Virus genome (UHGV): UHGV-0179803
Direction: 5' to 3' (one strand)
Length of the DNA stretch: 64,000 nt
Source of the DNA: a virus
A program made the translations under genes and the position numbers. Under the pieces are notes generated by a model. The model was not told the origin of the DNA. It did not search any database and worked only from the letters and a program-made list of their open reading frames with translations. This document shows, one piece after another, positions 1-64,000 of this stretch (positions are counted from its first letter, which is position 1; the number at the start of each line of letters is the position of its first letter).

Positions 1-8578: not shown

Positions 8579-8964
8579 ATACGAACCCCATCTGCTGGCC
8601 CAGAGTATCGCTCAGGTTCCGTTACCGGATCACTGGCTGCTGGAGCTTCCATTCGCATCTGAGCCTGATCTCCATCCATATAAAGCCAGAACTCTATCTC
8701 TTCACCAGAAGAAAGGATAGCATAACCGTGGAAGAAATCTTTGTTCTTAGTCAACTTTTCGTCAATTGTTGCTTCGACACAAACTTCTTCATAGCCACTT
8801 TTTTGTAGCGTGTACGTTGCAACCTGGCAAGCATAAGCCTCTTGATCTCTGTAATCTTCACCCAGTGAATGAATGATGAAACCCAAGCCTAATCCGCAAA
8901 ACAGGATAATGCCTAAAGCAAGCATACACTTGGCGAAAGCAACACTGAACAGAAAATTTTTCAT
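8575..8964 (-). CDS. membrane or secreted protein
   Basis: N-terminal hydrophobic segments (FLFSVAFAKCMLALGIILFCGLGLGFII). Confidence 0.4.
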   Translation of the reverse strand: MKNFLFSVAFAKCMLALGIILFCGLGLGFIIHSLGEDYRDQEAYACQVATYTLQKSGYEEVCVEATIDEKLTKNKDFFHGYAILSSGEEIEFWLYMDGDQAQMRMEAPAASDPVTEPERYSGPADGVRI

Positions 8965-9094
8965 ACAATGAACCTCATAGCTTCAACAAACAGAAGACCT
9001 AATGCTGCACCGAACGCAAACCAGCACACCCCATCAATTAACTCCTTAATGAACTTTTTCATGTTGCCCTCTCTTACACATCCTTGTGTAACAT

Positions 9095-9550
9095 TTATTC
9101 AAAAAGTAGCTCTACGTGGTGTAAAATAAGCATTAATTGCATTAACACAATGACAAGAACTACCCAGTTGGCTTTATTATTAACAATTTTACGAATCTTT
9201 TCAGAACGTGATTCAGGTAGAGATCTCAGGATACGCTCTACTGAACGATTCATATCACGGATAGCCATTTTAAAACTGTCCGATCCTTCATCTTGCTCCG
9301 TAACCACGTCGAAAGCACAGTCTTTAGCGTTACCTCCAGAACCACGAGTCACAATGAGTCGATACATTGACACAGAATAATGTGTATTCGACTCAGCGTC
9401 ATAGATGCTGAGAACTTCTTTGGTATGGTCAATTGCTGATGAAAGTTTAATCGCACCAGCTGTCGTCTCAATTTTACCAGCCTCAAGGAGCATTAACCAA
9501 TGCTTTTTATCCAGATTCTCAAGACTAGATCTGACGTACTTCACAAACAT
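9095..9550 (-). CDS. tail-anchored membrane protein
   Basis: 151 aa with C-terminal hydrophobic helix WVVLVIVLMQLMLIL. Confidence 0.4.
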   Translation of the reverse strand: MFVKYVRSSLENLDKKHWLMLLEAGKIETTAGAIKLSSAIDHTKEVLSIYDAESNTHYSVSMYRLIVTRGSGGNAKDCAFDVVTEQDEGSDSFKMAIRDMNRSVERILRSLPESRSEKIRKIVNNKANWVVLVIVLMQLMLILHHVELLFE

Positions 9551-9763
9551 TTAATCCTCCTTGCCGAAAGTTAAAAAGAAGTTAAAATCATCAATCCAGT
9601 CCCAATTAGAGCGGATCATAGGCCACGATTTATCACCATGCTCAACATTGTGGGCGCGATAGTCCATCTCCCACACATCAATTAGCTGGTGCATATACTC
9701 TTTAGCCTGCTCAAGAGACATGTTGTCAGGATCAATTTTTGTAATGTCAATCATCTTCATCAT
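9551..9763 (-). CDS. hypothetical protein
   Basis: 70-aa ORF. Confidence 0.35.
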   Translation of the reverse strand: MMKMIDITKIDPDNMSLEQAKEYMHQLIDVWEMDYRAHNVEHGDKSWPMIRSNWDWIDDFNFFLTFGKED

Positions 9764-9994
9764 CCTCTTTTAGTTTGTGATAAAGGATAATTGCACCCGC
9801 TAAGATAACAAAAAACAGGCACACCCCAGTCAACATCTCAACCAACATTGCTTGGCCCATGATCAACCTCTTCAATTAGCTCAACAACTTCATGTAGCAA
9901 GTTTTGCAACAAAATTTGATCAGCCAATGTTTTAGCATTGTTTCTGTGGTCTTTTATGATGTGGAGCACTTGCCACAACAATTGGGCATGAATA

Positions 9995-10213
9995 TCATCT
10001 TCCATCACCACCTCCTCTCAGCTTACGCATATTCTTAACCCAATCGATTACACCGATCAGCAAGCCCAGGAACAGGAAAGGCCACAATCCTGCCAACCCA
10101 AGGATATTATGAACATCATCACCATCAATCCGACGTTTAGTCTTCATACACAGGATTGCCAGAACAATCATCAACAATCCTGCTACACCGAAATATAGTT
10201 CAACAATGCCCAT
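9995..10213 (-). CDS. small two-TM membrane protein (holin-like topology)
   Basis: 72 aa with two hydrophobic helices and charged C-terminus; not adjacent to the endolysin. Confidence 0.35.
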   Translation of the reverse strand: MGIVELYFGVAGLLMIVLAILCMKTKRRIDGDDVHNILGLAGLWPFLFLGLLIGVIDWVKNMRKLRGGGDGR

Positions 10214-10224
10214 TGTGTCAACTC

Positions 10225-10740
10225 CTATTTAAATTCTGCCATACTGCGGATCATCCGATCACGAGCTTTTCTGTGATGAGTACGCATACATTCTTCAAAC
10301 ACTCCAGAGATAAATCTTGAAATGTAATCTCTTTCAGCTTTAGTTAGGAGTTCTTCCTCTTCTATTTCGACAGTTTTGTAAGCATATAGACCACATTCGT
10401 TGTAGCCTTCATAATAATTCACAGCAATTTTAACAGGAAGATCATGACCTTCAAGGGTGAACGGTGTTAACCGACGCTCTGGGTGGCCTGTTTCCTCACC
10501 TTCAACAAAATAAAGCGTATTATCATCGAACGCTTTGTCCATGCAAGCCACAAAAGCAGCTACTGCCTCAGAAACACCAGCGATAAAGTAAGCATATTTA
10601 GCTTTAGCCATCATGATTTGATGACGTTTTACATCTGCTTCAGTGTGCTTTCCTGAAGCATAGTAATAATATGTGTGGATCTTATCCGGCGATACGTAAA
10701 AGTCTTCCCAAGTGTACAGTAGCTTGCTCATAGTGGTCAC
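10225..10740 (-). CDS. hypothetical protein
   Basis: 171-aa ORF. Confidence 0.4.
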   Translation of the reverse strand: MTTMSKLLYTWEDFYVSPDKIHTYYYYASGKHTEADVKRHQIMMAKAKYAYFIAGVSEAVAAFVACMDKAFDDNTLYFVEGEETGHPERRLTPFTLEGHDLPVKIAVNYYEGYNECGLYAYKTVEIEEEELLTKAERDYISRFISGVFEECMRTHHRKARDRMIRSMAEFK

Positions 10741-10970
10741 TCCTCAACTATTTCGAACCCTAAACCGCCATGCTCTGGGAGCGGCAGAAGGGACATGTAG
10801 TAGGTATATCCGGGGGATATTCTTCCCTCTTTTGCACCTGCCTCTAATAAATCAACACCACGAATTATAACAATTGTCGGATCGGTTGTCAAGCGTTTAC
10901 AGGGAACAATTTTGCCAACACAATCACAGAGGGATGGGTAACCGTGGTCGGTAAGGAATTTGACTTTCAT
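10737..10970 (-). CDS. small acidic protein, paralog family (C-terminal EIVEE)
   Basis: 77 aa, starts MKVKFL, ends GFEIVEE. Confidence 0.4.
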   Translation of the reverse strand: MKVKFLTDHGYPSLCDCVGKIVPCKRLTTDPTIVIIRGVDLLEAGAKEGRISPGYTYYMSLLPLPEHGGLGFEIVEE

Positions 10971-11011
10971 TTAAACCTCCTGAAAGGCCATCCCTGGCAG
11001 GCTAAAGAAAC

Positions 11012-11422
11012 TTACTGAACTGTTTTTGGAGCTACCATTGACAATTCTTCAATAGCGAAGAGTTCGTTACCCACAATGATATCTTCTTTTTCGCAGTTTT
11101 CAGGGTCTTCCGCGTAAATCAGAGCTACTTCATCAAATTTACAACCGATGCGATTGCCCTTATTGTCTTCCATCTGCATACGAGGATGTTCAGTCATGCA
11201 GATGTATCCGTCTGTACCGACAGTACCTTCCATAGGTTCCTGACCTGCTACTAGGATCAGGATTGTTGCACCTTTAGGTACAAAACCCATCACCTGAACA
11301 GTGTCACCAACAATACTTTCACCGAAATGAGTTTTCTCAAACATTGTGTCTTTCACCACTGTGGCGAATTCACCGTTCACTTCTTTCTTGCCGCTCTCAC
11401 CTGTTACGATTTCGATTTTCAT
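11012..11422 (-). CDS. hypothetical protein
   Basis: 136-aa ORF starting MKIEIV. Confidence 0.4.
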   Translation of the reverse strand: MKIEIVTGESGKKEVNGEFATVVKDTMFEKTHFGESIVGDTVQVMGFVPKGATILILVAGQEPMEGTVGTDGYICMTEHPRMQMEDNKGNRIGCKFDEVALIYAEDPENCEKEDIIVGNELFAIEELSMVAPKTVQ

Positions 11423-11434
11423 CGTGGACTCCTG

Positions 11435-11695
11435 TTATTTCCAAGTGTTCATGTATTTTATTAAATCTAACATATCCCTGCCATGATCCAGATCATAAAT
11501 TTCATCAGCCGGAATCATGCCAGTCAGTCTTTTGAAGTGCTCATCCTTACGCAGCATCTCACGGCACCACCAACCGCTACCTTCAGGTTTTTCACCTTGT
11601 GTGATGAATAGCTCTGTATAGTGTTTGTTTTTGCGGAACCAGATGTTGAATTTAACGTAAGCCATAAGCACCTCCGATGTTTTGAATAGTAACAC
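11435..11695 (-). CDS. hypothetical protein
   Basis: 86-aa ORF. Confidence 0.35.
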   Translation of the reverse strand: MLLFKTSEVLMAYVKFNIWFRKNKHYTELFITQGEKPEGSGWWCREMLRKDEHFKRLTGMIPADEIYDLDHGRDMLDLIKYMNTWK

Positions 11696-11702
11696 ACATC
11701 TA

Positions 11703-11999
11703 TTACCATGTCAACATCAAAAACACAAATACAGCATCTTTTTCTGGATTCATCCCGATCACATCCACAGATATACCACCAGATCTTAGGTCAGCTATCA
11801 TGTGAGGAATGTAATCTGACAGATGCTCAGGTATTTTCAGCGTGAATGAGCAGCCAAAGAAGCCTGCAACTGCCTTTTCTTTGGCTGTAGCCACAACTGC
11901 ATCATAAAGCTCGTTCATCTCTTTAGGAAGCGTTACAGGAGCTTTCATGGCCAGGTTGTGTAGCGTATCTCTTGCGTTCATTATTCTGGTCCTATCCAC
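11703..11999 (-). CDS. hypothetical protein
   Basis: 98-aa ORF. Confidence 0.35.
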   Translation of the reverse strand: MDRTRIMNARDTLHNLAMKAPVTLPKEMNELYDAVVATAKEKAVAGFFGCSFTLKIPEHLSDYIPHMIADLRSGGISVDVIGMNPEKDAVFVFLMLTW

Positions 12000-12499
12000 A
12001 TGAATGGTGGAAGTTTCAGCAGGTCCTGTTTATCCCACACAAAGAAGGCATACGCCTGACCATCAGTTCTGCCGTTCTCCTGGAAGGATGGACGCTTGGC
12101 AATGGTGATTATCGTTGTGGGTTGGTGGGTTTGCCACCACTCATAACGTGTCTTTGACTCAAGAAAATTCAGACGAAGTAGCATGATCACCACATCAGCA
12201 TCACTCAGACCTTTCTCAATAAACTCTTGAGCTTTAGAGAAGGGCGGGTTGGTCACAATGCAGTTAACATGTGGGTAATCTGTTTTCAGATAGTCCACAC
12301 CTTCCTGAATTTCACCCCAGGCTGAACCTAACGGCATATTGCTGTAGAACGGCCCTGTTGCACTGTTTCTGCACGGCTCCATGAACGTGAAGTGGTCAGG
12401 GAAGTCAATCAGTTCGAATAGTGCATCCGCTAAATATTGTGGGGTGACATATTCATCATAGGGTTTACGTTCACTATCTGGCTTGCGAGCACAGGTCAT
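11981..12499 (-). CDS. DNA N6-adenine methyltransferase (small phage Dam-like)
   Basis: motif NCIVTNPPF (NPPF/DPPY catalytic motif IV); 172 aa; no adjacent restriction endonuclease. Confidence 0.7.
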   Translation of the reverse strand: MTCARKPDSERKPYDEYVTPQYLADALFELIDFPDHFTFMEPCRNSATGPFYSNMPLGSAWGEIQEGVDYLKTDYPHVNCIVTNPPFSKAQEFIEKGLSDADVVIMLLRLNFLESKTRYEWWQTHQPTTIITIAKRPSFQENGRTDGQAYAFFVWDKQDLLKLPPFMWIGPE

Positions 12500-12514
12500 A
12501 AATAAATCTCCAGA

Positions 12515-12540
12515 TCAAAAAAGCCCTCCGAAGAGGGCTT
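12515..12540 (-). terminator. rho-independent terminator
   Basis: minus-strand hairpin AAGCCCTC-TTCG-GAGGGCTT followed by TTTTTTGATC, directly after the ClpP-like gene. Confidence 0.6.
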
Positions 12541-12553
12541 AGCGTTATGTTAA

Positions 12554-13567
12554 TCAGCCCAGCAATTTATCATGAAGATCTTTGCCAGCTTTGATGATTT
12601 TTTTAACCAGACGACCACGGTTGTTGTCTTTAACTTCAATTTCTTCACCAGTTAAAGCACCGTGTAACTGAACCAGAATCTCACGGAGTTCTGCAACAGT
12701 GAAGTCTTTCAGCTCTTCTTCACTTAACGTTGCAACGTTCAGTTTAAAGTTACGACCATCGTCCATCAGCAGATTCAGATAAACATCTTTCGGTTTATCT
12801 TCTTCCTTGTCTTTAGCTTTCGCTTCATGGATAGCTTTTACCAGTTCTTCCATAGAATTGCATTGACGAACTTCCGGTAAACCTTCTTCACCTAACAAGC
12901 CACGGTCTTTGTTGAAAGGCAGAGCCTGCTGACCAGCCTGAATACGTGCAATATTCTCTTCGTCAAGGATGATTGCACCAGTGCGTTCAGCCATGTCTTC
13001 TTCGTTCAACCAGACCTGACCACCACCTTTAATTTTCGCAATCTCTTCTTCAGTCAGAACACCAGTGTACATTTTATCAATCAAGCGATCAAAATGACGT
13101 TTGAAGAAAGTTACCTGATCGTGCATGTTAGCACCGTCACCATAAGTCCCGCCCTGGTAGTTATGGAACATGAATTCACAGTTCGGAGACAAAGTACGTT
13201 CTTTTGCACCTAACCACAGAATAGTACCAGCAGAGCAGACCATACCTTCAGCGTGAGTAACTACATGGCCCTGAGATTCACGCATTGCTTGGAGATAAGC
13301 CATAGCAATGTTAACGCAACCCCCTGGGCTATTGATGATAATTCTAATAGAATCATCAGGTTGCAGCATACGAATCAGTTGTAAACGAGATAGATGGTCC
13401 TGAAGGTCTTCTAAGTCATCAATATAGATGACATGATCCATAACCGGAGCAGGATAGCTGTATGTTTCCATGATGCCACCAGGCATACCGAACATTTTGT
13501 TCTGCATCGGTTCTACTGCTTTCTCGTTGCGTTCAGGCTGACGACGATTGTTATAAAATTTGTTCAT
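12554..13567 (-). CDS. ClpP-family serine peptidase with C-terminal extension
   Basis: IIINSPGGCVNIAMAYLQAM...MVCSAGTILWLGA...FMFHNY matches ClpP (S14) core; likely ATG 13567 (MNKFYNN), GTG at 13609 possible. Confidence 0.7.
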   Translation of the reverse strand: MNKFYNNRRQPERNEKAVEPMQNKMFGMPGGIMETYSYPAPVMDHVIYIDDLEDLQDHLSRLQLIRMLQPDDSIRIIINSPGGCVNIAMAYLQAMRESQGHVVTHAEGMVCSAGTILWLGAKERTLSPNCEFMFHNYQGGTYGDGANMHDQVTFFKRHFDRLIDKMYTGVLTEEEIAKIKGGGQVWLNEEDMAERTGAIILDEENIARIQAGQQALPFNKDRGLLGEEGLPEVRQCNSMEELVKAIHEAKAKDKEEDKPKDVYLNLLMDDGRNFKLNVATLSEEELKDFTVAELREILVQLHGALTGEEIEVKDNNRGRLVKKIIKAGKDLHDKLLG

Positions 13568-13621
13568 GATAGCGATCCTTATGTGAGGGTAGACTTGTTG
13601 TAGCGTCACTGCATCACCACC

Positions 13622-13939
13622 TTATCTTGCTACAACGTATTTGTAAGTGTTGTCGTTCTCTGGAATTCCTGCAATGTCAACAATGTACCAGATTACACCG
13701 TCTATGTCAACCTTTTCTCCAACAAATTTTACTTCACTTGTGAAATACTCCATAGACTCTGTGAACATCTTGTAAGACGAATTTGTCAAGATTGCCACAC
13801 TTTCTACAGAACCGTCAGGATTCTTAATCCATGCATTACGTGTTCCCTTATTGGCTACGATATAACCTTCACCTTTAGGGACAAGGCAATACACTTTGTT
13901 TAGTCTTTCTTGCAATGATAGGAATCTCTTTTCTGCCAT
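13622..13939 (-). CDS. hypothetical protein
   Basis: 105-aa ORF downstream of own promoter. Confidence 0.45.
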   Translation of the reverse strand: MAEKRFLSLQERLNKVYCLVPKGEGYIVANKGTRNAWIKNPDGSVESVAILTNSSYKMFTESMEYFTSEVKFVGEKVDIDGVIWYIVDIAGIPENDNTYKYVVAR

Positions 13940-13965
13940 ACTTCGTTCTCCTCTTTATGGGACTA

Positions 13966-13994
13966 ACTATAACAGAAACGATGAGGGTTGTCAA
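13966..13994 (-). promoter_or_regulatory. sigma70-type promoter (minus strand)
   Basis: minus-strand TTGACA (13994..13989), 17-nt spacer, TATAGT (13971..13966). Confidence 0.5.
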
Positions 13995-14033
13995 CAGTTT
14001 TCTTTCAATAAATTTTAAAATACTACCCACAAA

Positions 14034-14049
14034 GGGGGCCGAAGCCCCC
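14034..14049 (-). terminator. hairpin terminator after phoH
   Basis: GGGGGC-CGAA-GCCCCC hairpin followed on minus strand by TTTGTGGG; 14 nt past phoH stop. Confidence 0.5.
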
Positions 14050-14062
14050 GTGTTGTGAGTGA

Positions 14063-14851
14063 TTATTCAGATACCGGAGTCCAGATTTTATTTTTACGGT
14101 CTTCAATAAGGTTAAGAGCAATCTGGCGACCAATACCAGAACGGACTACATCATCTGGACTATCGAAGTCTACCATACCAACTTCTTCGTCCGGGTGACG
14201 AGTGAAGAAGTCAGTAACCCATGCAAGGCCAGAACGACCTGCAATATCGCGTTGCGAGTTATCACCCATGATTACCAGCGTTGCCTGGTCTGAAACACGA
14301 GTGATGATCGACAACATTTCTTCCGGTGAAGTTTGCTGTGCTTCGTCAATCAGTACAAAGCAGCGTTCGTCGAAAGAACGACCACGAATTGATTCAACTT
14401 CGCAAATCTCAATGCGGCTGTTCTGACCATCACCAAGCATAGCTGCAAATGCACCACCACCAACCTGACGGCGAATAGTGTCCATCATGCTACGCAAATA
14501 AGGCCAAAGTTTCTGCATCGCATTACCAGGTTTAAACCCTGAAGTTTTACCAGTCTGAACATATGGACGTGCAACAATGATTTTATCAATCTCATTTTTG
14601 CGTAACTGTTGACCAGCAAAAGCTGAAGCCATGAACGTTTTACCGCTACCGAACACACCGTTTACGATAACAATCTTCTTAGTTTGTAAGAAGTGCAGAT
14701 ATAACCCTTGTTTTTTGTTGAGAGGACGGATAGCAGGAGCATTATACTCACGTTCTTCAGCAAATTTTTCCGCTGCGTGTCTCATACGCTCGTTTTTACG
14801 AGCTTCTTTAGCATCTTCACGCATACGACGAGTTTCGCGACTTCTACCCAT
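14063..14851 (-). CDS. phoH: PhoH-like ATPase
   Basis: Walker A VIVNGVFGSGKTFMA, Walker B CFVLIDEAQ, 262 aa; RBS AAGGAG before ATG. Confidence 0.9.
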   Translation of the reverse strand: MGRSRETRRMREDAKEARKNERMRHAAEKFAEEREYNAPAIRPLNKKQGLYLHFLQTKKIVIVNGVFGSGKTFMASAFAGQQLRKNEIDKIIVARPYVQTGKTSGFKPGNAMQKLWPYLRSMMDTIRRQVGGGAFAAMLGDGQNSRIEICEVESIRGRSFDERCFVLIDEAQQTSPEEMLSIITRVSDQATLVIMGDNSQRDIAGRSGLAWVTDFFTRHPDEEVGMVDFDSPDDVVRSGIGRQIALNLIEDRKNKIWTPVSE

Positions 14852-14945
14852 TTTGGGACTCCTTAGTTGAGGATAATTGGGGAATATTGTTTCAGACCGC
14901 TACACTTCAGCACCGCACGGCCTAATCAACGGCTGTTTTCTTGAA

Positions 14946-15305
14946 TCATCCCAGGAGTTCAGTTAAAGATTGATCAAGTCCGGCTGCTACGCCTTGTACA
15001 CGAATGTTGAGTTTCTCTGTGTGGATCAGTTCCTCCAGCTCTTTCACGGAGAACTCTTTCGCCATTGCATCCACCATAATCTCCCGCACTTTGGCCTGAG
15101 TTTTAGCTAACAATGCTTTTTCAAGTTGTTTAGCTTTTGCTTCCAGGTCTTTCATTAGGCGAGGATCGGTAGATTTCTGTAGTAACAGGCGAATACCTTC
15201 CAATTCAAATTGAATACTTTCAGCATGGCCTGCCATCATACGTGGAAATACTAAATCCACAAATTCTTGAGCCAAAGCTCTGCGTTTGTCTACATTAATC
15301 GGCAT
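14946..15305 (-). CDS. hypothetical protein
   Basis: 119-aa ORF, ATG overlaps stop of upstream small ORF (TAATG). Confidence 0.4.
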   Translation of the reverse strand: MPINVDKRRALAQEFVDLVFPRMMAGHAESIQFELEGIRLLLQKSTDPRLMKDLEAKAKQLEKALLAKTQAKVREIMVDAMAKEFSVKELEELIHTEKLNIRVQGVAAGLDQSLTELLG

Positions 15306-15427
15306 TATTCTTCTTCCTCTTCTTTTGCTTTACGTTTTGCCCTTTCCATTTCTTCATGTTTACGCCGACGTTTAAGCTCCAGTGCCATTTCTTTCTTCAG
15401 AGCTTTTTTCAGCATTTTCTTAGCCAT
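15305..15427 (-). CDS. small highly charged protein (40 aa)
   Basis: MAKKMLKKALKKEMALELKRRRKHEEMERAKRKAKEEEEE; RBS GAGGAGGGG; below ORF-track cutoff; promoter -35/-10 at 15488..15459. Confidence 0.35.
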   Translation of the reverse strand: MAKKMLKKALKKEMALELKRRRKHEEMERAKRKAKEEEEE

Positions 15428-15525
15428 CTCAAGGCCCCTCCTCTGTTTTGTTGAGCTAAGTATAACAAAGTTTACTGAGCTTTGTCAACCAATCTTTTAA
15501 GTATCATGTATTGTTTGCTTGCTTT

Positions 15526-16011
15526 TCAATCAACCTTGTGCCAGATACCATCTTTCTTAACATAAAAGCACTGATTATCAGAGCCACGGAAAGGTTTCTT
15601 TGTTGGCAGGTCTTTCTCATATCTGCCATCGATAAGCATGTCAGCAAGGCATTCTACCTGGGCACGTACCCAAATCGGTAGTTCTTCCAATACGTAGCCA
15701 GTATACACTAAAATGGTCTTCTTGTCACCAAATTTTTTGCGGATTTCTCGCATTACTGAAAGAATGCCTTCCACGTTATAAGGTGCAAGAGGTTCACCAC
15801 CGAGGAAACTGATTCCGTCGATGTAGTTATTATCCAGATCTTGAAGTATTTTGTCAAGATGTTTTTCTGAAAATGGTGTACCTTTATCTGGGTCGAAATA
15901 GGAAGCGTTAAAACACCCCTTGCAGTGATGTATGCAACCAGACACCCACACAGCAACCCTGATACCTGGCCCCTCTGTATAAGAGGCCGAATCATAACCA
16001 ACTATGTTCAT
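15526..16011 (-). CDS. nrdG: anaerobic ribonucleotide reductase activating protein (radical SAM)
   Basis: CIHHCKGC radical-SAM Cys cluster, immediately downstream of nrdD; start likely MNIVGYD (track start 16089 overlaps nrdD). Confidence 0.85.
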   Translation of the reverse strand: MNIVGYDSASYTEGPGIRVAVWVSGCIHHCKGCFNASYFDPDKGTPFSEKHLDKILQDLDNNYIDGISFLGGEPLAPYNVEGILSVMREIRKKFGDKKTILVYTGYVLEELPIWVRAQVECLADMLIDGRYEKDLPTKKPFRGSDNQCFYVKKDGIWHKVD

Positions 16012-16069
16012 CTTCCTCCCTCCAAAAAGATGCACATCCTTGTGCATCATTAGTAAATTACTCATCATC

Positions 16070-18205
16070 TCACAACATGCAGTGATCACCGCCTACATGT
16101 TTAACCCTCTCTATAACTTCCTGCTGTTTACCAACGTTGAACGGACGAGCGTTTGGTGCACTCAAGTAACCAGATACACGCCGGATTACAGAGAGTGTTG
16201 CAGGATCATGGTTACCACATTCTGGGCATTCGAAACCTTTTGCTGTTGCCTTAGCTTCGCCTTTAAAGCCACATTTCATACAAAAATCAACAGGTTGGTT
16301 TACCCCGTAGTACATAATATGCTTGTAACCAAAATCAATAAGGGCTTCTAAAGCACCGAGGTTATTTCTCAGGTTTGGTGTCTCAATGTAACCAATGTTA
16401 CCTCCGTTGGAGATCGTGGCAAAACCTTCCTCGTATAACCATTTGTCAAAAGGTGTTGTATATAACCACACAGGTTGGTGGAAGCTGTTAGTCAGGTATT
16501 CACGTTCATGTTCCAGCACCCCAGGATACGCTCTGTCTAAGCAAGTAGCTGATTTATAGCATAAACTTTCGCTCGGCGTGCCGTACAAGCTAAAACCTAA
16601 TCTGCTGCGTTCTTTGAACTCAACGCATTTATCCTTCATGTGCTGGAGGATACCCAGAGCAAGGTTTTTGTCGCCTTCCCTACCGAGGATTTGGCATGTT
16701 TCATAAACACCAATGTAGCCGATACTAATCGAAGCATAGCCATCAAAAAACAAACTGTCTATGGTTTCTTCGGGGTCAAGACGGGCAAGAACACCCTCAC
16801 ACCACATGATCGGGTTCTGCCCCGCTTTTGTCCCTTTCAGGCGGTTGACACGAACCATGTGGGCATCGTATGCCAGTTCAAGATATTCATCAAGAACAGC
16901 GTAGAAGTCCGTACCCTCTGTCTTAGCTTTCGCTGCAATCATAGGCAGGTTAAGGCTAACAACACCTAGATTGAAGCGCCCCAGATATTTCTCTTCACCT
17001 GTTTGTTGGTCGATATATTTAGAGAGGTAGCTTCTACATCCCATGCTTGTAACATCACCAGCAGTAGAACCTGTAACTTTTCTGTTCAAAGGCACAGAAA
17101 CAAAGTCTGGGTAAATTCGTTCTGCTGAGCATTCCAAAGCCAGGCGTTTCAGGTCATAATTTGGGTCACCTGGGTTAAGGTTCACACCTTCTTCAAGGAA
17201 GAACAAAACTTTAGGGAATACCGGGGTTATATGATCCTCCCCAATACCACCTTTGTGAACCATAAGATAGTTTTTAGTAATCATCCTCCCAAATTTAGAA
17301 GTATCTAGACCTAAACTGATAGTCAAAAACGGAGTTTGGCCGTTGGTGCTGGTTAATGTGTTGATTTGATAGAGAAAACATTGCATACTATCGTACACAT
17401 CTTTCTCTGTCATTTCATCGGCGACGCTTTCCGGCAAACCGTGTTTTTTACAGAAAGATAAGTTTTTATTATGTGTTTTTTCTACATAAGGTACAAGATA
17501 GCGGTCTATGTGGCTGTACGTCTGCCCACCATATTGCCCACCAGAAACAGCAGCTGAAATTTGTGAAAGAACTGTTGCAGCTACATTAATAGAATTGGGT
17601 GTTCCTATAGTTGCGTTACCTATTGTAAATCCATGCTCCAGCATGTCTGGGTAATTTACAAGACAACAGTTTGTTAATGAACTGATAATATAGTCAAGAT
17701 CGTGCACATGTATAAAACCATCGGTATGTGCCTTCGAAATATGTTCCGGTAGGATCTGTGTCACAGCTAAGTGCTTGCTTAGAATCCCAGCCAGTAAATC
17801 ACGATGAGTGTGCACATGCTTGGTGGGTTTGTTAGCATTCTCCTTGGTGAATTCATCACAGGATTGGTCAAGGAAACCATTAACATCTGCCAGTAGTTTA
17901 CCACCAGCTTCACGATTGTTGTCACGGGTTTTACGGTACTCAATGTAAGCACGGGCAGCATCCAGATAACCATAGCGCATCAAAGCGTTTTCCACCATTG
18001 TGTGGATTTCAGGTACTGTAATCTCCTCTTCATGCTGAGCATAACTTTCCAGCTCAGAAACAATCTCGTCAGCAACAAAGTGTGCTGCATGGAACGCTCT
18101 TACCACATCAGCCCCAGATGCCTCCAGGGCTTTTTGTGCAGCTACCACTATTTTACGAGCATCAAAAGGTTCTGTTGTCAGATCTCTCTTGATTACGTTT
18201 AACAC
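16070..18205 (-). CDS. nrdD: anaerobic ribonucleoside-triphosphate reductase
   Basis: 711 aa; N-terminal ATP-cone; C-terminal Zn ribbon CMKCG...CPECG and glycyl-radical motif RRVSGYL. Confidence 0.95.
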   Translation of the reverse strand: MLNVIKRDLTTEPFDARKIVVAAQKALEASGADVVRAFHAAHFVADEIVSELESYAQHEEEITVPEIHTMVENALMRYGYLDAARAYIEYRKTRDNNREAGGKLLADVNGFLDQSCDEFTKENANKPTKHVHTHRDLLAGILSKHLAVTQILPEHISKAHTDGFIHVHDLDYIISSLTNCCLVNYPDMLEHGFTIGNATIGTPNSINVAATVLSQISAAVSGGQYGGQTYSHIDRYLVPYVEKTHNKNLSFCKKHGLPESVADEMTEKDVYDSMQCFLYQINTLTSTNGQTPFLTISLGLDTSKFGRMITKNYLMVHKGGIGEDHITPVFPKVLFFLEEGVNLNPGDPNYDLKRLALECSAERIYPDFVSVPLNRKVTGSTAGDVTSMGCRSYLSKYIDQQTGEEKYLGRFNLGVVSLNLPMIAAKAKTEGTDFYAVLDEYLELAYDAHMVRVNRLKGTKAGQNPIMWCEGVLARLDPEETIDSLFFDGYASISIGYIGVYETCQILGREGDKNLALGILQHMKDKCVEFKERSRLGFSLYGTPSESLCYKSATCLDRAYPGVLEHEREYLTNSFHQPVWLYTTPFDKWLYEEGFATISNGGNIGYIETPNLRNNLGALEALIDFGYKHIMYYGVNQPVDFCMKCGFKGEAKATAKGFECPECGNHDPATLSVIRRVSGYLSAPNARPFNVGKQQEVIERVKHVGGDHCML

Positions 18206-18227
18206 AGCAAAACTCCTCTAATTTTTA

Positions 18228-18548
18228 TCATTGATAATCTTTTGGATCACCAATGCCGAACTCTTTTTCAGCAATATCTACATCGGTGTCCCGTATTTGA
18301 GCTTCCATCTCTTGTCTGTCAAGTTCTTCCATTATGTTGATGACTTTTCCTTTAAATTCATCAAAATAAACATCATCGCGTAGTCGGTTATCATCTGTGA
18401 GGCCATTGAACCACAACCATCCAACATATTCTGCACGACTACCAAAACCTCTTTCTTCCCATTTTTTACTCATTTTGCCCTCTGTATTATGCTTCAAGTC
18501 CAAACAATTTTTCAAGACGTTTGAAATCGTCAATGTCGAAAGGTTCAT
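18228..18548 (-). CDS. hypothetical protein
   Basis: 106-aa ORF. Confidence 0.35.
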   Translation of the reverse strand: MNLSTLTISNVLKNCLDLKHNTEGKMSKKWEERGFGSRAEYVGWLWFNGLTDDNRLRDDVYFDEFKGKVINIMEELDRQEMEAQIRDTDVDIAEKEFGIGDPKDYQ

Positions 18549-18951
18549 CTTCGCCTATAGACATTTGTTGCTCTTTGTCCTGGCGTTTTGTGTACTTACG
18601 AACGTTCACGCGGTCTTCAACCGGAATATCATACGGCAGATCAGAAACCAGTAATGCATCTTCCGGTACTTCTTCTACGTCAAGAATATCCACACCATGA
18701 TAAATTTCTGGATACAGGAAATCTTTCCGCATTGTGCCAGCGAAGATATCTGCTTTACGATAATGTGTGGTTTTGTTTTTACAACGGACGTTCTTGCCTT
18801 TCATCACATCTATGTTCTTGAGGTCAAAACCTACAGCATAGAGTGCAGCCCGTAGCCCGTTTCTTGTCTTAAGATTAACACCTGGCAACTGTGCCAGAAA
18901 ATCAAGGGTCACAGAGATAAATACTTTCTTAGGTGTCATCATATCGCTCAT
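18487..18951 (-). CDS. hypothetical protein
   Basis: 154-aa ORF; overlaps downstream ORF so one start is mis-set. Confidence 0.4.
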   Translation of the reverse strand: MSDMMTPKKVFISVTLDFLAQLPGVNLKTRNGLRAALYAVGFDLKNIDVMKGKNVRCKNKTTHYRKADIFAGTMRKDFLYPEIYHGVDILDVEEVPEDALLVSDLPYDIPVEDRVNVRKYTKRQDKEQQMSIGEDEPFDIDDFKRLEKLFGLEA

Positions 18952-19057
18952 TTCTGTCTCTCCTTGAAGCCGTCCTTTGGGCGAGACGAACTTCTATTTT
19001 ACACTATATCTTGCGGTTGATCAATTACAAATTATCTATCGTTGGGCAAGGTTTTGC

Positions 19058-19264
19058 CTATCGGCACCTCCTTACCCTAAGATGATACTCTTTCTCTTTT
19101 GCTATGTCAATGTCTGCTTTAAACACCAAGTAACGATTGAGCATTTCTTGACACATATCGTGATTGATCCTGTTGGCAAAGACCAACTTTCCGTCCTTAT
19201 CCTGCACTTCCAGCCAGTCACCTTCATGCACTACAGGATCACCACCTTTAGCACACCGACTCAT
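19058..19264 (-). CDS. hypothetical protein
   Basis: 68-aa ORF. Confidence 0.3.
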   Translation of the reverse strand: MSRCAKGGDPVVHEGDWLEVQDKDGKLVFANRINHDMCQEMLNRYLVFKADIDIAKEKEYHLRVRRCR

Positions 19265-19266
19265 GG

Positions 19267-19869
19267 CTACTCCAGAATAGTATCCATGAAGTCTTCGATA
19301 TCATACCAGTCATCTGCCAAGCAGTCAACCGGATTAGTCAGCTCATAGAACTGTTCGTACGGAGTTTTCATTTTAATCAGGATCGTTTTAGCTGGATCAA
19401 ACTGATTAAAGAACTCATTACGGTCGTCTATCATCACATCACAATTGATGTTACCTTTGAAATGTGTAGCATAGAAACCGTGGCCCTGTGAGTGATCATC
19501 AAGGTCCATGAAATCTTGAGTCCAACGCTTCAGGAAGCGAACTTTTGAAGCCTGATGGCCTTTGTGGCACATTGAGATAAACGCAATCTGATGACCCTGT
19601 TTAACCCATTTCTTAAGAACATCCATTGCATGACCATACGGACGAAGACGATCATACAAGTATGGATCCTCCCAGAAATCTTTAGGTTTCAGCATATGCT
19701 TACTCGGTTCAGGGAAGTATTTACCCAGGTCGTAGAACAATCTACCATTCTTAGGATGCTCTTCTGGCAGAGTGAAATCACCATTCACTCTGTACATCGC
19801 TTCCATCCAGTTCCACCATGCACTATCTGTAGGAACAAGTGTGAGATCAACATCAACGCCGATTAACAT
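19267..19869 (-). CDS. HAD-superfamily phosphatase (putative 5'-deoxynucleotidase)
   Basis: N-terminal IGVDVDLTL (DxDxT motif) and VMIDDRNE; 200 aa. Confidence 0.55.
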   Translation of the reverse strand: MLIGVDVDLTLVPTDSAWWNWMEAMYRVNGDFTLPEEHPKNGRLFYDLGKYFPEPSKHMLKPKDFWEDPYLYDRLRPYGHAMDVLKKWVKQGHQIAFISMCHKGHQASKVRFLKRWTQDFMDLDDHSQGHGFYATHFKGNINCDVMIDDRNEFFNQFDPAKTILIKMKTPYEQFYELTNPVDCLADDWYDIEDFMDTILE

Positions 19870-19873
19870 ACTG

Positions 19874-20932
19874 CTACTCCTTTAAACTGTACACCCAGGG
19901 TTTAAGTATCGTTTTTTCTATCTCTTTTACAGCTTCCTTGACACTACCGTTGTTACTTACAGTATAGTGCTCGGCACAGGTATTTGTCAAGGGTTTTCGT
20001 GAATCGTTTTCCCAGGTACAACCTTGTCTTTCGAGATGTATAACAATAACTCTGAACCCCGCGTCTATAAGGACCTGCGCCTCTTCTTCAAAACCTGAAT
20101 CAGAGCACAACACCAGGTTGCACTTATCTAAACGTATAGAGTTAAGGGTAAACCTACCGAACCAATCTTTTCCGTATTTTGGTTTAACATACTCCTCACT
20201 TAAGAACTTGAACCACTCCCTGTTGGTATATAATTTACCACAAAACTCTATGTGTGGGATCCTCTCTTTGAAATCCCTGTTGTCATAAAAAGTTTCAAGC
20301 CTTTTATACATTTCCTTAGACAACAGTTTGCGGCTCCAGTACCATAAACCTGATTTAAAACTGGCCTTGAAATGGTGCAGCCTGAATGCGTTACATATAA
20401 AATCCTTGCCAGAGCCTGGAGGTCCATTTAGCAATACGACGGTTTTTATCTTAAGAGCATCCTCTGCAAAATCTCTAGCAAAAGCGGCTTCCTCAAAAGT
20501 ATCATAGTTCCCTAGAAATATAGACCTGTTGCTGCCGTCACCTATTCTAGCACACCATTTGCTATTATGTTTGCTAAAAGTTACTCCAGTTTTACCGCTT
20601 GTGTTGTTCGAATACTTATTGCACCGTTTAGCAGCGCTGTTGTTAAATGTTTTACTCGTGCATTCAAGATTCCACACATAGTCCCCTACGTGGACTCCGT
20701 GCTTGTGGTTTATTACCATATCTTCTGACAAGGGATAGTAAAACATTTCCCAGATAATCCTATGCCTTTTATATCTTTTACCATTGTACCAAATTCTCCA
20801 GTAACCCTTTTTTCCCTCTGGGCCTCCTGCAAGATCACCTGCGTTATGACTAAACCTCCCTTTTTTTCCTTCAGTTGCCTCTTTCCAGTACAGCTTGCCT
20901 TTATCATATGTGAAAATATTATTCCAATCCAT
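19874..20932 (-). CDS. HNH-AP2 endonuclease domain fused in frame to dNMP kinase
   Basis: N-terminus: KRHRIIWEMFY...INHKHG (HNH) and NTSGKTGVTFSKHNSKWCARI (AP2). C-terminus: LLNGPPGSGKDF P-loop and VIVIHLER, T4 gp1-like. No in-frame start between domains. Confidence 0.7.
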   Translation of the reverse strand: MDWNNIFTYDKGKLYWKEATEGKKGRFSHNAGDLAGGPEGKKGYWRIWYNGKRYKRHRIIWEMFYYPLSEDMVINHKHGVHVGDYVWNLECTSKTFNNSAAKRCNKYSNNTSGKTGVTFSKHNSKWCARIGDGSNRSIFLGNYDTFEEAAFARDFAEDALKIKTVVLLNGPPGSGKDFICNAFRLHHFKASFKSGLWYWSRKLLSKEMYKRLETFYDNRDFKERIPHIEFCGKLYTNREWFKFLSEEYVKPKYGKDWFGRFTLNSIRLDKCNLVLCSDSGFEEEAQVLIDAGFRVIVIHLERQGCTWENDSRKPLTNTCAEHYTVSNNGSVKEAVKEIEKTILKPWVYSLKE

Positions 20933-21123
20933 AATAATCTCCTACTGTTGAACAACACCAAACCACGATGCTGGAAACATACCGAGGTATCTGTTCATAC
21001 CGTGTGGGAGATATACCAGCACATCGCAACCGACCTGCTCAACCAGGTAGACACAACCGATCTGCAAAGTTTTATCAGCATCTTCTTTGAGGCATTTTGC
21101 TTTTAACATTATCCACTCCTGAG

Positions 21124-21141
21124 GGGCCGAAGCCCCTCCAG
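21124..21141 (-). other. GC hairpin (GAGGGGC-CGAA-GCCCCTC)
   Basis: stable tetraloop hairpin between exonuclease gene end and kinase gene start; no T-run, so terminator function uncertain. Confidence 0.3.
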
Positions 21142-21147
21142 CTTCTG

Positions 21148-22131
21148 TTAGATGATCTGAATTAATGTTTCTTTCATTTCTTCGCGTGTACGGATGTTGC
21201 GACGATCACGAGCGATTGAACCACAGTCATCACAGCGATACACCTCGAACTTACTTACCTGGGTGTAAGCATGAACACCATCTTGCTTGGTCAGGTGTAC
21301 ACCACCACAGCGTGGGCAACGCAGAACAGGTTCTTCGTCCTGATAATACAGCGACATGTTCGGATGCTGTTTTGCAAACGGACGTGCAAGCAGGTATAAA
21401 CCTTCCAAAGAGAGGATATCTCCTACATTATATTCACGCATTTTAGCAAATGCATTCAAGTCCCCATGCACACAGGATACCCACATTTGGAACGTGTGGT
21501 CCATAAGTTTTTGATTTTCAAGTTGAAAATACTTACAGGCATACTCCAACGTATTCGCATTTAAGTGGAATGCTTTCTTAATCATCTTCAAAGTATCCAC
21601 TTCTTTATACGGAGATACTGGTGGCATATTGTGAAACGCGAACCGCATGTTGCTCCAGTTATCATCAAAAGGGGCGTTATGGGCTATTGCTATATCGCAA
21701 GTATCCAAGTAATACCACAAATCTTCAATCAAATCATGGTCGTTGTGGATATCCTGTTGCCACATAGGGTAGTCAGGTAGACCACAGTCAACAACGGTTG
21801 GGCTATCGAGCCATTTACCAGCAAACGTCAGCATGTATGGGAAAATTTCAATCCCAGCAGGTTGGATGTTGGTTTTATAATGACCAAAAAACCACCCACA
21901 GGTTGGAGAGGTTTCTGTATCATATATCCAGATTTTAGCACCACGGTTCTCTTCCATGAAACGCTCAGCAGCTTCGCCAGCAATCTCATTGAAGTTAGCC
22001 TGGGCTTTTTTCAGCTGTAGACGAACCCAACTTTCACGGGATTCTTTACCTAATAACTCACGAGCTATCTGCCTATTGGTCCAACCCTGAGTCTTAAGCT
22101 CTACGATTTTTTCTACTGTTAAATCAGCCAT
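21148..22131 (-). CDS. DnaQ-like 3'-5' exonuclease with N-terminal HTH and C-terminal Zn ribbon
   Basis: IWIYDTETS (exo I), IAIAHNAPFD (exo II), HGDLNAFAKMREYNVGD (exo III-like); N-terminal LKTQGWTNRQIAREL; CPRCG...CDDCG. Confidence 0.55.
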   Translation of the reverse strand: MADLTVEKIVELKTQGWTNRQIARELLGKESRESWVRLQLKKAQANFNEIAGEAAERFMEENRGAKIWIYDTETSPTCGWFFGHYKTNIQPAGIEIFPYMLTFAGKWLDSPTVVDCGLPDYPMWQQDIHNDHDLIEDLWYYLDTCDIAIAHNAPFDDNWSNMRFAFHNMPPVSPYKEVDTLKMIKKAFHLNANTLEYACKYFQLENQKLMDHTFQMWVSCVHGDLNAFAKMREYNVGDILSLEGLYLLARPFAKQHPNMSLYYQDEEPVLRCPRCGGVHLTKQDGVHAYTQVSKFEVYRCDDCGSIARDRRNIRTREEMKETLIQII

Positions 22132-22141
22132 TTCATTATCC

Positions 22142-22372
22142 TTAGTAGAATCGTACGATATCCTGAACTTTGAAGTCTCGATACTCGCCTTTCTCTATGT
22201 CAAAAGCGTGCATCAGATAACAATCTTCAGGATGCCATTCTGTATGTCCGAACCAGATCTGTGGCTCTGTGACTATCCGATCAGAGTATTTACCTTTGTA
22301 GTTACGATAAAGAAATCTTAGTACAACTGCTTCACATGGTTTAAACACGGGTTTCTCTCTGATCTCCGACAT
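22142..22372 (-). CDS. hypothetical protein
   Basis: 76-aa ORF. Confidence 0.35.
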   Translation of the reverse strand: MSEIREKPVFKPCEAVVLRFLYRNYKGKYSDRIVTEPQIWFGHTEWHPEDCYLMHAFDIEKGEYRDFKVQDIVRFY

Positions 22373-22922
22373 AAAAGTCTCTCTCCTCTGTGTACTTAAT
22401 AAATTCCTGCATGTAAGCCTCTATGGCTTCATGTTTGGTTAAGCCTTCAGGTATGTCCAGATTAAGGTCTTTCTTCGCTCTGGCGATGATTGTGGCCTTA
22501 GAACAGCGCCTTAGGAACTTAGTCATGTCATCTCTGTAATTTTTGTGGAACGGGAGATCACTATAGTCATTTTCAAGATAGTCAGCCATCCGGCGCAACG
22601 CCTCTGATAGACTGCAATCTGTGTACTCTGCAACGTATTTCATCCAGTATTTCGTGATATACCCCTCCCAGGTATTCACACACTGTGATAAAACACCTCT
22701 ACAGTGTCCGTCTGCATGGTCATGGTCGAGTACTGGTTTGCGAAGTGGCTCGCCAAGTACAGGATCCAGACCACCCTGTTCCTCAGACATTTCTTCACGT
22801 AAAGCTGCAATTTCTTTTGAATCCTTTAACCACTTGCGCGTTACAGGTGCTTTCACAGCCTTGCGTCTCGCTTTTACCTTGCGCTTCCTGATATCCCCTC
22901 CCACCAACAATAACCTATCCAC
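22341..22922 (-). CDS. HNH endonuclease (endonuclease VII-like)
   Basis: LDHDHADGHCRGVLSQCVN matches Endo VII/HNH signature; real start probably internal (MSEEQGG) as track start overlaps upstream gene. Confidence 0.6.
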   Translation of the reverse strand: MDRLLLVGGDIRKRKVKARRKAVKAPVTRKWLKDSKEIAALREEMSEEQGGLDPVLGEPLRKPVLDHDHADGHCRGVLSQCVNTWEGYITKYWMKYVAEYTDCSLSEALRRMADYLENDYSDLPFHKNYRDDMTKFLRRCSKATIIARAKKDLNLDIPEGLTKHEAIEAYMQEFIKYTEERDFYVGDQRETRV

Positions 22923-23491
22923 AAAGCATCTGCTACGTCAGCCTTACCCATAGTCAAGTTCATACCGTCAAGAAACCCAGGCCACTTCCTTTCAGCAGCA
23001 GCGATCATAAGTTTCTTGTCCATTTTCACTTGCTTCGTAATAGTATGCTCCTTGCCGGAACGTTTGTCAACCTTTATTTCTTCATAAAAGGCAAGTTCTG
23101 GTGGTAAAAAGCTATGAGCCTGCTTTTTAGCAGCCGTTACGTTCACTGTGTGGATTTTCGATATGTCTCCGAGCGTCTTCAACATGGTAAGCTCAATAGC
23201 ATAGAACAGACCTGCCAAATCCTTGCCAGCGTTACCACGGGCAAGGTTGAAAGGCAAGTCTTCCATCACAAAGTGGTCTATCTTCCACTCTTCAGCGAGT
23301 GAGGCTATTTGTTCGCATAACCACTGTATACGTTCAACGGTAAAATGGGCTTGATAAGCCCCCTTTTTCACCTCTTTGGCACAACTGTCTGCTGTCTTAA
23401 AGACGGCTTTGTGTACCGGAACACCGTCCTGCCATATGCAACAGGCCGAATGTGTTAATGATTGGTCAACAGAAAGTAAAATCACTGTCAA
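22874..23491 (-). CDS. RuvC-like Holliday junction resolvase (putative)
   Basis: ILLSVDQSLTHSACC (first catalytic Asp), VMEDLPF, KADVADALWIG resemble RuvC/RNase H-fold catalytic motifs. Confidence 0.5.
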   Translation of the reverse strand: MTVILLSVDQSLTHSACCIWQDGVPVHKAVFKTADSCAKEVKKGAYQAHFTVERIQWLCEQIASLAEEWKIDHFVMEDLPFNLARGNAGKDLAGLFYAIELTMLKTLGDISKIHTVNVTAAKKQAHSFLPPELAFYEEIKVDKRSGKEHTITKQVKMDKKLMIAAAERKWPGFLDGMNLTMGKADVADALWIGYCWWEGISGSAR

Positions 23492-23495
23492 CTCC

Positions 23496-23933
23496 TTATA
23501 CCACAGGATCGAAATCCCTCAGCAAATTGATAATTATTTTCATCTGATCTTCGTAGAATCGAGGGTGTACGGCCCCGTCATCATACAAATTCTTTCCCAG
23601 ACCAATCTCAGATTCTTCTGTGAGACAGAAGCCTTGTTGTGTAAGCACCATAGCACCTTTATTCACCAGGTGCTGAAAGGCCAGCACAATGTTGTTGGCA
23701 ATCTTTGAACGACTCCAACCCATCCGGTGGAGGATCGTCTCCAGAGGAATAAGTTGTGGATCTGGTTCTTTATATAGCTCCTCCTCCCGAAGCAGGATTT
23801 GAGGAAGATTGTAAGCCTGCTGCACTCTACACAGCAGGTCTACCCTCTGCTCTTCATCAAGTTCGAGGATATCAGAAGCCCCCTTCACAAATAGCAAAGC
23901 ATCCTCAAGGCTCGCCATATCTTGTGGGTTCAT
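23496..23933 (-). CDS. hypothetical protein
   Basis: 145-aa ORF. Confidence 0.4.
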   Translation of the reverse strand: MNPQDMASLEDALLFVKGASDILELDEEQRVDLLCRVQQAYNLPQILLREEELYKEPDPQLIPLETILHRMGWSRSKIANNIVLAFQHLVNKGAMVLTQQGFCLTEESEIGLGKNLYDDGAVHPRFYEDQMKIIINLLRDFDPVV

Positions 23934-23984
23934 ATCCCGCTCCTGTTTATTAGCCAGAGTGATGTATACGTGACTGACCGTCTT

Positions 23985-24257
23985 CTACTGGTCAACCAGC
24001 TTAACCATGCAGTGGCCTTCTTTCCACTTAGAAATCGACTTCTCACCGTTAGAATAGTAGACTTCCAGTTTAGCACGGTTATTTTTGATCTGTATGACTT
24101 TTGCTGTCTCCAGAGCACCATAACCGTAATACACTGCAACAGTATCACCTACGTACACTGCACTGCCACGGTAGTCATGGATGTAATCAGTACCTTCTGA
24201 AACCATACTATCCACCTTATTCGAAGAAGTGAGTTCGAGGACAAGATCCTGCCTCAC
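23985..24257 (-). CDS. hypothetical protein
   Basis: 90-aa ORF, start uncertain. Confidence 0.35.
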   Translation of the reverse strand: MRQDLVLELTSSNKVDSMVSEGTDYIHDYRGSAVYVGDTVAVYYGYGALETAKVIQIKNNRAKLEVYYSNGEKSISKWKEGHCMVKLVDQ

Positions 24258-24420
24258 CTTGTTTCACCAGCTCGTACACTTCGCCTTGGCTCGTTTCATA
24301 GATACAAACTTTCTGCCCGTTGCCACGATAAGTGTCCACAAGGTAAGCTGTGTCACCTGCCAATGCAAAACCTGAAGCAAACACCACAGCAGAAATAAAG
24401 ACAGCCCACAGTGTTTTCAT
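24217..24420 (-). CDS. small secreted protein (signal peptide)
   Basis: MKTLWAVFISAVVFASGFALAG signal-like N-terminus, two Cys in mature part; no lipobox. Confidence 0.35.
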   Translation of the reverse strand: MKTLWAVFISAVVFASGFALAGDTAYLVDTYRGNGQKVCIYETSQGEVYELVKQGEAGSCPRTHFFE

Positions 24421-24482
24421 AGTGCCCTCCTCCTTATCAACAAGTGAAGTATACCAGAAACAAAGCAGGCTGTCAAATAAAC

Positions 24483-24962
24483 TTAATCTGTAACCACACC
24501 TCCAGCATTACGGAAAACCCTCAGCATTTTTTCAATATCCTCAACCCGCTGATCATAAAGTTTACCAGAACCTGGAGGTGGTGGGAAACTCGCCCAGCGG
24601 CTACGGCATTTATAGATAGCTGAACGGATCCTCCCTTCATAAATGTCATCAAGGGCTTTACATTCACGGATCAGTTGTTTTGCTATAGCATCCTGACTTG
24701 CTGGGCCGAAATCTCTTAAGCCGAGCTGTTTCATATAATGTTTGGCATATTTCTCCAAGATCTGATATCTGCCGAATGCTGATGACGTTAAGCCCGGACG
24801 TAGTTTGACATAAATACCTGGGTGTTTACTAAGATCTTCTATATACCTCCCGCCACACAAGATGTGATACGAAGCAGCTTCGCTACCGTAACGGTCAGTT
24901 CCTTCACTGAACGAAATCAACGAAAAAAATGCTCTCAATTGCTTATCCTTATTTAATTTCAT
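24483..24962 (-). CDS. endolysin (lambda R-like lytic transglycosylase)
   Basis: FFSLISFSEGTD, GRYQIL, QLGLRDFGPASQDAIAKQLI, WASFP closely mirror lambda R; RBS GGAGG. Confidence 0.9.
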   Translation of the reverse strand: MKLNKDKQLRAFFSLISFSEGTDRYGSEAASYHILCGGRYIEDLSKHPGIYVKLRPGLTSSAFGRYQILEKYAKHYMKQLGLRDFGPASQDAIAKQLIRECKALDDIYEGRIRSAIYKCRSRWASFPPPPGSGKLYDQRVEDIEKMLRVFRNAGGVVTD

Positions 24963-25684
24963 TTGAACCTCCGATTAAACCACTCTTCCAACAAACCGTT
25001 ATGCTTTGCATACTCTGCGGATTTTCTGACACATACAGCATCCCACCACTCTGCATATTGCCCTAGGTGATACCTTTTACTATTTTCAGAAATCTGAACT
25101 TGCCACTTTTCAGCATCATGTCTCCATTTAACACCTGTGCACCCCGACGTGTTATTAAGTTTAAGTGTTCTGCCTTTGTAAGTACCTAAAATTAGCTGTT
25201 TTCTTGCCTCTACAGCCTCGTCTTTGGTTCTAAAGTACCCAGCAAAAAGCGCCCCGCCTGTGATAGTGTTATATTCTGCATACCATAAACCGTTCTCACG
25301 TTTCTTATGAACGCCTGCGTGACCGTGTAAATTATTTTTCTGTAGTAAATTATTTCTTATACGATCCTTGTTATTCTCACTATATGTTCCCATAGCAAGA
25401 TTTTCTATATTATCCTGACCTTTTATGTCATTTAAATGCCTGACAAGAAAGTTTTTTGTTAGGGAGTTATAAAACATATCATAAACTATTCTATGACGTT
25501 TCCTCTCACGAACCTCCGAGGATTTAATACCGATGTACCCTTGCCTATCTTTACAACCCGCTTTTGTGCCAGCCTTTATAAAGAGTTGACTTTTGCCTCT
25601 ACCTCTGTAATGATTCTTTGTCCAAATTAGCTCCCCATCTTTGTACCAGAATGGGAAATTATCATTAAAGAAGAAATTAATCAT
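24959..25684 (-). CDS. HNH homing endonuclease with two AP2 domains
   Basis: RKRHRIVYDMFY...VRHLND...DNIENL (HNH); two AP2-like repeats (GVHKKRENGLWYAEY; NTSGCTGVKWRHDAEKWQV); own RBS; ATGA overlap with endolysin start. Confidence 0.85.
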   Translation of the reverse strand: MINFFFNDNFPFWYKDGELIWTKNHYRGRGKSQLFIKAGTKAGCKDRQGYIGIKSSEVRERKRHRIVYDMFYNSLTKNFLVRHLNDIKGQDNIENLAMGTYSENNKDRIRNNLLQKNNLHGHAGVHKKRENGLWYAEYNTITGGALFAGYFRTKDEAVEARKQLILGTYKGRTLKLNNTSGCTGVKWRHDAEKWQVQISENSKRYHLGQYAEWWDAVCVRKSAEYAKHNGLLEEWFNRRFK

Positions 25685-25693
25685 TTGTTCTCC

Positions 25694-26275
25694 TTAACAA
25701 TGTTTATTCCATACCGGAAGTGCGCCTGTCATATTGTAGGCCTCCTCCAGCGTTAACAATCTGCCCCACAGATCCCAACCGCAATCCATCTGCCTGCCGT
25801 AGCACTCTGTCCCAGTACCGTGATCATGCCCATACAGCTGCCTTGCACCGTAGCGTTTCTTGTTCCACGTAGCAAACTGGTAGTGGCTCATGCAGATTAG
25901 ATCTTCAAAGTCTCGACATTCGTAGTAGTCAACCACTTCATGACCAAACTCTTTCATGATTCGCACTGTGGTTTCAGTATCGTGATTCCCTCGGACAAGA
26001 ATAATATGACCGTTCATAATATCCAAAAAGTATTGCAGATCATGTGCAATATCTTTGTCCTTAGCACAACAAATGTCTCCCAGAAGGAACACAGTATCAT
26101 CTGGAGACACTTGATCATTCCACGCAGTGATAATCCCCCTGTGCATGGAGTCCAGATTACCTTTGTACAAACCTCTGTGTTTTTGAGATGAATCAAATTT
26201 CAGGATGTTTTTATGCAATAAGTGCAGGTCTGCTGTTACGAATTTCATTCTTCGGGAACCTCCTCCCCATCCCAC
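25694..26275 (-). CDS. calcineurin-like metallophosphoesterase (Ser/Thr phosphatase-like)
   Basis: motifs DLHL, GDICC, VRGNHD, GHDHG; start probably MKFVTADLH. Confidence 0.8.
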   Translation of the reverse strand: MGWGGGSRRMKFVTADLHLLHKNILKFDSSQKHRGLYKGNLDSMHRGIITAWNDQVSPDDTVFLLGDICCAKDKDIAHDLQYFLDIMNGHIILVRGNHDTETTVRIMKEFGHEVVDYYECRDFEDLICMSHYQFATWNKKRYGARQLYGHDHGTGTECYGRQMDCGWDLWGRLLTLEEAYNMTGALPVWNKHC

Positions 26276-26577
26276 GCTTTATTTTTGAAAAGTACCAGAG
26301 AGTATGCCGGACCAGTCGCATCTTCCTGCACACTGGTGAACACACATAGTTTTTCACCCTCAATTATCTCACAATCTCTGTTCAGAGTCAATGCGAAAAC
26401 ACGATCACTTGCAAAATCATCTGTGCAAAGAATGAAAGCATAATCATTTTCATCGTACAAGCGCCACATCCCTGTGGCTACGATGAACGTCGGCTTAAGC
26501 TGTGTTACACCAACTTTATGCTCGTCTTTGAACACTGCTGCCATGATTGCTAAATCACCGCCATCGATTTTATTCAT
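26245..26577 (-). CDS. hypothetical protein
   Basis: 110-aa ORF. Confidence 0.4.
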   Translation of the reverse strand: MNKIDGGDLAIMAAVFKDEHKVGVTQLKPTFIVATGMWRLYDENDYAFILCTDDFASDRVFALTLNRDCEIIEGEKLCVFTSVQEDATGPAYSLVLFKNKAWDGEEVPEE

Positions 26578-27713
26578 TTTATAATCCCCACCCTACGTAA
26601 AGTAGAAGATAAAGAAGTTTTGTCATTGAAAACACGCTTCATGTAAACAGCATCGAAAATAACGCCCATCCACTGACCAACCGAAATGTCCCGATCAATG
26701 CCGTTGAAGTCGGTGTATTTCACCCGCCCATCTGGGAACCACTCTTTGTACTGCTGGATCGTTGCTTCCCACAGCTCCAGCTCACTCTCGCATACAGACA
26801 ACAACTGGAATGCAGAAGCATCACCGAAGCGGCCTTTAGCAATCAACCCCTGATAAGGTTTGATGTTATCAGCAGTATCCCCACACAACATTTGGTAGTG
26901 GAAGAACATCTGGCCCCAGCCACCAACATCTCCATTCGGCTTCATGAAAATGTGGCCTATAGAGTCATCGATCAGCATCGGTGTTTCACGAACAAAATCG
27001 CCTTTGTCGTTACGCATCGGATCGAACAGCAGACCAGGGGTCTGGCGTTGATCTTTATCAATACTGATCACCAGTTTGTCGAATTTACCTGTCTGTTGGT
27101 AATGTAGCCAACCGGAGTATTGCTGGATTGCCAACCAATCATCAGCTTCCATACCATCGATCACCTGTGCGTTGAAGTGTTCCCGCAGGTATCTACGTGC
27201 ATCCGGTAACATCAGGGGTCGCAACATGTCAGCCCTGTTGGCCTTGTACTGTTCAGGCATAGGGAGATCCAGACGGAAGTTACCTTCCCCACCGAGCACG
27301 CCAATGCATCTTTCAACCGGGATACCCAAGTGGTTGAGCACAGCGTTAGCCTTGCATTTCAGTGTGTGGAGGCAATTCTCAACAGGCTCCGGTGTCTGTA
27401 TATCCAGCACATCAAAATCGTCACGGGTCCAGGGTGTAAACTCTTTACCAGCTTTTTTGCAACGTGCTTCACGGTTAGCATTCTCGGCTTTCAGCCAACC
27501 ACCTACAGCTTTTTTCTGTCTTCCCCAAAACTCTGTTCTAGTTTTGAACTCTTTCTTGCGGCCTGACGCTTTGTGAGTGACCTCAATGGTTCGTTTCTCA
27601 CAGCTTGCAGCAGCTTGATAAGCTACCTGATCAAAGTCGTAGTAGACCTTAGCATCAGGTTCAAGAAGATCTTTTAACTCCTCAATGGAGGTAAGTAATG
27701 GGTAGTCTCTCAA
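26574..27713 (-). CDS. 5'-3' exonuclease / flap endonuclease
   Basis: YKANR, GMEADDWLA, GDTADNIKP match Pol I-type 5' nuclease motifs; TTG start with RBS AGGAGG. Confidence 0.75.
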   Translation of the reverse strand: MRDYPLLTSIEELKDLLEPDAKVYYDFDQVAYQAAASCEKRTIEVTHKASGRKKEFKTRTEFWGRQKKAVGGWLKAENANREARCKKAGKEFTPWTRDDFDVLDIQTPEPVENCLHTLKCKANAVLNHLGIPVERCIGVLGGEGNFRLDLPMPEQYKANRADMLRPLMLPDARRYLREHFNAQVIDGMEADDWLAIQQYSGWLHYQQTGKFDKLVISIDKDQRQTPGLLFDPMRNDKGDFVRETPMLIDDSIGHIFMKPNGDVGGWGQMFFHYQMLCGDTADNIKPYQGLIAKGRFGDASAFQLLSVCESELELWEATIQQYKEWFPDGRVKYTDFNGIDRDISVGQWMGVIFDAVYMKRVFNDKTSLSSTLRRVGIIK

Positions 27714-27725
27714 AGTATCCTCCTG

Positions 27726-28313
27726 TTATTTGCCGCTATAAATTTTATTGAACAGCACATCATCCCCGTTACCGAGCATTTCACCGTAAGCATCACCAAA
27801 CCTTCCAGCAATAGCTTCAAGCGGGTACAGTATTGTTTTATCCAGTTCAACCAAAGCCATACCGTAGCGCTCTGCGTAATGTTTTAGTGCACGGTGCAAT
27901 GAGTCATCATCGTATTGAGATTTCTTAACATCACAAACTTTTCTGATGGCCTGCATATCAAAGAAACCTTTCTGATACCATTGTAGCATCAGTTGTCTGC
28001 GCTCATCAACAATAGTTTCTACCTCATGCAACACCTCATCAAGAGCATAGCCCTCTTTATGTGTGGAGGATTTACCACATTTAATGTAGTTACCATCTTT
28101 GCGTGGGGAAATTGTTTCGTGTTTCTTCTCCTCCTCCTGTGCAGGGGGTTTCAACCACAGGTCGGGGTGTTTACGGTCCTTAATATCAGAGTGATTTCTC
28201 TGATAACCATGTGTCCATGTGAACGTTTTACCAGGAATTTCGTATTTTTTGGCAAGTTCTTCACGATCTTTATCGTCTGTCACTTTCATAGTAGTCTCCA
28301 TGTGCAATTTCAA
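27726..28313 (-). CDS. hypothetical protein
   Basis: 195-aa ORF. Confidence 0.4.
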   Translation of the reverse strand: MKLHMETTMKVTDDKDREELAKKYEIPGKTFTWTHGYQRNHSDIKDRKHPDLWLKPPAQEEEKKHETISPRKDGNYIKCGKSSTHKEGYALDEVLHEVETIVDERRQLMLQWYQKGFFDMQAIRKVCDVKKSQYDDDSLHRALKHYAERYGMALVELDKTILYPLEAIAGRFGDAYGEMLGNGDDVLFNKIYSGK

Positions 28314-28321
28314 CGATCAAA

Positions 28322-28345
28322 GCCAGGGACTAGCCCTGGCGATTG
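28322..28345 (-). terminator. hairpin terminator
   Basis: minus-strand GCCAGGG-CTAG-TCCCTGGC followed by TTTGATCGTTG. Confidence 0.4.
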
Positions 28346-28348
28346 TTG

Positions 28349-29053
28349 TTACAGTTCGTCAACATCTACAAAGCTCGAAGGCTTCATGATCTTTCCTTTT
28401 CCATCAAGGAAGATGAAGCGTTTTTCACCTCTGTAGTATATTTCTGAGCAAGTGAAACCAGTATAACGCCCTTCGAATCGGTTTGTCAACTCTTTTAGCT
28501 CCAAACCTACCAGTGACGGAATATCTACCTGCACAGCAGGGACACCGTGTGCTGCACGAAGGTTCTGCAATGTGGCAAATTTACTGTCGTTTGATTCCAG
28601 AACTTTTTTCATCATACCTTCAGTATCGCCACGGAGCTGGAACAGCAGAGCAGTTGACATACGGCAAAGTTTAGCAACGTTCATCGACTGATGATCACCA
28701 ACCATCGCACGACTTAGGAGATGCATAAACGTTCCAATTTCAAACTTACTTTCTGTGTCACGCTCGAATAATTCCTTCCAGACTAGTGTCTCACGGAGCA
28801 AGTATCCGGCGTAGCTTGTCACTACGAAGAGATCACAAGCCTCTTTCATCAAATGATCAATATCACCTTTGTCAATTGCTTCCAGTACCTCATTGAACTC
28901 TTCTTCTACAAAATTTAGTTGCAGATCCAGAGGTGTAAACTTACCGCCTTTGGCTTGTGTGGCAGCAAGGTTCCATTCCCGTACATGATCAGCGGCCCAT
29001 GTGAAATTATCGCTAAGTGAAAGTTCTTCCAGTTTACGGTACAGTTTAATCAT
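28349..29053 (-). CDS. MazG-like nucleotide pyrophosphohydrolase domain protein (putative)
   Basis: EEEFNEVLEAIDKGDIDHLMKEACDLFVV resembles MazG/HisE EExxE..DL motif; 234 aa. Confidence 0.4.
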   Translation of the reverse strand: MIKLYRKLEELSLSDNFTWAADHVREWNLAATQAKGGKFTPLDLQLNFVEEEFNEVLEAIDKGDIDHLMKEACDLFVVTSYAGYLLRETLVWKELFERDTESKFEIGTFMHLLSRAMVGDHQSMNVAKLCRMSTALLFQLRGDTEGMMKKVLESNDSKFATLQNLRAAHGVPAVQVDIPSLVGLELKELTNRFEGRYTGFTCSEIYYRGEKRFIFLDGKGKIMKPSSFVDVDEL

Positions 29054-29547
29054 TGTTGTGAAGCCCCTTTTCGTTCAAGTTTAGCAATCAATATCCCCAC
29101 CAACACAACCGCAATGCATTTTACCCCAAACTGCATAGCCATAACACCTGGCATAATCTCAAGGAATGCAACCGGACTGAATATTAATGCATCCACAGCA
29201 GCAGTGCAGATATTTACAACCACTATGTTATCTGTGAATCTATAAAGTATGTTGGCAGCACCGCAGCTTGCTACAACAGCTACAAAGCAACCTATCGCGG
29301 CCTGTGTGGCAACAGGAGATACAGCAGCTGTAACCATACCAGCTATTGCCACCATGCTTATAGACCAGAATGCTCCATACTGGTGGATCACGTTGTCACG
29401 CAGAAACATGTTTGCAGCAACACAACAAGAAGTCGTGATCGGGATAACCATCCATCCCCAAACACCAACTGCAATGTTACACAGTGTGAAGATCAGTATG
29501 TATAGTAATGCTTTTTGCAGCATTGGCATCCGATCTATGATCGCCAT
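29050..29547 (-). CDS. integral membrane protein (multi-TM)
   Basis: 165 aa, about five hydrophobic helices. Confidence 0.5.
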   Translation of the reverse strand: MAIIDRMPMLQKALLYILIFTLCNIAVGVWGWMVIPITTSCCVAANMFLRDNVIHQYGAFWSISMVAIAGMVTAAVSPVATQAAIGCFVAVVASCGAANILYRFTDNIVVVNICTAAVDALIFSPVAFLEIMPGVMAMQFGVKCIAVVLVGILIAKLERKGASQQ

Positions 29548-29551
29548 TTGA

Positions 29552-30196
29552 CTACCCCCTTATAAGATCTTCAGCTATCTCTACCCGTCGTGAGACTATC
29601 CTTTGATCATAGTCGAGATAACCATCCTTCACTTTACTCAAGATTCTTTCAGCTTTTAATTTATTTTTAACAGCTATGGCTTCCTCCAATGTGTTACAGC
29701 TTTTGCTTTTACCACGACCATCACGAACTTCATATTTTTTACAAGGAGTTATACGTATACCTGGTGGATAGTCTGAAGCCTTTTTACCTCTCCTGGTCAA
29801 CAACATATTATTTACATCCAAAGGAACAAAACAGCAGGTGTCTCTACTATACTCCTTTCTACCACTCTTATTAAGAATGTCTTTATCTAAAGCATAGTTT
29901 CTACCATACTTATCCTTCATGTGATACCCCGGGGCTGTTTGGCAAAAATCACAAAAATCTTGAAAATCCTTAAAACAATTTTTTACTCCAGCATAAGTGG
30001 GCTTATTTTTCTGGTAAGCCGACCCCAACCTTGTTCTCTGTTTAATATTAAACCATATCATACCTGCTTTTGTTACAACTTTGTAAGATTTATCACCTAC
30101 AACAACTTCAACACAGTGGCACCATGTACCGTCTCTAAATTTAAAGTCAAAATCTAACAAATACCACTCTACAGGTTTTCTATTTCTCTTTTTCAT
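29552..30196 (-). CDS. homing endonuclease-like protein with AP2-like domain (putative)
   Basis: AT-rich ORF between ligase and membrane protein genes; C-terminal GIRITPCKKYEVRDGRGKSKSCNTLEEAIAVKNKL is AP2-like; Cys/His-rich N-terminal half. Confidence 0.45.
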   Translation of the reverse strand: MKKRNRKPVEWYLLDFDFKFRDGTWCHCVEVVVGDKSYKVVTKAGMIWFNIKQRTRLGSAYQKNKPTYAGVKNCFKDFQDFCDFCQTAPGYHMKDKYGRNYALDKDILNKSGRKEYSRDTCCFVPLDVNNMLLTRRGKKASDYPPGIRITPCKKYEVRDGRGKSKSCNTLEEAIAVKNKLKAERILSKVKDGYLDYDQRIVSRRVEIAEDLIRG

Positions 30197-31470
30197 TCTA
30201 AAACCCCCCAGGTAATTGGGTCTACATCCCGTGTTGCTATACCTGTAGGGAAACTGGGTATACCATCTTCTGTGAGAGCCTGGTACTTAAACGTAATAAA
30301 TTTTCCTTTCAGGTTAGCCATCCTCCAGTACAACCGTTCACCATGTGTGCCTTTCATTTTACACTTAAATACTTTACCATTTTTTAGCTGGCAAATCAAG
30401 ACACCTTCACCGTTTTTATCCTCTTCAGCACCGATGACTTTGGCCTCATCTGTGTTAAATTTCTTCCATTTCAAAGCGTTACATGAACGTTGACCGTATT
30501 CATATTCACCGCAGAAATTACGCAGTACTGTACCTTCATAACCTTCAGCCATGTAACGGCCTACAGATTCTTCACATTCTTCAACTGTGTGGAACAGTTC
30601 CGGTTCAGCAGTGAAGATGTGGTCAAGATCTTCAATGAAATCTTTGATGCCGAGAAGATCTGCACAACGTCCATGCTCTGTTTCAGGATCCCACCACACT
30701 TTGTTACTTGGAATATCAAAAATGTGGTATTGCAGATCGTAGCTTGAGTAACCACCGTAACGCATGTCATCACGCACAGGTTCGACTTCAACAGGAAACT
30801 CTTCTTTGTTGAAGTTCAGATATGTCTGTTTTCCTGCCTTAATCGCAGCCTGACGACGTTTTATGTCGGCAGCATAGTCTTTATCGATCTCGGCTTGAAT
30901 CTCTTCCTGTGTGCGCCAGCGTTTCGCCAGAGACACTATTTTCTGCAACGGCAGACCATGAATGTAAATCTCACCATCAAAACGGCTGAAGCCTGTGCGG
31001 ATACGGAGCTGTTTCAGCTGTTTGATAATGTCACCTTCGATAGGGTACGATTTGTTACCGCGTGAGATAAACACTGGAGTATCCCCTTCGAAGTTTACCA
31101 GCAGTCGCAGACCATCCAGTTTGTGCGATCCCCAGCACGGTAGAATAAGCGATTTACCACGTTTCAGGTAGTCATGTACCAGCATAGGAATCAGGTTTTC
31201 TTCCACCACAAGGCTGCTTTCGTCTTCAACGTATCCCAGGCGAACTTGCTTCTCCCACTTGCTGGTTGCTTCCAGAACGGCCTGTTGTTCTGGGGTAGTC
31301 TCGTTGGCACGACCTACGTTTTTAGCTTTGCAGATCGTCTCTTTGTACTGCATTTTACCATCTTTCTTGCCGAACTCAACTATTACTTTTTCACCCTCTG
31401 TAAACACTTTCCACTGCTGTACGCTTCCGTCGCGGTTAAGTGCATAGAGGGTTGTTTTTACTTGATTCAT
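30193..31470 (-). CDS. ATP-dependent DNA ligase
   Basis: adenylation motif I SHKLDGLR (KxDG), motif V-like EGTVLR; likely ATG 31470 (MNQVKTT) with RBS AGGAG. Confidence 0.8.
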   Translation of the reverse strand: MNQVKTTLYALNRDGSVQQWKVFTEGEKVIVEFGKKDGKMQYKETICKAKNVGRANETTPEQQAVLEATSKWEKQVRLGYVEDESSLVVEENLIPMLVHDYLKRGKSLILPCWGSHKLDGLRLLVNFEGDTPVFISRGNKSYPIEGDIIKQLKQLRIRTGFSRFDGEIYIHGLPLQKIVSLAKRWRTQEEIQAEIDKDYAADIKRRQAAIKAGKQTYLNFNKEEFPVEVEPVRDDMRYGGYSSYDLQYHIFDIPSNKVWWDPETEHGRCADLLGIKDFIEDLDHIFTAEPELFHTVEECEESVGRYMAEGYEGTVLRNFCGEYEYGQRSCNALKWKKFNTDEAKVIGAEEDKNGEGVLICQLKNGKVFKCKMKGTHGERLYWRMANLKGKFITFKYQALTEDGIPSFPTGIATRDVDPITWGVLE

Positions 31471-31484
31471 GTATGGTGCTCCTG

Positions 31485-31769
31485 TTAATACCAAAATTCT
31501 GTCACTGTGTAGTACAACGCATCTTCACTTGTTGCACACAAGAAAACTACGTTCCATTTACTTCCTTTTACAAATCTTTTCTGATCCACACCTACTACCT
31601 GGTTCACCTTCACCCCTTCCATATCACCCAGCTGGAGAACATCGTTCGGCTGGATGTAAACCTCATGCAGACCTTTCTTGCGCTTCAAAGCTATTACCAT
31701 AGTGTTTAGGCCATGAGAAATCTCTTTAATATCATCAGGTTCAAGGTGGTGAACTCTATACGTGTACAT
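31485..31769 (-). CDS. hypothetical protein
   Basis: ATG 31769 (MYTYRVHHLEP) with RBS AGGAGAG; track start 31799 lies inside the promoter -10. Confidence 0.45.
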   Translation of the reverse strand: MYTYRVHHLEPDDIKEISHGLNTMVIALKRKKGLHEVYIQPNDVLQLGDMEGVKVNQVVGVDQKRFVKGSKWNVVFLCATSEDALYYTVTEFWY

Positions 31770-31798
31770 ACTACTCTCCTTATTCTGTGTGATTATCA

Positions 31799-31828
31799 AT
31801 TATACCCAAAACACCAACGTATTGTCAA
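31799..31828 (-). promoter_or_regulatory. sigma70-type promoter (minus strand)
   Basis: minus-strand TTGACA (31828..31823), 18-nt spacer, TATAAT (31804..31799). Confidence 0.55.
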
Positions 31829-31847
31829 GTAGAAATAGCCCAGAGGA

Positions 31848-32045
31848 TTACTCCTCCAGGCAAGCTGCACCGTTTTCTTCCTCGAACTCATATCCGGCGA
31901 CCACAAGATCTATCAGCCGGATCGCCAGACCACCATTAGGTGAATCCACCATTAAGTCCCAACCTTCAAGGTAGGCGTAGTAAACACCACCTGTTGAGAA
32001 CAGGTAATCACCTATTGCTGGTGTTTTCGTACATTTTACAAACAT
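31848..32045 (-). CDS. hypothetical protein
   Basis: 65-aa ORF. Confidence 0.3.
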   Translation of the reverse strand: MFVKCTKTPAIGDYLFSTGGVYYAYLEGWDLMVDSPNGGLAIRLIDLVVAGYEFEEENGAACLEE

Positions 32046-32149
32046 CTCTACACCTTTTATTCGCCTTCAAAAGATTTCTTTTGCAATTCATCAATAGCGT
32101 AGCTAACGATGAGATCTATCTGTTTTTAAGTAATTTCATCTTAAGCCCT

Positions 32150-32482
32150 CTATTTTGCAGATTTCCTTGCTACTTTCTTCGTAGCTCTGCGGCGTTTGTG
32201 GTAGATATCAAGAACAGCGTTCTCCTGGGCACATGTTTTGACTGTTTTCAGGTTGTAGGCTTGCGCTATCGGAAGATTCAGTTCCCACCAGCCAAGCCAG
32301 TATAGCTCACTCTCTGTGAGCTTCTCCTCCTTTGCTTTTCGGTACAGCTTCTGCATACCCGCGATAATATCATCGAGCGGGGTATCAAACACAAAAGCTG
32401 TTTTATCAAAAGGTGCTTTCTTCGGCTGTTTTGCCTTAGGCATCTTCCACCTCCTTAAATATCTGGTGCATCGATTCATCAC
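32150..32482 (-). CDS. hypothetical basic protein
   Basis: 110-aa ORF, Lys/Arg-rich termini. Confidence 0.4.
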   Translation of the reverse strand: MMNRCTRYLRRWKMPKAKQPKKAPFDKTAFVFDTPLDDIIAGMQKLYRKAKEEKLTESELYWLGWWELNLPIAQAYNLKTVKTCAQENAVLDIYHKRRRATKKVARKSAK

Positions 32483-32705
32483 TCATCACCAGAAAATCCC
32501 CAAAGAAGTCCACCAGCCAATCACCACGATGGAGAACATACCCACCAAAATCATCATCGATGAGGGCTTGTGGTCGGAAATCTCTCGTCCGTACAGCATG
32601 ACGAACAAACACCCCAGTATCGTGCCAGTGTTGCAATTCAGACACGCTTGTGCTTGAGCCATCAAACTGGTGTGCTTCAATCGGTTTAATCAGTTCAAAT
32701 TTCAT
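32436..32705 (-). CDS. hypothetical protein
   Basis: 89-aa ORF. Confidence 0.4.
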   Translation of the reverse strand: MKFELIKPIEAHQFDGSSTSVSELQHWHDTGVFVRHAVRTRDFRPQALIDDDFGGYVLHRGDWLVDFFGDFLVMSDESMHQIFKEVEDA

Positions 32706-32980
32706 TCCGGTAACTCCTCAACAGGGTAAACTAACAGGTGGCAATCATCATAACGCACATTCATATGTTGCCAGCAGATAAATCGGATCGCTACAAGGTT
32801 GATCAAGTTACGATCACCGTGCAGGCCGACACAGACATTACGCCAGTTACTACCATTCACCACACAGGTGTCAAAGTACAATTTTTCATCAAACTTGTGT
32901 TCAATATCCTGAACAATACCTTTCAGAGCGGCAAATTGTCCACCGAACACGAAGTCTCCTTCGAGATCTTTCAGTTTCAT
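32702..32980 (-). CDS. hypothetical protein
   Basis: 92-aa ORF, 4-nt overlaps with neighbours. Confidence 0.4.
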   Translation of the reverse strand: MKLKDLEGDFVFGGQFAALKGIVQDIEHKFDEKLYFDTCVVNGSNWRNVCVGLHGDRNLINLVAIRFICWQHMNVRYDDCHLLVYPVEELPE

Positions 32981-32981
32981 C

Positions 32982-33455
32982 TTAGTTACCTTTTGCGTAA
33001 TTCTCCAACCACGAAAAATCAGTTTCCCAGACCTTGATCTTGCTTAGTTCTCTCCACTCTTCGAAGCACGCTTCATAATACTCCTGTGCCTGCTGTTCTG
33101 TCAACCAGTTTACGTCAGCAAAATGTTTTCTTGCACGGAGATAAACATCCCTGCCGAGGCAATTGCAGCGGCCAGGATGCACACTCATATGGCAGTCTGG
33201 GCACAATGCGATCAGACCCACACAGGTGATCTTGTGATCTTCGAACAGGTACAACTCGTGGGCTTCCACAGGATGTTTAGGTCCTTTACCACCACAGACT
33301 TCGCATCTGTACTCTGCTTCTTTGTAACAGCGTTTACGGGCTTTATCCCACAAGCCACGACCGATAGCTTCACGTCCTGCTACCCCCCACAGCGGTTTAG
33401 GGATAAGCTGAACGATCAGCATTTTCTCTTCACGCATTTTACGACCGTCTTGCAT
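32982..33455 (-). CDS. Cys/His-rich zinc-binding protein
   Basis: CEVCGG...CPDCH...CNC clusters; first gene after regulatory region, promoter TTGACA/TATGGT at 33527..33500 on minus strand. Confidence 0.45.
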   Translation of the reverse strand: MQDGRKMREEKMLIVQLIPKPLWGVAGREAIGRGLWDKARKRCYKEAEYRCEVCGGKGPKHPVEAHELYLFEDHKITCVGLIALCPDCHMSVHPGRCNCLGRDVYLRARKHFADVNWLTEQQAQEYYEACFEEWRELSKIKVWETDFSWLENYAKGN

Positions 33456-34091
33456 GTAGCACCTCTCTTCTTATGCATACTCTTACCAGTAGGCGAACCA
33501 TAACATAATTTTCATTTGCTGTCAATACTGATTTAAACGCTCTCAAACGCTCTGTAACGCTGTTGGTAGTTTAGTAATGCAACTGTAGCACTTAGTCACT
33601 ATTAGCTCACCACAGAAGCTACCAGAGGCCTCAAAGCCGATTTCTGGTGTTGGGATAAGGTTGAAGCGGCGGCGCAGACTTTCGACGGCTCCTCCCGGCA
33701 GCTTCGCTTTTCGCCGTCATCCCACATTAGCACCTCCCTCACGGTCGGTGATCTTCCCACACAACTCAGGCAGCTCTGTTGTCACAGACCTGCTATGTAC
33801 CCACATACATCTTCTGGATTGTTGATAATATAATATAAAATTTATTAAAACAATCCAGAAAAATAACCACCCACAGCCTGATCATCTGCTACAAAGCACT
33901 GCTTTGTCACTCCAGTGCTGTTGTCAGTGGATCATGATAATAATTATCATTAAGAAAGAGATCATTGATCAATTTGTAACATGCATAAAAAGTATGTTGA
34001 AGAGAGATCATGGAGGTGGTGGTAAATACCACAGAACTACCATCAAACAGACAGCGGAGGGTGTGCTTGGTATTAGCACCCACCTCCTAGT

Positions 34092-34122
34092 CTATTTTCT
34101 TTCTTTAGAAAGAAGAAAATAG
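34092..34122. repeat. imperfect palindrome
   Basis: CTATTTTCTT...AAGAAAATAG inverted repeat flanking the iteron array. Confidence 0.4.
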
Positions 34123-34128
34123 TTAGGT

Positions 34129-34243
34129 GGGCCATTATTTGGCCCTTAGAATTCAGTTTAAGGGCCATTATTTGGCCCTTGGAAGCGTTTTAAGGGCCAT
34201 TATTTGGCCCTTGGATTGACTTTTATGGGCCATTATTTGGCCC
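34129..34243. repeat. four direct copies of 17-bp palindromic iteron GGGCCATTATTTGGCCC
   Basis: copies at 34129-34145, 34162-34178, 34194-34210, 34227-34243, spaced 32-33 bp; each has internal dyad GGGCCA/TGGCCC. Confidence 0.8.
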
Positions 34244-34435
34244 TTAGAATCACTCATATTGGTGGGATTTATGGTATTTTCTGTTTATTGTCAAACAGTT
34301 ATAACAGTATTTCATTCTGTTGGTATCTTTATATAGACCGATCAGTCTATTACAACTATTTAACAAATGCCGACACTGTACAAAATTTCTGAGTTTTCAT
34401 GTTTGACATTTCGTTAACAAATCACCAATACAGTA

Positions 34436-35110
34436 TTATTTTCTTCTTTGAGGGAAGGGTATGTGGTCATATCCTTTCCCTGCATTATCATTCACCCATT
34501 TCAGGAAGTCTATTCTGTCTTCGAACACGTATTTCAGGTCACAACCCTCTGTACGGTACAGCATCAGGTAGTTCACCTGATTGGCATCTGGTAATTCATT
34601 CACCATTGCCAGGCGACGTGCTGGTACTCTCGTGCACAGATTTTTACCATCTTGTGGTTGCCTGCTGATCACAAGGCCAATTGACTCCAGGAACTTGATA
34701 CTTTCTGCTACCTTCCGGTTCCTGTTGTGGTTCTTGTCATATGGCAATCCTGCTTCCATAGCGATTACATGTGTGGAATCCCCGCACCAGTTGTTCCTGT
34801 GCATATCTTCATAGCTTGTCTGCTTACGAATCTGGTAGCATTTGAACTGGATTCTGTTCTGATCAGCAAGATGACTCAACACTGCCTTGTCAATATTGGT
34901 CAGAAACAGGCAGCTTTTCTCTGCCCACACACTACCAGCCTCAGGGATTCTTCGCTTATCGAAATCTTTCCTGTTGGTCACATCTGCCGGATTTTTCACC
35001 CACACAGCAAACAGGTTGTCAACCTTCCGATGACAATCGTCGTTGCCAAAGCAGATGTTTTTGTTGAACCAGTTCTCCAGTACGCTTGATTTGATCTCTT
35101 GTTCTGCCAT
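34436..35110 (-). CDS. hypothetical protein with winged-helix-like segment (candidate iteron-binding protein)
   Basis: 224-aa ORF ending 19 nt... (gene end 34436) about 190 bp from iterons; segment VAESIKFLESIGLVISRQ resembles a recognition helix-wing. Confidence 0.4.
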   Translation of the reverse strand: MAEQEIKSSVLENWFNKNICFGNDDCHRKVDNLFAVWVKNPADVTNRKDFDKRRIPEAGSVWAEKSCLFLTNIDKAVLSHLADQNRIQFKCYQIRKQTSYEDMHRNNWCGDSTHVIAMEAGLPYDKNHNRNRKVAESIKFLESIGLVISRQPQDGKNLCTRVPARRLAMVNELPDANQVNYLMLYRTEGCDLKYVFEDRIDFLKWVNDNAGKGYDHIPFPQRRK

Positions 35111-35523
35111 CTCTGTTACCTTCTTCTGTTTTTAACAGAGTATAGCAGGCACAAGGCCTGCTGTCAATGTTCACTCGTCACGTAATGCTTTGATCATCTG
35201 TTCGAAGAATCTCCTTGCATCGTCGTAGTGCTTGTTCAGGAGTGCTTCTTTATAGTAGTAACGATAAACAACGTATTCAACGCCACGCATATGCCACCTC
35301 ACTTGTTGTCAGCTTCAATCATCAGGAGTAATGCATCTTTGAACCCCATAAAAAGAACGCCACAGCGAATTTGCGGGTACGCCCTCAGGATTGGGAGCAT
35401 GTACACCTTCTCTTCGTCACAGAACGTTTGAACGCTGTAGAATACGATTCTTCTCATGGTGGTTTCCTCCTATGTGTGCAAAACATATCACACCTTGTTG
35501 TGGAAGTCAAGAATAAAATCATG

Positions 35524-35552
35524 TTGACAACGAGATCAGGATGTGTTATCGT
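35524..35552 (+). promoter_or_regulatory. sigma70-type promoter
   Basis: TTGACA 35524-35529, 17-nt spacer, TATCGT 35547-35552; followed by RBS GGAGGA and ATG 35587. Confidence 0.4.
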
Positions 35553-35586
35553 TCGCCAACAAGCGGATAAATGGAGGACTCATAAC

Positions 35587-35886
35587 ATGATTAGTCAAGA
35601 AACAGTACACGATATGGCACTGGCATTCATCCGTGAGGGGTGTGATGTGTGTTACATACCAAACCCTCGCCATCAGAATGACCCTGAAGACCCATCTATT
35701 TATCTTTCTGTATCTGGCAGAGGAATGGACCATCTTATCTATCTCGGACTGAGTAGTAAGAGAAGGGATGAATATATTGAAAAATACCAGCAGGCAATTG
35801 ATCAGGCAAAAGAAGACGCACATGGTGAACAGATGTACAATTTTATTCCTGGTTTGGACGATTGTAAGGATGGAGGTGCTTTATGA
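35587..35886 (+). CDS. hypothetical protein
   Basis: 100-aa ORF from ATG 35587 (track start 35371 is over-extended); first plus-strand gene of right arm. Confidence 0.4.
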   Translation: MISQETVHDMALAFIREGCDVCYIPNPRHQNDPEDPSIYLSVSGRGMDHLIYLGLSSKRRDEYIEKYQQAIDQAKEDAHGEQMYNFIPGLDDCKDGGAL

Positions 35887-36608
35887 AGAAGGTTTTAGAG
35901 TTTCAATTTGAAATTGCTGAAATAGGTGGAGAAAGACGGAGGCTTGTTAATGCAAGAGATTTGCATAAACAGTTAGGCATTCGTACACGCTTTAGTGACT
36001 GGATTAAAAGGTCATTAATTAATCAAAATTTCTTGCAAGATGTTGATTTTATCGTGGTTCTCAAAAATGAGTATGACGCAAGTAAGTTTGGTGGCATACG
36101 TAAGCAAGAGGAATATTTATGCACTGTTGAGACAGCTAAACACCTTGCTATGATGGCGAAGACACCGAAAGGTAAAGAGGTTCGTAATTACTTTATCGAA
36201 ATTGAAAGAAAGTACCGCGAGTACATGATTGAGCAACGGAGGTTGGCAAGGAAGATGCTTAACATGGAAAGCTCAACAGATATGGTCTGCATAACTGTTT
36301 CGGCGAAGAAAATCGCTAAAGTGCTTGGGATAACCATGTCTGTGTTTGACCTGAATGGATTCTTGAGGACGGATGGTTACAAGCATAAACATTGGTATAA
36401 CGCAACTCTTGCTGGTCAGGAGGTGTGGAATGATTGGGTTATGAAAAGCAAATATGGGGGTCATAGGTTTACAAGCCAGAACAGTATTAACATTGTGCAA
36501 TGCCTGCTTTATGAAAAAGGTATTAGTAAGCTGGAGGATGACATTTGGCAAGAACTTGTTTGGATTGTGTTCATGAAGAATTGGGTTGATTATCTTGCCA
36601 ACAGATGA
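35883..36608 (+). CDS. AntA-like antirepressor-domain protein (putative)
   Basis: N-terminal LVNARDLHKQLGIRTRFSDWIKRSLINQNFLQDVDF resembles AntA/AntB N-terminal domain; ATGA overlap with upstream gene. Confidence 0.55.
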   Translation: MKKVLEFQFEIAEIGGERRRLVNARDLHKQLGIRTRFSDWIKRSLINQNFLQDVDFIVVLKNEYDASKFGGIRKQEEYLCTVETAKHLAMMAKTPKGKEVRNYFIEIERKYREYMIEQRRLARKMLNMESSTDMVCITVSAKKIAKVLGITMSVFDLNGFLRTDGYKHKHWYNATLAGQEVWNDWVMKSKYGGHRFTSQNSINIVQCLLYEKGISKLEDDIWQELVWIVFMKNWVDYLANR

Positions 36609-36662
36609 TTGACAAACACAACCAAACATGCTAAGATTCTTCTTATCGAAAGGAGGTACACC

Positions 36663-36863
36663 ATGGATAATCCTGTTGCTAAAAACTGCAACAAGTTTAA
36701 CAAAGCTGCAACTCATGCTGATCGGAAGAAAGGTTGGTGTCCAGATTTAGACGAAGGACTTGAAGAGTACTTCGAAGATGAACTGGAAGACCTAGCAGAC
36801 AATGCTCAAGAGATTGCAATCAGGGAATATGCAGAAAGAGCGAAAGCTGCAAGAATTTGTTGA
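36663..36863 (+). CDS. hypothetical acidic protein
   Basis: RBS AAGGAGG then ATG 36663; 66 aa. Confidence 0.4.
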   Translation: MDNPVAKNCNKFNKAATHADRKKGWCPDLDEGLEEYFEDELEDLADNAQEIAIREYAERAKAARIC

Positions 36864-36888
36864 CAATACCCTGTTTGTTTGGTAATAT
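36860..36888 (+). promoter_or_regulatory. sigma70-type promoter
   Basis: TTGACA 36860-36865, 17-nt spacer, TAATAT 36883-36888. Confidence 0.45.
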
Positions 36889-36942
36889 TAAAGCATGAGG
36901 TGAGGTAAACGATTTTAGTTTGAGAGGTCTACAGGAAATGCT

Positions 36943-37185
36943 ATGTTTAAGGTTAAGCTCGTTTTCAGATCCTTAGAAGGAGACTATTTAGAACACGAAT
37001 CTGAACACAGATTCTTTGATGATGCTTTTGAAGTTGCAAACGATATTGCCTGCGAGAACACAGGTTACGGACTGGAGTTCTGGGAAGGAGGTGCACAAAT
37101 AGATAAAAGCAAAATCTTCTATTTTTACCCGGATCCAGAATGCAGACATGTGAAATATGTGTTGTTCTTCTGTGTATTGCAATAA
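36943..37185 (+). CDS. hypothetical protein
   Basis: 80-aa ORF downstream of promoter. Confidence 0.4.
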   Translation: MFKVKLVFRSLEGDYLEHESEHRFFDDAFEVANDIACENTGYGLEFWEGGAQIDKSKIFYFYPDPECRHVKYVLFFCVLQ

Positions 37186-37221
37186 GGAGAGACATGAAAG
37201 ACGAATTTGATGGCTTTTAGC

Positions 37222-37250
37222 TTGACAATGTTGAGTTAAAACGCTATACT
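37222..37250 (+). promoter_or_regulatory. sigma70-type promoter driving a non-coding segment
   Basis: TTGACA 37222-37227, 17-nt spacer, TATACT 37245-37250; no ORF of note in the next ~170 nt. Confidence 0.45.
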
Positions 37251-37257
37251 TACAGTG

Positions 37258-37420
37258 TTCCCCATAGAGGGCTTGATAGTGCACCACACTGAAAAATGGT
37301 AGGAACGTAGAGGGCTACGGACGCGTAGGGTTCCAGCAACCTGTAATAAGGTCGAGTCCAAGTACGGTAATGGCTTCCCCTTTCCCTTCGAGGGCTTGAA
37401 AATGCCAGAGACGGACTGGC
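37258..37420 (+). ncRNA. candidate small RNA / tRNA-like remnant
   Basis: promoter-proximal non-coding stretch with three GAGGGCT repeats and AGGTCGAGTCC..GTACGG resembling the T-arm/acceptor 3' half of the adjacent tRNA-Arg; no full cloverleaf found. Confidence 0.25.
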
Positions 37421-37482
37421 AATCTATTGACAATCTCCAGAGTACGTGATAAACTCAGCTTATTAACTATTCTGGAGGTTAT

Positions 37483-37830
37483 ATGGTGGACAAAAAAGAG
37501 AAAGCGAAAAAACGTCGTCGCAGGGGCAGACCCCTGAAAGAGGAATCAAACGCTATTCAACTTGATAAAAATCTTATTGAGATGAAAGAAGCGTTCATTG
37601 CAATGGTTCCAGAGGCACACAAAGTTCTCCGCGATATGATGAATAACCCCAAAACGAAAGAAAACATTCGTCAGGGCATAGCAACATACGTTCTGGAGAA
37701 AGCTGCTGCCATGCAGGAAGAGTACGACGAAATGTTCGGGGAAGAGGAAGAAGAATCTACTGTTGTAGATGCGACCCCAACACCGTTCTCTCCGTTTACT
37801 ACAGAGATTATCCCGATCAACGATCAGTAA
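37483..37830 (+). CDS. basic DNA-binding protein (possible terminase small subunit)
   Basis: N-terminal KKEKAKKRRRRGRPLKE basic tract, acidic C-terminus; lies upstream of packaging genes; positional inference only. Confidence 0.3.
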   Translation: MVDKKEKAKKRRRRGRPLKEESNAIQLDKNLIEMKEAFIAMVPEAHKVLRDMMNNPKTKENIRQGIATYVLEKAAAMQEEYDEMFGEEEEESTVVDATPTPFSPFTTEIIPINDQ

Positions 37831-37899
37831 TCATTGTTGTGTAGCCTTGGAGAGAGAAGAGTGCTTGGGCGGTAAGCACTGGAAACACCGCTCAGTAGT

Positions 37900-37975
37900 G
37901 CCCCGTTAGTTCAAATGGAAGAACAGTGGCCTTCTAAGCCATAGGTTACAGGTTCGAGTCCTGTACGGGGTGCCA
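37900..37975 (+). tRNA. tRNA-Arg (anticodon TCT)
   Basis: cloverleaf by hand: acceptor GCCCCGT/ACGGGGT, D-arm GTTC-AAATGGAA-GAAC, anticodon stem GTGGC/GCCAT with loop CTTCTAA, T-arm ACAGG-TTCGAGT-CCTGT, discriminator G, encoded CCA. Confidence 0.85.
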
Positions 37976-38019
37976 ACACTTTTAACCAAAACACTAATCA
38001 TTTAAAGGAACTTAGTAAT

Positions 38020-38286
38020 ATGTATACATTAAAAATCGTAGAACGTGTAATGCCAGAAGGTGAACCGGAAGATACCAACATTCCATCTAAACCGTATCTT
38101 CGTGAGTCATACTATGACATGAATAAAAACACAGATGTTATCTTCTATGAACCAAATCAGGAAGGTATCATCGCTGTGGTAATGGATGGTGAACAGAAGG
38201 TCTACATTTATGATGACACTTCTGCTTACCTGATGAATGAAAACGCTGTTACAGTACGTATCATTCATCGTGTTCAGTTCAACTAA
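38020..38286 (+). CDS. hypothetical protein
   Basis: 88-aa ORF with RBS; followed by terminator. Confidence 0.4.
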   Translation: MYTLKIVERVMPEGEPEDTNIPSKPYLRESYYDMNKNTDVIFYEPNQEGIIAVVMDGEQKVYIYDDTSAYLMNENAVTVRIIHRVQFN

Positions 38287-38353
38287 GGTGGTTTCAGTTC
38301 ATAATCAGTTTCATTGATACATCTCCTTTCATTGGTTTATAAGTTTTAACCCG

Positions 38354-38390
38354 CCCCGTTGACTGAAATGGTCACGGGGTTTTTTATTTG
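38354..38390 (+). terminator. rho-independent terminator
   Basis: hairpin CCCCGTTGAC..GTCACGGGG followed by TTTTTTATTT. Confidence 0.6.
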
Positions 38391-38407
38391 TATGTTCTGG
38401 AGGTTTC

Positions 38408-38809
38408 GTGCCAGCAGTACTTGCATTCCTGATAAAATATAAGCGCGTGATAAAATGGACTATCGCGGCTGTCTTACTGGTTGTAGCCTGCGCTGGAGTG
38501 CACAGTTGGTACAACACCCAGATACAAAATGCCTACAACGAAGGGGTCGCTGTAACAGAGCAGAAATGGGATAAACTGATGATGCAGCAGAAGCTACAGG
38601 CCAACCAGACGAAGTTGGAACACGCTTACGAAGTCAGAGAGCTTGAGCAAAAGCTGGCTAACATGCAGAACGCCATGAACGCTCCTGGAGCTTTTGGTGG
38701 GGCTACACAACAGCAGTTCCAGTCATCTCCAGAAGGGCAACAGAACCGGATCCCAGATAAAGTGATCGATATCTACAACGAAAGTATTAACTCGGAGGTG
38801 CAGCAATGA
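38408..38809 (+). CDS. i-spanin (Rz-like)
   Basis: GTG start with RBS GGAGG; N-terminal TM WTIAAVLLVVACAGV, then coiled-coil-rich periplasmic domain; 4-nt overlap with o-spanin. Confidence 0.7.
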   Translation: MPAVLAFLIKYKRVIKWTIAAVLLVVACAGVHSWYNTQIQNAYNEGVAVTEQKWDKLMMQQKLQANQTKLEHAYEVRELEQKLANMQNAMNAPGAFGGATQQQFQSSPEGQQNRIPDKVIDIYNESINSEVQQ

Positions 38810-39102
38810 GGTGGTTACTTGCATTAGCGATTGCACTCACGTTTTCTATGGCCCTGGTAGGTTGTAGCTCACCTAAAAGTACGCCAGTTACAGTTGCACC
38901 GCAGAAAGTTGAACAACTTGCTGTAGAGCCTCCTGCGGCAGCTATGATCCCACCAGCAATAGCTATCCCCTTGGTGAAAGGTGCACCAGATGCGGATAAC
39001 TCTGCAATTATGAGGCAGAACAATCTCTCCTGTAGCAATGATCGTGCCAAATTAATCATCTTGCAGGATTATGTAAAATCTTTATTCAATAAGGAGAATT
39101 AA
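38806..39102 (+). CDS. o-spanin (Rz1-like lipoprotein)
   Basis: signal peptide plus lipobox LVGC, Pro-rich mature region; stop overlaps terL ATG. Confidence 0.75.
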   Translation: MRWLLALAIALTFSMALVGCSSPKSTPVTVAPQKVEQLAVEPPAAAMIPPAIAIPLVKGAPDADNSAIMRQNNLSCSNDRAKLIILQDYVKSLFNKEN

Positions 39103-40215
39103 TGGCTAAAATGTATGGCCCATGCTCCCGTAAACAACAAATGATTCTGGAAAATGATGCCGACTTCCTGATCATTGGTGGGGCAGCGGGTTGTTTGTCA
39201 ATGCGACATGAGGTGATGACACCTAACGGGTGGATCAGAATATCGGAATGGGATGGTCAAGATATCCTCCAGTTTGATAAAGAAACTGGTAAGGCCATGT
39301 TTATCCAGCCTGAAGAGTTTGTTAAGCTGGAATGCGACAAACTAACCAGGATTGTGCAGGATGGTATTTGTCAGGAATTATCCGACGAGCACACAGTTCT
39401 GTACGTCCCAGAAGACGGAACAGCTTACGGTACACTTAATTTCGGAGAAGTGGCTGAACAGTATGCTAACGGTGAGTTGGCAATGCGTATGCAGACCACG
39501 TTTGTGAACATGGGTGGTACTGGCCTTGGCATTTCTGACGAAGAGCTGAAAGAAAGGGCAAGATATTACAAATTCACAGATGAGTGGTATAATTGTGATC
39601 GTCGTCAGTTGTTGCAGATCTGGTATGAGATTTACCTGAACGGTAATGATCCCCATGCCTACGTTGTTCCAACGAAAGAACAGGCTGATTTCTTGCAATA
39701 CCTCGGATCATCTTTAGGTTTCAACGCACAGATCTTCTTCGAAGAAGGTTACAAAGTTGTGTTCTCTAATGAACGTGCAGGTACGATTGCTCTTAATAAC
39801 GATGCAACGTTCGAAGAGTTTGAGCCGGAAGATGGTTACAAATATTGTTTTGCTACCACAACAGGCTATTTTATCACCAGACTGGAAAACTGCATTGCAG
39901 TGACTGGTAACAGTGGTAAATCCTTTCTTCTACAGCTTCTCCCACTAAAGATGATAGATGACCCCAACACTTCTGTGGTGATGTTCCGTAGGACAACTCC
40001 ACAACTGGAAGGTGAAGGTGGTCTGTGGCCTAAAGCACTGAGTGTGTATCTGGATCTTCCTGAGTACATGAGGCCGAAATTCAGAGAGAAAGACCATAAG
40101 TTTACTTTTCCATATTATGATGCAAAGACGGGCAAATGGAATAAGAAAAGAGACGGAGCAGTAATCAAATACTGCCATATGGAATACGTCCAAGATAAGC
40201 TGAATCATCAAGGGT
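39102..40215 (+). CDS. terL: terminase large subunit, exon 1 (ATPase domain, includes intein)
   Basis: MAKMYG...DFLIIGGAAG | intein | SGKSFLLQ reconstitutes Walker A GGAAGSGKS; ORF ends at TAA 40215-40217, proposed to be created by the intron. Confidence 0.75.
39192..39911 (+). mobile_element. intein (240 aa) inserted in terminase P-loop
   Basis: begins CLSMRHEV (Cys1, block A), EHTVLYV block B-like, ends YFITRLENCIAVTGN (C-terminal Asn) followed by Ser +1; removal gives contiguous Walker A. Confidence 0.75.
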
Positions 40216-40742
40216 AAACAAACCTGCCCTTCGTGCCTAATTCGGTGAAACTCCTTGACAAAAGGACAATACCGAGCTACGGTTAAAGGATTAGTTGAAA
40301 CCGAGTGTAACGACTATCCCCGATGAGTGTAGGGGAGTAGAATCACAAGCGATTGGTGATCCAAACGGCACGCCAAGGAGGGAAGAGCTAGTCTGTTCCA
40401 CATGGTAACATGTGGCGGGTGTCTTAGCACACCGCGTCGGAGTAGCGATCCGGCGGGACAAAAGTGGAATATACTTTAATATGTTTTGATGAGGGTTAAC
40501 TGGTAGCTCTCGTAAAACCTCCCTAATTGCGGGGAAATCTTTACTATTGACACCACCAACCTATTATGGTAACATAATATTGGCTTCGGAGAAATACCGA
40601 AGGTATGGTAATAGCGTGTTGATTTAGATAATCCGCAGCGAAGCATCCTGATAGGATGTGTGCTCAACGACTATCGCTTACGGGCGTTAGGGCCAAGCGG
40701 CTGGGGAAACCCACAGTCTTTTAAGACTGCCGAAACGGGAGG

Positions 40743-41036
40743 ATGGGAATGTGTAAAACTAAAAAATGTGTAGATTGCCAGAGAGTCCTACCTCTTGAGG
40801 ATTTCTTTTTATCTTCTAAGAGTAATGATGGGTACTCTGGTACATGCAAGGAATGCTATATGTACTACAGAAAGAATGGATCTCGTAGAAACAAGGATAT
40901 GGTTAAGAGAGATGATGCAGCAGCGTTTATTCAAGATTTGCTAGAGAAAGGTGAGCTTTTTGAATGCAAATCTTGTCATAAAAGTATGCTCGCTGACAAT
41001 TTTACACAAAACGTGATTATGGTAGGGTATATCTAG
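40743..41036 (+). CDS. intron-encoded Cys-rich (Zn-ribbon-like) ORF
   Basis: CxxC pairs (CVDCQ, CKEC, CKSCH); directly upstream of HNH ORF in a different frame; may be a separate protein or a frameshifted N-terminal part. Confidence 0.4.
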   Translation: MGMCKTKKCVDCQRVLPLEDFFLSSKSNDGYSGTCKECYMYYRKNGSRRNKDMVKRDDAAAFIQDLLEKGELFECKSCHKSMLADNFTQNVIMVGYI

Positions 41037-41053
41037 TCACGGGCAGGTGTAAA

Positions 41054-41338
41054 ATGTGTGAGAAGTTCTATCAGCTTGAGAAGAAATTTCACATAACAAA
41101 AGACGAATATTTTCGTCTACTCTCAGATCAAGATTATAAATGTGCCATTTGCGGGATATCACTTGATGAGTATAGGTCGCAAGGGTACAGAGATTTCTTT
41201 AGTGTTGATCATGACCATAAGACTGGCGCTGTAAGAGGTTTGCTTTGTGATAAGTGTAACAGAGCTTTAGGTTTTTTCCAGGAGGATGAGGAAACTCTTC
41301 TTAAAGCGGCAGAGTATTTACACACTCATAAGATATAG
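41054..41338 (+). CDS. intron-encoded HNH endonuclease (endonuclease VII-like)
   Basis: CAICG...VDHDHKTGAVRGLLCDKCNRALGFF signature; ORF ends 3 nt after the S element, i.e. sits in intron loop P8. Confidence 0.8.
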   Translation: MCEKFYQLEKKFHITKDEYFRLLSDQDYKCAICGISLDEYRSQGYRDFFSVDHDHKTGAVRGLLCDKCNRALGFFQEDEETLLKAAEYLHTHKI

Positions 41339-41454
41339 TCTGGTCTGCATGGAGACATGCAGCTGCCACATGGTGGCGGGGCAAGAGTAGCGACCTTGCC
41401 CGAACACAAACGACACAGTTCGATTGGGAGCAAATCGACTACCTGATTTCTCGT

Positions 41455-42534
41455 ATGAGGTCGAAATCGAAATACTCTTCACGGATGGTGATCAGCTGTA
41501 ACCCGGATTCTGAACACTATTTAGCCAAACTGGTTCGTTGGTGGCTTGACGACGAGGGCTACCCAGATGAAAGCAAGTGTGGCGTTAAGCGCTATTTCAT
41601 CCGTAGGGATGGGGAATTTATCTTCGGCGATACGCCAGAAGAGTTGATCGAGAAGTATACCTATGTTAACGGCAAAGGTGTTGAGATAATCCCAAAACCA
41701 CTCTCTATCGCTTTTATCGGTGCAACAATCCACGATAACCCCATCTGCTTGCGTGATAACCCAGAATATCTTGCATTCCTGGAAGGTCTGCCAGAGCTGG
41801 AAAAAGCACAACTCCTCTACGGTAACTGGTTCGCTAAGCCTGAAGGTGCAAACTATTTCAGTCGCACATTCTTGAAAGATGCGGATCATGTCCCCCTCGG
41901 AGCAGTTTCTGTAAGAGCATGGGATAAAGCTGGTACAGAACGTACCTCTGGCAACAAATTCCCCGACTATACAGCCAGTATCAAGGTCAGTAAGGATAGT
42001 GATGGTTACTACTACATCTCCGGTGACTATTGCCCTGAAAACGTAGATGATGGCAGATATTCTACGGGCTTGCACGGTAAGTTCTGCAAGAAAGCTGGGG
42101 AACGTGATGTTATTATCAAGAAACAGGCAGAGTTTGATGGTGAGGACTGCGTAATTGTCTTCTCTGTGGACCCCGGTCAGGCAGGTAAGAGTGAGTTTCT
42201 TACTTCATCTCGTAAACTTCTTGCCGGAGGGTTCAGGGTAGAAGAAGACCCAATGCCGTCTAACAAATCAAAACTCACCCGTTTCTCCCCGTTTGCCAAC
42301 CTTGCCCAACAAGGGATGGTGCGGCTTGTCCGGTCAAGTTTCGACCCGGATACACTGGAAGCATTTTTGACAGAGCTGGAGAAATTTAACGGCGAACGGT
42401 CAACCTTTAGCCGTAAAGATGATTGGGCTGACTCCATTGCTTCTGCAATTAACTACCTTGAAAAAGAGGAAGTTGCTATGCCATGTGTTATTCCGAAGAT
42501 TGTTTCACCCTCTATGTATAAGAGGATGATTTAA
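41455..42534 (+). CDS. terL: terminase large subunit, exon 2 (nuclease domain)
   Basis: VRAWDKAGTERTSGNKFPDYTA and DWADSIASAINY match terminase nuclease motifs; frame open from 41332, true 3' splice junction unresolved within ~41399-41454. Confidence 0.75.
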   Translation: MRSKSKYSSRMVISCNPDSEHYLAKLVRWWLDDEGYPDESKCGVKRYFIRRDGEFIFGDTPEELIEKYTYVNGKGVEIIPKPLSIAFIGATIHDNPICLRDNPEYLAFLEGLPELEKAQLLYGNWFAKPEGANYFSRTFLKDADHVPLGAVSVRAWDKAGTERTSGNKFPDYTASIKVSKDSDGYYYISGDYCPENVDDGRYSTGLHGKFCKKAGERDVIIKKQAEFDGEDCVIVFSVDPGQAGKSEFLTSSRKLLAGGFRVEEDPMPSNKSKLTRFSPFANLAQQGMVRLVRSSFDPDTLEAFLTELEKFNGERSTFSRKDDWADSIASAINYLEKEEVAMPCVIPKIVSPSMYKRMI

Positions 42535-42586
42535 GTAGTTGCCAATCTTAGATGAATGTGTTACAATAATCTATAGAGCATAACTA

Positions 42587-42614
42587 AGCCCTCTTCGGAG
42601 GGCTATTTCTTTTG
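42587..42614 (+). terminator. rho-independent terminator
   Basis: AGCCCTC-TTCG-GAGGGCT hairpin followed by ATTTCTTTT. Confidence 0.65.
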
Positions 42615-42634
42615 TCTAACTTGAGGGTAATCTT

Positions 42635-44194
42635 GTGTCCAAGAAAAGCCGTAGGAAAAACAACGCAGCAGCCAAAGCGAGGGCTGTGAAAAAAGCTGGA
42701 AATCAAGATGCCCAGGTGCACAATGTTCGTCTGGGAGAGATTGGTTCCGGTGCACTGGCTCAGATCCAATTTGAATCTCAGCAGATGATGGTTGAGGAGT
42801 TGCGTTGGCCCAACCTTATCGCTACCGTAGAGACGATGAAATGCGACTCAACAGTAGCTACCGCTCTGGATTCTAAATATGTACTGATCACCAAAGCCTT
42901 CAACGATTTCAAAATTCTCTGTAATGAAGAGAGTGAAGAATCTAAGAAAGCAGCAGCATTTATCGACTATGCCCTGCGTAATCTCTCTAATCAGCAAACA
43001 CTTCGTGATATTGCAAGAAGTGCAGCCACCTTTAATGAATACGGCTTCTCAATATTTGAGAAAGTTTACCGTCGTGAACAGGAAGGGGAGTACGCTGGTA
43101 AATTAGTTATTGACAAGTTTGCATTCAGACCTCAAGCGAGCCTGTCCCGCAGTAACCCGTTCCAGTTTGATAAAAATAGTCGTAAACTTGAAGGTATATG
43201 GCAGTCACCGAATGCGTTTGTTAATTTCAAACGTAATTCATACGCTGGCCCACTACTTTCTGCTCCGGCAAACTTCAACGGTGAGGAGATTTTCATTCCG
43301 GCTAAGAAAATCATGATCATGACTCTTTCCGGTACAGAGTCCAATCCGGCAGGTGTTTCACCTATGATTGGTTGTTACAGATCCTTCCGTGAGAAAGTGC
43401 TGATCGAAAACCTGGAAGTGGTTGGTTGCTCCAAAGATCTTGGTGGTGTGCTTGAGCTGAAAATACCGTCCAACATTCTGAATAAAGCAAGTATCGACCC
43501 CACCTCAATGGAAGGTCAGATGGTTGCTAACCTGATGGCAGATGCTGCAAATGCCCACTCCGGTGAACAGAGTTTCTTTATTCTCCCATCGGATCGTGAT
43601 AAATCAGGTAAAGAACAGTATTCCATGGACCTGAAAGGGATCAATGGTGCTGGTAAACAATACTCCACCAAAGATCTTGTTGATGCACGTAAGAAAGCTA
43701 TCCTTGATAGATTTGGTGCTGGTTTTATTAACTTAGGTAACGACAACGTTGGTTCTTACTCGTTGTCCGAGTCCAAACAGTCTTTACATGGTCACTTCGT
43801 TAACCGTGATATTGACATTATTGTTGAGGCTTTCAACAAAGACTTCATTCCCCAGATGCTGGCGCTGAACGGTATCTACCTCTCCAATGAGGATATGCCG
43901 AAACTCAAACCAGGGTTGACTGAAAAAGTTGACATGGAAGAGTTCTCCAAATTCGTACAGCGTATTGGTGCAGTTGGTTATCTGCCTAAAACTCCGGGTG
44001 TTATCAATAAAATCCTTGAAGTTGGTGGTTTTGACTACCGCGTTGATGAGGATATTGACACTGAAGAGTTAATGCAAATACTGGGTCAGGATGTAAGTCG
44101 GTCAGGTGACGGTATGGCGGCGGGGACCAACGGTAATGGCACGTCCAGAATGTCATCCACACGCGATAATTCTGTATCAAATATGGAAAATTAA
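42635..44194 (+). CDS. portal protein (putative)
   Basis: 519-aa ORF immediately downstream of terminase, head module position; no motif verified. Confidence 0.55.
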   Translation: MSKKSRRKNNAAAKARAVKKAGNQDAQVHNVRLGEIGSGALAQIQFESQQMMVEELRWPNLIATVETMKCDSTVATALDSKYVLITKAFNDFKILCNEESEESKKAAAFIDYALRNLSNQQTLRDIARSAATFNEYGFSIFEKVYRREQEGEYAGKLVIDKFAFRPQASLSRSNPFQFDKNSRKLEGIWQSPNAFVNFKRNSYAGPLLSAPANFNGEEIFIPAKKIMIMTLSGTESNPAGVSPMIGCYRSFREKVLIENLEVVGCSKDLGGVLELKIPSNILNKASIDPTSMEGQMVANLMADAANAHSGEQSFFILPSDRDKSGKEQYSMDLKGINGAGKQYSTKDLVDARKKAILDRFGAGFINLGNDNVGSYSLSESKQSLHGHFVNRDIDIIVEAFNKDFIPQMLALNGIYLSNEDMPKLKPGLTEKVDMEEFSKFVQRIGAVGYLPKTPGVINKILEVGGFDYRVDEDIDTEELMQILGQDVSRSGDGMAAGTNGNGTSRMSSTRDNSVSNMEN

Positions 44195-44214
44195 AAAAAT
44201 TTTCATAAACAGGG

Positions 44215-44243
44215 TTGCATTTTAATTTGCAGTGTGGTAGAAT
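44215..44243 (+). promoter_or_regulatory. sigma70-type promoter with extended -10
   Basis: TTGCAT 44215-44220, 17-nt spacer, TGGTAGAAT 44235-44243. Confidence 0.45.
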
Positions 44244-44261
44244 AGTTTACATGAGGTAAAA

Positions 44262-44690
44262 ATGTCTACAACTGAAGAGATGATTTCATACGAGATCATC
44301 TACGAACCAAACACTAAAGATGCTCACGGCGAGTGGATGTCCGAAGAAACTCTTCGCAAAGCGAAAGAAAGCTGGGACATGGCATACGCCGCTGGCATCG
44401 CCAGAGAAAACCTTTTCCATCTCACCTCCACTGAAGCATTCACTATCGAAAAAACCTGGATTCAGGAAGAACTTGATGTGGTTGTTGCAGAAACCGGACA
44501 ACCTATCAAGGCTGGATCATGGGTAGCTAAAGTGAAATACAATAACGAAGCCTTGTGGGAAGCTAAGAAAGCTGGCATTGTCGGTGGACTAAGCATCCAG
44601 TGCACAGGCCATGTTAACGAAGAGACAGGTGAGATTACAGATATCAATTTCGGGGCCACAATCGTGGAAAATGAAGAGGGCGATGAATAA
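44262..44690 (+). CDS. hypothetical head-module protein
   Basis: 142-aa acidic ORF between portal and scaffold-like gene. Confidence 0.35.
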   Translation: MSTTEEMISYEIIYEPNTKDAHGEWMSEETLRKAKESWDMAYAAGIARENLFHLTSTEAFTIEKTWIQEELDVVVAETGQPIKAGSWVAKVKYNNEALWEAKKAGIVGGLSIQCTGHVNEETGEITDINFGATIVENEEGDE

Positions 44691-45745
44691 TGGCAGACAC
44701 CATCAAAATTCAAGAGAAGGGCATTGCACTGTGCCATGAAGCACAAGGTTTCAGTGCCAATAACCGTCCGATCTCTTTGCTGATGAAAAGTGATCTTGAA
44801 CCAGAACAGTTGACAGCTGATATTGTCAAAGCTCTGCGTCAGGTCACGGTGGATCTTAGTTTTGAAGAATACCTCATGAGATTCTTCGGTTTGTGGGCCT
44901 ATGATGCTAAAAAATTAGCCGCACTTCTGGGGTTTGAAATCGAAGAGGAAGCCTTCGCTAGAGAACACCCAGACAATGATTGGGCGCAAGCCGACGCTGA
45001 AATGGTTCGTGAATGGCTGGAAGAAGTAAACTCCACAGTAACGATCCACAAAGCTGCTCAGGAAGGTAAAGACCTTTCTTTAGTCGAACAATATGAACTT
45101 CTGAAAGCACAGCAGAAGTTCGAGGAAGTAACCGCTGATCTCTTCGATGCAGAAGGGAACCTTATTAAAGCGGTCGAAGACCCAGTAGAACCTGAGGTGA
45201 AACATGAACCTCAACCGGAGCCGAAACCGGAACCTGTACCTGAAGAAGTAGTTCCAGTTAAGCCTGTGAAAGAAGTTCCTGAAAAAACCCCAGCTAATAC
45301 TGATAACAATGAACCCGCAAATATCGAGGGGAATACGGTGGAAGATGTAACCAAATCTCAAGAGTACATTGACCTGTTGAAACAGTTTGAAGCATTGCAG
45401 GCTAAACAAGCAGAAGCCGATGCAATCATCAAAGCTCAGGTTGAACTCAAAAAAGCAGAAATGCTTGAAAAAGCTAAAGCTCTTAGCTTCGTAACTGAAG
45501 AAGATCATGAAATGCTGGTTGACTTCATGTTAGAAAAAGCTAATGAAGCAGTTGTCGCACTTCTTGAAAAAGCTCAGGCACGTATTGCTGAACTTGAAGC
45601 GGAAGTTAAAAAAACCAAAGAAGAATTCGCAACCGCCGAACACGGTAAAGACGGCGAACCTATTGTGGATGATGTTCAAAAATCCGCAGAAGAAATCCTT
45701 GCAGAAAACGTAGCGAAAGCTCTCGCTGCAAAAGCTAACAAATAA
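44690..45745 (+). CDS. scaffolding-like protein (putative)
   Basis: 351 aa, acidic, Pro/Glu linker and long heptad-like C-terminal region (AKQAEADAIIKAQVELKKAEMLEKAKAL); position before decoration/capsid genes. Confidence 0.45.
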   Translation: MADTIKIQEKGIALCHEAQGFSANNRPISLLMKSDLEPEQLTADIVKALRQVTVDLSFEEYLMRFFGLWAYDAKKLAALLGFEIEEEAFAREHPDNDWAQADAEMVREWLEEVNSTVTIHKAAQEGKDLSLVEQYELLKAQQKFEEVTADLFDAEGNLIKAVEDPVEPEVKHEPQPEPKPEPVPEEVVPVKPVKEVPEKTPANTDNNEPANIEGNTVEDVTKSQEYIDLLKQFEALQAKQAEADAIIKAQVELKKAEMLEKAKALSFVTEEDHEMLVDFMLEKANEAVVALLEKAQARIAELEAEVKKTKEEFATAEHGKDGEPIVDDVQKSAEEILAENVAKALAAKANK

Positions 45746-45757
45746 TTCAAGGGGAAA

Positions 45758-46135
45758 ATGATGATCACCACTCAATATTCTGATATCGTGCTCGGCAAAG
45801 TAGACGCAAGCGATGCTGGCTTCAACTTTAAAGAGATCGAAATCACTCTGACTGATGACCATGTAGCAGGTGCTGTAGTTACCGCTACTGGTACTCTGGC
45901 TAACGCAGATGGTTCTGATACATTCGGTGTTCTGGTAGACCGTGCCTTACTGCCTGATTCTGCTGGTCGTGTAAACCTGGCTGAACCGCTGACTATTGGT
46001 CAGACCTATAAACTGGTTGTTGCTGTTCGCGGCGTTACCTTTGCAAAAGAACATCTGGTTATCGCTGACGGTGCAGAAGCTCCTGAAGCTGTTCTGAAAG
46101 CTCTGGAAGCTCGTGGTAACAAAGTTCAAGAATAA
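45758..46135 (+). CDS. head decoration-like protein (putative)
   Basis: 125-aa ORF directly upstream of major capsid gene, optimized codons; lambda D-E-like gene order. Confidence 0.4.
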   Translation: MMITTQYSDIVLGKVDASDAGFNFKEIEITLTDDHVAGAVVTATGTLANADGSDTFGVLVDRALLPDSAGRVNLAEPLTIGQTYKLVVAVRGVTFAKEHLVIADGAEAPEAVLKALEARGNKVQE

Positions 46136-46158
46136 TTGATTGATAACTGGAGAAAATA

Positions 46159-47163
46159 ATGATCACTCGTAAAGATGATTTTGGTATTGTTGACCTGGGT
46201 GCAACTCTTGAGCTGGTTCCACGCCAATTCCGTCTGATCACTGGCATGAACCTTTTTGAAACCCACCTGGGTACTTCTACCATCGCACAAATCGAACGTG
46301 TTGACGAAATCGTAGCAGATATCCCTGCTCGTCGTCGTGGTGGTGAACGTAACTACGTAGGTAGCGAACGTGCTCAGATCAAAAACCTGAACATCCCGTT
46401 CTTCCCATTGGATAAAGGGATTACAGCAGCTGACGTTCAAAACTTCCGTCGCTACTTTACTCCTGATGCTCCGAAAACTGTGGAAGATGTTGTAACTCGT
46501 GTAGTTCGCCGCATCCGTATCTCCCATGAAGCTCTGCGTGAAAAAGCACTGTTTGCTGCTGTCATGGGTAAATCCTATGCTCCTGGTGATGCAACCTGCA
46601 AATATGACTATTACACCCTGTGGGGCGTAACTCAGAAATCCATCGAAATCGATCCGGCTGATGCTGCTCAGGACCCGATGGAAGTTATCGAAGAAGGTCG
46701 TCTGCACATTGCTCTGCAAGCTGGTGACAATGCTGGTGCATACCGCATTATTTGCCTGTGCTCTCCTGAATTCTTCAGTGCACTGGTTCATCATCCGCTG
46801 GTAGAACTGGCTTACACCTACTACAGCTCACAACAGGAACCTCTGCGTCGTCGTCTGGGTGCTGGCGGTGAAAATTCAGTCTATCGCGTATTTGAACACA
46901 AAGGCATGACCTTCATCGAAGATATCTCCGGCAACATCCCGGCAAAAGAAGCACGTTTAGTACCGATGGGTATTGATGCTATGTTCCAGCTGCACTTTGC
47001 TCCGGCAGATGACCTGGCAGAAGCAAATACTCCGGCACAAGAACTGTACATGTGGTACAAACACTCAGCTTATCTGCGTGAAGAAAAAGTTGAGTCTGAA
47101 ACCTCTATGCTGGCTGTTAACACCCGTCCTGAACTGGTTGTTAAAGTCACTCTTCATGAATAA
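46159..47163 (+). CDS. major capsid protein
   Basis: 334 aa, strongly optimized codon usage (CGT/CTG/GGT), position in head module after scaffold and decoration-like genes, terminator downstream. Confidence 0.75.
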   Translation: MITRKDDFGIVDLGATLELVPRQFRLITGMNLFETHLGTSTIAQIERVDEIVADIPARRRGGERNYVGSERAQIKNLNIPFFPLDKGITAADVQNFRRYFTPDAPKTVEDVVTRVVRRIRISHEALREKALFAAVMGKSYAPGDATCKYDYYTLWGVTQKSIEIDPADAAQDPMEVIEEGRLHIALQAGDNAGAYRIICLCSPEFFSALVHHPLVELAYTYYSSQQEPLRRRLGAGGENSVYRVFEHKGMTFIEDISGNIPAKEARLVPMGIDAMFQLHFAPADDLAEANTPAQELYMWYKHSAYLREEKVESETSMLAVNTRPELVVKVTLHE

Positions 47164-47164
47164 T

Positions 47165-47220
47165 CGTCACCTCGGTGACTAACCTCGAAGGGGGGAGGGG
47201 GAACCCTCTCCCCTTTCTTG
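47165..47220 (+). terminator. tandem hairpin terminator
   Basis: GTCACC-TCG-GTGAC then GGGGAGGGGG..CCCTCTCCCC hairpin followed by TTTCTTGTTTT. Confidence 0.6.
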
Positions 47221-47245
47221 TTTTAGGGCTGTAAAGGAGACTCTT

Positions 47246-48670
47246 GTGTTCTATCCAGTTGAATATGATCCGAAATTACGGATTTTCAATAACCAGGTAG
47301 ACTTCTACGAATTTCTGGCAGAAGCTAATCCAGAAATCAACGTAGGTCTGTCTGCGTTATTACCACCAACCGAATTTGTTGTTGGTGAAAAACACTTCCC
47401 ATGCAGAACGATTGTGGATTTCTTCGAACAGATTGCAGAACAGACTGGATTGCCAATCGACACGGAAGCCTCCACTATCCGTATGGGTGTAATTCTTTTG
47501 TTCTTCACAGAAGACTTGGGTGAGAGCATCTTAACACTTCAAAGCGGTGATGCTCATATTACGCTTACCCCTTCCGTGTTTAAAGAGGTAGATGCTGCTT
47601 CCAAGGTTTCAGTGGCAAAAGGTCATCTGTGGTATCCTGAAGAAATGCCCAGCAAGGTTACCATAAATGATGAGCAATGTGATGTTGTTTATGCAGAGGG
47701 TACTCAAACTTTCACCATTGGGTGGCCTAAGAAACGTTCTCAGGTTGTAAATCCAGGTCTGACTTCCGAACCGATTGTAAGAGAAGAGTGGGAAGAGAGT
47801 CCTAATACGCTACCAAATGAAAGAGCACTTAAAGAAGACGGTACTTTAAAAATGGGAACGGGTGTAAAAGGCACTTATGCTACAGTTACCAGTGATGGGG
47901 TAATTGAATTAGCACTCATTCCAATGATACCTGGTCGTAAAGTATTAGGTCCTGCTGGCGATGATGGTATTTTTACTAAAACAGAAAAAGGCGACGTTTC
48001 TTGTTTCTTTGGTGTGACTAGTTTGAAATATCCGTTAAAAGATGTAATTGGTTTATATGATTCCATTACTTTAGATGTAATTAGTGATGGTACACCTATA
48101 CAAAAAATGGACTTACAATTACATAATGGCGGTTGGTATGACAAAAACGGAGAAATGTTAGAGGGTACTTACCTTGACGAATATACTATTCAAGAAGCCA
48201 CTCGTGTATCATTCTATGCAGAAAGGGGTAGAGAACATAAGTTTGTTTTAAGTGCTACCTCTGGAGAAAACACGGAGAGCATAGAAGTTACCGTTATTGA
48301 TGAGTACGTAGAACCGGATCCTGAACCAGAGCTGGAACCAGAGCCGGACCCGGATACAGGAGTTGACCCAGGACCTGATCCAGAATCATTACCTGAGCCA
48401 GGACCCACTGTGGGAGACAACGGTGAAACTACAGGGCCTGCTGAATCACAGGGTGCGGAGCCAGCTATAATGACAATGAGTATGGAAGAAGCTGCTCCCG
48501 ATAGCGTCGATGCCATCCTACAGCAGGCTGCTGTTTTAGAAGACGAAGCAGACAAGAGTGGCTCTAAAGTGGCTCTTGAAGCATTCGCCAAACAATACGG
48601 TGTGAGCTTAGCTCGAAATAAAACTTTCGCCAATATGATGAAAGATTTCGAAGCAGCTCTTAGAGCATAA
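47246..48670 (+). CDS. structural protein with Pro/Glu/Asp-rich linker (possible capsid fibre or decoration)
   Basis: 474 aa, GTG start with RBS AAAGGAG; EPDPEPELEPEPDPDTGVDPGPDPESLPEPGP low-complexity linker; bounded by terminators. Confidence 0.4.
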   Translation: MFYPVEYDPKLRIFNNQVDFYEFLAEANPEINVGLSALLPPTEFVVGEKHFPCRTIVDFFEQIAEQTGLPIDTEASTIRMGVILLFFTEDLGESILTLQSGDAHITLTPSVFKEVDAASKVSVAKGHLWYPEEMPSKVTINDEQCDVVYAEGTQTFTIGWPKKRSQVVNPGLTSEPIVREEWEESPNTLPNERALKEDGTLKMGTGVKGTYATVTSDGVIELALIPMIPGRKVLGPAGDDGIFTKTEKGDVSCFFGVTSLKYPLKDVIGLYDSITLDVISDGTPIQKMDLQLHNGGWYDKNGEMLEGTYLDEYTIQEATRVSFYAERGREHKFVLSATSGENTESIEVTVIDEYVEPDPEPELEPEPDPDTGVDPGPDPESLPEPGPTVGDNGETTGPAESQGAEPAIMTMSMEEAAPDSVDAILQQAAVLEDEADKSGSKVALEAFAKQYGVSLARNKTFANMMKDFEAALRA

Positions 48671-48692
48671 AATTAAAAATTACACCACTACT

Positions 48693-48730
48693 GGCCCCAC
48701 ACCATTCCCGGTCTGGGGCTTTATTTTTAT
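48693..48730 (+). terminator. rho-independent terminator
   Basis: GCCCCA..TGGGGC hairpin followed by TTTATTTTTAT. Confidence 0.5.
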
Positions 48731-48781
48731 CAGCTTACATGTTATAATAATTAAGTGTTCATAATCCTCAAAGGAGATAGA

Positions 48782-49456
48782 ATGGCGTGGTATGAAGAAG
48801 AAGAGGTAGTCCCTACTCCTGGTGGGGGAGAGCCTGAAAATCCAGATCCTGTAGGGCCAGATGTTGGTGAAGGCGAGGAACCCACAGATCCTGTGCCTGA
48901 GGAACCGGAACTGCCGACTGTACCAGATGAAGATATTGATCCAGATTTTAGTCAAGAAGATTCATTGTCAGCATTCGTTCGTATTCTGCTTGGTAATGTA
49001 TCACCTGAAGTACTTCCACCGGAAACACTGGCTCTGTTTGTAGAAATGGCAGTAATGAAATACGATCTGGAAAACCATCCAGAAAGGTTGCCGAATGTCA
49101 AATATGATGCAATGGTCCAGGCTGTACGCTGGCTGATGGTTCAGGAAGTTGCGAGCGGTGAGTCCAGCATCAGTTCTCGTCTGGAAAAAGTTGGTGATGA
49201 AACTATCGAAGTCCGTATAGGTCAGACTACATGGCAAGGCTGGAAAGACTTCCTTGACTGGCTGGTTGCCAATCCAGATTATGTTGACTCTGAACTGGAT
49301 TCCTGTGGCAGACTGGTTATCATCGGTGGTGTGCGTGAAGATGAGTTCCAGAGAGTCAAACGTAATAGAAACAGTGTTTGTGGCTTTGATGTTTCTGGTA
49401 TCACACCTATGAGTGGTTTACATGGACAACCAAAAAGATACCCATCTCGCAGGTAA
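48782..49456 (+). CDS. hypothetical structural protein (acidic Pro-rich N-terminus)
   Basis: start MAWYEEEE with RBS AAAGGAG (track start 48755 over-extended); N-terminal PENPDPVGPDVGEGEEPTDPVPEEPELP. Confidence 0.4.
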   Translation: MAWYEEEEVVPTPGGGEPENPDPVGPDVGEGEEPTDPVPEEPELPTVPDEDIDPDFSQEDSLSAFVRILLGNVSPEVLPPETLALFVEMAVMKYDLENHPERLPNVKYDAMVQAVRWLMVQEVASGESSISSRLEKVGDETIEVRIGQTTWQGWKDFLDWLVANPDYVDSELDSCGRLVIIGGVREDEFQRVKRNRNSVCGFDVSGITPMSGLHGQPKRYPSRR

Positions 49457-49471
49457 TTTGCTAAATTAGTA

Positions 49472-49500
49472 TTGAAAATTGTTGCAGCCTGTGGTATAAT
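49472..49500 (+). promoter_or_regulatory. sigma70-type promoter with extended -10
   Basis: TTGAAA 49472-49477, 17-nt spacer, TGGTATAAT 49492-49500. Confidence 0.5.
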
Positions 49501-49518
49501 TTATCTATTGGGGGCAAA

Positions 49519-49986
49519 GTGCTTAGAGTAAAATGCACTTCTAAAACCAATTTTAAGCCGCTTGAAAGGTTCCACAGGGAACTTATTAAGTTGGAAAGTA
49601 AAACAATCTCCTATGGATTCTACGACGAAGAACATTACTCCGGCCTGAATATGGCAACACTGGCTGCAATTCATAACTTTGGCTGGAATGGTCTTCCGGT
49701 TCGTAACTTCATGGAAACTGCTTTCGTATTTTATAATGCGGAACTCTCCAAGCAGATGGAACGACTGCTCCGCGCGATGGCGCGTGGGGCAAGTCCAGAT
49801 ACTATCCTGAAGCAAATCGGTAAAGGCGGGGCTGAGGCCATTAAGTTTGTTATCGAGGCGGGGATGTTCAGCAATCCAAAGGTTAGCGAACAGTGGGCGC
49901 AAGAAAAAGGCTTTAACGAAGCTATGCGTCATTATGATGTGTTGCTTGAGTCAGCAACCTTCAAAATCGGACAATTAAAAGACTAA
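49519..49986 (+). CDS. head-tail joining / virion morphogenesis protein (putative)
   Basis: 155-aa ORF between head and tail modules; positional inference. Confidence 0.3.
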   Translation: MLRVKCTSKTNFKPLERFHRELIKLESKTISYGFYDEEHYSGLNMATLAAIHNFGWNGLPVRNFMETAFVFYNAELSKQMERLLRAMARGASPDTILKQIGKGGAEAIKFVIEAGMFSNPKVSEQWAQEKGFNEAMRHYDVLLESATFKIGQLKD

Positions 49987-49996
49987 TGGAGGTTGA

Positions 49997-50434
49997 ATGG
50001 CTGTAGGCTACAGATTGATTGGTAAAAATAAATTAATTCCGAGAAAGACTTTTAAAGGTCGTCACAGAACGCTTAAACGCATTGATAACAGCCCTTTTGC
50101 TAACAAAGGTGTTGAGCTTGAGATAGAAGAGTTCGATGTTTTAGAATGCGTTATGCAGCCTTTAACAGGCCGTGCGGCTAAAGACTACTCCTCGCAAATT
50201 AACCCCGAAGGTGGCAGACAATACGAAGCGTATACAGTTTACTCTTCTGTACGTCTACGTAACCCCGACGAAGGGGAATATCAACTTGCAGATCAGATCC
50301 AGTTGCCAAACCTGCATGGTGAGTTAACATGGTTCACTGTTCTGAAATGCGATCAATATCATACATCAGGTGTGGAAAGATACCGCTCCTATGTTGTGGA
50401 AGAACCCGCAAATAACGAAGGAGACACAATCTGA
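49997..50434 (+). CDS. neck / tail completion protein (putative)
   Basis: 145-aa ORF, tightly coupled to neighbours. Confidence 0.3.
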   Translation: MAVGYRLIGKNKLIPRKTFKGRHRTLKRIDNSPFANKGVELEIEEFDVLECVMQPLTGRAAKDYSSQINPEGGRQYEAYTVYSSVRLRNPDEGEYQLADQIQLPNLHGELTWFTVLKCDQYHTSGVERYRSYVVEEPANNEGDTI

Positions 50435-50982
50435 TGGAAGAGTTTGAAAAAGTTTTTAGCGATCTGGAGGAAATTGTTGCTAAGATGGCAAGAGTTGCCA
50501 CAGGCAGACGTGTCATCATGGGTGATCAGGAGATCATTCCGAAACCAGATGGTGAGTTTATCCTTCTTGAAACGATGGGTATTCAGCCACACATCTGGGA
50601 AGACAATGAATTCCAGACCGAAGAGGGTGTTGCTTACGTTACCCACAACTACACAGTTACCTATATGTTAACTGCCTATCGTGGTAAAGCGTATGCAGCA
50701 TTGTCCAGATTATTGCAAGCAATAAACCTTCCGATGTTTTACGATAAATTCTTTCCTGATGGTTCTATGTACGCCTATTCTTCGGCCTCTACAATCTCAC
50801 CTCTGCGAGTACCGATGAATAAGCAAGCATATGAGGTAAGAGCCACGGTAATGATGACGTTTAACGTCAGGTTTATTGAGACTGACATGGCAGCGTTCGA
50901 AGATCTTCAGGGCATCGAAGCTGAGCTTCATGTTCTCCACCCTGCTGATGACAGTCAAGCGGTTATCGACCCTGGTCAGTAA
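50434..50982 (+). CDS. neck / tail completion protein (putative)
   Basis: 182-aa ORF, start overlaps upstream stop. Confidence 0.3.
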   Translation: MEEFEKVFSDLEEIVAKMARVATGRRVIMGDQEIIPKPDGEFILLETMGIQPHIWEDNEFQTEEGVAYVTHNYTVTYMLTAYRGKAYAALSRLLQAINLPMFYDKFFPDGSMYAYSSASTISPLRVPMNKQAYEVRATVMMTFNVRFIETDMAAFEDLQGIEAELHVLHPADDSQAVIDPGQ

Positions 50983-51054
50983 TCGTTCTCCATGTAGCGT
51001 AATGATTATGCTACTTGTTAATATCCTGTGCACAAGATATTGAAGAGGAAACAA

Positions 51055-52443
51055 ATGCCTTACAATGATAAAGTTGTCGATGTGCAAGTAAACCTGGGTA
51101 CACAGCCGATTGACACAGTAGGCTTCGAAACTCCCCTGTTTATTGCCATCCACAATAATTTTACTGAACGCGCTCGCGTTTACGCTGAACTCGATCAGTT
51201 AGTTGACGATGGTTTTGCACCAGGTAGTGCTGCTCACACCTTCGCTTCTAACGCTTTCGGTGGTGAGTTTCCGCCACAATACATTGTCATTGGTCGTCAG
51301 GCTGCAACAGAAACTGTTGTTGACTTTGTTGGTGGTGTATTCCCAGCTGAATCTGAAGTTATCGTAAACGTAGCAATCCCTAATTATGATCGTGCCGTAG
51401 TCATCCAAGTTGGTGGTGGTACTGCTGCTACAGCAATTGCTGAGGCTCTGGCTACAGCGATCACTGAAGATGAAACCTTGTCAGGTGCTGGCGTAACTGC
51501 TACCGCTGGGGAAGGTAAAGTTACCGTTACAGGGGCTACCGTAGGCTACAGTGCTGGCGATTTCAAAATCGAAAATAAATCTGATGAAACTCCGCAGACG
51601 ATTATCGATGAAATCAATGACGCGAACAACAACTGGTATTTCCTGTGTGCCGAAGATCACAGCACTACTGCTATCACAGCTCTTGCAAAATGGGCACAAG
51701 CTAACTACAAACTCCATGTTTACTCCACTGCTGATGAAGATGCAATGGGCGTAGAAGGGGGTATCGGTTACGCTCTCAAACTGCTCCAGATTGATAATAC
51801 CATAGGTATGTGGGATCCGCGTGCTAACATGGACTTCCCAGAAGGTGGTATCATCGGTGCAATGGCATCCAATGACCCGTCATATGGTGATAGCTTACAC
51901 CTGAAAAAAATGCCAGGCATTACTCCTCCGAACATGAGTATCGGACAGAGAATGGCATTGTGGGATAATAACCTGAACTTCTACAGAATGATCAATGGTG
52001 TTGGTTGCTTCTGGGAAGGTAAATGCGCTTCAGGCCAATATGCTGACGTAATCAGATTCTCCCACTGGATCAAATTCCGTTCCGAAGAATCTATGTTTGG
52101 CTACATGCATCGCAGATCCAATATAGGCATGAGCATGAAAATGTCTGATGATGACCTGCCTGTTATTAAATCTGTTCTGATGAACGACCCGATCAACGTT
52201 GGTATCACCAACGGTGCTATCCTGACCGGATATGACGAAGAAAATAGTGTGTTCTATGATCCGATTATCACTGTTCCGAAACGTGCTAACATCCCTACCA
52301 ATCAGCTGGCTGCTCGCACTTTGGAAGGTGTTAAAGTAGAACTGGTCTATAACAACGCTCTGCACTTTGTTAAAATCCGTATCAATGTCCTGCTGGACAA
52401 AACGGGTACTACCGGCACAAGTGCTCAGGCAATGACTGCATAA
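51055..52443 (+). CDS. tail sheath-like major tail protein (putative)
   Basis: about 462 aa from ATG 51055 (RBS GAGGAAA), followed 12 nt later by a 157-aa ORF: sheath/tube size pair; optimized codons; family not verified. Confidence 0.45.
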   Translation: MPYNDKVVDVQVNLGTQPIDTVGFETPLFIAIHNNFTERARVYAELDQLVDDGFAPGSAAHTFASNAFGGEFPPQYIVIGRQAATETVVDFVGGVFPAESEVIVNVAIPNYDRAVVIQVGGGTAATAIAEALATAITEDETLSGAGVTATAGEGKVTVTGATVGYSAGDFKIENKSDETPQTIIDEINDANNNWYFLCAEDHSTTAITALAKWAQANYKLHVYSTADEDAMGVEGGIGYALKLLQIDNTIGMWDPRANMDFPEGGIIGAMASNDPSYGDSLHLKKMPGITPPNMSIGQRMALWDNNLNFYRMINGVGCFWEGKCASGQYADVIRFSHWIKFRSEESMFGYMHRRSNIGMSMKMSDDDLPVIKSVLMNDPINVGITNGAILTGYDEENSVFYDPIITVPKRANIPTNQLAARTLEGVKVELVYNNALHFVKIRINVLLDKTGTTGTSAQAMTA

Positions 52444-52454
52444 CAGGAGGGTAA

Positions 52455-52928
52455 ATGGTCACAGATATTTTAACACCTTATGCATATGACCCGAAAAAGG
52501 TTCGTCTCTACTTGATGACTCAGAGAGTATTCGGTTTTGCAGCGGATACAAAAATTGTTGTTTCTCGTAACGAGGACAATATTTACCCGCATATGGGCGT
52601 GGATGGTGAACTAAGTGCAGCTTTATCCCGTAACCAATCTGGTGTAATGACTGTATCTTTACAGAACACCTCCGCATGGAACGCCTACCTGTCAGACTGG
52701 CAGAAACAAGCATCTATCACAGGTCTTGTATTCTTCCCAGTGCTGCTGGAAGGTAGCCAGGGGCCAGGCATCAGCACTATTGGCTGGATTCAGAAACAAC
52801 CTGATCTGACTTATGGTACTGAAGTTGCCCAACTTGACTGGGAAATCGGCGTACTGGATTGCTGGTTAAACAAAGACAACATCGAATCTGCAATGATGGG
52901 ACTTGCAGGTTTAACTGGTATCATTTAA
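52455..52928 (+). CDS. tail tube-like protein (putative)
   Basis: 157-aa ORF directly after sheath-like gene, terminator downstream. Confidence 0.45.
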   Translation: MVTDILTPYAYDPKKVRLYLMTQRVFGFAADTKIVVSRNEDNIYPHMGVDGELSAALSRNQSGVMTVSLQNTSAWNAYLSDWQKQASITGLVFFPVLLEGSQGPGISTIGWIQKQPDLTYGTEVAQLDWEIGVLDCWLNKDNIESAMMGLAGLTGII

Positions 52929-52935
52929 TGCTACA

Positions 52936-52960
52936 GGCCACCTTCGGGTGGCCTTTCTTG
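52936..52960 (+). terminator. rho-independent terminator
   Basis: GGCCACC-TTCG-GGTGGCC followed by TTTCTTGTTT. Confidence 0.7.
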
Positions 52961-52970
52961 TTTATAAGGT

Positions 52971-53000
52971 TTGACAAAAGTTGGTGTTTTGTGGTATAGT
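52971..53000 (+). promoter_or_regulatory. sigma70-type promoter with extended -10
   Basis: TTGACA 52971-52976, 18-nt spacer, TGGTATAGT 52992-53000. Confidence 0.5.
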
Positions 53001-53033
53001 TCCTTTGTGTTTAAAATTACTAGGAGTTTACAG

Positions 53034-54560
53034 ATGGCTGGAAAATGTTACACTAAAAAAGAATGGCTAACAGCTGTCTTCAAAGAAAACCCTGAGTTTG
53101 AAGAAATGTACGATTACAGTCAAACTGAGTACAAAGGCAGTAGAGAAAAAGTGAGCATTATTTGCAAAAAACATGGTGCGTTTTCTGTAGAAGCAAATGC
53201 TCATAGAAAAGGAGAGGGATGCAAAGAATGCTACCTTGAGCGTAAACGTGGAAACAAGGAAGAATTCGTTGAAAAAGCTAAAGAAGTGCATGGGGTGCGT
53301 TACAACTACTCTAAGGTTGTGTATAAAGACAGAGTGACAAAAGTAGATATCATCTGCCCTGATCACGGAGTGTTCTCACAAAAACCTAGCAAACATTTGA
53401 GAGGACAGGGCTGCCCCCATTGTGCTAACATGGCTCGTGGTAGAAAAAGAAGAAACTCTTTTGAGGAAGTAGTGGAACAGGCCAAAGAGGTCCACAAAGA
53501 TAAATACGTTTACAAAGGTATGTTTTACGATGAAAGGAAGAAAGGTATTCTTAATATTAAATGTTCAAGGTGTGGATCAGAGTTCCAACAACCTGTGAAA
53601 GACCATGTACACCAAAATCATGGGTGTAGACATTGTGCAAAACTAACCTCAAGAGTGGAAGAATCTGTCTTTGACTTCATAAAAACTATCTGCCCAGACG
53701 CGGAGCAGTCTGATCGCACTATCCTGGATGATGGCAAAGAGTTAGATATCTATGTCCCATCAAAGCGTGTGGCGATTGAAGTCAATGGTATCTTCTGGCA
53801 TGGAGACAATCATAAGCCTAGGGATTATCATTACAAAAAATGGTTAGCCTGTAAAGAGAAAGGTATTCGTCTGATCCAGATCACAGATTATGATTGGAAT
53901 AACAACCAAAAAGTGTTTAGCCAGTTGCTGGCTCATGCCTTGGGGTGCAATAGTGAGCGTAAAGTGAATGCTAGGGAATGCGAAGTGGTGCATCTCAAAT
54001 CAACAGAGTGCAAAGAGTTTTACAACGCTTACCACCCACAAGGCCATTCTCCTAACCCAATTAATCTGGCCTTGAAAACGAAAGAAGGGGAAATTGTAGC
54101 GATCATGAGCTTTGGTTATGGTAAAACTACAAGGGGTCAGGCCAGAGCTAACGGTACGACTAAAGCAACATGGGAGTTATCAAGATTTGCATCAAGCTGC
54201 TCTGTTCGTGGTGGGGCATCTCGACTGTTTAAAACGTTCATCAGAGAGAACAATCCAGAAGAGGTTAGCTCATTCAGCATGAATGACTACTTCGCTGGTG
54301 GGGTTTACGAAGTGTTAGGATTTGTTGCGGAGACGTATGGCAAACCAGACTACAGAGTGTTCCATCCGTTCAGCGGGTTACGCCACAAATCATACTGGCA
54401 ACGCCGTAATATCCCGAAACGTTTGAAAGAACTGGGTAAAGAAGAATTAAACTTTGACCCAGAAATTGATCAGCGTACAGAGCGGGAGATAGAGGATTTG
54501 GTTGGTGCTATCCGGTTGTGGGACAGCGGCAAGATCAAATGGGTATGGAAAGCTGAGTAA
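53034..54560 (+). CDS. free-standing nuclease-like protein: Zn-ribbon repeats plus PD-(D/E)xK (Vsr/DUF559-like) domain
   Basis: three repeats of C..HG.F......H..G.GC..C (e.g. ICPDHGVFSQKPSKHLRGQGCPHCA); DIYVPSKRVAIEVNGIFWHG fits D..E.NG..WH nuclease core; own promoter and terminator. Confidence 0.5.
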   Translation: MAGKCYTKKEWLTAVFKENPEFEEMYDYSQTEYKGSREKVSIICKKHGAFSVEANAHRKGEGCKECYLERKRGNKEEFVEKAKEVHGVRYNYSKVVYKDRVTKVDIICPDHGVFSQKPSKHLRGQGCPHCANMARGRKRRNSFEEVVEQAKEVHKDKYVYKGMFYDERKKGILNIKCSRCGSEFQQPVKDHVHQNHGCRHCAKLTSRVEESVFDFIKTICPDAEQSDRTILDDGKELDIYVPSKRVAIEVNGIFWHGDNHKPRDYHYKKWLACKEKGIRLIQITDYDWNNNQKVFSQLLAHALGCNSERKVNARECEVVHLKSTECKEFYNAYHPQGHSPNPINLALKTKEGEIVAIMSFGYGKTTRGQARANGTTKATWELSRFASSCSVRGGASRLFKTFIRENNPEEVSSFSMNDYFAGGVYEVLGFVAETYGKPDYRVFHPFSGLRHKSYWQRRNIPKRLKELGKEELNFDPEIDQRTEREIEDLVGAIRLWDSGKIKWVWKAE

Positions 54561-54564
54561 TCAT

Positions 54565-54590
54565 AAGCCTCTTCGGAGGCTTTTCTGTCT
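54565..54590 (+). terminator. rho-independent terminator
   Basis: AAGCCTC-TTCG-GAGGCTT followed by TTCTGTCT. Confidence 0.6.
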
Positions 54591-54593
54591 ACA

Positions 54594-54622
54594 TTGACAA
54601 AAAGTGAGTACAATGTTATAAT
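54594..54622 (+). promoter_or_regulatory. sigma70 consensus promoter
   Basis: TTGACA 54594-54599, 17-nt spacer, TATAAT 54617-54622. Confidence 0.55.
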
Positions 54623-54701
54623 AAATCTATATAATAACGTGGTGGTGACAGTTGTCTAAAATCGCATATCTGAATGCTTTTCATAAGAGGATAATAAAGA
54701 A

Positions 54702-55844
54702 ATGACAGATATCTACAACGATAAAGTTGTACACGCCGAGGTGGCTCTTGGTAAAGACGCTGCATCGGGTGGCAACAGGACTTCTCTGGATAAAGAGGCT
54801 TTACGAAGTTATGTTCTTGCTGCTAGAGAGGCGGCTAACAAAGCTAAAGTGGCTTCAGAAGAGGCAGCTTTATCACGAGACGCTTCCCAAGCAAACGCTA
54901 ACAATGCATCGATTTCCGCAACCAATGCACAAGATAGTGCAGATCGTGCAGAATCAGCAGCTAACGCAGCCGAATTATCTTCCTCTTCTGCTGAGGGCAG
55001 TGCAACTGCCGCTGCCTTATCTGCAACGCAAGCATCCGCTGATGCATCTACAGCAACACAAGCAAAAGATGACGCTGTTGCAGCCTCTGGTGTGGCAACC
55101 CAACAAGCAGCAAATGCTGAATCATCTGCCGATACATCCGCTGAAAGTGCAGATGCAGCAGCAGCAAGTGCCGCTTCTGCTCAAGGATCTGCAACTTCTG
55201 CTTCCGGTTCTGCCACGACTGCAACAGAGAAAGCAACAGCAGCGAACAAATCTGCCACCGCAGCAAAAACGTCAGAGACTAATGCCAAAACCTCTGAAAC
55301 CAACGCCGCAAGCTCAGCTAGTGCAGCATCCGTTTCAGAAAGCAATGCTTCTGATTCTGCAACAGCAGCAGAGTCTTCAGCGACTTCTGCAAGATCGAGT
55401 GCTTCAAGTGCATCGACAAGCGCCAGCACAGCCACTACTAAAGCGAACGAAGCTGCAACCAGCGCCACTGATGCTGCTAACAGTGCCAAATCCGCTTCTA
55501 ATAGTGCATCAACTGCGACAACAAAAGCAGGTGAAGCAAGTAAGTCAGCAACAGATGCTGCAAATTCAGCAAGCTCTGCTTCAGCAAGCAAAGATGCTGC
55601 TGCTGCCTCAGCCAGCGCCGCAGCTACCAGCGAAACCAAAGCAAAAGCCAGTGAAACTGCTGCTGCAAGCTCTGCTTCTTCGGCAGCCACCAAAGCATCC
55701 GAGGCTGCAACATCTGCCACTAACGCAGCAAAAAGTGCATCAGACGCTGCAAATAGTGTGGAGGAGGTAAAAGCACAGTTCGAACAGCGCCTTACTGAAC
55801 TTGAGGCAAGAATTGCTGCTCTTGAGGGTGCTAAAAATAATTGA
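54702..55844 (+). CDS. Ala/Ser/Thr-rich fibrous protein resembling the low-complexity shaft of side-tail-fibre (Stf) proteins
   Basis: 380 aa; repeats such as AAKTSETNAKTSETNAASSASAAS and SASTATTKAGEASKSATDAANSA; short C-terminal coiled coil; no receptor-binding domain; own promoter and terminator. Confidence 0.55.
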   Translation: MTDIYNDKVVHAEVALGKDAASGGNRTSLDKEALRSYVLAAREAANKAKVASEEAALSRDASQANANNASISATNAQDSADRAESAANAAELSSSSAEGSATAAALSATQASADASTATQAKDDAVAASGVATQQAANAESSADTSAESADAAAASAASAQGSATSASGSATTATEKATAANKSATAAKTSETNAKTSETNAASSASAASVSESNASDSATAAESSATSARSSASSASTSASTATTKANEAATSATDAANSAKSASNSASTATTKAGEASKSATDAANSASSASASKDAAAASASAAATSETKAKASETAAASSASSAATKASEAATSATNAAKSASDAANSVEEVKAQFEQRLTELEARIAALEGAKNN

Positions 55845-55868
55845 CACAAAAACCGCTTGATGTATTAT

Positions 55869-55897
55869 GCCTCCAACAAACAAGTTGGGGGCTTTTG
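55869..55897 (+). terminator. rho-independent terminator
   Basis: GCCTCCAAC..GTTGGGGGC hairpin followed by TTTTGCT. Confidence 0.5.
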
Positions 55898-56011
55898 CTA
55901 TGAAACACTTTGAAGAGACTTAGGGTTGCATCTTTTGGATTATTGCAACACTGATGATCGGTCTGTTCTTTGTTGTACCTGGTGTGGAGGCTGCACGGAC
56001 TATGCACCTTG

Positions 56012-56040
56012 TTGACAAAAAGAAAGTACAATGCTATAAT
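56012..56040 (+). promoter_or_regulatory. sigma70 consensus promoter
   Basis: TTGACA 56012-56017, 17-nt spacer, TATAAT 56035-56040. Confidence 0.55.
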
Positions 56041-56086
56041 AAACCTATGCGATAACGCATAACAACTAACTTAAGGGTAACGAGAA

Positions 56087-56551
56087 ATGCCAAACTTTAG
56101 ACCTACTACAGAAATAGATTTAGTCGGACATAACTTCATCATAACCCATTGGTCCCCGATGGTGTGTATGCATAACCTGCCAAAGATTGGTAGGATTATC
56201 GCTGTGCCGATGGGAGCTATTGGTGGTGAATTACTTAATGGTGGGAGAAATTTAGCAGAAGTGCTCCCAACAGCCTTAGTCTATCTGTTCGAACAACTTG
56301 ATGACCAATCTATTGACGAACTGTTTAAAATCCTCTTCAGCGATGTTACAGTAGACGGTGTGGACAAGGTGGATCCTGATAAACTCTTTACTGGCAATCT
56401 GTTTGCAATGCTTAAACTGGCTGGTAAGGTGCTGGAGGTAAATTACGGATCTTTTTTCACGCAAGAAGGTTTAGACGGCCTGATGTCGATGTTGCAGGGA
56501 CTGCAAATGGCGAATCAGATCAACAGTCTGGACCAGGAAACTCAGGAATAA
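56087..56551 (+). CDS. tail assembly chaperone (G-like)
   Basis: 154-aa ORF immediately upstream of tape measure gene; contains in-register slippery heptamer; -1 frame ORF 56563..56808 follows. Confidence 0.6.
   Translation: MPNFRPTTEIDLVGHNFIITHWSPMVCMHNLPKIGRIIAVPMGAIGGELLNGGRNLAEVLPTALVYLFEQLDDQSIDELFKILFSDVTVDGVDKVDPDKLFTGNLFAMLKLAGKVLEVNYGSFFTQEGLDGLMSMLQGLQMANQINSLDQETQE
56452..56458 (+). other. -1 programmed ribosomal frameshift slippery site T_TTT_TTC
   Basis: heptamer in zero-frame register (codons TTT TTC = FF of GSFFTQ); the -1 frame is open from here to stop at 56806-56808, predicting a ~240-aa G-T-like fusion. Confidence 0.5.

Positions 56552-64000: not shown

Follow-up and report, generated by a model that had tools for sequence, protein, structure and literature searches.

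A tail-fibre gene lacking a receptor-binding domain in an uncultivated Vequintavirinae/phiTE-like phage: a probable deletion-derived allele of a mobile accessory cassette

The fibre locus and its expression signals

The analysed window covers 64 kb at the start of a 139.5-kb contig of an uncultivated Vequintavirinae/phiTE-like myophage. A gene for an Ala/Ser/Thr-rich fibre protein of 380 amino acids is located in a cassette upstream of the tail assembly chaperone (TAC) gene (Table 1). The first-pass annotation had placed it between the tube-like gene and the chaperone. It does lie between these genes, but its direct upstream neighbour is a homing endonuclease gene and not the tube gene. The endonuclease (508-529 aa) matched phrog_559 'HNH endonuclease' (E=1.5e-103) and Pfam DUF4379; DUF723 is also listed for it. 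The endonuclease gene follows the tube gene. L006, the closest relative, with 90-94% nucleotide identity in the sheath, tube, chaperone and tape-measure genes, has no such gene. The tail terminator gene of the window is located at 50434-50982, and downstream of the fibre locus the phage encodes baseplate spike and fibre genes of normal type.

Table 1. Features of the fibre locus, with positions in the 64-kb window
Feature	Position	Strand	Remarks
Tube gene	52455-52928		
Homing endonuclease gene	52971..54560	+	between tube gene and fibre cassette; gene-caller start 53034
Terminator hairpin after endonuclease gene	54565..54582	+	-10.5 kcal/mol, z = -3.8
Sigma-70 consensus promoter, TTGACA-17-TATAAT	54594..54622	+	12/12 score, extended -10 TG
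Fibre 5' UTR	54651..54701	+	Shine-Dalgarno AAGAGGA at 54685-54691
Fibre ORF	54702-55844	+	380 aa
N-terminal region, aa 1-28	54702..54785	+	family motif YNDKVVHAEV
Overlapping open frame	54727-55770	+	
Ala/Ser/Thr heptad coiled-coil shaft, aa 29-350	54786..55751	+	
Overlapping open frame	55181-55849	-	
C-terminal Leu/Ile/Val zipper, aa 351-380, and stop codon	55752..55844	+	in-frame fusion junction
Promoter-like TTGACA-16-TATTAT	55841..55868	+	overlaps fibre stop codon
Intrinsic terminator	55869..55897	+	9-bp GC-rich stem, 6-nt loop, U-tract
Remnant of small membrane-protein gene (phrog_4641 type)	55900..56055	+	in-frame TAG at 55921-55923
Promoter copy 2, ahead of TAC gene	56012..56040	+	
TAC gene	56087-56551		Pfam PF21822, E=5e-24

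The gene's own promoter and terminator, as first annotated, were recovered. A 29-nt promoter pattern, built from the same two sites that it finds, matched the window at 54594 and 56012 only and gave no match in 100 shuffles. The promoter region (54594-54639, ~46 bp) shares 85-87% identity with the region before the TAC gene of L006, and a similar promoter is present at the chaperone site of E. coli relatives. The fibre promoter is the first copy of a duplicated tail-chaperone promoter. The 5' UTR is homologous to that of full-length fibre genes of relatives (window 54651-54717 versus L002 9944-10017, 78% identity, blastn). The promoter-like sequence at the fibre stop codon is conserved in relatives, where it lies 5' of the small membrane-protein gene. 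The terminator, conserved in L002 and L006, forms a hairpin (55869-55892) followed by the U-tract, with -17.4 kcal/mol and z = -4.46 versus shuffles.

With predicted promoter and terminator motifs on its two sides, the accessory gene resembles a moron-like unit placed within an essential-gene operon. The perfect sigma-70 consensus promoter, the separate terminator and the small membrane protein encoded by the adjoining cassette gene could be read as a non-structural early moron expressed from a host-type promoter, acting as a decoy, anti-defence or superinfection-exclusion factor. This is very improbable. The promoter is a copy of the tail-chaperone promoter, which also drives the tape-measure gene and has its counterpart in the E. 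coli relatives, and the protein is homologous to structural fibre genes end to end. PADLOC, NCBIfam and Pfam gave no matches, and the decoy function suggested at first found no support.

Architecture of the fibre protein

Alanine (33.4%), serine (20.0%) and threonine (10.0%) account for 63% of the protein, which contains the string quoted in the first-pass annotation, KTSETNAKTSETNAASSASAAS. The description as a product of nearly all A/S/T repeats, similar to the shaft of side tail fibres (Stf), agrees with matches to tail-fibre PHROGs (E=3e-15 to 1e-12). This composition does not reflect random low complexity. Each of Ala, Ser and Thr is strongly autocorrelated at a distance of 7 residues (Ala r=0.42 at lag 7, persisting to lag 35), and between residues ~69 and ~349 alanine occupies each seventh position in one continuous register. 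AF2 predicted helices for residues 28-199 and 214-379. The monomer model, one long helix with a single fold-back, is informative for helicity only; it had no Foldseek matches in the PDB.

The presumed virion-attachment end, aa 1-28, was modelled with low AF2 confidence, and the N-terminal 98 aa had no Pfam or PHROG family match. The fibre family is defined here by the N-terminal motif YNDKVVHAxV followed by AALSRDASQANA; the window fibre has both. The YNDKVVHA-type motif is invariant across the family apart from a drifted copy in L006: the window has the exact consensus YNDKVVHAEV, the frameshifted L006 gene YNDEVVHTDV.

At the other end, the protein closes with a 28-aa zipper, whose Leu/Ile/Val heptads span aa ~353-378. 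This is the short C-terminal coiled coil noticed before, and it corresponds to the end of a 94-aa gene that adjoins the fibre gene in relatives, apparently fused to the shaft. A receptor-binding domain had been reported as missing, and none was found in the 380-aa protein with Pfam and NCBIfam. The tip of the relatives' fibres (...WQFRNDAW) is absent from the entire 64-kb window, in which tblastn detected neither a receptor-binding domain nor the 94-aa gene nor a second copy of the zipper. A zipper borrowed from elsewhere in the window was rejected on the last of these results.

The GCN/TCN/ACN codon bias accounts for the two further open frames overlapping the gene. That this bias opens other frames across the region, together with the empty Foldseek search, might suggest a spurious or unrelated low-complexity ORF, which is hardly credible. 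Frame 1 alone has homologues and a ribosome-binding site (RBS). The homology is frame-specific in the N-terminal part, which is non-repetitive (85% to P0121, 57-61% to others), and in the zipper, the shaft has heptad periodicity, and codon usage is similar to that of the adjacent structural genes. An unrelated low-complexity protein is effectively refuted by the homology to the relatives' fibre genes. The identical protein is encoded on four assembled contigs of 50-200 kb, and a one-off assembly artefact is therefore unlikely.

The cassette in related phages and the origin of the window allele

The full cassette of relatives consists of the 5' UTR, the fibre gene, the 94-aa gene, the terminator and the small membrane-protein gene, in this order. 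A full-length fibre has the N-terminal YNDKVVHA motif, an Ala-heptad shaft and a C-terminal receptor-binding domain ending in WQFRNDAW. The product of the 94-aa gene ends in a Leu zipper; it had no Pfam, PHROG or NCBIfam match and only coiled-coil noise below threshold. Fibre-family products range from 80 to 1,722 aa with a highly variable shaft length, and the commonest form is long (P0126 cluster, 114 members). L006 encodes at the same position a fibre with receptor-binding domain, the 94-aa gene and the small membrane-protein gene. Its fibre is split into 158+655 aa by a frameshift in an A8 run, +2 relative to A6 in comparison with L011. The fibres of more distant relatives have 533 aa (L002), 1,667 aa (L010) and 1,722 aa (L011). 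In these phages, too, the cassette has this N-terminus and 5' UTR, a zipper-ended 94/99-aa gene, the terminator and the membrane-protein gene.

The slot of the cassette differs. It lies after the major capsid gene in L002, L010 and L011, and between the tube and chaperone genes in the window lineage, with a chaperone-promoter copy on each side. In the E. coli rV5-like phages, the tube gene is directly followed by terminator, promoter and chaperone, with no cassette there. The cassette is accessory, since these phages go without it. By sequence comparison, the fibre gene appears to be an allele of a small mobile accessory-fibre cassette that occurs only in an uncultivated Vequintavirinae/phiTE-like clade.

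Among isolates, the cassette was found in none of 50,697 phage records, neither by megablast of the locus nor by tblastn with the 380-aa protein, the relatives' receptor-binding domain, the 94-aa protein, the L010-type N-terminus and P0162. GGTGxT-repeat matches in minor tail proteins of Microbacterium phages are not true relatives. A whole-protein search of 5.8 billion proteins returned mostly compositional matches to marine podophage fibres, and P0014 as the only true relative. An exhaustive search with an N-terminal profile detected only 7 representatives in 1.84 billion, and the profile found nothing in JGI metagenome or GTDB genome scans. IMG/VR provided one contig only.

Relative to these cassettes, two parts are missing from the window: the receptor-binding domain and, from the 94-aa gene, the first ~65-70 codons. 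The shaft is joined in frame to the last ~25-30 codons of this gene. The flanks of the cassette are conserved, including the zipper (...QRLxELEARxAALE), and both ends have 78-90% DNA identity to L002 and L006. Window 55774-55904 aligned to L002 11869-12001 with 85% nucleotide identity, and 55774-60000 to L006 7388-11597 with 90.7% identity. The window thus aligns to both ends of the L006 cassette, with L006 6202-7387 missing. Compared with L011 and L006, the gap at the tip amounts to 1116-1186 nt. The long fibres of L011 and L010 and the window shaft are collinear in blocks of 81-94% nucleotide identity. The shaft differs in length from that of L011 by 2583, 210, 84 and 63 nt, each a multiple of 21; the final gap of 1116 nt is a multiple of 3. 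A fibre fragment left by recombination, one of three interpretations offered at first, is the one supported by this comparison, as close and distant relatives share the 5' and 3' ends and have the receptor-binding domain and the 94-aa gene between them.

At least three other in-frame fusions of fibre and 94-aa gene are present in relatives, each with its own junction. They retain the 94-aa protein from residue ~57 onward in P0160 (80 aa), from ~32 in P0161 (243 aa) and from ~66 in P0123/4/5 (136-142 aa). For P0123/4/5, the blastn blocks flanking the junction overlap by 8 bp. The staggered end points fit deletions, which predict such stagger. The small membrane-protein gene is intact in L002 and L010. 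In the window, a remnant remains that translates into MKHFEET, a stop codon and GCIFW...ARTMHLVDKKK... (tblastn to the 95-aa protein of L010, E=8e-9); towards the 3' side, the chaperone promoter has taken the place of the gene sequence. The premature TAG is a second sign of decay in the window cassette.

The 380-aa gene is likely a receptor-binding-domain-less allele of the mobile accessory-fibre cassette, a stub derived by deletions. Register-preserving recombination between heptad repeats would have removed about 1,000 shaft codons. A further deletion of ~1.1 kb would have taken the receptor-binding domain together with the start of the 94-aa gene and, in the same event, fused the shaft in frame to the zipper of this gene. 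The intact promoter, RBS and terminator and the presence of the protein in four assemblies also speak for this reading. The stub is probably still made and trimeric, without receptor binding. It may form a parallel trimeric alpha-helical rod of about 48 nm, estimated from about 320 helical residues x 0.15 nm, and could still dock on the virion via the conserved N-terminus. Lacking receptor binding, it would be a loss of function for adsorption, for which the phage would rely on the normal baseplate fibres encoded downstream.

Some observations complicate this origin. The junction codons ANSVEEVKAQFE (55752-55790) match neither L006 parental sequence well, although about 35 clusters show hardly any variation in this stretch of the 94-aa protein. 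As the junction fits neither L006 parent, the fusion event may be old, complex or derived from an unsampled allele. The mid-shaft is nearer to L011/L010 than to L006; the window allele is thus no simple derivative of the L006 allele. For the N-terminal 87 codons versus L006, dN/dS is 0.39 compared with 0.01-0.15 in neighbouring genes, a value based on 23 substitutions only and with the core-motif changes on the L006 side. In P0162, the same zipper ends a fibre with a different globular domain, and the zipper could therefore be the ancestral fibre C-terminus.

This raises a reversed polarity. The ancestral gene would have had an N-terminus followed by coil and zipper, the original state still seen in the window, and an insertion would have brought the receptor-binding domain and the front part of the 94-aa gene into the relatives. 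P0162 has the zipper at its end but no separate 94-aa gene, and a variable middle between conserved 5' and 3' ends resembles a recombination 'frame'. The 94-aa protein of L006 shares 97% identity with the P0126 cluster, which occurs in L011-type phages that are more divergent in other respects; the middle of the L006 cassette could thus be an import. The insertion scenario is nevertheless quite improbable. It needs the full 94-aa sequence beforehand, as the fusions keep unequal parts of it. L004 versus L010 and L007 versus L002 show clean gaps of 4.9 kb and 1.5 kb with an 8-bp overlap of the flanking blastn blocks, and the long form clearly predominates.

Known fibres and possible roles of the tip-less protein

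The shaft resembles lambda Stf and T5 pb1 in its A/S/T heptads, including KTSETNA-type strings. Residues 9-231 of T5 pb1 (PDB 8hqz chain d) matched the window shaft with E=9e-4, and the matches also included Stf-like proteins of E. coli that have the PF07484 collar domain (P0090). This shaft match is largely compositional. A further likeness to Stf is that of an accessory fibre on a phage already having baseplate receptor-binding proteins. In contrast to Stf and pb1, the window fibre has neither a receptor-binding or collar domain nor an intact downstream assembly gene. Laboratory lambda PaPa, as Hendrix and Duda reportedly described in 1992, lacks side tail fibres, its stf being split by a frameshift. 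The cases are alike in that a dispensable accessory fibre gene is inactivated by a simple mutation and the phage remains viable. The direct parallel to the stf of lambda PaPa is the split fibre of L006, whereas the lesion in the window appears as an in-frame deletion-fusion with a complete ORF and a new C-terminus. The loss of the tip is ordinary tail-fibre decay and does not create a new fibre type.

T4 fibritin (Wac) and the XM1 gp40 whiskers combine N-terminal attachment, a long trimeric coil and a C-terminal oligomerisation element (PMC12609058). The window fibre resembles them in overall plan, and all are without a receptor-binding domain. It shows no sequence similarity to them and no Pfam match at all. 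Its C-terminus is a predicted helix to residue 379, unlike the beta-hairpin of the fibritin foldon, and its coil is a continuous Ala-heptad run and not segmented. It also seems to derive from a receptor-binding fibre. A collar or whisker fibre, the first of the initial interpretations, may be a residual role.

A stronger version is that the tip-less protein was selected as a fibritin-like whisker, anchored at the neck or sheath with an outward trimeric coil. This would be compatible with the deletion origin. The captured zipper would serve as trimerisation nucleus, like the T4 foldon, in a brace, spacer or environment sensor and not in a receptor binder. Every fusion seen (window, P0160, P0161, P0123-5 and P0162) is in frame and keeps the N-terminal motif and the zipper, but this bias is partly due to ascertainment, as the 94-aa query detects in-frame fusions only, and truncated N-terminal fragments exist too (P0121, P0122 and P0164). 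The a/d register of the shaft continues unbroken to V353/V356/F360 in the zipper; recombination between heptad repeats would, however, keep it automatically. At the junction, VEEV stands in place of hydrophobic residues of the 94-aa protein (ALALL), a change that would be expected in a coil exposed to solvent. The window has kept the anchor motif without alteration, and the intact expression signals and the occurrence of the allele in four assemblies are also consistent with selection. On the other side, the adjoining cassette gene is a pseudogene, and stubs of 80 to 380 aa argue against a length-dependent role. Selection as a whisker is therefore considered unlikely, if plausible.

A possible docking site is suggested by the tail sheath. 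The N-terminal strands of the fibre, x-YNDKVVHAEVxLG, and of the phage's own sheath, M-P-YNDKVVDVQVNLG, are alike in 9 of 13 residues. The fibre strand might copy the sheath N-arm and dock on the end of the sheath lattice by beta-strand mimicry, at the neck-proximal ring or the baseplate, with the recurrent in-frame, tip-less stubs kept for a role of their own. In related virions, the sheath arm contributes a strand to the 'handshake' sheet between rings, which has four strands. The anchored coil would act as a whisker or as a brace of sheath contraction, in a structural or regulatory role. There is a precedent in a related virion: a C-terminal extension of the phiTE tail terminator mimics sheath strands, so that a non-sheath protein takes strand positions normally filled by sheath arms (PMC11972413). 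Unlike the phiTE terminator, the fibre case consists of a 13-residue sequence similarity alone, and such mimicry is improbable. If true, it would be a new mode of fibre attachment to contractile tails.

For natural phage populations, the cassette indicates that an Ala-heptad accessory fibre changes its length in exact 7-codon steps of the shaft and that the fibre tip is repeatedly lost via fusion to the next gene. Annotations as 'tail fibre protein' that are based on A/S/T shafts are uninformative on receptor binding. This is relevant for host-range prediction and for the engineering of fibres of chosen length.

Setting and signals of the fibre gene

The window corresponds to the first 64 kb of ENA ERZ1034815 NODE_8 (139,523 bp), with identical coordinates. 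Its structural module is of the Vequintavirinae/phiTE-like myophage type, and the sheath protein is ~70% identical to the sheaths of E. coli rV5-like phages. These phages have the order tube, terminator, sigma-70-type promoter and chaperone, without intervening genes. The tube-chaperone gap of the window holds two additional units, a homing endonuclease gene and then the 380-aa fibre gene. The first-pass annotation had placed the latter between a tube-like gene and the chaperone; it does lie within that gap, but its 5' neighbour is the endonuclease gene rather than that for the tube. The endonuclease gene is missing from the closest relative, L006 (Logan SRR25571343_46729). The gap contains one or two homing endonuclease genes in the related contigs L002, L004 and L011 and an HNH_3 gene in L007, and is thus an insertion hot spot. 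The chaperone gene is followed by a small ORF with the start codon TTG; other tail chaperone pairs are linked by a programmed frameshift.

Features of the structural module and the fibre unit
Feature	Position	Strand	Remarks
Intact membrane-protein paralogue	24217-24420	-	67 aa; signal-peptide-like start; leftward region
Major capsid	46159-47163		first in structural order
Adaptor, then head completion			between major capsid and tail terminator
474-aa protein gene	47246-48670		post-capsid slot
Tail terminator	50434-50982		5' of sheath
Sheath	51055-52443		5' of tube
Tube	52455-52928		3' of sheath
Homing endonuclease	52971/53034-54560		phrog_559, E=1.5e-103; DUF723/DUF4379
Sigma-70 promoter	54594-54622		12/12 consensus with TG
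Shine-Dalgarno AAGAGGA			10 nt 5' of ATG
380-aa fibre gene	54702-55844	+	
Terminator	55869-55892		-17.4 kcal/mol, z = -4.5
Membrane-protein gene remnant	55900-56055		phrog_4641 type; in-frame premature TAG at 55921
Tail assembly chaperone	56087-56551		5' of tape measure
81-aa ORF	56563-56808		phrog_10409
Tape measure	56866-59220		baseplate genes next

The product, initially described as an Ala/Ser/Thr-repeat protein, contains 33% Ala, 20% Ser and 10% Thr, each ordered with a period of 7. Alanine occupies each seventh position in one register at residues 69-349 (~40 heptads), and the a/d pattern of this shaft runs on into V353, V356 and F360 of a C-terminal zipper, VEEVKAQFEQRLTELEARIAALEGAKNN. 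An AlphaFold2 monomer model without alignment has helices at 28-199 and 214-379 (mean pLDDT 76); the N-terminal 27 residues are predicted without confidence. The proposed own promoter and terminator were recovered. A 29-nt pattern built from both copies of the promoter found only the sites 54594 and 56012 and was absent from 100 shuffles. The identical protein is encoded on four contigs (50-200 kb). With ORF, repeats, promoter, terminator, ribosome-binding site and these copies all in agreement, the initial observation is confirmed.

Near-consensus sigma-70 promoters (>=11/12) number 23, across 6000-35200 on the minus strand and 37222-62005 on the plus strand. Sixteen belong to the minus-strand stretch (6-35 kb), and the other seven, on the plus strand, fall inside the structural module. 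The distribution suggests that divergent units are transcribed by host RNA polymerase, even within the tail genes.

The cassette in relatives and the origin of the short allele

A canonical accessory-fibre cassette is found in L011 (fibre of 1,722 aa), L010 (1,667 aa) and L002 (533 aa), directly 3' of the major capsid gene. It comprises a 5' UTR, the fibre gene (N-terminal motif, A/S/T heptad shaft, C-terminal domain), a 94-99-aa gene with the end ...LLNAKVDQRLAELEARVAALE..., a conserved promoter-like box with terminator, and a 79-95-aa membrane-protein gene (phrog_4641). The C-terminal domain, or tip, of full-length fibres has GGTGxT repeats and the final residues ...WQFRNDAW. Several carrier contigs of the L011 94-aa gene come from pig-gut metagenomes. 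The post-capsid slot of the window encodes a 474-aa protein with a Phage_Inh_N domain, an acidic Pro/Glu-rich linker and a C-terminus matching the T4-type 'inhibitor of prohead protease' minor head protein (phrog_1051).

L006 carries the full cassette in the matching tube-chaperone position and shares 93.6% nucleotide identity with the window at 49000-52977 and 90.7% at 55774-60000. Three parts of the unit match: terminator, promoter, 5' UTR and the first 87 codons (54559-54963, 89.7%); the shaft end (55629-55751); and the last 23 codons of the 94-aa gene with all sequence 3' of them. Nothing in the window corresponds to L006 6202-7387, which encodes the receptor-binding domain and codons 1 to ~72 of the 94-aa gene. 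The shaft aligns with L011 in collinear blocks of 81-94% identity. Length differences within the shaft are 2583, 210, 84 and 63 nt, each an exact multiple of 21 nt, or one heptad. The final gap of 1116 nt, a multiple of 3, takes in the tip, the spacer between the two genes and the 5' portion of the 94-aa gene. From this gap pattern, the short C-terminal coiled coil noted earlier, which is present, is the end of the adjacent gene, joined in frame. The suggestion of a fibre fragment left by recombination is supported by the missing tip and this fusion. Two caveats to a deletion origin are that the mid-shaft of the window is nearer to L011/L010 than to L006, and that the junction codons of the window (ANSVEEVKAQFE) depart from an otherwise near-invariant EAALxLLNAKVD. 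In L006, an A8 run (5060-5075; A6 in L011) divides the full-length fibre into 158+655 aa; a true frameshift, slippage-prone phase variation and misassembly are all conceivable causes.

The short form could be a deletion product or the precursor of a gain. Fusion points of fibre and 94-aa gene differ among alleles. P0161 (243 aa) joins EVNAG to AGINLDEV and keeps residues ~32-94 of the 94-aa protein, P0160 (80 aa) joins HADVT to INDTMD and keeps ~57-94, and P0123/4/5 (136-142 aa) join DRAE(E/Q)AA to L(A/T)LLNAKV and keep ~66-94. L004 and L007, which represent the P0123/4/5 type, align with L010 and L002 up to and beyond a clean gap (4.9 kb or 1.5 kb), at which the flanking blastn blocks overlap by 8 bp. 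Staggered retention is predicted by independent deletions and would be impossible from a single insertion. The long form also predominates (P0126 cluster, 114 members), and both observations favour deletion as the direction. P0162 (781 aa; L019 65-2410) combines the shared N-terminus, a short coil, a ~550-aa globular domain and the zipper in a single protein. This domain (phrog_33169, E=9e-272) differs from the tip of the other fibres. The same zipper behind it is a further caveat to the deletion reading and suggests that conserved ends may serve as a recombination frame. In P0163 (182 aa), the N-terminus is joined straight to a tip domain (...WAFRQDYW) without shaft.

The cassette is bracketed by a duplicated promoter, as each boundary abuts a copy. 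Immediately 5' of its left boundary is a chaperone-promoter copy of ~46-60 bp. At the other end, the boundary falls inside the membrane-protein gene, whose frame enters the -35 box of the second copy (...HLVDKKK...), so that the chaperone promoter substitutes for its 3' end.

Family, product and attachment

No cultured phage with similar sequence was found in a 50,697-record phage collection, and Pfam, NCBIfam and PADLOC gave no match for the 380-aa protein. Matches to tail-fibre PHROGs and T5 pb1 (8hqz_d) are confined to the shaft. Matches among 5.8 billion proteins were mostly compositional; the one informative match, P0014 (533 aa, from a 136.8-kb contig), has the same non-repetitive N-terminus, YNDKVVHA...AALSR.ASQANA. 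Querying in turn with the N-terminal 91 aa, the adjoining 94-aa protein and an N-terminal profile against 1.84 billion representatives revealed a very small family confined to contigs of this phage clade. P0005, a 484-aa E. coli chromosomal protein, probably of a prophage, has the shaft end and a related tip domain (...WGFRQDYW) in common with the cassette fibres. It hints at an enterobacterial host and exchange with prophage fibres.

Signals and ORF are intact and the coiled-coil register is continuous. The protein is probably made, as a parallel trimer ~48 nm long, and would have no means to bind a receptor. Its N-terminal attachment may be retained. The family motif is exact in the window, whereas in the frameshifted gene of L006 it has changed to YNDEVVHTDV. 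The usual spike and fibre genes are present 3' of the baseplate genes, which fits a losable accessory fibre. A residual, fibritin-like role of the tip-less stub is possible. Every fibre::94-aa fusion observed is in frame, but the search route was biased towards such fusions, and truncated fragments occur too (P0121, with a frameshift in an A8 run, P0122 and P0164). For the first 87 codons against L006, dN/dS is 0.39, based on only 23 substitutions; neighbouring genes have 0.01-0.15.

Within the window, the fibre N-terminus has a single further match, at the very N-terminus of the tail sheath. Fibre IYNDKVVHAEVALG (54702-54755) resembles sheath PYNDKVVDVQVNLG (51055-51099); MTDI-YNDKVVHAEVALG and MP-YNDKVVDVQVNLG share 9/13 residues (E=0.37 for the whole six-frame window, ~0.01 by hand estimate if protein N-termini alone are counted). 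Every relative of both fibre and sheath retains the motif, and L002-type fibres have the strand as two tandem copies. In phi92 and phiTE, this sheath segment, the N-arm, gives one strand of the inter-ring handshake sheet, and at the head-proximal rings of phiTE a C-terminal extension of the terminator takes the form of sheath strands by mimicry (PMC13450770, PMC11972413). By these likenesses, the fibre might dock by mimicry of the sheath arm.

The 380-aa gene is real, its first description was accurate, and it is best explained as a tip-less allele that would have arisen by deletion from a mobile accessory-fibre cassette. The phenomenon belongs to the known mosaic, decaying tail-fibre genes; this allele is new. 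Two features merit further attention: the length series in steps of whole heptads and the N-terminus resembling that of the sheath.
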